Assembly (NCBI GenBank): GCA_001938485.1
Contig: MQRK01248900.1
Location: 79,055 to 143,054 of the forward strand
Source of the DNA: Girardia tigrina
Taxonomy: Eukaryota
Direction of reading: 5' to 3'
DNA length: 64,000 nt
The position numbers and the translations under genes were made by a program. The notes beneath the pieces are model-generated. The model ran no database searches. It was not told the origin of the DNA and saw nothing but the letters and a program-made list of their open reading frames with translations. This document shows positions 1 to 64,000 of this stretch, one piece after another. The first letter of the stretch is position 1. Each line of letters starts with the position of its first letter.

Positions 1-81
1 ATCTGTCAAGAAATACCTTATTTATTTTCATACGATAGTTCAAAGTTAAGTTATACGCGATTGAAATGTAAGGTGTGAAGT

Positions 82-265
82 TTGACCCGTTTCATATCGA
101 ACAACCTAATATATACATGTACGGTATTAAATGAATTGCTAAAGATATTACTGACTTTAACTATTAGTGTTGCATCAGTTGAAAGATGCTTTTCTTCCTT
201 GCGTCAACTAAAAACATATTTAAGAAATACAATGTGTGAAGAAAAGTTAACAGAATTAGCTTTGC

Positions 266-311
<46 letters not shown>

Positions 312-806
312 AATATAAATGTTAATATTTTTAATGTTATTGAACGTTTTGCAAAGGTGTAAAATCGTAAATTAAATATAATTGTGATTCCGCTATATTG
401 TTTGTATTTTAAATAAACTGTTATTGTGATTTTTTTAATTTTGTTACACTTGTATATAATTTTGTAAAATCTTTATTTAATAGCTAATTTGTTAGAATCA
501 TTGTAATATTTCTGTATCAAGAAGCCTATAGTAATATCTGAATTATTTATAACGTCTCTCATAATCTCTTATAAATTACAAAACAACTAAGCATTTGTCT
601 TTATAAAATATTTTAAAATAAAATTTAAAAAATATAAAGTAATAGTATTATTTTAAGTAGAATGTGTTTTTATTTGAACATAGAGTTTAGAAAACGTAAT
701 AACAACTACATGTATATCATAGTATAATTATGCTTTTTTTCTAATTTTCTATTTTTTTGTTTAATTCGGAATCACCCCCTTTAATCATAGTCCAGATCAG
801 TCCCTG
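82..806 (+). mobile_element. hAT transposon 3' remnant (dimerization domain and right end)
   Basis: TISVASVERCFSSLRQLKTYLRNTMCEEKLTELALLHI is the hAT C-terminal motif, interrupted by (AT)n. Terminus-like ...agatcagtccctg ends at 806. Confidence 0.75.
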
Positions 807-1551
807 CTTTACCAGTATATAAAAATTTAATTCCTGAACCAAATTATTACTATCGTTGAGGTAATTACGAAATCCAAATACGATTCTGTTATTGTACGGT
901 CATTCACCAAATGTTTCAATGGATACAACAATGCGCCTTTAACAAGATCAAAAATATTATATAAGAAAAAATATGATTTTGTGTTATCTAATGTATTATT
1001 TAAACATTAAAAACGTTAACGGATGGATAAAACATAATAGTTTGGTTCACGAACAAACGAGAAAATGATTCAATATTGGAGATATAAATAAATGCAGTTA
1101 CTTCAGTTTCTTAATCGTATAGATAAGAGAACAATTGTATTCATGATTAAGATGTCCGTCAAAGATGGACAGATTTAATAGACGCAAATGTGGTACAACA
1201 AAATATTTGTACGAGGTTCACAAAAGTTGATGAAGTTAATTGAAATTTTCCTTGGTTTGGATAATTGAAAAAATGAACAGTATTTATTAGAAAATCTGAT
1301 GAATATTGCTCGTAATTGAGATCGGATATCTTTGATTGGGAAAGTTGTGAATTGTAAATATAAGATTAAACAAAATTCCACCATCTACAGTCTCTTCTTT
1401 AATTTCTTCTTTATATAATTATTTGCATTTTTAGTTTTATATTTATAGGTATTTATGACAATACTGTTAATCAATATTGGCAGTATACTCTTTACTTAAT
1501 TAAAATTTAATTTGTATAATAATAATAAAAATAATTAAAATGATATTTTAT

Positions 1552-1589
<38 letters not shown>

Positions 1590-1624
1590 AAATATAATTT
1601 GATTAAAGCTTTTTTTATATAATT

Positions 1625-1666
1625 ATTGGACATGTTTCGATGTTTACATACATCATCATCAGCAAT
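1625..1666 (-). ncRNA. Minimal type-I hammerhead ribozyme (antisense twin of 1752-1793)
   Basis: Exact reverse complement of the + strand motif. Confidence 0.85.
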
Positions 1667-1751
1667 TTTAATACAATTGTATTAAATAAAATTTTTTAAA
1701 TAAAATTGTATTATTCAAACAATTCAATATTCATATACTAAACATCCAAAA

Positions 1752-1793
1752 ATTGCTGATGATGATGTATGTAAACATCGAAACATGTCCAAT
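1752..1793 (+). ncRNA. Minimal type-I hammerhead ribozyme
   Basis: attg-CTGATGA-t-gatg(tatgtaaa)catc-GAAA-catgTC-caat. Intact core, 4-bp stem II, palindromic ACATGT stem III, stem I attg/caat. Predicted cleavage after GUC at 1789. Confidence 0.85.
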
Positions 1794-2144
1794 AATTATA
1801 TAAAAAAGCTTTAATCAAATTATATTTTCGAAATACTAAACTTGCGTTCAGACTCTATATATATATATATATAATGCTTGATATAATACAAATATAAATA
1901 TTAATAATATAAATATTAATAATTAACTTTTAATTATCTACTGTGGACATTACAATTACCTTGGAATAATATTAACGAAATTCATCTGTGAATGTTCAAA
2001 TAAATAATAATAATATTATTAATATTATAATACATTTATAATGAATAGGTAAAGAAAAATTAATATCTCTAACATAAAAACAAATTTTCTTGTTATTCTT
2101 ATAAAGTGTTGAAATATCTTGGAAACTGATTAAATAATTGCTAG

Positions 2145-2346
2145 GGCGCAGGAATCCAGATGATGAAGTTATTTCGCTTGGTGAGACTGATTCGATTATT
2201 GCAGAAGATAGACCGTTATGCTGAGTATAGCAGCGTCCTGCTAGCCCTTTTGATGTCCGCATTTGCTCTGTGCGCCCACTGGCTGGCGTGCGTGTGGTAT
2301 GTCATAGGAAAGGAAGAACTGTCGCATAATTCTACTAAAAATATAA
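2145..2346 (+). CDS. Elk: KCNH Elk/Kv12-type voltage-gated K+ channel, internal exon (S4, S4-S5 linker, S5)
   Basis: Acceptor ctAG|GGC at 2143-2144. Translates [55 protein letters not shown]. Donor A|GTAAG at 2347, phase 1, matches the next exon. Confidence 0.93.
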
Positions 2347-2592
2347 GTAAGCATCCTCTTAGTTTAATGTAATATTATGATTATGATTATTATTAGTAGT
2401 GTATTATGACTAATATTATTATATTAATATTACAAATAATGTTATTTATATTAATTTTTAAAATGTTCCTGTAAATGAAATTTGCGATAATAATTTTATC
2501 TCCTTAAATAATTCAATACAAACATACAAAATATTGATAATAAAATGAACTTTTGTCAGAAATATAGGATCAGAAATCTGTTGTTATATATA

Positions 2593-3755
2593 TAGGGATT
2601 CCAAACGTAATCAGTTTTTAAAATTCTGTAATTTCGGAATTACGGAATAATTCTGTAATTCGAAAAACCTTCCAATCTCTTTGTAAAATAAAAAAAATTT
2701 GCTGCTTTAGAATTTCTTTTTGAAAAAAAATAAAAAAACATACATTCTTAGAAACTCAATATTTATTACCATATAAGTCAAATTCAGAAATGTAAAGAAA
2801 TATGCATTTTAAATAGAATTTTAGAAAAAAAGAATAAAGCAACGCATTTATGGTTTTTTTTTTGAAGTAAGCCCGAAGAAATGAAAGTGCATTAATTATT
2901 ATATCGCTCAACCGAGAGCGAAGTTTTTTAACAATATTCCCGGCAACAGAAAATATCCGCTCGCATTCTACACTTGTAGGCCTAATAGAAAAAGGGCTTT
3001 TGTCATTTAAAAGATCCAATCGTTTCATTTCGTATTTAAATAATACTAATTTTCGTTGTAAAAGTCTTTCTGTTTTTTGAAGTCGGTTAGCAGGTGGGGT
3101 TGTACTCATGGTTGCATTAATAGCTCACTGAAGTTTTTTTCCCCTTGTTCCAGTTCAATGTTACATTCTGCATCCAACGAAGTATTTTTATGATTAAGAT
3201 CATCAATAGCCGTTATCAAAATATTTCTTTCCGTAATCTTTTTAATCAAAGAAAAAAATTCTTTCTTTAATGAAGCTTTTGTCGGCTCTCAAAAATTATG
3301 TATAAACCATATATGGTATATCATTGATGCAAATATTGCAAAACGTTACTCAAAATGGTTCGTCGTTTCTCTATTTGGACAATAACAGCATTCTGAATAT
3401 TCCTGTTTAATTGTGATGAATCCTTTTCTAAAGTATCGAGCAAAAACTCTATTGTTGTATCAGCAGAGAGTAGATTACAATCGCATCGGCATAGAGTTTC
3501 AACACTGACAATAAATGATAGTGTGAAAATTTGATCAAACTAGTAAATGAAAAAAAAACGTTTTGCGATTATCCACAAATGTTTAAACTGTATTAAATAG
3601 AAATGTTTTGGTTTTTTTTCCACCATGCTTCTAGCTTATTTTATGTAATTCCATAAATTACGGAATTTCTTTAAAAATTACGTAAAAAAATAATAGCATA
3701 AAAACCTATCCAAATTACGGAATTCCGTTATTCCGAAATTACGATTAAAATCCCT

Positions 3756-3756
<1 letters not shown>
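2593..3756 (-). mobile_element. Internally deleted hAT transposon
   Basis: TIRs TAGGGATT.../...AATCCCTA with subterminal aattacgg repeats. Minus-strand SIRPTSVECERIFSVAGNIVKKLRSRLSD. Flanks tatatata/tacatata resemble an 8-bp TSD. Confidence 0.8.
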
Positions 3757-3814
<58 letters not shown>

Positions 3815-3864
3815 NNNNNNNNNNNNNNNNNNNNNNNNNNNNNNNNNNNNNNNNNNNNNNNNNN

Positions 3865-3902
<38 letters not shown>

Positions 3903-3903
3903 G

Positions 3904-5360
3904 AATAAAACACACCATTTTAAGAATTTTTTATCATACAACAAAAACATGTTTCGCTATTACGACATTATCACTTGTGAAATACTTTCGGATTACAAGT
4001 CGTTTTTAGGCTTATATACTATTACGCGATATTTTTCAAATATTTAAAAATTTTAATGTGATTGGATAATTTCCTTAAGCATGGTTTTAAATGCTTTTTT
4101 TAATAATGTCTCAGTGACTATCCTCTCATGATTTGTCTCAAAACCTTTCTTGAAGACTTTAAATTAAGTTTCATATTTTACTTTATTTCTATTTTCAATA
4201 TTTCTTCAAAGTTTGGAGAAAGAATTTAATTGTTTTGAAGGAAACATACCTTTATTTTACACTAGATATGCTAAAGATATCTTCTTGATTTTTGAAAATA
4301 AAAGCCATATAGATGATTTATTACAATTTATGAATTAACTTTATCCAAACATGAGATTTGCCTGTGAAAGTGAATCAGCAGACAAGATTTCATTTTTGAA
4401 TGTAATAATTGAAAGAAAACCGATTGACTATGAAACTGAAGTATTTCAAAAGTGTACGGACACGGGTTTATACAATAATCCTATGAGTTTCTGTGATCCC
4501 AAGTACAATAAAAATATGGTGAAGGGATTAATTCACAGAATATGGAATTTATTATTGACTCTTTGTCGTGTGAAAGAGGTTATGCCATTGTTGATCTTAA
4601 ACGTAGGTTAGAAAATAATAGGTAGCATAAAAATTATTTAAATAATTTGATAAAATCACAATTGATTAAATTTAGGAAAATCCAACTATAAAAATGATAG
4701 CAGTAATGTAATAAAAACAATAAATTTTAAATTACCATTTTCTGAAGAAGCATGGGATTTGAGGAAAAGTACAATTAAAAAGGTTCCCTTGGGTTTTAAT
4801 TTGGGGGTGATCTTCATAAGTAATAAACTGTCCAAATATTTCTCTAGTAAATCAAAAACTCCATCGGTTGTTCAGGCTAATCTAGTATATCTGTTTATAT
4901 GTCACGAGTGTGAATCCGTGTACATTAGAGAAACAATCATCATCTCCGCACTGGAAAAGCTGAACAAACCCTATTGAGTAGGATTATTCTCGATTACATG
5001 AAAAAATGCAAAACTAAAGATAAAGTTAACTATGAAACTGAATCTACAGTCATGAAGAAAGATTTCGACATTTTTTGAAGAAAGATTTTGATGCTCACTG
5101 AGGCATGATTAATAAAGCCTTTAAAACCATACTTAAATGACCAAAGGGAATAATCTAATCATATTAAAAATTTTTAATATTTTAAAAAATATTGTGTAAG
5201 AGTCAATGTGTCATGTAAACGACTTGTAATCCGAAAGTATTTCACAACTGATAATACCGCAGTGGCGAAACATATTTTGTTTTATAAAAAATTATTAAAA
5301 TGGCGTGTTTTTTACTTATTTTTTTATAAATAAATTGCCATTAAATTTAAATTTTAAAAA
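3904..5360 (+). mobile_element. 5'-truncated Penelope-like retroelement with inverted pseudo-LTRs
   Basis: RT C-terminal remnant (ESESADKISFLNVII...QKCTDTGLY) and GIY-YIG remnant (NLVYLFICHECESVYIRET). Inverted repeats at about 3904-4006 and 5215-5315, each with a degenerate hammerhead. Confidence 0.85.
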
Positions 5361-7511
5361 TATGTGTGCGTATACTATCATAAATAAATATCATTTCGCG
5401 ATAAAAAAATATAACTTATGACTCAAATCCTCAATAGTTATATACTGGTGTTGCTTCATTTCAGCTACAATTTCAACTATATCATCGTAAAGGTCATTAG
5501 AAAATTAAATCGAAACCTATTTGTTTTCTCAAGAAATTCATTTAAAGTTGAAAATGCTTTAAAAAATAATTATTCAAATTAATTTCGCAACCCACTGTAT
5601 ACTAATTTGTAAAAATAGATATTGGTCAAAATTATGTCCAAATTATCGAAAGACGCCATCATGACTCTGCTTCACAATAGCGACGATTCGAATATTTATC
5701 GTCATAGAGCGAGCGTGCGAATAATGAGAATGATATCACAAACGAGTCTCAGTGGCTCGTTGATCAAATAATGTCGCTTGTCGTCCTGACCAAGTGGGAT
5801 AAAATCGCCAGGCCCTGATTTTTAGATCTATTAGCTTATCCGGGGATGGGTAGCACTCCAGAAGAAAGAGAAAAAGAAACGGCTCTCGTAAGCGCCACAA
5901 TTATCGATTGTCTAAAAAATAAAAAACAAAAATAAAAAAGATAGATTTAATGAGTGACTTGACAAGATTCAGTGGCCATGTCAATGCTTACAGCCCAGGT
6001 AATATTGAAATTATAGAAGAATGCACGAAACAGGGTTAATCTTTTTTTTAAATAAATATATCCAAATTTATAGGAATAGCTTAATTAATATTTTGAAACT
6101 AATTAACTCTAATTACTTATTAAAAATATAAAATTAAAAGATGTTTTAATAAATTCTTTGAACATTTTTTTATAAATATTATAAATATATATTTATGTAT
6201 AATTCGATTTTATCACAGATACGATTCTATTGATATGATGTATTAAACCGAGATTTAAGGTTACAGTTAATGATCCCCTACTGCGCTTGAATGAATCACT
6301 ATAAACACTGATTCTCTTAACTTTCTTTTTTTCCTTTTTTATATCTTCATTTGAAAAGACAGAAAAAATACGTATAAAAACTGACTTATTTTAATCCATC
6401 AACAGATAAAGTTGTTTTGAACTGAAAATACATTCGTTCAGAATTTATCCGAATTGTCTGCACAAATGATTTCAGGCAATATAAATAAATTTAATAATAT
6501 TTTAATTTTAGTTACGTACATCATTTTAAATTTTTATTCTTTTTTTTAACATTGAAAGAAATGAAGTTTAATTAAAGAGAAAATAATTAATAATTGACAG
6601 AAATTCTCAATTAATCAACTTTGAGAACTCAACATGCTTTTCTATCTTGACTTTTTTTAACTATTAAATCACGAATTCATTATAAATTATCGGAAATTTT
6701 TCTAAAGATATTCGAATATTATTTTTATTATTTATTTCACCTTTTTTATATGTAGTAATGAGAACTTAATTTGCAATTATTAATAATTATTATAATTATT
6801 ATCGATAATTATTCGTGATTTAGTATTTAGTTGGTATCTCATCGTTTATGGTCAGACTGTTTTCTACGTTTAATTTTTGTATTTAATATTAATTATATTA
6901 TTAGTGTTCATTTTTGTTGTCGGGGTATTTCTTCATTTTTTTCCAAAATATATTCAGTGATGTTGTTTTTGGCAATAAAAAAGATTTGTTTTAGAAAGTG
7001 TTACACTTAGTCTCAAGGTTGCCACGAAGACCGGGTGGTGGTATTGATAGTGAAATTATTGAAATTACAGTACAAAAATTCTTCATTTCTCGAAAGTAAA
7101 AATTGAAGAAAAAAATAATTTTAAAAATCACTGTCTTTCACAACACTTGCTCGAGTGATTTCGAGTCTCCACTATGTCCCAAACTCATAAGCGCGATTAC
7201 TGAGCAATTAATAATCGATTGATTGAAAATGATTTATCGATAAAAATAACCGCACAAAACTTATAACAACCCCAACAAAGACATCTTTGTTCGAGTTTAA
7301 AGAAAAATCACAAATTCAAATTTCTGATAATAATACTTTTTCAAATTTAATTATTTTTATTTTAAATCTTTTTTTATTTAATTTTTCTTTAATTAATTGA
7401 ATTAACTATATCATTTATTTATATATTTATATATAATGGAAGCAATAACAATTTTAGTGATTGTAATTCATTAAAAATCCAAGTTGTCTTTGGACAGACG
7501 AGGACTTGTTT

Positions 7512-9060
7512 TACAGTATAAATAATAATAACAAAATAATATTATAATTAAAATTAACAGCCAATTAAAATGTTTGAAACTGTTTATTAATTTCGACGTA
7601 TTAATCGTCATCTTCAGAACAACTAATTTTTTACGTTACTTATATACTGTCTGTAGTGATTATGTAATCAATCATTTAAAACCATTAATAAAATTGTCGA
7701 GAGTGCATTTTGAACGTTAATTTTAGGATGAAAAGATCTTGTATATAATGCGTCACATGTCCTTTTCTCCCAATAATTCTTAAATTGAGTGCACAGAATT
7801 TTAAAGTTATGGATATTTATGTCCCCTTTAAAATGTTTACTATGTCCACCAATATTACTTCCACTTTCCTTACGACTTTGTTCATGTATTCTATTACAGA
7901 GATGATGTGAAGTCTATTCAATGTATGTGGCATTACACTCATTACTTGTATATTGGTAAATGAGATCCGAACTAATGTAAACGGTGTTGAAGATTTATTG
8001 CTAAACATATCTTCAATTTTTTGGATACAGGAAATTATTTTTAAATTTACAGTCCTATCTACTTCTTTTACAATATAAATTTTAAATGTTTCGAAACCTT
8101 CTAAATAAGGTACAATTAAAACATATCTAAATTTTAAACTGTTTTTATTAGTGTTCTAAGAATAATCTTGATCTCGAACATCTATAAGTTTATTCTTATT
8201 ATTTTTATCAATTAATTTATCAATAGTTTCTTTTGTTTGTTTGTCAACTAATGATTTTGAAAATCCATTATGATATATTAATTTTGTTAATTTATTAAGA
8301 CTTTCATCACATCTCTTAAACGTGGATGAAAGGGCTAAAACGATAAATAAGGCCTTTGATCATATTTCTATGATATTTAAATTCACAGAAATATTAAAAA
8401 TATTAAAAAATATATTTGGGCTTGTATATAAACCCGTATCAGTTTTCTTTCATTAAATTTCAGTCTCATAAAAAAAATTTTCCCTCAATTAACAAATCCA
8501 GAAATGATAATTTTATTGTCATTCTTGTTACGATTTTGGTGAGCTCGTAAATTTTTTAATTTTAAAAACGGAACGCTTAAAACATTGTAAGATTTAAAAA
8601 TAAAAAAAGATTTAAAAACATCGTTCTAATTGGTTTTTTAAGCAAATCCTTTTCTCTTAAGATTTGTAGCAATTTTTAACGCAAAATTTGTTAAGTTAGT
8701 TTCGTTAACTGGTTTGTTAGATTCTCTCAATCTTCTATAAATCTCAAAAACGTTTTCATCAATTTCTTTATAAATGTCTAATTTATGTAGAATTTCTTGA
8801 ATATTTCTTCTTATTGTCCGTGATCTTGAGAAACATCAACATGGGAAAAAGAATATTTTCTACTATATTATTTATTAAATTTGTACCATTTTTAATTTTT
8901 TGAAAATGAGTTGAATTCCGAAGATTTTATCTCTTTCACTTTTTGAGCATAAATAATTTTCCATATCTTTTTTATTCTAGATATTGTTCCTTTGCTAGTA
9001 AAAAAATTCTTCTGTCAATTATCGTTCTGTTTTCCTTTTTTTAGAATTTTGCTACTTCGA
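7512..9060 (-). mobile_element. Decayed Penelope-like retroelement
   Basis: Minus-strand LSFLDLL...DTGLYT (RT) and CNATYIE.TSHHLCNRIHE (GIY-YIG) remnants, with a terminal repeat containing a hammerhead. Boundaries are approximate. Confidence 0.75.
7581..7621 (-). ncRNA. Minimal type-I hammerhead ribozyme
   Basis: Minus strand reads tgtt-CTGAAGA-t-gacg(attaata)cgtc-GAAA-ttaaTA-aaca. Intact core, palindromic ATTAAT stem III, AUA cleavage triplet. Confidence 0.8.
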
Positions 9061-9984
9061 TCTTTTCTTCAAGTGATAATTTTTTCACAATATAAACGGA
9101 TAAAATATTTTTGAATAAAAAATAAACAACCTCAAGATATAAACAAAAACATATTTTTTCTTAAAAATTTTAAACGTTTTTATGATAAAAAAAATTTATT
9201 TCAAAAGATTAAAAATTTTAAAAAGAAAAAAAATAAAACAGATTTGGTAATGTAAAAAAATAGCAAAAAACATTTTGCTCCAAAATAAAAATACTTTTTT
9301 AATTTTGCCCTAAAAATTGGGTTGCCCCAACATCGGGTTTAGCCCCAAAACTGGAGTCCTACTGTAATACAATTTAATATTTAAAATTAGTATTAAACGT
9401 TATGAAACTAAAATGTTAGGAATTTGGTAAGCTCGTAAATTATTTGAACTTTAAAAAAATATAAAACATTTTAAAATGATAATTCATTAAATTTTATAAT
9501 TGTTCAATTTAAAATATCGCATTTAAATTAAATTAAAATTATTCTTAAGCTATAAATTAAATATTGATGTGACCAGTGTCACCGATATCTGTCGCGTAAA
9601 TTATCGAGTCCGTCCCGGTCAAACGTGTCGCCCACAGACTCTGACCGCATTTCGGATCGTATTTTACCTCTAAACAAAATAAGTTCCGTAGACTTATATC
9701 TCATTAGATTATTGAACTCTTGAGAAAGTTAATAATTAAACAACGAAACGTTTGGAACCGATAAAATTAGAGTTTTTTTGCAAAAGCCCTAACTCCCGCT
9801 GCCATGGTTTATGTTTAAATTTGAGATCCCAAGGTTGGGGTGGGGGGTAATTTTAATGCAAAAATACACAGAACAAAAAATGTTTATCAATCATCAAAAT
9901 CTCCGTCAGATAAATAATCAAATGGATTCTACTGAACTTGAACTTCTTGTTTCATTGCATTTAACTCAGGTAGGTTTAGAGGTT

Positions 9985-10040
9985 AGGACGGATCCAGGGG
10001 TGGGGTAATTACCCCTTTTACCCCCCTGGATCCGCCTTTG
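9985..10040. repeat. About 55-bp GC-rich palindrome resembling two fused hAT termini
   Basis: aggacggatccagggg...ggggtaattacccc...cccctggatccgcct. Confidence 0.55.
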
Positions 10041-10990
10041 ATTTCGGTGTATAAGATACATTTTAACCATTATCGTCTTACATAAAATTATCGAAAATTG
10101 AACCTTGTGATGTATTGGTACATGTAACTAGATAAATTCGTTCAGTTGAATTTCTTACAAGAATATTTTGAATCAGTAATAAAACTTTATACATGTTTTT
10201 ATAATATTCAGAATAAAGACATTGGTATACATTACTTAGTCCTTATAAATACTAAAAAGGACATATATATATATATATATAATACAAGCAAATATTTTTA
10301 TTTTTATTAATATTTATTTATTTTTGTTATTTATTTTAAGTCTCATTTTAAAGTTGATCAAAACAAATAGTAAACCAGACATTCTTTCATTACATATGTC
10401 CGAATAAGACTCAAAATCTAGTTAAATTAATTGATGAATGTTTATGGTTTGTTTCTCTCAGGTAATATTTCCATGGCAGACATAATTAAATACCCACGGG
10501 ACGCAAATAAAGTTCATAATTGAGGAAATAATTACCAATGTTAAAAACGAAGAAAAAAGTTTCAGTTTAAAACTAGTTACAATTTTTATTCTGTCTTCAT
10601 AATGAAACAATTGAAATCTAATTATCACAATTCGATTCACTATTTAAGTTTAATTCAATTTGACAAGTCAAATAAAACAAATTTTAAAAATATAAATAAA
10701 TTTTCACCAATGATAATTTTTATGAAATCAGAAAGTGAGGGGAATAAAAACTTTTTATTAAAAATGATTGTAAGTTTTAGGCAAAAAATAATTGTTACAA
10801 TTACCATTAAATCTGGTTTAGATTAGCTTTTTTACAGAATCCAAATATTGCTATCTTTCAATGGCAAGGTTTAATGATTTCGCGTTACACATTTTGGAAA
10901 AGATTTCTTTTCGAAACGAAATTATTCCCCCCAAAAAATGTTTGTTGTTTAAGACCTTTTTAATCCATTTCCTAATTTTTTTATATTAAG

Positions 10991-11921
10991 TGTTGGGAAC
11001 GTTGTTGAGTTCATATAATTTTTGAATTTACAATCTTATCAAATTAATAATTAAACAATTACGTTCCGTAAAATATTGTTATAGATATGTTAAAATAGGA
11101 TTTTCAGAAATTTAATGTAAAAATTAATTTATGTAAGAAATAAAATAAATTTTACGGTAGGTTTATTAAAATATTTATGCAAAGATTTATTATAAAGTAA
11201 AAAAGTTAATTTCCATTTTGATGAAAATATTTAATTGAAATAAAATAAAAAGTAATATAAAGTTTAATATTTTATTCGTGAAATGAAAATAAACTAAACT
11301 ATTTTTGATAACTTTTATTTACACGATTAAATCGAAGTAAATTAAAAATGTAATTATAATTTTTTTTAGGAAATTGTAATTGGAATCAAAATATAATTGT
11401 AAAACAATTAAATCGTCTTAAATGAAAATGCGATTTTAATTTTATTTTGGAAAACGTAATTATTAATGGAAATATAATTTTTATGTAAAAAAGGGGTAAT
11501 TTAAAAGTTGTTAAATTAAACGAAATTGCGATTTTATATTCTATTTTTAAAACATTATTTTACTAAATCCAAAGTAATTTTTAAAACTAATATGAAAACG
11601 AAATGGAAAATGCTATTGTATAGAATTGGGAAATTTAATTGAGAAACAGGTAAATTTAAATGTACAATAAAATTGAAATTTAATAAAAGATGCAACAAAA
11701 TCTTTGTGACAAAATTTTGATTCACTATAATTTTTTATTAAAAAAAGTATAGAATTTTAATTCGTAAAAAATCTATATTTATATCAATTCTTATTTATCA
11801 TGGTCTGTGTAAAAAAGAAAGTACAAAAGTTCCTCGGAAATATTTGTTTAAAAAAAACTCGAATTGTGGTAGAAATAAAATGTTGTGTTGATGACAACTT
11901 CTTTTGATCAAGAACCGAATA
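10991..11921 (+). mobile_element. Gypsy solo LTR (same family as 59856-60886)
   Basis: Starts TGTTGGGAAC and ends GATCAAGAACCGAATA. Flanks ttaag/ttaat. Long similarity to 59856-60886. Confidence 0.8.
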
Positions 11922-12199
11922 TTAATAAACATATTAAGTTTATTAAAAATTTTCCCTGGAGGGTGGTGTTAATAACAGTGTCAACCTTTTAAAATGATGT
12001 TATTATTTAGTGAATGAATAAATAAATAAATAATATTTTTTATTAACTTAAATCCTGTATTTTTGGGACATAATTTATTAAAGAAAATCTTATGTTAATC
12101 ATAATTATTAATTATACGAAAACACTGTAGTCTCTAATATAAGACGTTTTGTTAATAAAATATGTATAATTTAAAACTAATGTTACATAAATACTTTGA

Positions 12200-12700
12200 T
12201 TACTTTTAAAAGTAAATTGAAACGCCGTCTTTAGTTTTGATTGTTCTTCTAGTTCCACTTTGTAATATGCATTACCGAAATCAATCGATGTAAAATATTT
12301 AGATCCATACAACCTCTTCATCATTTCTATCATAATCGGCATTGGAAAAGCCAGTCTCTAAGTATCTAATATCCTTTTTTTCTTTTTTCATCGGGGTATT
12401 TTATAATATTCTTTATAATGTTGCTTTCCCACGAGTATTTTATAGTTTTTTTGATTTCCTTTTCTAGGTTGATGGGTTGTCTATGTGGTTTTAAATAATT
12501 TGGAGTTTTTTGTATCTATTCTGTGCTTTATCAAGGTCATCCTATATACCATCTATTCACCATGAGCACTCTTTGATGCTTCTAGAAAATATTGATTATT
12601 CTAGGTTTATCAGCGATATTCATCGTACTTTTGGCTTTCTGAAATTGTTTTTCATCTGTCCTCATTCATATTGTCAATTTATCATATTCTATAACTTTTA
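12200..12700 (-). mobile_element. Gypsy reverse transcriptase fragment
   Basis: MPIMIEMMKRLYGSKYFTSIDFGNAYYKVELEEQSKLKTAF. Confidence 0.75.
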
Positions 12701-13433
12701 TTAAATTTTTAATTTATTTAAACTTGTTAATTGTCTTAACATTACATCTTAAATATTTTTTTTAATTTTATAGAATAATCTTTTATAACTTTAATTAATT
12801 TTTAAACAATATTACGTCTTTAATATTTTATGATTTAATGATATTTTTGATACATTATAATTAATTTTTTAAAGTAATTTTAAATTCTAAGTAATTTTTG
12901 GTTTTTGACAAATCTTTAATATTTTACATTCAAACTATTAAATAAATTTTTTGGAGAATTTTAAAATTTAATACATTCACTCACCATTTACTGTATAATG
13001 TGGATTAAAAATGGTTTAAAACGGATTTTTATTTGAAAAATTGATGGGATACATGAAAATGTTTTTCAAAAAACCAATAGTTTATATAGTGTATTTATTA
13101 ATGTTTTTCATTGAAAATATATATGAGGAAAAACGTCGTAGCCATTTTGCCCAACTTCAAGTTCTCACTAAATGCTACAACTAAAATTCAATATGCTGTA
13201 ATCCAGTGAACGTTAAAAATACGATCCTAGAAACACTTGTGAAAACTAGTATAGATTGAAGTAGAGAGACATTACAAGAATGAGGACTGTTTATCCGAAG
13301 AAGCGATGACAACTCTAAAGTCAAAATCAAAAACAATTTCTCCATCTTATTAATAACTTTTATCATGCCTTTTTATCCACTTTCATTTATCTTTAAAGTT
13401 TTAATAGAGATTGTTGTATTTATTTAAATTTAG

Positions 13434-13628
13434 ATTGGCTTCATGATTTAGCGGAAAAGATGGAAAGTCCTTATTCAAGCAATTTTAGTGGTGGGCCATC
13501 CAATATCTCGATTTACGTCAGCTCGCTCTATTTTACTTGCAGCAGTTTGACGAGCGTTGGGTTCGGAAATGTCTCTCCAAATACAAATTCCGAAAAGATT
13601 TTTTCCATTTGTACAATGCTGATCGGAG
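13434..13628 (+). CDS. Elk: KCNH Elk-type channel exon (turret, pore helix, GFGN filter, start of S6)
   Basis: tttAG|AT acceptor completes AAT (Asn). Translates [13 protein letters not shown]...GGPS...[34 protein letters not shown]. Donor G|GTCAAT, phase 1. Confidence 0.95.
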
Positions 13629-13938
13629 GTCAATATTTTTGTAATTATTATTTGCAATATATTTAAAATGTAAAAACACTTTAACTAGCACTACTAAATT
13701 TACTGAAGCATTTTGTTTGAAAATTTGATTGTAGTTATAAATATATTTTTTTAATTTTTTAGTAACTAAAAATAAAAATTATTAATATATAATTTTTATT
13801 AAATAATGAATATTTTGCGTTTATGAAGAGTTTCAAAGACTCAAGTTTTAAAATCAACAAGCAGACACTCTTCATATGAAGGTATTGGAAAGGGCGTATT
13901 ACTGAATCCATAAACTGGAATCCATAATTGACGGTCAT

Positions 13939-14707
13939 TGTTGGGTTCTTGATCAATATTAGAATTCATAACACCAAAATTTATTAATAACACAAATAAC
14001 AATTATTCAAACAATTTTTGTTGTAATAAAAATTGTTGTTTTTAATAAAAATTTTTGTAGAGGAACTTTCTATCGTTTTCTTAATGACCAGATTCTTATA
14101 TAAAAATATGAAATTATAAATATAAATAACTGATAAGTTATATTAAAATTGAAAATTTTTAATTCTATTTATTTGAAATATTTACATTCCTTATTTTTAA
14201 ATTAAAAACCAACAAAATTTTGTAATCATATTTTTTTACTAAATTAACCATAATGATATTTTATTATTTTAGAATTAGTTTAATGTTATTTCTTTTTTTT
14301 TGAAACATTTCTAATTAATAAAGTATTTACGTTTTATTTTTTTTCAATATTTACAAATTTTATTATTTTTATGATACGTTAATGATAAGTCTTAATTAAA
14401 TTTTTTTACAAAACTATTTAGAATAACTTTTAAAATTATTACAACCTATTTTATCATTGTATTTATATATATATTTTTTTAATCAATTATTTAAAAATCC
14501 ATTATTTCCCAATTAATTTCATTTTAAGTTTTTTTTACTACAAATAAAATTCGATTATTCTCGAAAATAACTTTTTAAAATTAATTACGATATTTTTTAC
14601 ATTATTAGAAAAACTTTTGATTTTAAATATTTACTTATTTCAAATATTATAAAAAAATTATTTATTCAAAAATTTAATGGATGAACTTTTTGCATGAGTC
14701 CTTCACA
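13939..14707 (-). mobile_element. Gypsy solo LTR
   Basis: TGTTGGGTTCTTGATC...TTCACA bounded by a perfect 5-bp TSD GTCAT (13934-13938, 14708-14712). Confidence 0.8.
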
Positions 14708-14989
14708 GTCATAAATTTATTTTAATTTTGAAATAACTTTCTTAGGTATTTTCGAATCTTTTTTTGCATATTTATGTCGCGATTGAATTTCTTTTTTTAA
14801 TGAAATTTAAATTAATCTTAGAAATTATATATATATATATATATATGTGAGTGTGTGTATGTGTAAGTATGTGTATAAATATTTAATCCGAAAAAAAAAC
14901 ATTTCGTTTTTCTATGTCGATGAAATTTAATCAAAATTTGAAAAATACAAATTAAGACATTTACTTGTAAAAATTGTGTCTATAATTAT

Positions 14990-17110
14990 AATACCCTTGA
15001 GTCAAAGCGTAAAATTTTGAAACTCGTCTGTGAGTTTGGCCTTTGAAATTGATACCCAATATAGTCGAAAATCGTTACTTACTTCTCCTGAATTACTGAA
15101 TTGTTTTCCAAGTTGAAAGCATTTTTAATTCCCGAAGATAAAGCAATCTACGAGGTTTGTATTGGAGGAGTACGTTGTGTCTTAAATAGAGACACGCGAT
15201 GTTCTTCAAGCCAAAGTCGAATATATTGTTTGACGTATAGTTTTGCATGATGCTCAATGCTGGTGGATCCACTATCGTGAAGAAGTTCGAAATAAGTGAG
15301 TAGTTGCGAGAAATAATAATCAGAACTTTGCGATCATTTTTTTCCAGCTACCAATAATGGTACGATCAGTTGTACCATCCATCTAAATATGGTCACATTG
15401 GATGTCTTGAAGGTAAATCCATTTTTCCTGGATTACAATAATCTTTTCCTTAGCACTTCATGCCGAATAAACATTCAACATTTCTTGACAGAAAAGTCTT
15501 GAAATTTCTTAAAACAAAGTGACTTCTTTCCAAGTTCTTGTTGTAATATTGGACAAACACTCATTTTCTCAATGTTTGTGACTGGACAACTTTTCAATCA
15601 TTTAAAACACATTTGGACATTTTCTTCCTAAAAGTCTTTTTGAAGCTATTTTTCGGTCAAAAAGTGTTGGTTGTTCTCCTGCGAATTCTTTTATAATATT
15701 TTGTACTCTCTGCTCCCCAACATTTTACAAGAAAGCAAATGATTTCGGTAGCCGAAAAGTTATTTTGTGTTAAAATTGCAACGACGAAATTTATGTCACA
15801 TTGTATAGCTATCAAAGAATCGGTTAAATTATATAACTAACTCTAATCGAATTATTTAAATTTAAATCTTGAACTTTCCAGTCTTGGTAATGATCTGACT
15901 TAGCAAATTAACCTAAGAAAGGTCTACCAAAGAAATTCAAACTTTGATCTTGAGATATTTTCTTAGTGATAAAAACGAAATTTTATTACCTGTCCGTTTT
16001 TATTTATATAAAAATATGTTTACAATCCGTATTTATTTTCTTCATAAATTTAATCTTTCACTATATTGCAATTTAAGATACATCCAAATTGATTATGATG
16101 AAATGATTTCCTTTTTTTGTGATAAGATGCGTGAAATTCAGTCATTTTAAACTGAAATCGGGAATTTTTTCTCCGATTTATATCGATTTTCAGAAAATAA
16201 TCGGTTATCCGGACATGATGAATGATTGTATCCATTTTTATGATAATGACATTGGAGAATATCATGTCGGATGTAACGGGCGCCGTGAAAGAACATACTA
16301 CAGTCATTATGTTCACTATCTACCAGGCTACAAAGGTCGAGGTTTTTTCTTGCACTAAGACAAGGACGATGTTTTAATGTAGCAGCTGCATCGAATATTC
16401 AAACGCATGTGTATCATATTTCCTTTCTTCAGTCAAGGTTTCAGATAAAATCGATGGGAGTGGAAAAATCAGTATTATATTTATACAAACTAGTCTACAG
16501 GGATTCTGAGACATGCTAGGATGTTATGGTTCTGATTTCATGTCTCCAAGGGTAAAATTGTCTACTGAGTTTAACCATTCCACCAGCTGTATCTAATCTA
16601 ATTAGATGTATCTCATATTTGTCTTTCGCGATCGAAAAACTATTAATATTAAAACTTTGAAAACCCATATCTTGAAAAATAAATTCAAAATGATGGCAAT
16701 TGAGGATTTTTTCCTCAAATGGACATGGACAGAGCGACAATGCGCCTTCTCTATCATCAATAAATGTGATAATTGACCCAAATTCTTCACTATCTCAATA
16801 TAAAGTCATTTCAATTACTTTTCATACAGACGTAGTAATATTGTCATCAGGTTATATTCGAAAGAGTGAGAAGTAAACAATTTCAAATAGAGCCTGTTGA
16901 AATTATTGATTTTAAATTATTACTTTCATACGTAAGTTGTAATGTTAATCTATTCTGAAGATAGCACTGGACAATCCCCTGAAATTAATTACTAAAATAT
17001 AATTGGAAAATGGTGCCCTGATTTTAATAATATAAAAGCGCTTCGTTACTATCAACTTTCAAACCAAATGGTCGGTATTTTATATAGTTGCTGAAAGTAA
17101 TTTTAAAAAA
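14990..17110. mobile_element. Heavily decayed Tc1/mariner-type transposase fragments
   Basis: Higher-GC patches with degraded catalytic-region motifs (e.g. minus-strand APVTSDMIF near 16270). No clear termini. Confidence 0.35.
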
Positions 17111-18264
17111 TAGAAAGTGTATAAAAGTGATAGATAATCTCTGATTGAAGCTGCCTCTCGAAGTATTATCCCTAGAAAATATGTCACATCTGTACATTAT
17201 AAGCTTCTTTTTTAGATTAGGATTTCATTATTTAAGCATAATTGGGAATGACAATTGAAGATAATATTTCGTCAGACAACACGAAAACACTCTAAAAGTA
17301 TCGTTTTTTTTGAAAGAAATACGTGAGAATCATTATTTTTATTTTGATAATAAACGATTTAAATAATTTTTAGAATTTAAATTACACATTTATAACTATT
17401 ATTAACTATTCTTGAGAAACTGTTTTTTCGGGTAAAATTCCTGAAAAATTTGATTCAGGTTCATGTAAAATTATTTAGGGGAATTGAAAAGTAACTCCTA
17501 TTTTAAAATACCAACAATTTAATTCAAATTCCGTAAAATATAAGTGTTTTGACGGGGTATCTGGCGCATCCGCACCCATAGGGATGTGCGCCCCCTTGGA
17601 GATAATTATTAAATTTGCAAAAGTCAAATATAAAGACTCTCTCGGATAGTTTCGTCGAGATTGATAAATAAACATTGATGTTAAGAACACTAAGACAATT
17701 CTCATTATAATTTTTATTATTATAACATTTGGAGTCATTACAACTCTCGCAAGATCTTTTACTGTTGAACATCGTTCTAATTGTTTTTTTTAATTTCTAA
17801 TTTTAATCATGATTATTCGAAAAAAAATTTCTAATTCGTTTTAAAATATTTATTTCATAAAAACTTTAATTAAAAATAATAATTTTAACCATTTCTTAAT
17901 AAAAACTCAGAATAAAAAAGACTTCATAAAATTGTGAAAAATGAATTTAATTTAAATCTAATTAAATGTTTTTCTTTGTCTTTTTAAAAAATTATATTAA
18001 ACTTAATTTTAATTATTAATTTAAAAAATATAAACTTATCAAATTAATTTAATTTCTTTAAATCAAATGGTAATTAAATAATTAAACACAAATAACACCA
18101 TTTTAATTTTAAATTTTTATTCGAAAACATGTTTCGCTACTTTTGTGGCATCTCGACAAAAACTTGTAAAATATTTAGTGGAAACATTGTCATGTTCTTA
18201 GGTCGTCAGCGAATCTTACATTTAATCTTATTGATTGACCCCTCTTTGGATGACGTTTTATCAA

Positions 18265-21200
18265 TGTTAGGGAAATTCTGAATGTTGTAACTTTGTTGTT
18301 TGCATGTTGTTTAGATTGGTGACTCTCCTACTCAGATTGGATTAATATATCATTGGTTAATTATTTAAATCTAATGAGATTAAGGTTTAAACACTTTTTA
18401 ATTAAAAGTTTTGTAGTTATTAATTTTAATAATATTTTAATAAACGATTTTTTGAATTTAATATTAAAACTAATGTTTATTTTAAAATTTATTTAATACA
18501 TTTTTATCCATGAAAATTTAGACAAATTAAAAGTTAATATTATTTTAATCTCATTATTTAAATCAAAGATTTGAATATAGATACAAAAACATATTAATCA
18601 AGAACGATGCTTCCTGCAGAAAGTGCTACTGAAAATTATTCTGTTTGTGTTATTAATAAATGTTGTCACTCAAATTGTGATGTTGCTAATATGGCGACCA
18701 CGGCTCACGTGACAACGAACATTATGGGATGTGAAAACTTCAATGGATCAGAATCGGATTTGGAAGATTTCATTGATAATTTAGAACGCTATTCCGACAT
18801 TATTGGTATTGCAGAAGAGAGAAATATAGTGAAGGTGACTGTGTTTATGACATCGTCGACAATAAAAAAATATTCAGAGATGGACGATTAAAATTATAAA
18901 GAAAAATTGAGGGCTGCATATACCAAAGAAAATTCCATTCTAGATGCAATGAAGGGGTTGTTGAACTTACGGTGTTGATCCTCCAACCCAGAAGAAACAT
19001 ACAAAAAAGCAAAAAAACTAGTGCATATACTAACAAAAGAATAATTGTCTAAAAAAGAACTACTCAATTTTTATATGTATAAATATGGTTGACAGTTATG
19101 CAATCGAAAAAAAAAGAATTAAAACAAAGAGGAACAACTGAAACCAAAAATATAAAAAGCGTTGTTACCAATATTTACGAACTACGTAAAATGAAAAATG
19201 AAGAAATAGTTGTTGCATATACCCCGATAAATAAACAAGATAATTGGAACACTGTAAGTAGACGTACAGCTGTACACAAAGAAAGAACCCCGCAAAAAAA
19301 TTCCGAACACAACAAAAGGAACCAAGGAAACATTGGATACAAGCCAAAGAAGAATTATTACAGAACTGTAAAATGCTGTGCATGTCAAGAAGAAGACCAC
19401 ATAAGAAGAGATTGTCCATTGCAACAGAAACGGCTATTATAGAACTCAATGTTATCTCAACAAGAATAGATTTAATGAAAGAGAACAGTACAGTAGAAAC
19501 AGCGATTGAAAGAAAAATAATGTAGGATACTGTAATAGACCTCAAAATCGACGATACTCAGTTGTGGAAATTGATGAATACTGCAGTGCCCACAAATTCA
19601 TAAAATTTAAATTTAATTTAAATTTTGAATAAATTTATTTAAATTTTTCCCCATGGAATTTGACATCCGATATTCACATGTTCTAATCCAATATAACTTT
19701 ATCATTTTATGATCCTTAATTTTGTTGTTTCCTCGCAACTGGGGATCGAAATAATTGGACAAACATTTTTTACAGATAATTAAAATAAAAACAATTGTAA
19801 ATAAAATGTTTTTGTTTTAATAATAAATTTTTTTCGATTAAGTGTACTGAAATTTGGATATTCATTTTTTTATTAACTTATGCGATCCAAGATTTGCCTG
19901 TCGGACGAAGGGGGATTTTTATTGTCGATCGGACATTCTGTCCGGTCGCCACAACAAATACAATGACGATAGTGAATAGGAAGAGACTAGATCAAATGAC
20001 GGAAAGGCAACAAAAAGGGTGTTCGCAGATAAAACACAAAGGTATGAAAAGGATTAGGGAAACGAGGAGGCACGATCGCAATGAGAGGTGATAAATGTGC
20101 TTTCTTACATGATAAAATTAGGTATGATTGTGTGAGTGAGTGTACATGTAATTGTATGACTGGAAATAATCCCTTCGAAGATTGTAAATAAGATTGTTGG
20201 AAAGAAAAATATGAAGAAAGGTGTCTTAGTAGTAAAATGGAAAAAAGAGAAACAAAACGAAGAATTAAGAAATTTTAAAAATAACAAAGATTAACAATAA
20301 TTATGACCAACTTGGTGATAGACCAATTATAGATTTTTACATCAAATATAGAGAAGTACACTGTCTTTTAGACACCGACGCTAGATTGGATGTGATTGAA
20401 GCAAGTTTAATTAAAAACATACCTAATAGTAGGATTAGTGAATCGTGAAGACATTTAGCATGTGCAAATGCTTCGAAATTAATAAATTATGGAACAGTGC
20501 TCTTGAGGATTAAAATTGAAGCACATCAAAAGAATATAAAATTTTATATTGTCAAAGGAATGAACCCAAAAATGATAGCAGGAGTGCTCTTTTAATTTTA
20601 GAATAAAGCTGATAAAGAAATCAATACAAAATAGCGATGTATTTATAATAAGGGATAGCCCATCTGATGAAGACAGATTGAAAAGGATAGCGGAACTATA
20701 CAGCGGTAAAATCGATGATCAGTTGATGAACATGATAAATGAGTTTAAGTCAATATTCAACGCAGATAAATGGAATATTGGGAAAACATCATTGAGGAAA
20801 CACAAAATTGAAACTAATGGTGAACCGGTGTTAGTAAAGCCGTATAGACAGCCAAGGCAATTTGATAAAAAAAATAGACGAAGTTATTAAAACTTTTTAA
20901 GAAAATGATATAATCTAAAAATGTAGTTCATCATGAAACTTTCCATTGGTATGCTTCTGGAAGAAAGAGAAACAAGAAATAAGAGTGTTTATGGATTTTC
21001 GAAAGTTAAGTAAAGTTACTCTCAGACCAGCATTCCCTATGCCAAATGTGGATGATATGTTGAATACATTGAATGGTGCAAAATGTTTCAGTACAATTGA
21101 CTTGGAAAATGCATACTATCAAGTTAAACTTGATGAAGAATCAAAGATGAAAACGGCATTCTCAACAAAGAATGGTCAATATTGTTTTAAAAGAATTCCT

Positions 21201-21633
21201 TTCTGAATAGCAGCAGTTCAAGCCACCTTTCAAGAACTAATATTGAAAATTCTTGGGGAATTGAACTGGAAGGAAGCAGTTGTATATCTAACCGATATTT
21301 TGACATTTTCTAAAGATAAGAAAGAACATCTACAAAGAACAAAGAACGTGTTTCAAAAAATAAGAATCAGGTTTGAGGATAAATCCAGAGAAATGTCAAT
21401 TTCTAGTAGAGAAGACCAAGTTTTAGGCTATGTAATAAGTAAAGATGGTATAGAAACAGATAAAACAAAGATTGATGAAATTAACAAGTTTCAAAACCCA
21501 TCATGTATTAAACATCTAAGGAGTTTCTTGGGTTTAACAAATTATTACAGGAAATTCATAAAAGATTATGCAAGATATTCGAAAGTTTTAGAAGGCATGT
21601 GTGGTAAAAACAAGGATTGTGATGTTGCTAATA
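18265..21633 (+). mobile_element. Gypsy LTR retrotransposon, 3'-deleted
   Basis: 5' LTR 18265-18691 (TGTTAG...CTAATA), PBS TGGCGACC, gag with CCHC knuckle (CCACQEEDHIRRDC), protease remnant and RT. Only the last ~18 bp of the 3' LTR remain (21616-21633). TSD ATCAA on both sides. Confidence 0.9.
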
Positions 21634-22512
21634 ATCAATGATGATTTACATTCTAGATTTGGTCAATTATCACTTAGCAAATTAGTGAGAAATTAAATAT
21701 TGACGATTGATATTTTGTTTAACGTTTTAAAGAAACTTGGATTCATTTTCAAGCTCATAAATTTCGCATATATTGACAAAACCAAACCGACTTTGGGTCT
21801 AATCGTAAAGATAGAGAAAAGATATTTCAAATGCAAAAATAGCTAACTTGCATCCAAAAAACTGTAGCGATTGTTTCTATTAGAATGCAAGGAATTATTG
21901 TTTAGCTTCTCTACATGTGAAATAGTATCATCGGACGGTAAAAACTCGCCAAACTCAGTACGTCACCTAGAACCACAGTTACGTTACTCAACCTTTCGAT
22001 TAACAAACCCTGAGAAAAATAAAAACATATTGTAATGTCAACATTCACCGTATTCCACAGACCAAATCTCATCAGATGTTTGTCTGTATTGGTCATAACT
22101 GGATAAATAAATAATAAAAATGTTTATATGTGAAATAAATTAAAAATATTTTCCGCTCTTTTTGAAAACAAACCACATTGTTTCTAAGATCCAGAAACAT
22201 GAAAAACGTATGGGACCGCAGGGAACTAATAAAATTATTTTGACTAAAATATATTATATTCAATTTCACTTAAAATAAGTTTAAATTTTTGCATTCTTCT
22301 AACATTTAGAAAATTTAAGTCATTATTATTTTCAATTAAATCATTTACGTTGTTGTGATTTGAAAATATAACTTTTAAACTTTTATTTAATGGCGAATTT
22401 TAAATTATGTCTGATGAATCTGAATATTAAAAACATTCTCAGCCATCCGGATCGGGGGAGGCGTCACTTTAAAGATAAACAAACAAAATATAAAACATAA
22501 AATTCGAAAATA

Positions 22513-23776
22513 TTAGGGTGAACCAAAAGTCTTTTTCTTCAATTGTTTCTTATTACCAAATAAGGATATTATATATACATGTGTTATATCTTTTTAAACC
22601 TCTTGAACTGCTCTATCACAATATATATTAAAACTTATAATTAGTCGTTAGTATAATTTTTATTGTCTTTTAGAGAAATCATGGAAAATTTTGAAATTCG
22701 TGTTCTTTTACGACATTACTGGAAACAGGGCTTAAACGCAACTGCAGAAACAAAGAAGATATGCGAAGTTGAAGGCGATAATGTTGTCTCAAATTGTACT
22801 GCACAAAATTGGTTCAAAAGGTTCAACGAAGGCAACATTGACCTCGGAGACAATGCACGTTCAGGCCGACCTATCACCGTAGATTTCGGAGCAATTCGTG
22901 AAGTCGTCGAGGCAAATCCGTCAATAAGTACTCGCAGATTGTCGGCCGAACTCGATATTTCTCAAACATTCATTGTACGACACCTTCACGCTCTTGGTAA
23001 GGTCAATTGACGATGTCGAGAAGTGCCTCATGAATTGACACAAATTCAAGCCGAAAAGCGTTTCGAAACTTGTCAAAGATTACTTGAAAATCCGCGCGAT
23101 GACCGTTTCATCCGTCGAATTGTAACTTGCGATGAAAATTGGGTTTACTTCAGTAATCCACACCAACAAAATCAATGGTTGGACCCCGGACAAATGGCGA
23201 AACCGGTAGCGAAACGAGATCGGTTCTCAAGGAAGGCACTTTAGTGTGTTTGGTGGAATTCCGAAGGCGTGATTCACTTCGAGCTGGTTCCAAATGGTCG
23301 TACCATCGACGCTGACCTTTACTGCGTCAAACTTGATCGAATGTATGCGGCACTTGGCGAGAAATACCCCGCTTTGATCAATCGAAAGCGAGTTCTTCTA
23401 CAACAGGACAATGCAAAACCGCACACCGTCAAACAAACAAAGGAAAAAATCAAAAATCTCGACGCCTTTGAACTTCTTCCACACCTAGCTTATAGTCCGG
23501 ATCTTGCGCCATCCGACTATCACCTTTTCCGCTCTATGGCACACTTTCTTCGTGATCGCAGCTTCAATAATCTGGCCGAGGTCGAAAAAGGTGTCACCAG
23601 CTCTTCGCTTCTAAGAACAAGGATTGGTACCGCAGCGGGATCGCACAACTTGCCCATAGATGGGTTCAAGCTATAGATTCAAACGGCCTTTACTTTGAAA
23701 CTTAAATTTTTTTTATTTGTAAAATTATGTTTAAATTTTTAATAAAAAATACGAAAAGACTTTTGGTTCACACTAA
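22513..23776 (+). mobile_element. Full-length mariner (DD34D) with pseudogenized transposase
   Basis: TIRs ttagggtgaaccaaaagtc/gacttttggttcacactaa with TA TSD. Motifs VPHELT, IVTCDE, QQDNA, YSPDLAPSDYHLF. Two in-frame stops and a late frameshift. Confidence 0.95.
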
Positions 23777-24248
23777 TATTTCTCACAATAATAAATAAAG
23801 TAAATAAATTCAAGTCCAAAAAATATTTTAAATTCTTCAGTTTTTTTACAATTATTTGACATAAAAATAATTTTTTTTTCTAATTGTAGATTTCAAAGAA
23901 ACTGTCGTTTATTTTGACATTCTTTTCAATTAATTTGTGGTGTAATTAAAATTTTTTAAAAATTACGGATCTCATTAAAAAGAATAATTAATAAAAAAAT
24001 ATAATAATAATTTTCTTTGAAAACATTTTTTTCGTTTTTTGAAATATCTTTTGCTTTATTGGCAATATTTTCAAATTTATAACTTGGTTTAATTTTCTTT
24101 TAATTGAAAGTTAGTGTCATGTTTGAAGAAGTCAAAATAAGACCGTTCATTTTATTTATTAATTTAAAAATATATATTTTTAATGATATTTAAGGATACT
24201 GTTGTTTTTTAAATAGTACCTTATCAAATATCATCATGTAAATGTATA

Positions 24249-26340
24249 CAGTTTCAACTCGGATAATATCATGTTTATGGAAAATTTGAAAATCATGATA
24301 TTAACCGAGAAGTGACAATAACCGAGTTTATTTTTTTAAAAAATATAAATAAAAAACTATTTAATTATTCACTCCAATATACTAGTTTGTCTTTTTTTAC
24401 TTTTTTTTCAATATTATTTTTTCCACAATCTGCTCCAAACTATTATAAGAGTTCCAGTCATCCGCATTATTTTCATTTAAATAACTTTTCAGATTTTTCA
24501 ACACCTCGATCGCCTGATTTCCAGTAATTTTTACATTCGAACTCTCTTCATGAATATCGACTTCTCGTTCATCAACATGCTGCAAATCAATAATGCCTAG
24601 TTTCTTTTTATCGAATCAACAATTTCTTCATCATCCAATATTTCAAAACACCCGACATTTTGGTCAACATCAACATAACTTTCAAAATTAAAATCCAACC
24701 CTTCGTGTGATATTTTTAAATCCTTTTCTGCAGCCTTCATATCACCATTCAAACTAAAGCCTACCTTTTTAAAACAATTAATAATCGTAGTGGGGTGATA
24801 TCGTAGTGACCAAGAATCCTTGATTAAATTCAAAGCCTCAAAAATATTTATTTGCTGGGTTAATGTTAATGCACTTACATTTTCTTTGTCCACCTCAATC
24901 ATAACTAACAATTTTCTTATCCTACGATAATGATGTTTAAGAGCTCGGATAATTCCTTGGTCGCATGCTTGGATGTTAGATGTGTCATTTTTGGCAGAAA
25001 AACCAATTTGATATTCTCAAGTTTAATTTTTGGATAAGCCGGGCAATTATCAACAACCAGCGCAATTTTACGATTTTTAAGCACGATTTCTCGATTCCAC
25101 TTACAAAGCTACTCTCCAAAAATAACTGACATCATCTAAGCATTCTTATTACAAGTATATACGACAGGTATTTTCTTAATATCATTAAAACAGCGGGAAT
25201 TTTTATACTTCCCAATGACAAACAATGGTCTCTTTTCTCCGGCCATATTTACACGGACAAGTACGGTAAATCTTTCTTTAGGCACTTTGCCACCGTTCAT
25301 TTCATTTGATTTTAAATCATGTGAACCATTGGGCTATTATATAAAGCGGTTTCGTTCGCATTATAAATATCTACTGCTTTATATTTTTTCAATAAATTTT
25401 GACATATTGTTTCCAATCAAAATTCAGCGCCAAATTTATATGCATCAAGTTTTGTACCAAAATATTTTTATAGACAATTTCATGCCTTTTCTTCCATTTA
25501 TCAATAAAACCGGTCTTAACATCAAAATTTTTTAATCCCATTTTTTTGCAAATTGTTCGGCTTTTAGTTTCAAGGTTTCACCACTTATTGGTAAGTTATT
25601 CGCACTTGCATTTGAAAACCAAGCAAATAGTGCGGCGTCTACATCATCAATCTTACTTCCTCTTTGTCTCATTCTTGAAGCATTACCGTTTTTACTGTCA
25701 TTTAAAAGTTTTGAACGTGACTTGTGTATTTTACTTACGGTTGATGCATCGACTTTAAAAAGCTTTGCGACACTTGCAAATGTTGTTCCGGGACTTTCAT
25801 CACATGCAGCAAGTATTTCAAGTTTCTTTTAATAGTTAAGTCAATTCTTTTAAGTTTGATTTCCATTGAGTAAGTATTTTTGCTCAATTATGGCTCAATC
25901 TCCTTTTGTTTATTTGAGGGAAAGTCTGATTCAATTAAAATCCAATTGATATAATGAAATTTAAATTATAATTACTATTTAACTTTTATCAAATATTTAA
26001 TTAATTTTTAAAATGAATATCATATTATTATATAAAATATAAAAATAAAATATAAAAATTGCTAATGGAAACGGTTTCGTGACCGTTACCCAAAAGCGGG
26101 GTATTGGTAAAAGTTTTCAATTAGCAAAAACACGTTATCAGATTGCTCTTCACTTAATCGTGTCTCGCTCATGCGCAAAGACTGAATAAAAATCTCAATC
26201 TTATCAAAAAATCATTAACCGAAGAATGATATAAACCGAGGTGATATTAAACGAGTATAAAGTATAAAATATAATAATAATTATTTTAAAAACAAAATAA
26301 CCGTGATATTAAAAGGGATTATATTAACCAACTTCTACTG
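24249..26340 (-). mobile_element. pogo/Tigger-like DNA transposon (CENP-B HTH + DDE), decayed
   Basis: TA-CAGT...ACTG-TA ends and subterminal gatattaaccgag repeats. Minus-strand LVVDNCPAYP, DQGIIRALKHHYR and TIINCFKKVGF remnants. Confidence 0.85.
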
Positions 26341-26920
26341 TATATGAAAAATAATTTCGTAAAGCTTGTTTTAGAAAATGATCATTGTACATAACGATTT
26401 TAGAGGGATTTTAAATAATTTTGACAAAAATTGATGAAAGGATTATAGCTGAAACATTATTAATAACTCATCGTAAACCAAGCTCAAATGAGCCAGGTGA
26501 TTAATCAAATCATATAACAGTTCTTTAAAATAAAATTAAAATATTTTTATTGATATATTACAATATTTTAGCTTTTTTGAGAAATGTGATAAAGAATAAT
26601 TAACAAGTTGAATGTGATGGCCAAAACTACCGATTGCCCGCTGGTGCGATTATGTTTGGGTTGCTATAGTACCTTTCGAGATATCGAAGTGGGAGGTTGT
26701 ATGTATTTCTCGATGTGCTCGACACATTAACGCAATAAACTTCACGACCCACATGTAGGTCGGTGCGCAGCCGTGTGTGAGATTTATTATGCCACTGCGA
26801 TACGACCGTATTATATTCCGTATTATTTTTTATAAACGTGGGTTGTTTCGCAGCAGATGAAAATCAACAACGACCCACCGGTGGGTCCTATCGCACTCAA
26901 CGTGTTAATCTTTTTAAATT

Positions 26921-26957
26921 AAACTGAAGATTTCTTAATGGTGAAACGCGTTTTGAG
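26921..26957 (+). ncRNA. Degenerate hammerhead motif
   Basis: CTGAAGA-t-ttcttaatggt-GAAACGCGTT. Core and palindromic ACGCGT are present, but stem II is broken. Confidence 0.45.
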
Positions 26958-27344
26958 AAAAAATAATATAAATAGTCTTTATTTTCATTATAATTAAAAA
27001 TATCAACATTTATTTTAAAGTATATATATATTTACTAAATATTTTAGAATCTTTCAGATTTTTTTATGGTTTGAAATATAAATTTATATTTCATTTGAAA
27101 GAAATTTTTCATTTGAAAAATTTCATTGTTGAAAGAAAATTTTGTGAAAGAAAACATTGAAAAATTTTTTAATGTATTATGATACATTCATATAAACACG
27201 AACAAGAAGTCACTCTAAATAACTAAACAAAGCTTTATACTAGGTTGGTCTACTAGAGATCCACAAGAAGTATATAATAGTTTAGGTTAAAACTTGCTTA
27301 AGGTCAGGATGCAACTAATATATTCAGTTTCGCATGTACAGTAT

Positions 27345-28584
27345 CACAATAAGGACTGAGTGCAAAAAATATTACTAACTTTAAATCTCTATAACTCTAA
27401 CATAAATTCACAAATTACAAAAAAATAATCAAGTAGGCTGTTGTTTGAATAAATTAAAATACAATTATTTTTAGTATTCATTTTTAAATGTCATTTTTCA
27501 TGAATATGTCGTCAGAAACAGGAAGTCACGAATTAATTATTCGTTTATTTCAAGAAAATCCACAATCAAGTCAGAAAACCATTGCCAGAAAGGCAAAAGT
27601 TTTAGAAAAATTGGTTCGGGAAGAAGAAAGGTTTTTTCGTGTACACAGAATGTGAAGAAAGTAAAGGCTCTGTTAGAGAGAAATCCTCATCTATCAAATC
27701 GAAAACTGGCGGTGAAGGCAAATTGTAGCAAAAAAACAGTTCGGACAATTAAAACTCTGTGAGTTTAACAACGTATAAAGTTCAAACAGCTATCAAGAAA
27801 GTAAAGGCGCAGCAGCGAGCAAGAAAGTTGCAATCTGGTTTTCTTGCGAAGAAAATATTTTTCATTATGGATGATGAGATTTTATGTGTTCTTTGATTTT
27901 TCCCAGCTATTTGGACAAGAATTTACTCTGCAACTAAGAGAGGAGGATTTGAAGGAAAATTTAGTGGCAAGAAAAAATCTAAGTTTCCCAAAAAATTTCT
28001 TGTTTGGCAGGCTATATGTGGATTTGAGAAAAGGAGTAAATGCTTAGTCACACCTAGCACAATAAACACAGAAGTCTATGCGAAGGAGTGCTTGCTAAAA
28101 CGTTTTTTACCATTCATACGTCAGTGCGGAGGTCTTACATTCTTTTGGCCTGATTTGGCATCATTCCACTATGGAAAGGCAGCCAAGGAGTGGTACATAG
28201 ACAATAACGTCGATTTGGTGCAAAAATAGGTAAACCCACCAAATTTTCCAGAGCTTCGCACAATCGAAAGATATTGGATCCTGGTAAAAAAGCAATTAAA
28301 GACGACAAACAAGAGGGTACAGACATTTGCAGATTTTCGGAACAAGTAGAATAATGCAGCCAAAAACGTGACAGAAACTACAATTGCAAGTTTAATTAAT
28401 GGTAGGCATTTCGGAAAAGCTCCCAGAATTTATTTAAAAATAAATAATCTTTCTTAGATTACTAAAATTATTTTGAATTAAACTCATTTTTTAAAACAGT
28501 CGGTATTTTTTCAATAATAAATATGGTTTTGAAGATAGAGGATTTTAAAGTTAGTAATATTTTTCACACTCAGTCCTTATTGTG
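27345..28584 (+). mobile_element. IS630-Tc1-mariner element, DD37E type, pseudogenized
   Basis: About 45-bp TIRs (cacaataaggactgagtg...). MDDE motif. 37 residues lie between D of WPDLAS and E of LRTIERYW. Confidence 0.85.
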
Positions 28585-29645
28585 TTGTAAAACCTTAGTA
28601 AAACAAATTCAAAAAAAACAATTTGTAATTTCTAATACTTTTTTGACAAAAAATCCTTTTTTATTTTAAAAGAGCCTTCTAAAATAGATAAAAGATGGAT
28701 TTATTTGACGATAATGATGATGTTAGTAATCATGCTAACTGATTCAAACCCAGTACAAGTAAAATTCTTTAATCTACCAACAAATTTTATATTCGTTGCA
28801 AGTATAATGATGCTTCATAGAATTAGAATTTATACCAACAAAGGCAAACGATCTCACGATTTCCGAGTATGTGTTGTGTGATAATTCGGAGTCAAAAGGT
28901 TATTGGTTACGAACAAGCTTCAATGTCTTAAAAATTATTCCTCGCTTGCTTTAAAAGATCATTTTTTTCAAAAATCCTACGTACAATAAATTACTTCATG
29001 GAAGAATAAAGCACGAGAAGGTTGTTTAGAAAAGAGTAAATCCCAAAAACAACACGCTTGACTATGAATTAATTTTAAAATAATATAAAGAAATATAATG
29101 TGGAAATTACCAAATTAAAGTTTATCATGCTATGTAGGTCTAAACATAAATGGAGCTATCAAAAACATATAAATCTTAAATTTCTCATTAGACGTAATTT
29201 ATTATATACATAAACATAAATATTTTGTTTCGTTTTCGTATATTATTTTTCTAAAATATATTAAAGATGTTTCGTTCGCATAACACGTCGACCCCACCAT
29301 TTTTAAACTACTTTTTGTAGGAAAGACATTTATTCAAGTACAATAATCAATTAACCAAAAATAAATTTACTTAAAACTTTATCAGCTAAATTATAAAATT
29401 CAAAAATACCGTAACTAAAAAGAACAGAATCGCTGCTTTAATGATACAAGATACTAATTAGAAAAATAATCGCTGGTCTGAAGGTGAAGATTAAAGTTTC
29501 AGAGTATTTAATTTAATGTTAAGATAAATTTTCTTTTTATTTAAAAATTTATCAATTTAATAATATTCTTTGAATAAATTCAATCTGTCAAATGATACTT
29601 TAATAATAAAAAACAATAAAGCCATTTTAATTTAAAATTTTTATT

Positions 29646-29685
29646 GGAAAACTTGTTTCGCCACTTCTGGGGCGTCGTCAGTTCT
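29646..29685 (-). ncRNA. Minimal type-I hammerhead ribozyme
   Basis: Minus strand reads agaa-CTGACGA-c-gcc(ccagaagt)ggc-GAAAC-aa-GTT-ttcc. Confidence 0.7.
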
Positions 29686-29920
29686 GTAAGAAAGTAAATC
29701 GCTGTTGTACTTATAGTCGGAATACCATTACATCATGTCTTACGTCAGAATACTCTAATATGATTGGACGAATCACTTTGCACTTTTAAACAAGTTTATG
29801 AAATTTAATTCACAGTGCTTCAGTAAATACCATTTCATAGTTACAGTCAAAATTGCTAATAAAACCCGAAAATCACTCTCATTTACTCTCCTGTGAGTTC
29901 CTTACGATTTACTTTCTTAC

Positions 29921-29960
29921 AGAACTGACGATGCAACATAAAAGTCGAAACATGTTTTCC
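29921..29960 (+). ncRNA. Hammerhead motif with eroded stem II
   Basis: agaa-CTGACGA-t-gcaacataaaagtc-GAAACATGTT-ttcc. Confidence 0.6.
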
Positions 29961-30819
29961 AATAAGAATTTTAAATTAAAATGGCTTTATTGTTTTTATT
30001 AATAGTATTCCTTTAATAAATTAGGGTTGTAGCAACAATTTTCTAAGAACTCAAAGAGGCTTCCAATATCCGATATAGGGAATAATTTCCTTAATATTTT
30101 CTCGGAGTTGTCTGTCGACATTACAATTATATATTTTTCATTTTCTTATTTAGAATTTAAAAAAAATAATTCTGAATATTGAATTTAGAATTTTATTTCA
30201 TATTGTTCCTTTACAAAAGCAAAATTAATGAGATTCGGCATCAAGATGTCTTAAATCAAAATATTTTTCATTTTTACAGCTGTTTTAAATACATATAAAA
30301 TCAAAAATAAAATTTAATTGAATATTTTTAGAAAAAAAAACAGGGAAAATATTTTATATCAACAAGTGTTTTTAACATCATAAAAAATCTTTCAAATATA
30401 TTTTTGACGATTTATTCTACTGAGCTTTTAATTTATTTTCAAATTTTAGTTTAATTTTTAATTAATAATTAATTAAAGATATTTTTTTAATGTAAATTAT
30501 ATAAAGGAAAAAAATAAGAAATGGCGGTTTAAAAATATCTCATTAATCTCATTTTATTTCTCATTAATAATTCTTTTTTCTTTCAAAAAAACTTTACGAG
30601 AAGAAAATCCAAGATTAGAGAGAAGAGACGAGTTGTGTCGACACAAAATAATTTTAGTTTTATATATATTTTGTTTCTCTTATTCTATGAGAAATAAGAA
30701 AATTTATTTATTTATCTCATAATTATAACTGATTATCAATTTTTATTTCAATTAAATTAATTAAAATACTCTATTTATTTAGTTTCGCTTTTCGAAAATT
30801 AATTAAACAAAAAGAAAGC

Positions 30820-30882
<63 letters not shown>

Positions 30883-31733
30883 TTAATAAGTTTTATCAAT
30901 TACTCTACCCGACAAATTTGAACTTTCTTTTAGACAAAAATGTCTATACGTGTACTATATCAAGACTTTGATGCTCAATACGAATATGAAAAATAAAAAT
31001 ATGTAAAAGCCCAAGATCGAAAACTAGTCAAGCACTTATAACACAGTAATGCATAGTTTATGAACTAAAAATTATTCAATAATGTCAGCCATCATTCTAA
31101 GATCTACTTTTCCTTGATCTTTTTAGTCCAGTGTTGAAATGGTCAAATGAAATCCTTCACCATGGCCATCTATGATCTGTTCCACCTGGGAATACGAAAA
31201 TGTCAATGTGATTTTTTAGAACGTGAAATTTTGAACACATATTCACCTTCATCTGTTCAAATACATCCAACACTTCTTGAACTATATCTCAATAATCAGA
31301 AGATCGATGTTTACCTGAGAAAAAAATTAAAAATAGAAATTACGATGTTATCTGTTTGTACGCATGTGGTCCAATGACTGAAGTAGATACACATACCAAG
31401 AACGTTTTCCAAAACGTTTTTAATGACATTCTAGATACATAATTCAACCGGGGATAATGCATCTTTATATTACTGAATCTTCATTAATCTTTTGGTATCT
31501 AGCCTAACGAAGATGAGTTCTTTTATTTTCGCTGCTGTTAGTTACGGGAAAATATTCTATATTGTTTTCTATATCTCACCCTCCGAATCAAAAGCCATGA
31601 CAAAATTTTTGAAAATGTCCAACTTTACATTAGATGGTTGTAAAATTACTTTTCCCGGTGGTAAGAGAGCCTCATGGAGGACATTTTGCACTCTTGGTGT
31701 TTGATTAACGTGCTCTGGCCAATGGCTTTTGAT

Positions 31734-34356
<2,623 letters not shown>

Positions 34357-35719
34357 GTTTCTGATATAATGCTGCTAACATGTTCTGCTATCCCATAGAC
34401 AAATAGGGCAATTGTATTTGGAGTAGCCACGCTGTATCGTCCATTGGAGAGACATATCGCCATCTCAAAAAGCTGATAAGTGAGCATTCACAATCTAGTC
34501 GATCAAGTAAGTTTTCTGTTTCATAAAAGACCTTTGATTCACATTATGAGAGACAGTTCAGGGAATCCTTAATGATAAGACATTTTAACTCACTAATTAA
34601 TATTCAACATTTACAAAATAAGGAAGTCTCAATTCCTAAAGTCTTTAAAAATTTTTTTTAATGACCATTAATATTACATAAATTCTGGGGGAAAATTACA
34701 TATTTTAAATATTCAATTTTTTGATAATGGAACAGGAAACTTCAAAACATGTTCAATAATCAATTTCTTAAAAAAACGTTAACTTTAAAATATCAAATTA
34801 GCTTTCACAAAATTCTATATTATATATAAAATTATTTATTTTGTTTGTATAATTTCAACGATTTATTTTGTTAAACTGTTTCAACAAATCTGATTTCGTT
34901 GAGCATTATTATTTTTAATATTATTTTTTTTAAAAAATATTTTATAATAAAAATTTTTTTAATGCAATCATTGTATCAATCCATTAACAATTAGAAATAT
35001 TATTTTTATTGCTTATAACAAAAGCGTATCAAAATCATTCCCATTATAAATATAATATAAATTTATTTATATTAAATAATTAATTAGCGTTTCAGTGCTA
35101 ATTCGGATGTAGCAAAATTTATTAATAAAATTTAATTATCATGGTTTATTTACGATAAAGAGGATAAAATTCTTCCCATATTGAAGGCTGAATAAATAAT
35201 TTTTAAATGAAACAATATCTCTCGCGGTTAAACAGTTGATATATTCATTAAATCATGTCAAACGGGTTAAATTAGAAATTATTTCTATTTCGAAACAGAT
35301 TTTAGATGTGAAAATTCAATTAATTAAACAGTTTGTTTTTCGATTTTTATTTTAAAAATAATCACAACAAAAATATAAATTGATTAATTTTGTATTGTTT
35401 AATGTTCGATTTTTTTGTAATATTACCAGAGGAGCTCAAATACACTTTTAAATCTCTTAATCTAAGAAATGTTAACCTAATTTTACAAATAAACTAATAC
35501 ACGAACCGTCAAAAAGATCATTAACCTTTCCTTGAATTAATCATTTAAAATATTATATTTACTAATTAGTTGAAGTAATAGTGACCCTTATTAAACTTTT
35601 AACAGATAGGGAATAAGCCCTAGGATATATACAAGAGTGTGAGAAGGTAGTTCTGGCCAGTAACACTTTCTTAACAATAAATCCTATCCACTCCTGAAGT
35701 AAATACTAGGAATAATCCC

Positions 35720-36527
35720 TTCCCAACCCCACCAAACGCAAAGCATTGTCTTTCGTGGATGAAGATCCTGTTTTGCTCACGGTGTCGATTGTTCTTCTCG
35801 GCTACGCCATTCTTTGCGCTGTTTCATGTTGACGTACAGGCACCATTTTTCATCACCCGTTACAATTCGAAAAAGAAATTGTTGCTTATGACCGTGAGTA
35901 GAGCGATGACGGGCAAGCAAACTCACCGAAATTGGGAATCACTGGATTTTGTTGTTTTCGGTCAAGAGATGTGGGACCCAAGCTCCCATTTTTTGAACTT
36001 TTCCCATTGATTTCAGGTGGTTCACGACAGTCTTTTGATCACAATCCATTTGCTCCGCCAATTCTCGAGTGGTTTGACGCGCGTCTTCATGCAAACATGT
36101 AAAAGTTTGTTCAAACGCTCTTCATCGAATTCATTTGGTCGTCCTGAACGAGGTGCATCCTTGAGGTCAAAATTGTCAATTTTAAATTTTGCGAACCAAT
36201 CACGCGTGGTTCTATCAGCTATAGCACCTTCTCAGTATACAGCGTAAAGCTCTCGGGCAGCGTCTGCGGCTTTGGCGCCTCGATTATATGCAAACAATAG
36301 ATGGTGTCAGAAATGCTCATTTTTGTCGACTTGTCACTCCATTTCAATGGTCTAAAAATCGACAAAAATTAATCTGAATAAAAAAACAAAATACACCACT
36401 TTTTAGAGCAAAACAATAGCTTTCAAATAAAATATAACATTACATTAAAAAATTTGATTTAAATATTAAATTGATTAAAAATTGATTAAAAATTCAAAAA
36501 ACGGCGGGAACTTATTCCTCAACCTAA
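35720..36527 (-). mobile_element. Mariner 5' half
   Basis: End ...ctcaacctaa-TA. HTH N-terminus (HHLLFAYNRGAKAADAARE) and WVPHLLT, IVTGDEKWCLY. Confidence 0.85.
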
Positions 36528-37511
36528 TACTTTGCCTTCTTTACATGCGCCACTAAAACCTTTATTAAAAAAACTTGAATTTTTAAATTTCAATTTTGAA
36601 AAGAAAATATTATCCATTAATATTTTTATTTATAAAAAAACTTCATTCCCTTGAAAAATAAAGGAATTCACGAGTCAATGTATGTTTATTTCGTTGCTCC
36701 TAATACATTCTTTGTTCATACGAACATCGGCTTCCTCATCTTCATAGGTTTTTGGTAGGTGTATCTCTACCTTTAGTTCATTGATGTAAACATATAATTA
36801 AACTATTTTAATTTCTGTGTTAATATTTGTTAAAATATCAAATATAAGATGGTATATGGCAAAAACAATCGACTTTTAGAAAACTTCAGTTTGAGTTTTC
36901 TTTCACTGAATTTCAAAATTAAATAAATATAATATTTTGTAAATATAATACATAAAACATTACTCTCTTATTACTGATGACAACTGCTCAAAAAAATACT
37001 TCTTCGTTGTCGTATTTGTCATTCATTATTTATATTTATTTTACTTATTGAATTTTATTTTATTTTTTTATTTTTATATTTCTTCTTGTATTACTTAGAT
37101 AAAATAGTTTTGTTGTTAATAAATTAATTTTTAGAACTTTAAATCGTAAATGTTTCTTAATTTTGTATCAAATTTTTCCTGAGTTCTTTCTGATTCTTAA
37201 TTTTGATACCAAAAGTACACTTATTTTTTTCCTTTGGAGTTTATTTTCCGTAAGCCCTTTCGTCATAAACTCGGCGATTCGCAAACCAAAGCCGCAATTA
37301 ACCGGTTTTATTGTTAACACGTTTTACAGCACAAATTAATTCTCATTTTAATATGTATATTGCTTTTGAATTGTGTCAAAAAATAAAATAATTTATTTGA
37401 TAAGTAAAAATATCTTTTATTTCATGATACAAGGAGTTAACAAGTAAAAAAGGCAATATTAATATATAATTTAATAAATTAAGTTAATTTATAATTTTTG
37501 TTAACTTGTTA

Positions 37512-38536
37512 TTAGGAATATTAACTTTCAATGAATTTTTTGAGTAGTTTTTCTTGTAGTTTTTTTTCATTTAGCAAAGAGTTTGCTTAGAAATACGAAA
37601 GCCAAATATCAAATAAAAACATATTACAAATAATGTATGAAAAGTCATATAAAGACGATTAATACAATTTTATTAAAAAAACTAATATTTTTAAATACCG
37701 CCATTTTCTAAAATTACGGCTTCTATGCGTCGCGACATACTTTCTATGCAAACTTTAGCAGTATTTATGAGATTTTGGGTATGGTGCCACACTTAATGGC
37801 TTCAATGAGCGGTTGTTTGGTTTTTAAGATTTGTTTAGCAACTGCCCTTTTCGTGATTTTCAGCATGTGTTTGATGGGGTTCATATCCGGTTAATTTCTC
37901 GACCAGGGTAGGGCTTTAACATTTTTTTCATCTAGAAATGCAATGACTCTTCTGGCTTTGTGACAAGGTGCCAAATAATGCATAAAGATATAATCTTCCT
38001 CATTTGGGAACCATCCTTCTAACTAAGGAAGAAGATGAGTTTCCAGCACTCCCTGATATGGGTCCTTTTTCATCATCCCTTTCTCAATGTTCAGAGGTTC
38101 CAAACCCCTTGATGAATTTTCAGACAACACCGTGACACTTGGGGGTTTTTGACCTTTTCCATAAGGCATTCCTTTAGGAGCTGCTCTCCTGGGCGCCGTC
38201 GAACAAAACAGCATTTGTCCACCGAAATTTGAAAAGAGGACTCGTCGGAGAAGCAGATCTGTAAAATGATACCTTAAAAAAATATCATTTCTCAATAAAA
38301 AAAATGTTACTTACACGACTCCAATCTTCATCAGTCATATGCTTGTGCTGTTAAGCCCATTGAAGTCTCTTTTTCATTGCCTGAGTCAGGTGTGTTTTTT
38401 AGTAGGTTGCCAACCGATCAAGTTTTCTTCAGTCAATTTTTTATGTGATATTTGGCTTTCGTATTTCTAAGGAAACACTTTGTTAATTGAAAAAAAACTC
38501 TAAGACTTAACTCAAAGTTGATAGAATGTTTCCTAA
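37512..38536 (-). mobile_element. Tc1-like element, internally deleted, long TIRs
   Basis: Inverted repeats at about 37512-37620 and 38438-38536. Remnants APCHKARRVIAF and PDMNPIKH. Confidence 0.75.
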
Positions 38537-39410
38537 AAATGTTTATTTAATTTTTTATACTAAATCATTATAAGTAAAATTTAGGTCCAATTGATAAAAT
38601 TCATTATTCATACAGACGATTTAGTCCGATATACTTCTGATAATTGTCAAGAACATTGACAAATATACCGTCGTAAAATTTGTCAAAAAAATAAATCCAA
38701 ATAGATTTCGAATTTATCTGAATTTTGGAAGAGGACTTCTGTTTTTGCCATAATCGCAATTTAAAACCCTAAAAATGTCGGTTCAATTGTAGCCGCATTT
38801 TTACAATCTTTAATTGTGGCCTTAGGAATGCCATTTCTCTTTCTCCTTCGTTTTCATTTTTCGCATTTTGATTCCTTTCTTTATTTTGTATAAATTTCCA
38901 TCTTTTAAGGCACTTGGTCGAAAATTCTACAAAATCAAATTGCTCTTCTGGGTGCATCTTGTGATGCTCATCGTGAGTCAACTTCACGAAATTCATGTTA
39001 ATAACCATCGATAATCTCTCCAATGATTTTCCTTTTTATGAAGCTATTTATCGATTGCAAAATGTAATTAGAATAGCTTTATAATTAGACCGACAAACAG
39101 CTTATCTTTAAATCGTTTCCTAATTACAAAAATTCAAAAGAAAATTGCTTTTAATCAATTTTTTATTCAGAAATGTGTGCAGAGATTTCACTTTTATACA
39201 TCACTTTCAAACAACACATTTTTTAAAACATAATTTACATTCAGAAAAAAAATGTTTTACAAAAACATATATAATTATATATATATATATAATAATTTAA
39301 CATTTTTTCTTTACTTTCCTTTTTTAACATATATACAAATATCAATTTTAAAACTAATATNNNNNNNNNNNNNNNNNNNNNNNNNNNNNNNNNNNNNNNN
39401 NNNNNNNNNN

Positions 39411-39492
<82 letters not shown>

Positions 39493-39516
39493 ATCTATTG
39501 TGTATCTATCTATCTA

Positions 39517-39952
39517 TTTTTGAAGGTCTTTTACTCAACCAATTTTCTCAAATCTTTGCACACTCACTCATTCTTGATGACAATAAACGATAATGGGAAT
39601 ATTTGATCCAAAAAACTTTCTAAGGTCTCAAAATTAAAACAAAATTGTCCCATCGGAGTTCCTGAACAATATTAATATAAAGAGATCGATTTATAAATTA
39701 TAAGTAGTTTATATTTTTCAAAAAATAAATAAAAAATAAGTCCAGTAAACCGATTTAATGTCTGACTAGTAAATCGAAAAAATATTTTTTATATTCTTGC
39801 TTTATGCGGGGAACTATGCTTGACCAACAGAATTTTTTAATTTTTTATTGTGCTTTTTTTAATATTTTTTTTAATTAAAATTTTTTTGGCATAGTAGAAT
39901 TCTGTCTGCAAAAAGAATGGATATAATTTTTTTTTGATTTACTACGTTTATT
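39517..39952 (+). repeat. Dispersed non-autonomous repeat (family A), microsatellite-associated, possibly Helentron/HINE-like
   Basis: Inverted copy at 56652-57043. Follows (GT)n/(TATC)n and has an internal inverted repeat. Confidence 0.6.
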
Positions 39953-40842
39953 TTAGATCTCATTGTATGTATCAAAGAAAAGAAAGAAATATATTTATAA
40001 CAATATGTAATATGTATCTTTCTTATTACTTAATATTTTTTTTCCAATTGAGTCAGAGATTGAACGATTGCCAAAATTTTACAACTTGAAGATATTTTTA
40101 ACTTTTCTCTTTATTATTCCATCATCAATTTAATTATTATCATATATGGGAATATAAGAAATACACATTTTTTACAAAGATTTATAATCTGATTGCTCTA
40201 TTAAGTCTTTTTAAAATTTTCTTTTGGAAATAAAATGTATATAATAAATAAAAATATAATAATTAAGATAAATAATATTACAAAAAATGACAATAATATT
40301 CATGAGGCCTTCTATTGAGAATTCTAATCTTAAGAAAACGTTGGATAGACCAAAATGAAAGATGTGATGTTAAAATTATTAAGGTTACAAAGAAGTAAAT
40401 TTATTTATCATTTTTTTCCAAATAATATAAGAATATTCTTAAAATTAAAATCCCACAAACAGTATTTTTGATAAATGAAACTACTAAAACTTTAACAAGG
40501 TATTCTCTATTTTCATTCTAAATAAAAATCTTCAATATGAAAGCATTTGATTCATTAGTTTTCTATTTGACTTTCAAAGGATCATGCCATGGTTGTATGG
40601 TTGACCATAAGGTCACTATATGTATTTATAAATCGCGTCAAAAATGTCACTCAAACATAACATTTTCTCGGTTGCAGCATTTATTTAATATGCAGACTTA
40701 TAAGGAAGTAATTCATGTTTCCATTTGCAGTAGATTAACTAGTGCCATATCCCTTTACAAATTACGTATAATTATGATATACGAAATTCCCAAATGAATT
40801 CAGAATTAGTCCGTGTGGGCAACTGTCCGACCATATACATAT

Positions 40843-41027
40843 GGTGTTCTTCAAGGGCTTACCAAAACCAACAACTACATCGAAGGATGACATAGTGGAT
40901 TACAGCAACTGATATCTACAAGCCATCTTAATAACTGGAAATTTATTTCTGGTATCAAAAAAGAACAGAGTCTGAACGAGGTACACTATACTAGTGGCCA
41001 AGAACCTGCTAGTCAAAGGAAAAAAAT
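40843..41027 (+). mobile_element. MULE transposase fragment
   Basis: Close copy of about 33829-34020. Confidence 0.8.
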
Positions 41028-41229
41028 ATTCCAGTAATTCCAGCATTTTACAGGCCTTCGATAAACACTCGAGAGCATTCGAGTAGTCACCGACAATGAA
41101 TAATTTCTTTCCTTGAATAAAAATCTCTTCACCGGTTAATTCAACGGATTCCGATTCTCATTTACGATCGTTGATTTTCGACATTATCTTTGAATTCAAA
41201 TAAATCAATCTGTGTAGTTATTAAAACAA

Positions 41230-41266
<37 letters not shown>

Positions 41267-41316
41267 NNNNNNNNNNNNNNNNNNNNNNNNNNNNNNNNNN
41301 NNNNNNNNNNNNNNNN

Positions 41317-41364
<48 letters not shown>

Positions 41365-41461
41365 CTCTTAAAATTTTTGGAATAATTAATTTTTATAAAT
41401 AATTTCTAAAATAAGAAAATATTTAAAATCCAAAGTTTTCTAAACAATTATGACTAAAAAA

Positions 41462-42630
41462 TAGGTTTAAAAGGATAAATATCTTTTGTTGGGCCTCCCA
41501 TCTCTTTTGAATGGTATTGAGCCACTAGGCTCTTTAGAGGGTCCACCCAAACTAAAGAGTGCTAGCTGGCCCCCGATAGGCCTCCTATGAGGACGGAGTG
41601 CTGCAGTCTCCGAAATTTCTTGGGCTTCCCTGTTGCAAACGACCAATCATGGACGTGGTACCATGATTGAGCATCCCTCTGGCTATATCCGTGGACTTGG
41701 TACAGCCGCGAAAGGGACATTTGAACTTTCCCTTCGCATTTGGATCTGCGATCCTAAAAGACAAATGTGTATCTTCGGGATGAGTTGTTTGCTCCACAAC
41801 CGTTGAAATAGTCGGGGTGACTGTTGCTGACTGAAAGTCGGTCATTTGGATGAGTGTTGGTTCTGTGTCTCTGTCTGGATTGTCGCTTCTTCTGTTGGAT
41901 TGCGCTGATGATTCTGTGGGATGTTCATTGATATTCTCCTTCACCTCTATTCGATGATCTTTACGCAGATGCCTCGTAAACCATCCTTTCGTTTTGTAAC
42001 CTTTGCTGCATTTGGTACACTTAATCGGTTTTTCATCTTGTGGGAGCTGAAGCGGAATGCTTACTGTAGATTTCGTGTGATTCCGCTTGAGATGTCTATT
42101 CAGCTCCTTTTGTTCGGCAAACTCCTTAAAGAAACCTTCTATCGTACATTGAAGGAGTTTATCTCTCTCACTGAGTAATTTCGGCAGATCGGTTCTTGTT
42201 CTGTTCTACTTTCCTTCTATTATTAACCAGTTGATGTATTGCTCTCTTTCTATAGTGGGGTCTCTGTGGACAATGTGGTGTATGAAGTCTTCATACGTTG
42301 CACTATCCTCGAAGAGCCACTGTATATCCCCCTGCGAGGCATTCGGAGAGAGCTTGCTTCTTTCTCCAACTGATCTTCTTTCCCATTGACATTGTTGCTT
42401 TCCACACACAACTCACAATGTTTGGTGTATCAGAGGCATCCAACCTGCTATGATAGGCAAGTCTTCTGCTTGCAATGATATCCATGGGAAGCGGGAGTCC
42501 AATGTCGATAGTATCCATCTGTATCCTCTCAGTCTTCTGCACTTTCAGGGTTTTTGCGAGTGCACAAATTGTGAAAGGCAGCCAGCTTCTTGATTGTTTT
42601 GCTACCTGTTCACCAACTCTTACAACTATA
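41462..42630 (-). mobile_element. Deleted RLE-type non-LTR retrotransposon fragment
   Basis: GC-richer block with a zinc-finger-like FKCPFRGCTKS...MLNH motif fused to a probable 3' end. Confidence 0.45.
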
Positions 42631-45600
42631 GTATACTATAAATATATTTTGTTAAGTTAATTACACCAATTCAACTTGTATTTCAAATAATAACAATTAT
42701 ATTTAAAATTCTTAAATTGTATTTTAAATAATAACAATTGTATTTTAAATTTGTAAATTGTATTTCAAAAGTGTAGACATGTAATACAAATGAAACGAAT
42801 AAATAGTTCAAGTAATTCTAGATAATGAAATGTTTTTTTTTTAATTGAAATATTGATAATAAATAAAACGTTAAACTCTTTTTGTTAATTTGGTTTAAAA
42901 AATTTTGCTGATTTTATATTTATTTTACGTTGAATTTTATCAAATAATATAATACTAATCTATAAAATTAATGGAAAAAATTTCAATTTCTAAAATCTCG
43001 TTTTTAATAAATAGCTTATCAGTATTTATAATTCAGTATTTTTATTTCAAAAGAAAACGAAAGTTCCTCAAGAAAAATTGTTTAAATAAATGTTATTTGT
43101 GTTATTAATAAAAATTTTGTGTTAACGAATGATAATCTTGATCAAGAACGCAACATATATATGACTAAATGAATTGTAAAATGCTAAAATTTACCAAATT
43201 AAGCTTGTATTCAACATTTCTAATTCCCTGTCGTCATTCAGAATAGGACTTTTAAAAATTATTAAGAATTATTCAATTGTTTTATGTGAACAATTTGTTG
43301 ATTTTTTGAATAATTATTTTTTTGCTTTAATGATATTTTGAATGTACTTTTAAATTGAGAATGTTAAAATAGTAATTCGAAAAAACCTTCTGGTGTAGGA
43401 GGTGTACGGTCTTGAAATTCGAGGGTCTATGCCCTCTATGTTGCTAATTAGGAAAATGAAAATAAACTAACTATTTACTTATTTTTTTATTAATTCTTGA
43501 ATATTTGATAAAATAATTATGTGTATGCTTATGTCCTAATTATTTCTTATATTCATAATTATACGTAATTTGTAAATGAATATGGCACTAGTTAATCTAC
43601 TGCAAACGAAACATGAATTAATTCCTTCTGAGTCTACAGATAAAATAAATGCTGCAGCCGAGAAGATGTGATGTTTGAGGGACATTTTTGACACTGAGTT
43701 GCGAATTGCAAGAAAGAAAACTTTTACTTGGAAGAAAAATAGTAATGTAAAATCTCTCCCTGACATTAAAATAAAAAAGATTTTTTTATTTAAATTCAAA
43801 AATTATTTGCTATTTATCAGGGTGAACAAAAAGATTAAATTTGGATGTATTGAGCACTAAATGTTATACTAAATTCATCAAGATATTAAACTAAAAGTAT
43901 CCGCTTGATGAATTCGGAAAAAGAAATAGTTTCCAAAATTCAAAGAGAGTAGCAAAAATCTAGAAAATATCTCAAAAGGCTAAATGCAATAGAATTTAGG
44001 AACAAATTCTATTTAATATTCAATTGAAATGATGAGACCATTAGATTTCGGGGAATCGTAAGAAGGGAGAAAATTGGCATTCGTCCTCAGTGATCCACCC
44101 CGGGGTTCACCGTTACCATGGAAACGGTTGCGATTGCCATAGTAATAGTCGTGGTAACAATAGCAACCGTCGCGATCACCTTGGAAACGCTTCTGGTTGG
44201 TTCCCGGGTCCCTAGCAACGGTTCCGGTTCACTTGATAACGATTCCGATTGCTTCTCGGTACTTTGGTAACGGTTCCCATCACCTAACAAACCAATCAAA
44301 TCACTCGAAAATCTTGACAATCGTCACCGTGACCCTAAAAATCATCTCAACAGCCAATAAAATCATGTTGACAGACATCGGAAACACCTTAGAAACCATC
44401 ATTGTTACCTTAAAACCATGAAAATCACCTGAAAAATCATCGAAAACATATAAAAAAATTACACAGAAAAGTGCACTGTGCTCATCAACACTTGCACATG
44501 TGCTAATCAATACTTCACATGTGCAAGTGTGCAAATTAAAAACCCTCAAATTTACCATATCAGCAATCAAAATCAGTAAAAAAAAGTGCACAGATTGACA
44601 ATGGTGAATTAGCTTCCGAACTTCTTGCCGCACGCAATCTTCCTCGATCTGTCTTGCCTATTGATATTTGTCTTGTTTGATTTCCTAAAGTCCAACAAAT
44701 ACTTTAAATTGCTTATTAGTTTCAAAATGAATGAAATTCTTCACAAACCTGTAGCCTTCTAATACCCTTGACACCGTTACACGGCTAATTCAAATTTTAT
44801 CAGAAAGTTAAGTGGAAATCCATACAGACAAAATATTTCTAAAGTGTATATCATCAGTTAGTACCTCTCAAATTGTTGTTCTTTTCTATTTCTAAATTAT
44901 CTTTAAGTTCTCTAATATTCACATTGCAATTGTCTGCTACCATTCCATTTTCTGCTTTAACTGCCTGGTCTTCTACCTCCAATTTCTCATAATTAAGTTG
45001 GATTTTCTGAAATTCATTGTACCAACGACGCATATTGAAATGCTCTGTATAACCTAACATTAAAATTTGAAATTATCTGTAAGAATATTAATGAATTTTA
45101 ACTTGTCGCACAGTTGATATACTGGTTCGTCCTTGTCAATAATTATTCAGATTTATTCATGTACCAAACGAGTATATTCATGCAGATTTGTATCATGATG
45201 TTATATACATTGTCTCACTACATATGTTTACTCGGTACGATTAGAAAATGCCATTCTCATGGAAGCTATTCTCAAAAATTTCTTCACACACAAAATATTT
45301 AAGGTGATTATAATTAAAAATCATTTGAGTGTGAGTTTGATAGTGACTTTGACAGGATGTTGCAAAAATCAAATAAATCAAGTATCGTGTAGCTAAGAAA
45401 ACTAGACTTTGAAGTCCTTAATATTTTTCTCTTTGTCTAGACATTGGCTCATCAGATTATCATCAGTCGTTATCAATAAATTGCCAACAAAATAAGTGAC
45501 TTAAGTTTATTTTTCGGTAAAAGTCAAGCGATTTTCGATTGATGTTATCCCTTTGCGGATAGATAATGACTGAGAGTAGTGAACAATGTTGGAGGATATG

Positions 45601-45684
45601 TGATTGATTGATGTTTAAAACTTTTAAATAAATTTCATCTAAATTTTTGTGTATGGGTCCTGATCAAATCCTTCTAGTGATATA

Positions 45685-46935
45685 TTAGGTTGGTCGAAAA
45701 ATAATGGCGGTTTTGGTACACAAACTTCAAAGACGTGCAAATTCACAGAAACAAAAGTTTATTAATCAAAGTATGAACCGTTGGCATCAATACATTTTTG
45801 NNNNNNNNNNNNNNNNNNNNNNNNNNNNNNNNNNNNNNNNNNNNNNNNNNNNNNNNNNNNNNNNNNNNNNNNNNNNNNNNNNNNNNNNNNNNNNNNNNNN
45901 NNNNNNNNNNNNNNNNNNGAAAAAGTAGAAGTCCGTTGGCGAGAGGTCTGGTGAATATGGTGGATGAAGCAGGGTTTCATAGCCCAACTCATTAAGCTTT
46001 TGAAGAGTCACTTTTGAAATATGAAGTCTAGCGTTATTATGAATAAGGATGGGACTTTTTCGATTGACCAATCCCGGACAAAGGGTTTTCAATTTTTTAT
46101 GCATTTCATCAATTTCATGACAGTACCTCTTCGCTGTGATTGTTTCACCTGGATTCAAGAAACNNNNNNNNNNNNNNNNNNNNNNNNNNNNNNNNNNNNN
46201 NNNNNNNNNNNNNNNNNNNNNNNNNNNNNNNNNNNNNNNNNNNNNNNNNNNNNNNNNNNNNNNNNNNNNNNNNNNNNNNNNNNNNNNNNNNNNNNNNNNN
46301 NNNNNNNNNNNNNNNNNNNNNTGGATCGTTTTTATTGCGGAGATGATTGGCAGAACAAATTTCATAGCGTCGGTTCTTTTGATTTTCATTCAAATCATGT
46401 GGAACCCATTTATCAAGTTTCTTGATTTTTCCAAGTTGTTGTAAATGATCCAGGACTATTGAATGACTAATACCCAACCCATCTGCAAGTTCTCTGATTG
46501 TTGTACGGGGATATGTTTCCACCATTGTCCTCAAATTGTCGTTGTTCACAGCAACTGAACGACCACGACCTTCTTCATCTTCAAGGTTTTCATCTCCACC
46601 AGAAAATTTTCGGAACCATCGTTCCATTGTGCGCTCAGAAGCTGTTCCCTTGCCAAACGCTTTATTGATATTGCGAGCCGTTTCTGCTGCTTTACGACCC
46701 AGTTTAAATTCGTACAAGAAAATTGCTCGAATTTTAATTTTTTCCATTATTAATTTAGCACCGTAAATATTCAAAAAAATAACAGCAATATGTTAATAAT
46801 GGCTATAGGAATATACAACTAGGCATAAGATTTCAAATAATATCTAACACTAATGCATTTAAACTTATATACATATCAAAGTAGATAAACAAAGTATAAA
46901 GCTCAAAAACCGCCATTATTTTTCCACCAACCTAA
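45685..46935 (-). mobile_element. Full-length mariner, cecropia/Hsmar1-like
   Basis: About 30-bp TIRs with TA TSD. KIRAIFLYEFKLGRKAAETARNIN, WVPHDL, YSPDLSPTDFYF. No stops in the readable parts; two N gaps. Confidence 0.95.
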
Positions 46936-47639
46936 TATAAATGAAGAGATGAACTTAAGATAACAGCTATAAATTTTAAAACTTTTGTCGTCAAAACCAA
47001 TTATAAATTAAAAGGACAAAAAGAATGTAATTATTTTAATACAAACTATTTTAGTAGCAAAATGACTCGAATTTGAAGTAAATAGAATTAGTAGAATAAA
47101 CCAAATATGTATTTTATTATTTTTGTTAAAGAGACCATTTGTGATCATCTTATGATCAAGGAATATGAACCGTTTGTTATCCTCGTTTTTTACCATAATT
47201 GACATAATTTTTATCATTTTAATTATAATTCTCAGAAATGTCGCTTGAGCATCGATTAAAATTATAATATAATCTTGTCTGTCTGAGTTGTTGTTTGCTT
47301 GAAGATTACGGAGTTCTTACTCACAATCTTCAGGGTTAACTTAGGAAACGGAAATAGACAAGTCATTTTTTGTATCAAGCTTAAATATCATATTCCAATT
47401 AAATGAAAATTATGAGTTTTGCGAATGCTCAAAGATTTATGAAAATAATTTAAGTTTGATCTACTTCGATGTTAATATTAATAATGAACCACTAGGAAAA
47501 TATTTTTGACAAAATGTTTCCATTTTTTGAGAAATTTAGAGTTTTTTTGTTTTCTGTGTTATTATTTGAGGAAAAATATTTACTTTAACTCAACTTCCTT
47601 CATGATTTTTTTGCCTTATTCTATTGTAGCCAGGAAACT

Positions 47640-49378
47640 TGTATCTCAAGAAATACTTCAATAATATATCTTTTTTCTCAATGGACAAAGGTACCCGGTC
47701 GGACCTCAATTCGCGTGACTGTAAGTCGTACCACGATTTTAAGGGGGTCATTAAAATTCGGTTCCCTTGACACCACTAGATAGGGAGATTGTTTTTATTT
47801 CTGTATATACATATTATTTCTAATCTCTTAGACTTCATCGTCCGACGAGTAATCTTCGTCGGAGATAAAGTCATCTTCCTCTGCATCGATGTGCCTCACT
47901 TCATACGAGAATGTTTTAAACAGCTCGTTTAGTACATCCGGATCAAAGTTCTTTATTGCCTCCCTGGGCTTCTTTATATTGTCATTTGTGTCCAAGTTTA
48001 GTATAGAGTCATACGACTTGAATCTTTCTACAGCTCAATCGGGTTTACTTTGTCGATTTTTTGGCGCCCATCATCTCTGTAATAGAAGATTATTTTGATA
48101 GAAGAGTACTTGATGTTCAAGACTGAACCTGTAATCGCAATGGTACGAATTTTGTTTTTATGGGATAAGCAAACTGCTCAGGATTCTAGTTCTGTTCTTT
48201 TTCCAAATTCCGAAACAACCCACCTGGAGGGTTTTGAGCAGCACTGTTTTATCCGACATGGCTTTTTGACAAGCATCTACCAATGACTTGTAGTGATCGA
48301 AGTTCCTTGGGTTGCTGTCTACCATGTTATCTTTCGTATCATATGGACACTTTACATGGATTAGATGTAAAGTGGCTTTGCCCAGCACTATTATTTGTAT
48401 GTACACTCGCTCTCGTGACGCAGCATAAGCACATTCAGTATATATGTGTATCACACAGTCATGAAACTGAGTGATTTCTTCCGCAAAAAAGTGCAGGATT
48501 GCATTGTGCCTATAGTTCCAAAACTCTGAACTGTAATCACATTTAGTCAATACATGTGTTAGAGTTTCTTACCAATTCCATTCTTACCAATTCCAGAACG
48601 GAAGTTGATGGGCAATGTATACGTCATTGGTCTGTGGTAGAATTAACACTTGCTGTAATTAAAACTAACCCCATAAATAACATCATGGAAACTTATAGTG
48701 GAGAGGAGACTCCTCCAAAATCATTCAGAGCTGTTTTGCTTTATCCATTTGTGTGTCCAGGATTTCTCTGTGAGTCTCATCAAAAGACACACTTTCTTTC
48801 ATATTCAATGTGAGCAACAAGTTTTCATATGTATTATCCCGGATGATAACGGTCTCAACTCTGGTCATTCTTCTTTCCAACACCAGACTCTTTTGTAGGG
48901 GAGACATATTTCTTTTTCAATTTGCACCTGACTCACGCGGATTTAGAGCAGTTAAAACATCTCTTGTAGATGAATAACTTTATGCTCGCTCACCAGCTCT
49001 TCATATGGCGAGACTGAGTATCTCTATTGAGCGAAGCAATATCTGACTCAATAGATACAAGATTGTATTATTGAAACTTTTTATCGCTAGATCCCCATTG
49101 TAACCAAACCAAAACCGCATCTGTTGTCACACTGTCAAGACATGAAATCATCTGGAAACAGTTTTACGATGACTGTATCCAACTCGTCCAAGATGGACTT
49201 CAATCCAACACCACCATAATTTTTGGAGTGTACAATTATGAATTGGATGCGTTCTTTGATAGTCCTAGGACTTTCTTGTGAAACATTCTGACAGTCCTGT
49301 CAATACTACACAGAGTCTCATACAACGTCTTGTAGGGAATGAAGAACACCCTGAACAAGAAGATCAACTTTGTGGGAA
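47640..49378 (-). mobile_element. NeSL/R2-like non-LTR retrotransposon 3' part (RT thumb, CCHC knuckle, RLE)
   Basis: YGGVGLK, C...WNYRHNAILH and IHVKCPYD remnants typical of restriction-like-endonuclease elements. Confidence 0.75.
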
Positions 49379-49379
49379 G

Positions 49380-49499
49380 TTAGGGTTTATGGTTAGCGTT
49401 AGGATTTAAGTTTAGGGTTCGTGGTTTTTGGTTTTGGTTATGGTTAAGTTTAGGGTTATGGTTAGGTTAGTGTTAGTGTATAGATTAAGGTTTAGGTTA
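49380..49499 (+). repeat. Degenerate (TTAGGG)n-like tract
   Basis: ttagggtttatggttagcgttaggatttaagtttagggtt...ttagggttatggttaggttagtgttag. Confidence 0.75.
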
Positions 49500-50008
49500 A
49501 TTTTTTTAATAATTGACTTTTAATCATTATCTTCCTTCCTTTGCCGAAAGACGCCGGGAAGTCGACGAAATCGATCGAAAACCGTGCTGGTCGAATGATT
49601 GTTAAATCAACACCGAATTCGAATTATCCCTTATAACACATAATTTCGAATTAACATATTAATTCAATTGAAAAATGACGATTTCTATCACTAATTTACT
49701 AATTATATTGCTAAAAATCAATTTAGTGTAAATCTTGGAGTTTCTTCCATGGAAACAAGATTGACTCTGTAATCAATCTGATCTCTCTTGAAAATTTTCT
49801 CCAGTTGCGCCTTTCTGATGTTCACCGAGAAGCGTCCTCTCAAATAAAATATTAATTTACTAGCTCAAAATTCTAGGACACCTCTCACGTATATCTCTAC
49901 TTTTCACTTTTATGTTTAAATATATTGTTATAATTATTATAAATTTCAAAAATTACAAAAAAATGTCGATTTTTATAATGATTATTATTAAAATTTTATA
50001 AATTTTAG

Positions 50009-50208
50009 CTCTAATGCATGCTGCTGTTTTCGGAAACGTTACTGCTATTATTCAAAGAATGTATTCAAGAAAAACAGCTTACCAAACGAAGAATCAAGAA
50101 CTAAAAGACTTTACCAGAGTCCACCATATTCCGAAACCATTAAAAAGACGAATGTTAGAGTTTTTTCAGACCACCTGGTCCATAAATCGAGGAATTGATC
50201 CTCGAGAA
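50009..50208 (+). CDS. Elk: KCNH Elk-type channel exon (S6, C-linker)
   Basis: tttAG|CT completes GCT. Translates [22 protein letters not shown]...[11 protein letters not shown], an Elk-type S6. Donor |GTAAGG, phase 0. Confidence 0.95.
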
Positions 50209-50460
50209 GTAAGGATTAAAAAATAAAAAAGAATAAATTCCAAAATTTATTGCCTTAAAAATTTAATTAGAATTTATAAATATTTTTATTTTTTATTTTA
50301 TTTATAACACTTTATTTTATTTTACTAATATATTTTCTTTTACAATACAAATTTACTTCGAAAATTTTAATAAAATTTTATATATTTTTAATTATTTGCT
50401 AATACTTCTTTGTTGATATAATTGAAATATCATTTAATTAAAGCTTGTTTTAAAACATAA

Positions 50461-52680
50461 TCATTGTACAAGTCTATGTGGTTGCCCAAATATATTGATC
50501 TTTATTTCTTCTTTTAGAAGATATAGGTGTTCAATAAATTTGGCAATCATCTTCATTCTTCCCAGTGTCTTCGTCTCAATGACATCAGTAGTTGGGTCTA
50601 AAACTGATATTTCTAACAGTATTAAATCAACTATGTACAATATCCACCTGTTGTTATCCACCATTGCAGGTTATAAGATCATTTCTTTATCAGCAAAGTT
50701 GGGCAGGCTGACATGTTTCCTAATGAAGTCTACGTTGCATCTGCTGATGGCAGTTGCAAGACACGGTCTCAGAGTTATTCGCCTAGGACTCAACGTACCA
50801 GTGTTTATGAATACCGCAAAATGTTCCTCAGTAAATGTCAAGTATTCGATTCGGCTGTTATCTGATGGTGTTGCACCTCCGTCTATCAGCTTCGGTATTG
50901 TTACTTTTTCAGTCATCATTGAAACAAATTCTCTGATCTTCCTAATTCTCAACTTCATATCTACAACTGTTTCCCCACTGCACATGCAGCTCGCATACAT
51001 GCATACAAATGGTCGACAGTCGTAATCATTATCCTGGTACAAGTTTGGATCTTCTCGGCTAGCTTCATTGTTCTACCCTTAATACTACCACTTGGTATCG
51101 GATCTATAACGAAGCTCACTTTTTCCTGTAATAAAACTCCGAATAACACACAGTGTTTGTTATCAACATTGAATGGGCAGAATAGGGTATTACAACCTTC
51201 CAGCAGGGACTTTTCAGTGACACTTGAGATTTCTCTGACTCTAATTCTGCTATTCAGCATTACATTGGCATCCACCGGTCTTGTGTATTTCTCGTATATC
51301 ATATCCACATCATTCTGAAAATAAAAGTCAATGTATTCACTAGTGAACAACATTTTCTTATATATTCAAAGCGATCCATCACAACTGGAAGATCCATTGT
51401 GAGAGAGCGATTCAAGGGTGAGTCGTAATTGCTGGGTGGGTTGTCCATCCCTTTGTCCATTGAAGAGATGGACCCATCCCATCAGAGGTGTTTCACACTT
51501 GTCTCTGTTGACAGTTTCTTCATTGGTTTACCAGATTTGGTAACTATCGTAAAACCATCATCATCTTTCACCTCTTCCATTTTTCTCGGTACTGTCTTCT
51601 TTATTTCTTTTCCATCAAGATCCATTTTACTATGTGATGTTTTCGGGTAGGTGTTTCCTTTCTCCTGTGTTGTTTTATGGACCGGTTTGATGGTAGCCGC
51701 CTGTTGAGGTGTCTTCGCTTTCGTGTCAACTGTAGCCAGCGTTTTAGTTAGCTTGCTATTGTCATTAGTTTTGGTTCTGGATCGCGTTGACCTCAGTGTT
51801 ATTTCTATTCATTTCTTATCTTCTCTTGATTGTGTTAGAGTGGTTAGGGAATCACACAGATCTATGGTGGATTGTGTATTGATCTGCGAGAATGGTGTCC
51901 CTTTTCCGGGTTCCATGACATCAAAGGAAGGAGATGATATGCTTCAATTGTTGATATTGAAACGTCTCGGGAAGTTGAGTCCAGTTGATTGGTCTTGACG
52001 GTGTTGTTTTCAGCATTTCAACTGTCTCAGCAATGTCCCCTGGAGTGCTCATTTCTACTATCTCTTTCTCTTCTAGGTTGTTCTTTTCAGCAGAAGATTT
52101 ACGCAACTCCTTTTTGTTGATGTACTAAGTTGTTGCCATTTCCTGGTTCCATTACATCAAAAGATGACGAAGGAAGCACTTCTGTCGTTGGGACTTTTTT
52201 CTTCTTGTGAGGGTGTTTCACGAGACGAAGTTTGTCTACTTTTCTCCTTTATAAGGATGGTTTCCGCGTTTTCTTGCTCCCAAACCTCTTATGTTGTATC
52301 TTCTCGTTCACAATTTCGTTCATTCTTATTACTTGTTCTTGTTATCATATTCTGGTATATTAATTAACATATTAATTCAATTGATAAATGACGATTTCTA
52401 TCATTTATTTACTAATTATATTGCTAAAAATCAATTTAGTATAAAGTTGCAAAATTTCGTTATCATCTGAATCACGGTTTGTCAGTCAAGCTCAAATTTT
52501 ACTATGATCATATATTTGCTGATAAAATGTGAAATAGTGGCGAAGCAGGGAGTGAATCAGCAGTTCAGGTTAATCTGCATAGCCCGCATCGAGACGGTTC
52601 TGTCTGTGCAAGCGCCTTTGCCGAAAGCCGGCTTAATTAACTGACTGTTAAATCAAGACAAAATTTGAAACAATAAATAG
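50461..52680 (-). mobile_element. NeSL-like retrotransposon 5' part encoding a Ulp1/C48 cysteine protease
   Basis: FCPFNVDNKHCVL...VIDP...QDNDYDCRPFVCMYA retains the His-Asp-Gln-Cys motifs, with a frameshift. Its upstream block (52363-52445) is shared with 49650-49732. Confidence 0.75.
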
Positions 52681-53357
52681 TAAATTATAACAATTACGAT
52701 TTAAAAATTAAAGCAGAAACTTTCAAAGTCGAAAATGCAGTTCACCCGTCATATATGACGGGCCTTTTTCATGTTTTTTAAAAATGTAACAAAAAGTATA
52801 ATTTAATATTTTAATATTTTTAATTTAATATTTTATAATTTTAGCCTTTGTTTTAATTTTATTCAAACAACTTATAATATTTGATTATAAAATAAGGATA
52901 CATCGAAAGATAATCATATAATCATATTTTCTAAAATTTTTCATTAAATTATTTATCAATAATCTTCTACATGATTATATACATAGTACCACTCAATTTA
53001 ATCCGTCAGTACTTTCTTTTTTACTGTTTCCAAAATACACTAAACTAACTTTTCGTTAAATTTGACGCGTAACTGACCTAAAAATTGAGTAAATTTTGCA
53101 AAAAAATATGTGAGAATAATAAAATTTTAAATATTTATGTAAGATTTTCAAAATTTTGGTCGATCGAATTAATCCACCATTATGACAAAAGAATAAAATT
53201 TATCATATCATTAAAAATTTAATTATATATAATTTCAAGATTGTTCAAAAAAAATAATAAAAACTTCAATAAGATAGGATTTAAAAAGACAAACCATCGT
53301 GTAGTATGGTGATAGTTTTGCATCTATACAAACTTGAATTAGTCGAGGTATACCCTC

Positions 53358-53909
53358 TGTGAGGAATATTTTAAATTTGGTATGTTGAAATTGGTTTGTT
53401 GAATTTTGTATGTTGAGTTTAGTATTTGGAAATGTGTTTCTCCCACCCAGATGGAAAATTGATATTTTGGATCTTCACGATTAATAATTATTCGAGTATA
53501 ATTTATATAATTTATATTTTAAAGTACAACATAAGATATTTAAAAACATTAAAAATATTAAATCTTTTCAAATCTTCATATTAAAATTTAAANNNNNNNN
53601 NNNNNNNNNNNNNNNNNNNNNNNNNNNNNNNNNNNNNNNNNNNNNNNNNNNNNNNNNNNNNNNNNNNNNNNAAATAAAATTAATATGTAAATAAAAATTA
53701 ATACTAAAACTACAAAATCTGAATTTTAAAAATAAAATCAGAAAATAATGAAAAAATTGTTCGAATAATTGTTTATTAACAAACATTAACAAAAAATTAT
53801 CAATTTAGAACGATGTCGAATGACGAGATTTTCGCTGAGAGTTGTCCAAAAGACAATTCTGACTGTATTGAAAATAAAAGTTTGAAAACCCATGTTGGTG
53901 TTCTTAATA
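53358..53909 (+). repeat. Dispersed repeat family B (MITE-like, internal tatgttga repeats)
   Basis: Inverted copy at 62671-63189. Confidence 0.75.
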
Positions 53910-54248
53910 CCCTCAATGCGATCTTAGCAAGCAGTCTTATTGCTTCAAATGTATTTGATTGTATTTATGAGTTATTGACCATGGTCCAAACTGCTCTATT
54001 GGAGCAATATATATTTCTTAATGGTGGCCTTTTAAGACAATAATGTTCTAGCTTTCTAGAAATCAAATAACTCAATTTGATTTATCACAAAGAGATGTAT
54101 CCAGCGGAAGAGTATCAATTCTAAGTTGAATGAAATTTGTTAATCAAGTATCATAAATTATTTTGAAGGGTATTATTGTAGTTTTCTGTAGTTATAGTCA
54201 CACACTATTGTTTCTAATGTTGCAAAAGAGTCTGAGACCATTATTCTC

Positions 54249-54392
54249 TGAGTTATTCGCCTATGACTCAACGTAAAAGTTTTTATGAATACCACAAAAT
54301 GTTCCTCAGTAAATGTCAAGTATTCGAGTCGGCTGTTATCTGATGGTGTTGCACCTCCGTCTATCAGCTTCGGTATTTATACTTCTTCAGTT
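54249..54392 (-). mobile_element. Fragment of the NeSL-like element
   Basis: Near copy of about 50770-50910. Confidence 0.75.
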
Positions 54393-55859
54393 ACTTCTAC
54401 TGAACTATATGATTCGAAAATTTTTTACCAAATGATTCGGTGCAGATTGCCTATTTGGAATACTATGACTTTAAAGTACCTTTTCCGCACCTAAAACTAC
54501 AAAAAAGTAATTCTTAACAAAATAAAATCAAGGAAGAGTGGAATACCTCGAGTCGAGAAAATCAATAAATTTTGTTTGAAAATTCCTCATGGCAAAGATT
54601 TAACTAAATAAACCATAATTAATAAGAAATCGAAAAATGTATTTGATTCGAAAATATACCGAAAATTCATGCGGTTTTCAAAACAAATTACTAAATAATC
54701 ATTTATGCAGTAAATCTGTTAATTGATTCGTGTATTGTCATCGGAAAATTGAAAGTAGGTGAAACATTGATTGACAAATTTATGGAACATTTGTATGTGT
54801 ACATAGGGAAAGAGTCAATTAAGAGCATGATAATGATTTTTGGGCCGTTTTCGTGAAACCAAATTCGTGTTAAAAGATTAATAAATGTATAAATACAAAT
54901 TTTCGATGTTATTTTGATGTTTTTTAACTTTTCATCTGGAAATCGATTTGTATTATATTTTAAAATAAAGTTTTACAGCATAATTTATTTGTTATTTAAA
55001 CTTGATCTAAATAAATATTTAGTGATTTATCCAAATTATGTTAAACTTTCCAACAATTTTCTGAAAATTCAGCCTATACAATTGTATAATTAACATGTTG
55101 TTTATATATTTGATATAAATAAGTTAATACTTGAATCCTGAATAAGTAAACACGAAAACAAAATGATCAATCACTTTTTGTATCTCGCTAATTATGTTTC
55201 ATATATTTCCTTGTTCGTGAGTCGTGACTTTGCCGATAAGTATCCAATTATTACATAGGATGTTTGGCTTTCCATAATAATTAATGTCTTTAATGTCTCA
55301 TTTTTATAAATCTGTATTTATGAGGTTTCAACCATAAGAATTTATTTTAAAGCTCCATCTGAAAGCATAGGAAAATATAAAGTAACTGTTATTAAATCGG
55401 ATAATAATCTATGCAGAAGAATTCTTACGAGGATGTTTATGCTTATTTTAACTCAAACTTGATTTGAACTATTATTGAAATACTGTAATTATATATTATA
55501 TAGAAGTACGACATCTGAACTCCTAAACCACTTAGGTTTTTGAATAGTGATAAATAAAAAAATCGGTCCTATATTGTTTTGTTATATTGTAAATATTTTG
55601 GTACATCCCTATGCCATATCATTAGAATACCTATTCTTAGAGTTGTGATAATTAAAATCACTGATGGAGGAAATGTGACCGGATAAAAAAGAAAACACGC
55701 TACGTAACATTACATCGTTGTCCTACTATCAATAAAATCTTTAATTATATTTATAATTATGCTTCACAGTTTTCTTTCCCCACCAGAATACCTATAACAT
55801 GCATTGAAAACAAGAATAAACGGAAAATTATTCAACAAAGATAAGAGCACTTACATATT

Positions 55860-56330
55860 TTCAATTATAAGCTTACAGAGACGTATTAGAGAAGTCAAAC
55901 ATTCCAAAATCAACGATACATGATATCTTAAAGCATTTCCTGTGCATGATAAATTAAAGAAGTTTCCAAGATTATGTTTACAAAATATATTGTAAAATTG
56001 TGTCTATTACTGAATGCTTCAAAGTACAAAATATGTAGATGGGAAGAAACTGCTTACAACAATGTATAATATAAATATTAGTACTTCTACTGTTAAGTGA
56101 AAATTACATAAAACTTATCGTTTCGATAAACCTTCTCTGAAAAATCTGTGTCTAAAAAGACCAATTAAGTAACGCTTAGAGTTCATAAAGAAGAATCTAA
56201 ACTGGACTGTTGTGGATTGGAGCAGAGTTTAATGGTCTGATGTGATTAAGATATGTCTTAATGTAAATAATAACAGAAGGTTGACTGGGAAGAATCATAA
56301 TTAAATCTTAAAGGCAAAGTATGAAACAGA
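55860..56330 (+). mobile_element. Tc1-like transposase remnant
   Basis: KRLEFIKKNLNWTVVDWSRV*WSD. Confidence 0.55.
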
Positions 56331-56382
56331 AAGTCAATTATATTAAATTGGTTTTGACAGGGGTCGGCAACCTATATCGAGC

Positions 56383-56432
<50 letters not shown>

Positions 56433-56651
56433 TTACACATGATTTATAATAAATTATCAATTCATATAGCACAAAAAGGAAATTAAAAAAGTCACTTCCA
56501 GTGATTATTTTGTATTTTTATATGTGTGTCAATTTGACCTACATATGACGTATTAGGTTGTAAAAACTTTTCGACATCGGAAGTATACTTTTTAAATGAT
56601 GTTTACCAGGTGATATAATCATAAATAGCCCAATGACATATAGTTATAATA

Positions 56652-57043
56652 TAAATAAACCTAGTAAATCAAAAAAAACTTTTTATATACATTCTTTATG
56701 CGGGCAGAACTCTACATTGCCAACAGAATTTCTTTTTAATTTTTTAATTTTTATTTTTTTATTTTTTAAAAATATTTTTTAATTAACTTGTGAGACTTTA
56801 AATCGGTTTACTGGACTTGATTTATTTTTCAATTTATTTATTCGCGTAAGATAAACTACTTATAATCTATAAGTAGATCTTTTTATACTAATATTGTACA
56901 GAAAATCTGATTTTGGCATTTTTTCCCAAATCTAAGACCTTCAAAAGTTTTTTTGATCAAATTTTCACATTATCATTTATTGTCATCGAAAATGAGGAAG
57001 TGCAAAGTTTGGAGAAAATTGATTGAGTTAAAAGCCTTCAAAA
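56652..57043 (-). repeat. Dispersed repeat family A, second copy
   Basis: Reverse-complement similarity to 39517-39952. Confidence 0.65.
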
Positions 57044-57709
57044 TTAGGTTTCTAAATTCCTTTGATACATATATATATATATATAGAAAGCAAGTTAATA
57101 AAAAGAATGGGAAAAAGGTTACGATAAGGGTGCCCATATTGGTTTAAAATCAATCTTTATTCTGGTAATGGTCAAATTGACCCACATTTCTGTACTGTTA
57201 ACAAAGATTTGTAAGATAAAGATTTGCTATATGAATAAATTTGGTGTTGAATATGAACTGTGAACTTGCTGATCATGAAAATAGATAAACGTGACTAACA
57301 AAGTAAAATTTTTAAATGGATGAATATTTGTTTTTTCATAAAAAAATCTCATCAGGATTAATGTTTATCAATAAAAATAATGTTTCTAATAATAATTATT
57401 ATATTAATTATTATTATTATTACAATTTTAACATTAATTTCTATAACACGAAAATTGATTAAAATTTTAAAACAAGCAATTATTATTTTCAATAAAAAGA
57501 AATTTTTCGTCGTTTCTTAAGTCGAAGAACGATTGTTTAAGTAATTTGTTTAAGAATTTTCCTTTCTCTTATGACTTGTCAGAGTTGATTACATATTTCT
57601 TTATAAAATAATAATAAATGACATATACAAATATTTTGGAGTTCGATTGTTTTCAAACATCATGTTCATTTGAAAATAACTTTTGTAATTAATTAATTAT
57701 ATTTATCAG

Positions 57710-57962
57710 GTAATGAAAGACTTTCCTGATGAATTAAGAGGAGAAATCGCATTGCATCTGAATAAGGAAATTCTTTCATTGTCAATTTTCAAATCGGCAA
57801 GTCACGGATGTAGGAAAACACTCGCTCAACAAATCAAAACAATGTTTGCTACTCCTGGAGAATACGTTGTCTACCGCGGGGATGCCGTCAAATACATCTA
57901 CTTCGTTTGTAGCGGATCTTTGGAAATTCTGGACGATTTCGAATCTGTAGTAGCTTTGCTGG
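57710..57962 (+). CDS. Elk: KCNH Elk-type channel exon (C-linker end, CNBHD start)
   Basis: tcAG|GTA acceptor, phase 0. Translates VMKDFPDELRGEIALHLNKEILSL...YFVCSGSLEILDDFESVVALLG. Donor G|GTTAGA, phase 1. The gene continues beyond both ends of the window. Confidence 0.93.
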
Positions 57963-58059
57963 GTTAGATCAACGATGATTTTTTTAGTTCGTATTTTTCG
58001 ATTTTACTTATATGTTTTGTAATTAGTTTAGATTGTTAAAAAAAATTATATTATTATTG

Positions 58060-61000
58060 TGAATGACAGGTTCACTCTTAAAATTTTGAAACAATTAATT
58101 TTTATAAAGAATTTCTAAAATAAGGAAATATTTTAAATCAAAAATTTTCTAAACAATTATAATTAAAAAATATATCTTAATTAATTTAAAAAAGTTATCT
58201 TCGGAAATAATCAAATTTTAATTGTAGAGTAAAAACTTAAAATGATATTAATTGGGTAATAATGGATTTTTATATAATTGATTTAAAAGAAATATATAAA
58301 GACAAGGATAATTATGTTTGTACTAATTTTAAAAGTTATTCTAAAAAATAAAATTTTGGTGTTAATGAGTCTTAATCTCGATCAAGAACCCAATATGTCG
58401 ACCATCATCAGCAGCTTCGAACAACAAATTTCGGGGCTCATACCAGACAAATTTAGGCAACAAGATAATGTAGAAACATTCATTTCGGCTTGCGCAAGAT
58501 ACTTCAAAGTGGTTAGAGTATCGGAAAGTATGCAAGAGATATTGGTAATTGGTTTACTGTCACACGAACTCGTACCAATATACGTACCAATATACAATAG
58601 CAACAAGCACTAAGGAAGAACATTATAACGTAGTCAAAGAAGTATTTGGAAGAATAAAGAAGACAGGATTAAGAATCAAACCATCGAAATGTAAAATATT
58701 ACGACAAGAAGTAAAATTTTTAGGATACGTTATAAATGATAAAGGGATACAGACAGACCCAGAAAAAATAGCATCAATAGAGAATTTTCAAAGACCCTCA
58801 TGTATAAAAAATTTTAAGAAGTTTTCTAGGTATATACAATTACTACAGAAGTTTTATAAATGGATATGCGAAGAAAGCTAAAATATTGGAAGGAATATGT
58901 GGCTCGAATAAAGAAAAATTAATTTGGACAAATGCATGTGAAATAGCTTTTCAGGACATGAAGAAAGCATTGATAACGGCACCAATATTGAGTTTTCCGA
59001 ATTTCAAGAAACAGTTTATTCTAGATACAGACGCTAGTTTTAACAGCATAGGTGAATCAGACAAGGAGCAAGTAATAGCATATGGATCACATTCAATGTC
59101 ACCACACGAAAAAGTATATTGCATAACAAGAAAAGAACTTTTGGCAATTTTTTACTTCTGCCAACATTTCAATCATTACTTGTACGGGAAAAAATTGAAA
59201 CTGAGAACGGACCATAAAGCTATAACGTTTATGTTTCATACAAAGAAACCATTAACAGCTCAATTACAAACGTGGATGAATTACTTGAGTAGTTTAGATA
59301 TAGAAATAGAATACAGGAACGGAGAACTACACAACAACGTGGATATGCTATCAAGACGAAATTGCGACACATGTACCCAATGTCAAATGGAACATGAAGA
59401 AGCTAAAAAGTGTAAGATTAAAACTATATTGTTATCAGTGACTACAAGGAGCCAAGCGAGAGCAGGTCAAAAAGAATGGATACCAAAAGAAAAACGGAAC
59501 GATTTAATCATACAGACACATAAATTATTGTGTCATGCAGGAGCAGAAAAAGTATATGAATATCTAAGGGACAAGTTTGATATGGAGGAAGAAAAGAAAA
59601 CAGTAAAGGAGGTAGTCGGAACATGTATAGAGTGCCAACAAACAAAGACAATGACCACGAAGACAATGGAAGAAAACGTTAAAATAACAGCGTCAGAAAT
59701 ATTTGAAAATGTTTATATAGATATATGTGGACCGTGGCATGAGACAGTAAGAAGAGAAAGATACATTCTCGGAATGATAGACCACTTTAGCAAGTACATC
59801 AGCTTGACGGCAATCAAGAGACAGGACGAAGAAACAATTGTACAAACAATATTACTGTTGGGAACGTTCATAAAATATAAAATTTTTGAATCTTATCAAA
59901 TTATTAAATAAACAATTACATTCCGTAAAATATTGTTATAAATATGTTAAAATAATATTTTCAGAAGTTTAATTTAAAAAAATTAATTTAAGTAAAAAAT
60001 AAAATAAATTTTACGGTAGGGTTATTAAAAGATTTATGTAAAGATTTATTATAAAGTAAAAAAAGTTAATTTCAAATTTGATGAAAATATTTAATTGAAA
60101 TAAAATAAAAAGTAATTTAAGTTTGATATTTTATTTGCGAAATAAAAGTAAACTAAACCATTTTGGTAACTTTTAAATCAAAGTAAATTAAAAATGTGGT
60201 TATAATTTTTTTTGGAAAATGTAATTATAATTTTTGGAAATTAAAATTGGAATTAAAAAATAATTGTAAATCCATTAAATCGACTTAAATAAAAAATGCG
60301 ATTTTAATTTTTTTTTGGAAAATGTAATTGAGAAACAGGAAAATTTAAATGTACCATAAAATTGAAAAATTAATAAAAGACGCAACAAAATCTTTGTGAC
60401 AAAATTTTAATTCACTATATTTTTTTATTAAGGAAATATAGAATTTTAATTTGTAAAAAAAATATACTAACCATATTTTTATTTATATNNNNNNNNNNNN
60501 NNNNNNNNNNNNNNNNNNNNNNNNNNNNNNNNNNNNNNTAAATCGACTTAAATAAAAAATGCGATTTTAATTTTTTTTTGGAAAATGTAATTGAGAAACA
60601 GGAAAATTTAAATGTACCATAAAATTGAAAAATTAATAAAAGACGCAACAAAATCTTTGTGACAAAATTTTAATTCACTATANNNNNNNNNNNNNNNNNN
60701 NNNNNNNNNNNNNNNNNNNNNNNNNNNNNNNNNNNNNNNNNNNNNNNNNNNNNNNNNNNNNNNNNNNNTGGTTGTGTAAAAAAGAAAGTACAAAAGTTCC
60801 TCAAAAATATTTGTTTAAAAAATTCAAATTGTTATAGAAATAAATTTTTGTGTTCATGATAATGTCTTTTGATCAAGAACCCAATAATTACAAAAATGGA
60901 TGTTAAAATTTGGTGCACCAAAGGAGATACATGTTGATTGTGGTAAAAGTTTCGAGGCAAAAAAAGTTAGAGAAATGTTGGAGAGTAAAGGCTTTAAAAT

Positions 61001-61808
61001 AATTTTCTTTAGTCCATACCACCACAATACAAATGGAATAATCGAAAGACAATTCAGGACCATTCGAGAATTCATTCAAGCTAGTTTAAAAGAAAGGAAT
61101 GCCATGAGTTGGGCAGATGTATTACCAGAAGTGGAATAAGCATTAAACGCAACAAAACAAAAAAAACAATAGGGTGCAGTCCAGTGGAAGTTGTGTATGG
61201 TAAGAAAATAGGCAGACAACAGTGGTACAGTGGAAGCAAAATAGACGGAGATGATACAATACAAAAAATAAAAGAAAAGAACATCCCGGAAGGAAAGAGA
61301 CCAAAAGAGTATAGAAAGTGGGAGATATGGTCTGGATACAGAAGGAAATAAGAACGAAAGGCGAAGACAGATTTGAGGAACCATATGAAATCATAGAAAA
61401 GATTCATGATAGGAGCTATAGGCTGAAGGATACAAATGATAAACAAATAATACGGAATGTTGAAAAATTCGAAAATTTCAAAAACCCGGGGGAATATGAA
61501 GAATTTTTATAAAGAATTTCTAAAATAAGGAAATATTTAAAATCAAAAATCAAAAGTTTTTTAAGTAATTATAATTAAAAAAATATATCTTAATTAATTT
61601 TAAAAAGTTATCTTCGGAAATAATTAAATTTTAATTGTAGAGTAAAAACGTAAAATGAAATTAATTGGGAAATAATGAATTTTTAAATTATTGATTTAAA
61701 AGAAATATATAAAGACAAGGATAATTATGTTTGTACTAATTTTAAAAGTTATTCTAAGAAATAAAATTTTGGTGCTAATGAGTCTTAATCTCGATCAAGA
61801 ACCCAACA
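58060..61808 (+). mobile_element. Gypsy LTR retrotransposon, internally deleted
   Basis: LTRs 58060-58395 and 61497-61808, flanked by ATTG on both sides. PPT-like ggggga. Gag N-terminus fused to RT end, then RNase H (LDTDAS) and integrase (H..H..C..C, IDICGP, VDCG, NGIIER). Confidence 0.92.
59856..60886 (+). mobile_element. Solo LTR inserted into the Gypsy integrase
   Basis: TGTTGGGAAC...GAACCCAATA with perfect TSD ATTAC. Removing it restores QTILQKWMLKFGAP. Confidence 0.92.
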
Positions 61809-62670
61809 ATTGTCTTGTATTGATAACGTTTTCTACGTTACAATTACATTTACAAGCCATTTACAATTATTAATTTTAATAACTGGAGATATTTTTTATG
61901 GGATTTTCATAGGGTTTGCATTCATTTTAAGTTTATTTTATTACTTGTATAAGATGTTTAGAATGCCGCGAGCTACCTCCTACATGCGTTTCAAATATCT
62001 CTAATCTTCCATTTCTGTACAAATCGTAGCCTAGGGATAAATTAACCGGTCCGGTAAACTTCCTAACTTGGGACAATATAACCATGTGGGCAAGTACAGT
62101 GGTAAAGGGTAGCATACACCCGTTTCACACTAATTGGTTATAAAATAACACTAAATTATCAAAAATGATGAATTTTAGAAAATTTAAGTACTAATATATA
62201 TTTTATTTATTAGCTAAACAAAGTTAACTTCAGAACGAATCATTCAGACATAATAGGATAATTAAACTATAGTCTATGTGAGAGGAAATAGTGAGAGTTT
62301 GTTATTTACATTAAAAATTTATTAAAATAAAGACAAACAAATACGAATCTCTCATCTATTTTTTGTGTTTAATAATATGAATTGATGTACGTTGCTCAAA
62401 GTTTAATTTTTTGTTCTCTTCCAACTTTTTTCGTAAATGTTTCTATGTTTTCATGGACAGAAAATTCTGTCACAAACTGTAATTAACATTAACATAACTG
62501 TATTTCTCGTGGGCAATGTTTCTTCGTGTAACATGAATTACTATATTATCAATTTTTTAGTCTAAAATGTCTTCAGAGATGCATGCACTATACAATATTT
62601 TAAAAAGCACTCTAAATTTTTATTAATATTTTTTATGTCCCACATGTAAAGGGTGACACAACGAGTATAC

Positions 62671-63189
62671 TATTAAGAACACCAACATGGGTTTTCAAAA
62701 TTTTATTTTCATTACAATTAGAATTGTCTTTTGGACAACTCTCAGCAAAACTCTCATAATTCGACATCGTTCTAAATTGATAACTTTTAGATAATGTTTT
62801 TTAACAAACAATTATTCGAACAAATTTTTCATTATTTTCAGATTTTATTTTTACAGTTCAAATTTGGTAATTTTAGTATTAATTTTATTTAAAAATTTTA
62901 TTTTAAAAATGATTTACTTCATTTAAATTTTATTTTATTATTTTTTTTTTAATATTTACTTCATTTAAATTTTGGATATGAAAATTTGAAACGATTTAAT
63001 ATTTTTAATGTTTTTAAATATCTTATGCTGTACTTAAAATGCAAATTATACTCGAATAATTATTCATCGTGAACATCCAAAATATCAATTTTCCATCTGG
63101 GTGGGAGAAACACATTTCCAAATAGTAAACTCAACATACAAAATTCAACATACCAATTTCAACATACCAAATTTAAAATATTCCTCACA
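62671..63189 (-). repeat. Dispersed repeat family B, second copy
   Basis: Reverse complement of 53358-53909. Confidence 0.75.
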
Positions 63190-64000
63190 TATACAATCGC
63201 CAATGTTTGCGAAAATTGAAAGTTGAAAATATAAAGAAAACAAAAATACCGAAGAAATCAATTTTTAAAGACCCCTTCAAATAAATATTACGAAACATAA
63301 TTTTATTACATTAGTTACATTACATTCAAGTCAAATTTTGTATCGATCAATATATATTGGTTAATGAATAAAACATCTTTTATAAAAAGTAATAGAAAAA
63401 AAGTTATTCAACAAATTACGAAAATAAAAAACATTTTCTTTCAACAAAAATTTATTGTTAATCATTAAGAAGAATAATGGAGATTGTCAATTTTATTTTG
63501 TTAAAATAAAATATTTTATATTTTATAATTTGTTGAAAATATTATTTTTATAAATAATGTTATTTACTAATCAATCTCTTTCGATTGATGCAAAATTTAC
63601 TCGAAATTTGGACTAATGTCATAAGTTTTTATTGTGAAGTATTTATATGAAGGGTCTCTTTAAAAATGTTTTTTTTTCTATAATATTTATGCATCGTGAT
63701 AATTTATGATCATATTGGAAAATCAATAAGCTCAATTAATTTAAACTTTTGTGATAATTATTTTAATTATCCATCCTACTTTTTTACCTAATTTTTGAGT
63801 AAATTGTTATAGAATTAAGATTTTTTAGGGGCCTCCCCCAATTATTTTGTTAAAATTCTCTTTTATTCTCTAGTTGACTGCTCGCTTTGATTTCCTGTCT
63901 ATTTTATCTAAGGAAACATCGATCTAGCGTATCGTAATCATACTTATACTTATTTTCATTGTTTTCTTAGTAGTACTGAAATCAACGAATTTTATCAGGG

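What the first reader, a model, noticed from the sequence alone, without database searches (positions are those of the whole stretch)
1586..1855. Young 270-bp fold-back element made only of two opposed, intact hammerhead ribozymes
Seen: near-perfect 83-bp inverted arms, each with a complete minimal type-I hammerhead (CUGAUGA, stem II gatg/catc, GAAA, palindromic ACAUGU, GUC site). There is no coding sequence, one arm has a short tail, and the element sits in (AT)n. Known: PLE pseudo-LTRs carry minimal hammerheads whose palindromic stem III favours dimeric cleavage, and PLEs often insert with an inverted truncated repeat. Inference: this is either an extreme PLE truncation or a non-autonomous ribozyme-MITE family. 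Transcription in either direction gives one ribozyme plus its own antisense strand, which could keep it from cutting the K+ channel pre-mRNA.
Basis: partly seen in the sequence, partly recalled or inferred. Interest (0 to 1): 0.85.

Follow-up and report, generated by a model that had tools for sequence, protein, structure and literature searches.

The report
Aborted head-to-head Penelope retroelement insertion
The 270-bp fold-back is real, but it is an ordinary dead product of a Penelope-like retrotransposon: two very short, opposed 3'-end fragments, each carrying the element's small hammerhead ribozyme, dropped into a (TA)n repeat in a potassium-channel intron.

Summary
Arms 1586-1669 (-) and 1749-1831 (+) match at 83 of 83 aligned bases, with one 1-nt length difference. 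Each arm carries a complete minimal type-I hammerhead, and (TA)n lies on both sides. A 24-nt tail (1832-1855) sits at one end only.

The element is not a ribozyme-MITE. Window 1705-1855, tail included, is about 97% identical to the sequence downstream of an intact RT/GIY-YIG ORF of a Penelope-like element (PLE) family found in metagenome and Logan contigs (L010, L012-L018).

Other copies of that family show:
- different 5' truncation points;
- two further, different inversion junctions (L010, L018);
- both kinds of 3' end, with and without tail, abutting (TA)n.

An unrelated PLE (L011) shows the same design: 294-nt inverted arms, a one-sided 22-nt tail and a clear target duplication.

The hammerhead has every published PLE hallmark, and stems I and II covary. 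Rfam's hammerhead models do not score it.

As RNA the locus folds into an 83-bp hairpin (-123.5 kcal/mol), so the ribozyme is 99.9% paired to its antisense arm. Published single copies of such ribozymes show no detectable cleavage anyway.

This is a known kind of element and of low interest.

The parts
1556..1585 (.). (TA)15, left half of the target microsatellite
   Evidence: Read directly. The family's other 3' ends also abut (TA)n (L013, L016).
1586..1669 (-). Left, inverted PLE 3'-end fragment. It is 84 nt and tail-less. Its 3' end is at 1586 and its 5' truncation at 1669.
   Evidence: 97.7% identical to L010 1800-1887 in reverse orientation. Its outer end ...TTTTCGA lies within 0-4 nt of the tail-less 3' end of the independent copy L013.
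1629..1662 (-). Hammerhead core of the left copy, from C3 at 1662 to C17 at 1629
1669..1684 (.). Inversion junction: a perfect 16-nt palindrome between the two 5'-truncated ends. About 1670-1684 matches the family only at chance level.
   Evidence: Sequence, repeat I10, identity bins.
1685..1831 (+). Right PLE 3'-end fragment. Its start is uncertain within 1685-1705; homology is unambiguous from 1705.
   Evidence: Window 1705-1855 against L010 1756-1909: 147 identities and 3 mismatches. Identity is 60-70% in 1685-1704 and at chance further left. See also alignments A1 and A2.
1756..1789 (+). Hammerhead core of the right copy, in the same sense as the host gene. Predicted cleavage is between 1789 and 1790.
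1832..1855 (+). PLE 'tail': the optional extension found at one end only. In tandem copies it continues into the next unit.
   Evidence: The same tail follows TTTTCGA in L010, L012, L014, L016 and L018. It is absent from L013 and from the left arm.
1856..1873 (.). (TA)9, right half of the target microsatellite
   Evidence: Read directly.
2160..2372 (+). Neighbour: an open stretch holding the S4-S5 exon of a KCNH-type K+ channel. The element lies about 300 bp upstream of it, presumably in the preceding intron.
   Evidence: Pfam Ion_trans E 4.8e-5, profile positions 97-151. The pore exon with SVGFGN lies at 13397-13663 on the same strand.

Best explanation
The element is one dead-on-arrival insertion of a canonical Penelope-like retrotransposon (RT plus C-terminal GIY-YIG endonuclease) into a (TA)n microsatellite in an intron of a KCNH-type K+ channel gene.

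What the sequences show:
- Two cDNA fragments of the element's 3' region lie head to head, with their 3' ends outward.
- The right copy (about 1685/1705-1855) starts at the distal 3' terminus and so carries the 24-nt tail.
- The left copy (1586-1669, reverse strand) starts at the proximal, tail-less terminus.
- Both are extremely 5'-truncated, at 84 nt and about 130-150 nt plus the tail. They meet at a short palindromic junction.

What is inferred:
- The two DNA ends of one endonuclease break each primed reverse transcription on PLE RNA. Each used one of the two internal start sites described for PLEs. Both syntheses aborted early, and the ends were then joined.
- The hammerheads are passengers. 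They lie 42 nt (tail-less end) or 66 nt (tailed end) upstream of the RT start sites, so any short 3' fragment includes one.
- Both copies span the cleavage site, so the template RNA was uncleaved there.
- The ribozymes are most likely inert at this locus. Helix III (2 bp with a 2-nt loop) cannot close in a single molecule, and no second copy in the same orientation is nearby to form the dimer. In a transcript of either strand the antisense arm is made first and pairs with the ribozyme in an 83-bp stem.
For: Family parent:
- The metagenome scan found L010. It has an intact 536-aa ORF with RVT_1 (E 2e-11) and a GIY-YIG match in the C-terminal 140 aa (E 3e-4).
- Downstream of that ORF lies sequence about 97% identical to window 1705-1855, hammerhead and tail included.
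- Cluster mates gave L012-L018. L012 holds an intact 836-aa ORF preceded by an upstream partial tandem copy with hammerhead and tail, that is, a pseudo-LTR.

Independent truncations:
- Against L012, the direct copies begin at about 1574 (L010), 1494 (L013), 1669 (L014), 1750 (L017) and 2304 (L018).
- L010 and L018 carry inverted partners truncated at about 2959 and about 1526.

Two kinds of 3' end:
- With tail: L010, L014, and L016 followed by (TA)n.
- Without tail: L013, followed by (TA)n.
- The window has one of each.

Same architecture elsewhere:
- L011, an unrelated PLE-type hammerhead in a contig of 37% GC, has 294-nt arms 98% complementary, a 22-nt spacer, a 22-nt one-sided tail and the target duplication CACTTCAG(AATA).

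Hammerhead:
- 88.9% of cells are paired, against 21-47% when the partners are slid. Three pairs change on both sides, including G-C to U-A in stem II of L012, a locus found through its protein and not through the RNA pattern.

Folding:
- The full RNA folds at -123.5 kcal/mol, z = -23. The hammerhead is 99.94% paired to the left arm. The isolated monomer's best fold is not the hammerhead fold.

Literature:
- An inverted 5'-truncated copy, a 30-40 bp tail at one end and a (TA)n bias are described in PMC8557442.
- Dual min-hammerheads 100-700 bp apart on opposite strands were ascribed to truncated PLEs, and a single motif showed no detectable cleavage (PMC4209133).
- Reverse transcription starts at two internal sites, the tail is the stretch between them, and both DNA strands are cleaved and extended (PMC11167929).
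Against: - The host genome could not be searched, so the copy number of this exact fold-back is unknown.
- The family relatives come from metagenome and Logan contigs of unidentified organisms. Those organisms may be the same species as the window or a related one.
- Identity in 1685-1704 is only 60-70%, so the right copy's start and the nature of the 15-35 nt at the junction are unresolved.
- The target-site duplication is hidden in (TA)n, so a single insertion event is inferred by analogy with L011 and not shown.
- The window's tail is 24 nt, 3 nt shorter internally than in relatives and below the 30-40 bp given in the literature.
- The GIY-YIG match (21.4 bits) is just below Pfam's cut-off of 22.6.
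- No expression or cleavage data exist for this locus.
Confidence: 0.82

Rival explanations
1. A non-autonomous fold-back 'ribozyme-MITE' family: the 270-bp unit itself is the mobile entity and has been copied as such.
For: It is small, has no ORF and has near-perfect terminal inverted arms. The (TA)n flanks are compatible with a TA target. PLE-derived non-autonomous elements (animal retrozymes) do exist (PMC7229834 abstract).
Against: - The right arm is not terminal, because a 24-nt tail lies outside it.
- The arms end at the two natural PLE 3' termini seen in independent copies.
- Every other copy of the family seen here has a different truncation point or junction.
- There is no second copy in the 64-kb window.
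- The junction sequence is absent from the one further collection scanned, which holds prokaryotic genomes and is therefore a weak test.
Confidence: 0.05
2. A single truncated PLE copy inserted first. The inverted arm arose later at the DNA level, by replication template switching or hairpin formation at the cruciform-prone (TA)n.
For: A perfect 16-nt palindrome lies at the junction. (TA)n tracts are prone to such events (own knowledge).
Against: - The left arm ends exactly where tail-less copies of the family end (L013). A DNA-level copy of the right arm would be expected to include the tail or to stop at an arbitrary base.
- The same one-tail design recurs in L011, flanked by a target duplication around the whole fold-back.
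Confidence: 0.07
3. A host-recruited intronic RNA element, either a working ribozyme or a regulatory hairpin of the K+ channel pre-mRNA.
For: The right hammerhead is in the sense of the host gene, about 370 nt upstream of the S4-S5 exon. Intronic hammerheads are known in amniotes (own knowledge; Rfam families HH9 and HH10).
Against: The arms are 97.7-98.3% identical to copies of a PLE family that still has intact ORFs. That is the pattern of recent insertion, not of conservation. The ribozyme is sequestered in the hairpin, and no second copy in the same orientation is nearby for dimer formation.
Confidence: 0.03
4. An assembly or library artefact that produced a false palindrome.
For: Short inverted duplications can arise in library preparation. 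The assembly has gaps nearby, for example the N run 3815-3864.
Against: The structure is asymmetric: unequal copies, a one-sided tail and an off-centre junction. It matches PLE biology in detail, and independent assemblies show the same design (L011, L018).
Confidence: 0.03

Closest known systems
Hammerhead ribozymes of metazoan Penelope-like elements (min-HHRs and the variants with a small palindromic helix III; Cervera & de la Pena 2014, PMC4209133)
   Same: - Type-I topology and the CUGAUGA / GAAA / GUC boxes.
- An unpaired nucleotide between A9 and G10.1, and the G10.1-C11.1 pair.
- A short helix I (4 bp plus an interrupted extension) and a palindromic helix III that can pair only between two molecules.
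- Location in the pseudo-LTR.
- That paper already reports dual motifs 100-700 bp apart on opposite strands and ascribes them to truncated PLEs.
   Different: Nothing essential differs. Helix II is 5 bp, against 7-8 bp in the Schistosoma families. The start codon of the family's called ORF lies inside helix III; in the Anolis PAc element the ORF starts at stem II (PMC11167929).
Canonical PLE insertion architecture (pseudo-LTR, inverted 5'-truncated copy, one-sided 30-40 bp tail, microsatellite targets; PMC8557442, PMC11167929)
   Same: Head-to-head inverted 5'-truncated copies, a tail at one end only, a (TA)n target, and the two alternative 3' ends that correspond to two RT start sites.
   Different: The truncation is extreme: neither copy keeps any RT or EN coding sequence, so only the hammerhead-bearing terminus remains. 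The tail is 24 nt, not 30-40.
Animal non-LTR retrozymes (PMC7229834; bioRxiv 10.64898/2026.07.22.740005)
   Same: They are non-coding, derived from PLE pseudo-LTRs and carry type-I hammerheads with weak helix III.
   Different: Retrozymes are tandem direct repeats, in which two ribozymes of the same sense release a unit that can circularise. Here the two ribozymes are on opposite strands, so no transcript holds two sense copies.
MITEs and fold-back transposons
   Same: Small size, near-perfect inverted arms, no ORF, AT-rich target.
   Different: The arms are retroelement 3' ends, not transposase-binding termini. One arm is followed by a tail. The junctions differ among family copies.
L1 twin-priming inversions (own knowledge: Ostertag & Kazazian 2001)
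   Same: An inversion made during target-primed reverse transcription, when the second DNA end also primes on the RNA. Both segments are 5'-truncated.
   Different: In L1 the second priming is internal and gives two different segments of the element. Here both ends primed in the 3' region and gave duplicate segments.

Membership tests
Hammerhead ribozyme, PLE type (type I, weak palindromic helix III) | Catalytic boxes C3-U-G-A-N-G-A9, G12-A-A14 and an N-U-H cleavage triplet | tested here: met
   CUGAUGA, GAAA and GUC are present in both arms.
Hammerhead ribozyme, PLE type (type I, weak palindromic helix III) | [quoted passage not shown] | tested here: met
   U at 1763, then G1764 paired with C1779. 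Both are invariant in all 15 distinct relatives.
Hammerhead ribozyme, PLE type (type I, weak palindromic helix III) | Palindromic 15.2-16.2 and loop 3, allowing an intermolecular helix III | tested here: met
   ACAUGU at 1783-1788. The intramolecular version is impossible because the loop has 2 nt. The intermolecular duplex scores -6.0 kcal/mol.
Hammerhead ribozyme, PLE type (type I, weak palindromic helix III) | Helices I and II supported by covariation | tested here: met
   88.9% of cells paired, against 21-47% in slid controls. Three pairs change on both sides. Pair 2.1-1.1 is A-U in 6 sequences and G-C in 6. Including L001 adds C-G.
Hammerhead ribozyme, PLE type (type I, weak palindromic helix III) | Self-cleavage at the predicted site | not testable with these tools
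   No expression or biochemical data are available. The literature reports no detectable cleavage for single motifs of this kind.
Rfam Hammerhead_1 and the other Rfam hammerhead models | Score at or above the curated gathering threshold | tested here: not met
   No hammerhead match at gathering score over the window, nor at E<=10 over 1500-1950. Min-HHRs also needed relaxed descriptors to be found in the original work.
Penelope-like element (canonical, endonuclease-positive) | [quoted passage not shown] | tested here: inconclusive
   The window element itself has no such ORF. Its relatives do: RVT_1 at E 2e-11. The GIY-YIG match, E 3e-4 and 21.4 bits, is just under the 22.6 cut-off. Several homologues carry a precomputed PF01541 hit.
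Penelope-like element (canonical, endonuclease-positive) | A pseudo-LTR from partial tandem copies, with the hammerhead inside it | tested here: met
   In L012 the hammerhead (600-633) and tail precede the full-length ORF. L012 198-719 repeats the 3' region of the other copies.
Penelope-like element (canonical, endonuclease-positive) | Frequent 5' truncation, with an adjacent inverted 5'-truncated copy | tested here: met
   Seen in the window, L010, L018 and L011.
Penelope-like element (canonical, endonuclease-positive) | An optional tail at one end, and a microsatellite target | tested here: met
   The tail 1832-1855 is present on the right only. Copies with and without tail both abut (TA)n.
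MITE / fold-back DNA transposon | Inverted repeats form both termini and are flanked by a target duplication | tested here: not met
   The right arm ends 24 nt inside the element. The target duplication cannot be read in (TA)n.
MITE / fold-back DNA transposon | Many copies with the same internal structure | not testable with these tools
   The host genome is not available. There is one locus in the window, and the other family copies have different junctions.
Non-LTR retrozyme | Tandem direct repeats, each with a sense hammerhead | tested here: not met
   Only inverted copies are present, with no direct repeat of the ribozyme.

The most novel reading that the evidence does not exclude
The fold-back lies inside a transcribed intron and forms an 83-bp perfect RNA duplex. 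It could therefore act as a hairpin-RNA source of small RNAs against the still-intact PLE family. Its arms cover that family's ribozyme, the start of its ORF and the region where its reverse transcription begins. If so, abortive head-to-head insertions would double as a built-in brake on the element.
Probability: 0.08. Interest if true: 0.45.

Novelty: new member of a known kind. Interest (0 to 1): 0.17.

Why it matters
It matters little beyond annotation. The locus is a clean small example of three published PLE signatures in one place:
- an inverted 5'-truncated partner;
- a one-sided tail that fits two RT start sites;
- a (TA)n target.

It also shows that short retroelement scraps can look like purpose-built 'ribozyme elements', simply because the ribozyme sits next to the priming site. 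For genome scans the lesson is practical: opposed minimal hammerheads a few hundred bases apart should first be read as PLE debris, and Rfam's hammerhead models will miss them.

Tried and rejected
- Rfam cmscan gave no hammerhead hit, at gathering score or at E<=10. The weak sR1 and mir-297 matches are chance.
- An exact look-up of the neighbouring exon ORF, meant to fetch orthologous loci or empty sites, found nothing on record.
- The viral-contig scan for the ribozyme gave 0 hits.
- The genome-contig scan for the junction gave 0 hits. That collection is prokaryotic, so the result is uninformative.
- A text search for the sample and contig accessions, to name the organism, found no paper. The host therefore remains an unidentified AT-rich (about 27% GC) animal genome.
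- I considered reading the 9-mer shared by 1733 and 1833 as a sign of a 100-nt tandem unit. I rejected this once relatives showed that the tail simply continues the PLE unit.
- I considered that the left copy also extends into the spacer with a 35-nt deletion, on the basis of repeat I10. The support is only a few AT-rich bases, so I rejected it.
- MAFFT misplaced L001 in alignment A3. I left it out of the formal pair count (A4) and counted it by script instead.
- I built no covariance model and no consensus.

Full report
**1. The observation**

- Arms 1586-1669 and 1749-1831 are reverse complements, with 83 identities and no mismatch. One arm is 1 nt longer in a homopolymer run.
- (TA)15 (1556-1585) and (TA)9 (1856-1873) flank the element.
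- 24 nt (1832-1855) lie outside the right arm.
- The loose hammerhead pattern CTGATGA..GAAA..GTC occurs at 1756-1789 (+) and 1629-1662 (-). The expectation is 0.06 per window. The two hits are copies of one sequence, so this is one independent event.
- A third hit at 44827-44857 has none of the helices and looks like chance.
- No ORF of 45 aa or more overlaps the element.
- Rfam 15 does not recognise a hammerhead here, at gathering score or at E<=10.

**2. The ribozyme motif**

Read on the + strand, the right copy has:
- stem I AUUG/CAAU (1752-1755 with 1790-1793), followed by an AA/AA mismatch and two more A-U pairs;
- CUGAUGA, then an unpaired U;
- stem II GAUGU/ACAUC with a 6-nt loop;
- GAAA, the palindrome ACAUGU, and C17 at 1789.

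These are the features that Cervera and de la Pena (PMC4209133) list as hallmarks of PLE hammerheads and that were not built into their search. [quoted passage not shown]

A metagenome scan with a pattern that fixed only the core, stem II and helix III returned 11 contigs. In these contigs and in the family loci fetched later, the unspecified stem I covaries.
- The first two pairs are standard in 29 of 30 cells, against 19, 8 and 15 when the partner is slid.
- On a 12-sequence alignment, 88.9% of cells pair, against 21-47% in slid controls, and three pairs change on both sides.
- One of these is G-C to U-A in stem II of L012 and L018. Those loci were reached through their protein, not through the RNA pattern.

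The motif is therefore a genuine member of the PLE hammerhead class.

**3. Where it comes from**

One of the 11 contigs, L010 (33% GC), matches far beyond the ribozyme.
- It has an intact 536-aa ORF with a reverse-transcriptase domain and a GIY-YIG match in its last 140 aa. That match, E 3e-4, is just under Pfam's cut-off.
- Downstream of the ORF lies sequence colinear with window 1705-1855, at 147 identities and 3 mismatches. This stretch includes the 'tail'.

The 90% protein cluster of this ORF has 15 members. Seven were fetched with their contigs.
- L012 holds an intact 836-aa ORF. It is preceded by a partial upstream copy that ends in hammerhead plus tail. This is the pseudo-LTR arrangement of Penelope-like elements.
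- The copies are 97-99% identical to one another, so the family looks recently active.
- The called ORF of L012 begins at the ATG inside helix III. Its first roughly 26 codons stay in frame in L010, L014 and L016. The arms of the window element therefore overlap the first codons of the PLE ORF.
- In the right arm that short stretch carries one frameshift. Apart from these first codons the PLE ORF is absent from both copies because of the 5' truncation.

**4. Why it is not a MITE family**

That criterion is met, measured against L012.

| Copy | Direct copy begins at about | Inverted partner truncated at about |
|---|---|---|
| L010 | 1574 | 2959 |
| L013 | 1494 | none seen |
| L014 | 1669 | none seen |
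| L017 | 1750 | none seen |
| L018 | 2304 | 1526 |

The 3' ends come in two kinds.
- With tail: L010, L014, and L016 followed by (TA)n.
- Without tail: L013, where ...TTTTCGAAA is followed by (TA)n.

The window element has one end of each kind. Its left arm stops within 0-4 nt of the L013 terminus. A later DNA-level duplication of the right arm would not be expected to end there.

An unrelated PLE-type locus, L011 (37% GC), has the same design:
- 294-nt arms, 98% complementary;
- a 22-nt spacer;
- a 22-nt tail on the right only;
- a target duplication, CACTTCAG(AATA), around the whole structure.

That duplication shows that such fold-backs can insert as a single event.

**5. Mechanism**

Shown:
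- colinearity with the PLE 3' region;
- the two natural termini;
- variable junctions;
- the (TA)n context.

From the literature:
- PLE insertions often carry an inverted 5'-truncated copy and a 30-40 bp tail at one end, and favour microsatellites (PMC8557442).
- A purified PLE protein cleaves and extends both DNA strands and starts reverse transcription at two adjacent internal sites. The tail is the stretch between those sites (PMC11167929).

Inferred:
- Both ends of one break in the (TA)n tract primed on PLE RNA, one at each start site.
- Both syntheses stopped within about 85-150 nt.
- The ends were then joined, leaving the 16-nt palindrome at 1669-1684.

Both copies span the ribozyme's cut site, so the template was uncleaved there. 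This agrees with the report that unprocessed RNA is the main insertion substrate.

**6. Does the ribozyme do anything here?**

Probably not.
- Helix III cannot close within one molecule. With helices I and II only, the fold scores -3.2 kcal/mol, against -7.4 for a competing misfold.
- The published single motif showed no detectable cleavage.
- No second copy in the same orientation is nearby to form the dimer.
- The full 270-nt RNA folds into one long hairpin of -123.5 kcal/mol, z = -23, in which the ribozyme is 99.94% paired to the other arm.
- The copies are head to head, so in a transcript of either strand the antisense arm is made first.

**7. Context**

The host gene is a KCNH-type K+ channel on the + strand.
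- The S4-S5 exon lies within 2160-2372 (Ion_trans).
- The pore exon lies at 13397-13663.
- S1-S3 must be encoded upstream, so the element is taken to be intronic. This is an inference.

The window is TE-rich: hAT, mariner, Ty3/gypsy and several PLE remnants.

The organism could not be named.

**8. Verdict**

This is a new instance of a known kind. Opposed min-hammerheads 100-700 bp apart were already ascribed to truncated PLEs in 2014. Interest is low.

**Limits**
- There was no host-genome census.
- There were no expression data.
- The junction is unresolved over about 15-35 nt.

**Self-check**
- I wrote it before I knew that the arms overlap the start of the PLE ORF. This report gives that difference only as a count, and nothing was deleted.

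Noticed in passing
window 7580-7625 (-), with window 7985-8485 (-): A second, different PLE-type hammerhead lies about 370 nt downstream of a degenerate PLE ORF remnant that has 4 in-frame stops. It has CUGAAGA, an extra U, a 4-bp stem II (GACG/CGUC), GAAA, a palindromic AUUAAU helix III and a 6-bp stem I. It was read by eye only.
   Followed up: partly
window 34400-34830 (+): Another 5'-truncated PLE 3' end, from a related family. Its last 40 codons are 68% identical to the L010 ORF. The region homologous to the hammerhead has decayed and no longer fits the core boxes.
   Followed up: partly
window 4189-5144 (+) and 41490-41665 (-): Further PLE remnants. The first has matches in 2 reading frames with 8 stops. 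The second is a 176-nt piece 77.5% identical to L012 29-198.
   Followed up: no
L012 600-700, L010 1807-1909: The called 836-aa PLE ORF starts at the ATG inside helix III of the hammerhead and reads through the tail. The same frame stays open in L010, L014 and L016. Ribozyme, ORF start and RT start sites therefore overlap within about 70 nt.
   Followed up: partly
L011 5882-6533: In an unrelated contig, a complete fold-back of two opposed PLE 3' ends: 294-nt arms, a 22-nt spacer, a one-sided 22-nt tail and an 8-12 nt target duplication.
   Followed up: yes
L002, L005, L006, L008, L009, about 50 nt upstream of each hammerhead: A conserved stretch (..GTTTCGC..) looks antisense to the GAAAC half of the ribozyme. 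It could be a built-in alternative pairing or a trace of an inverted copy.
   Followed up: no
window 26037-26182 (-): A U4 spliceosomal snRNA gene, 89.4 bits with the full model matched.
   Followed up: no
window 82-318 (+), 2756-3109 (-), 23269-23676 (+), 45787-46774 (-), 58886-59911 (+): Other transposon debris: hAT dimerisation-domain pieces, mariner/Mos1 transposase pieces interrupted by N-masked runs, and a Ty3/gypsy RNase H-integrase piece.
   Followed up: no
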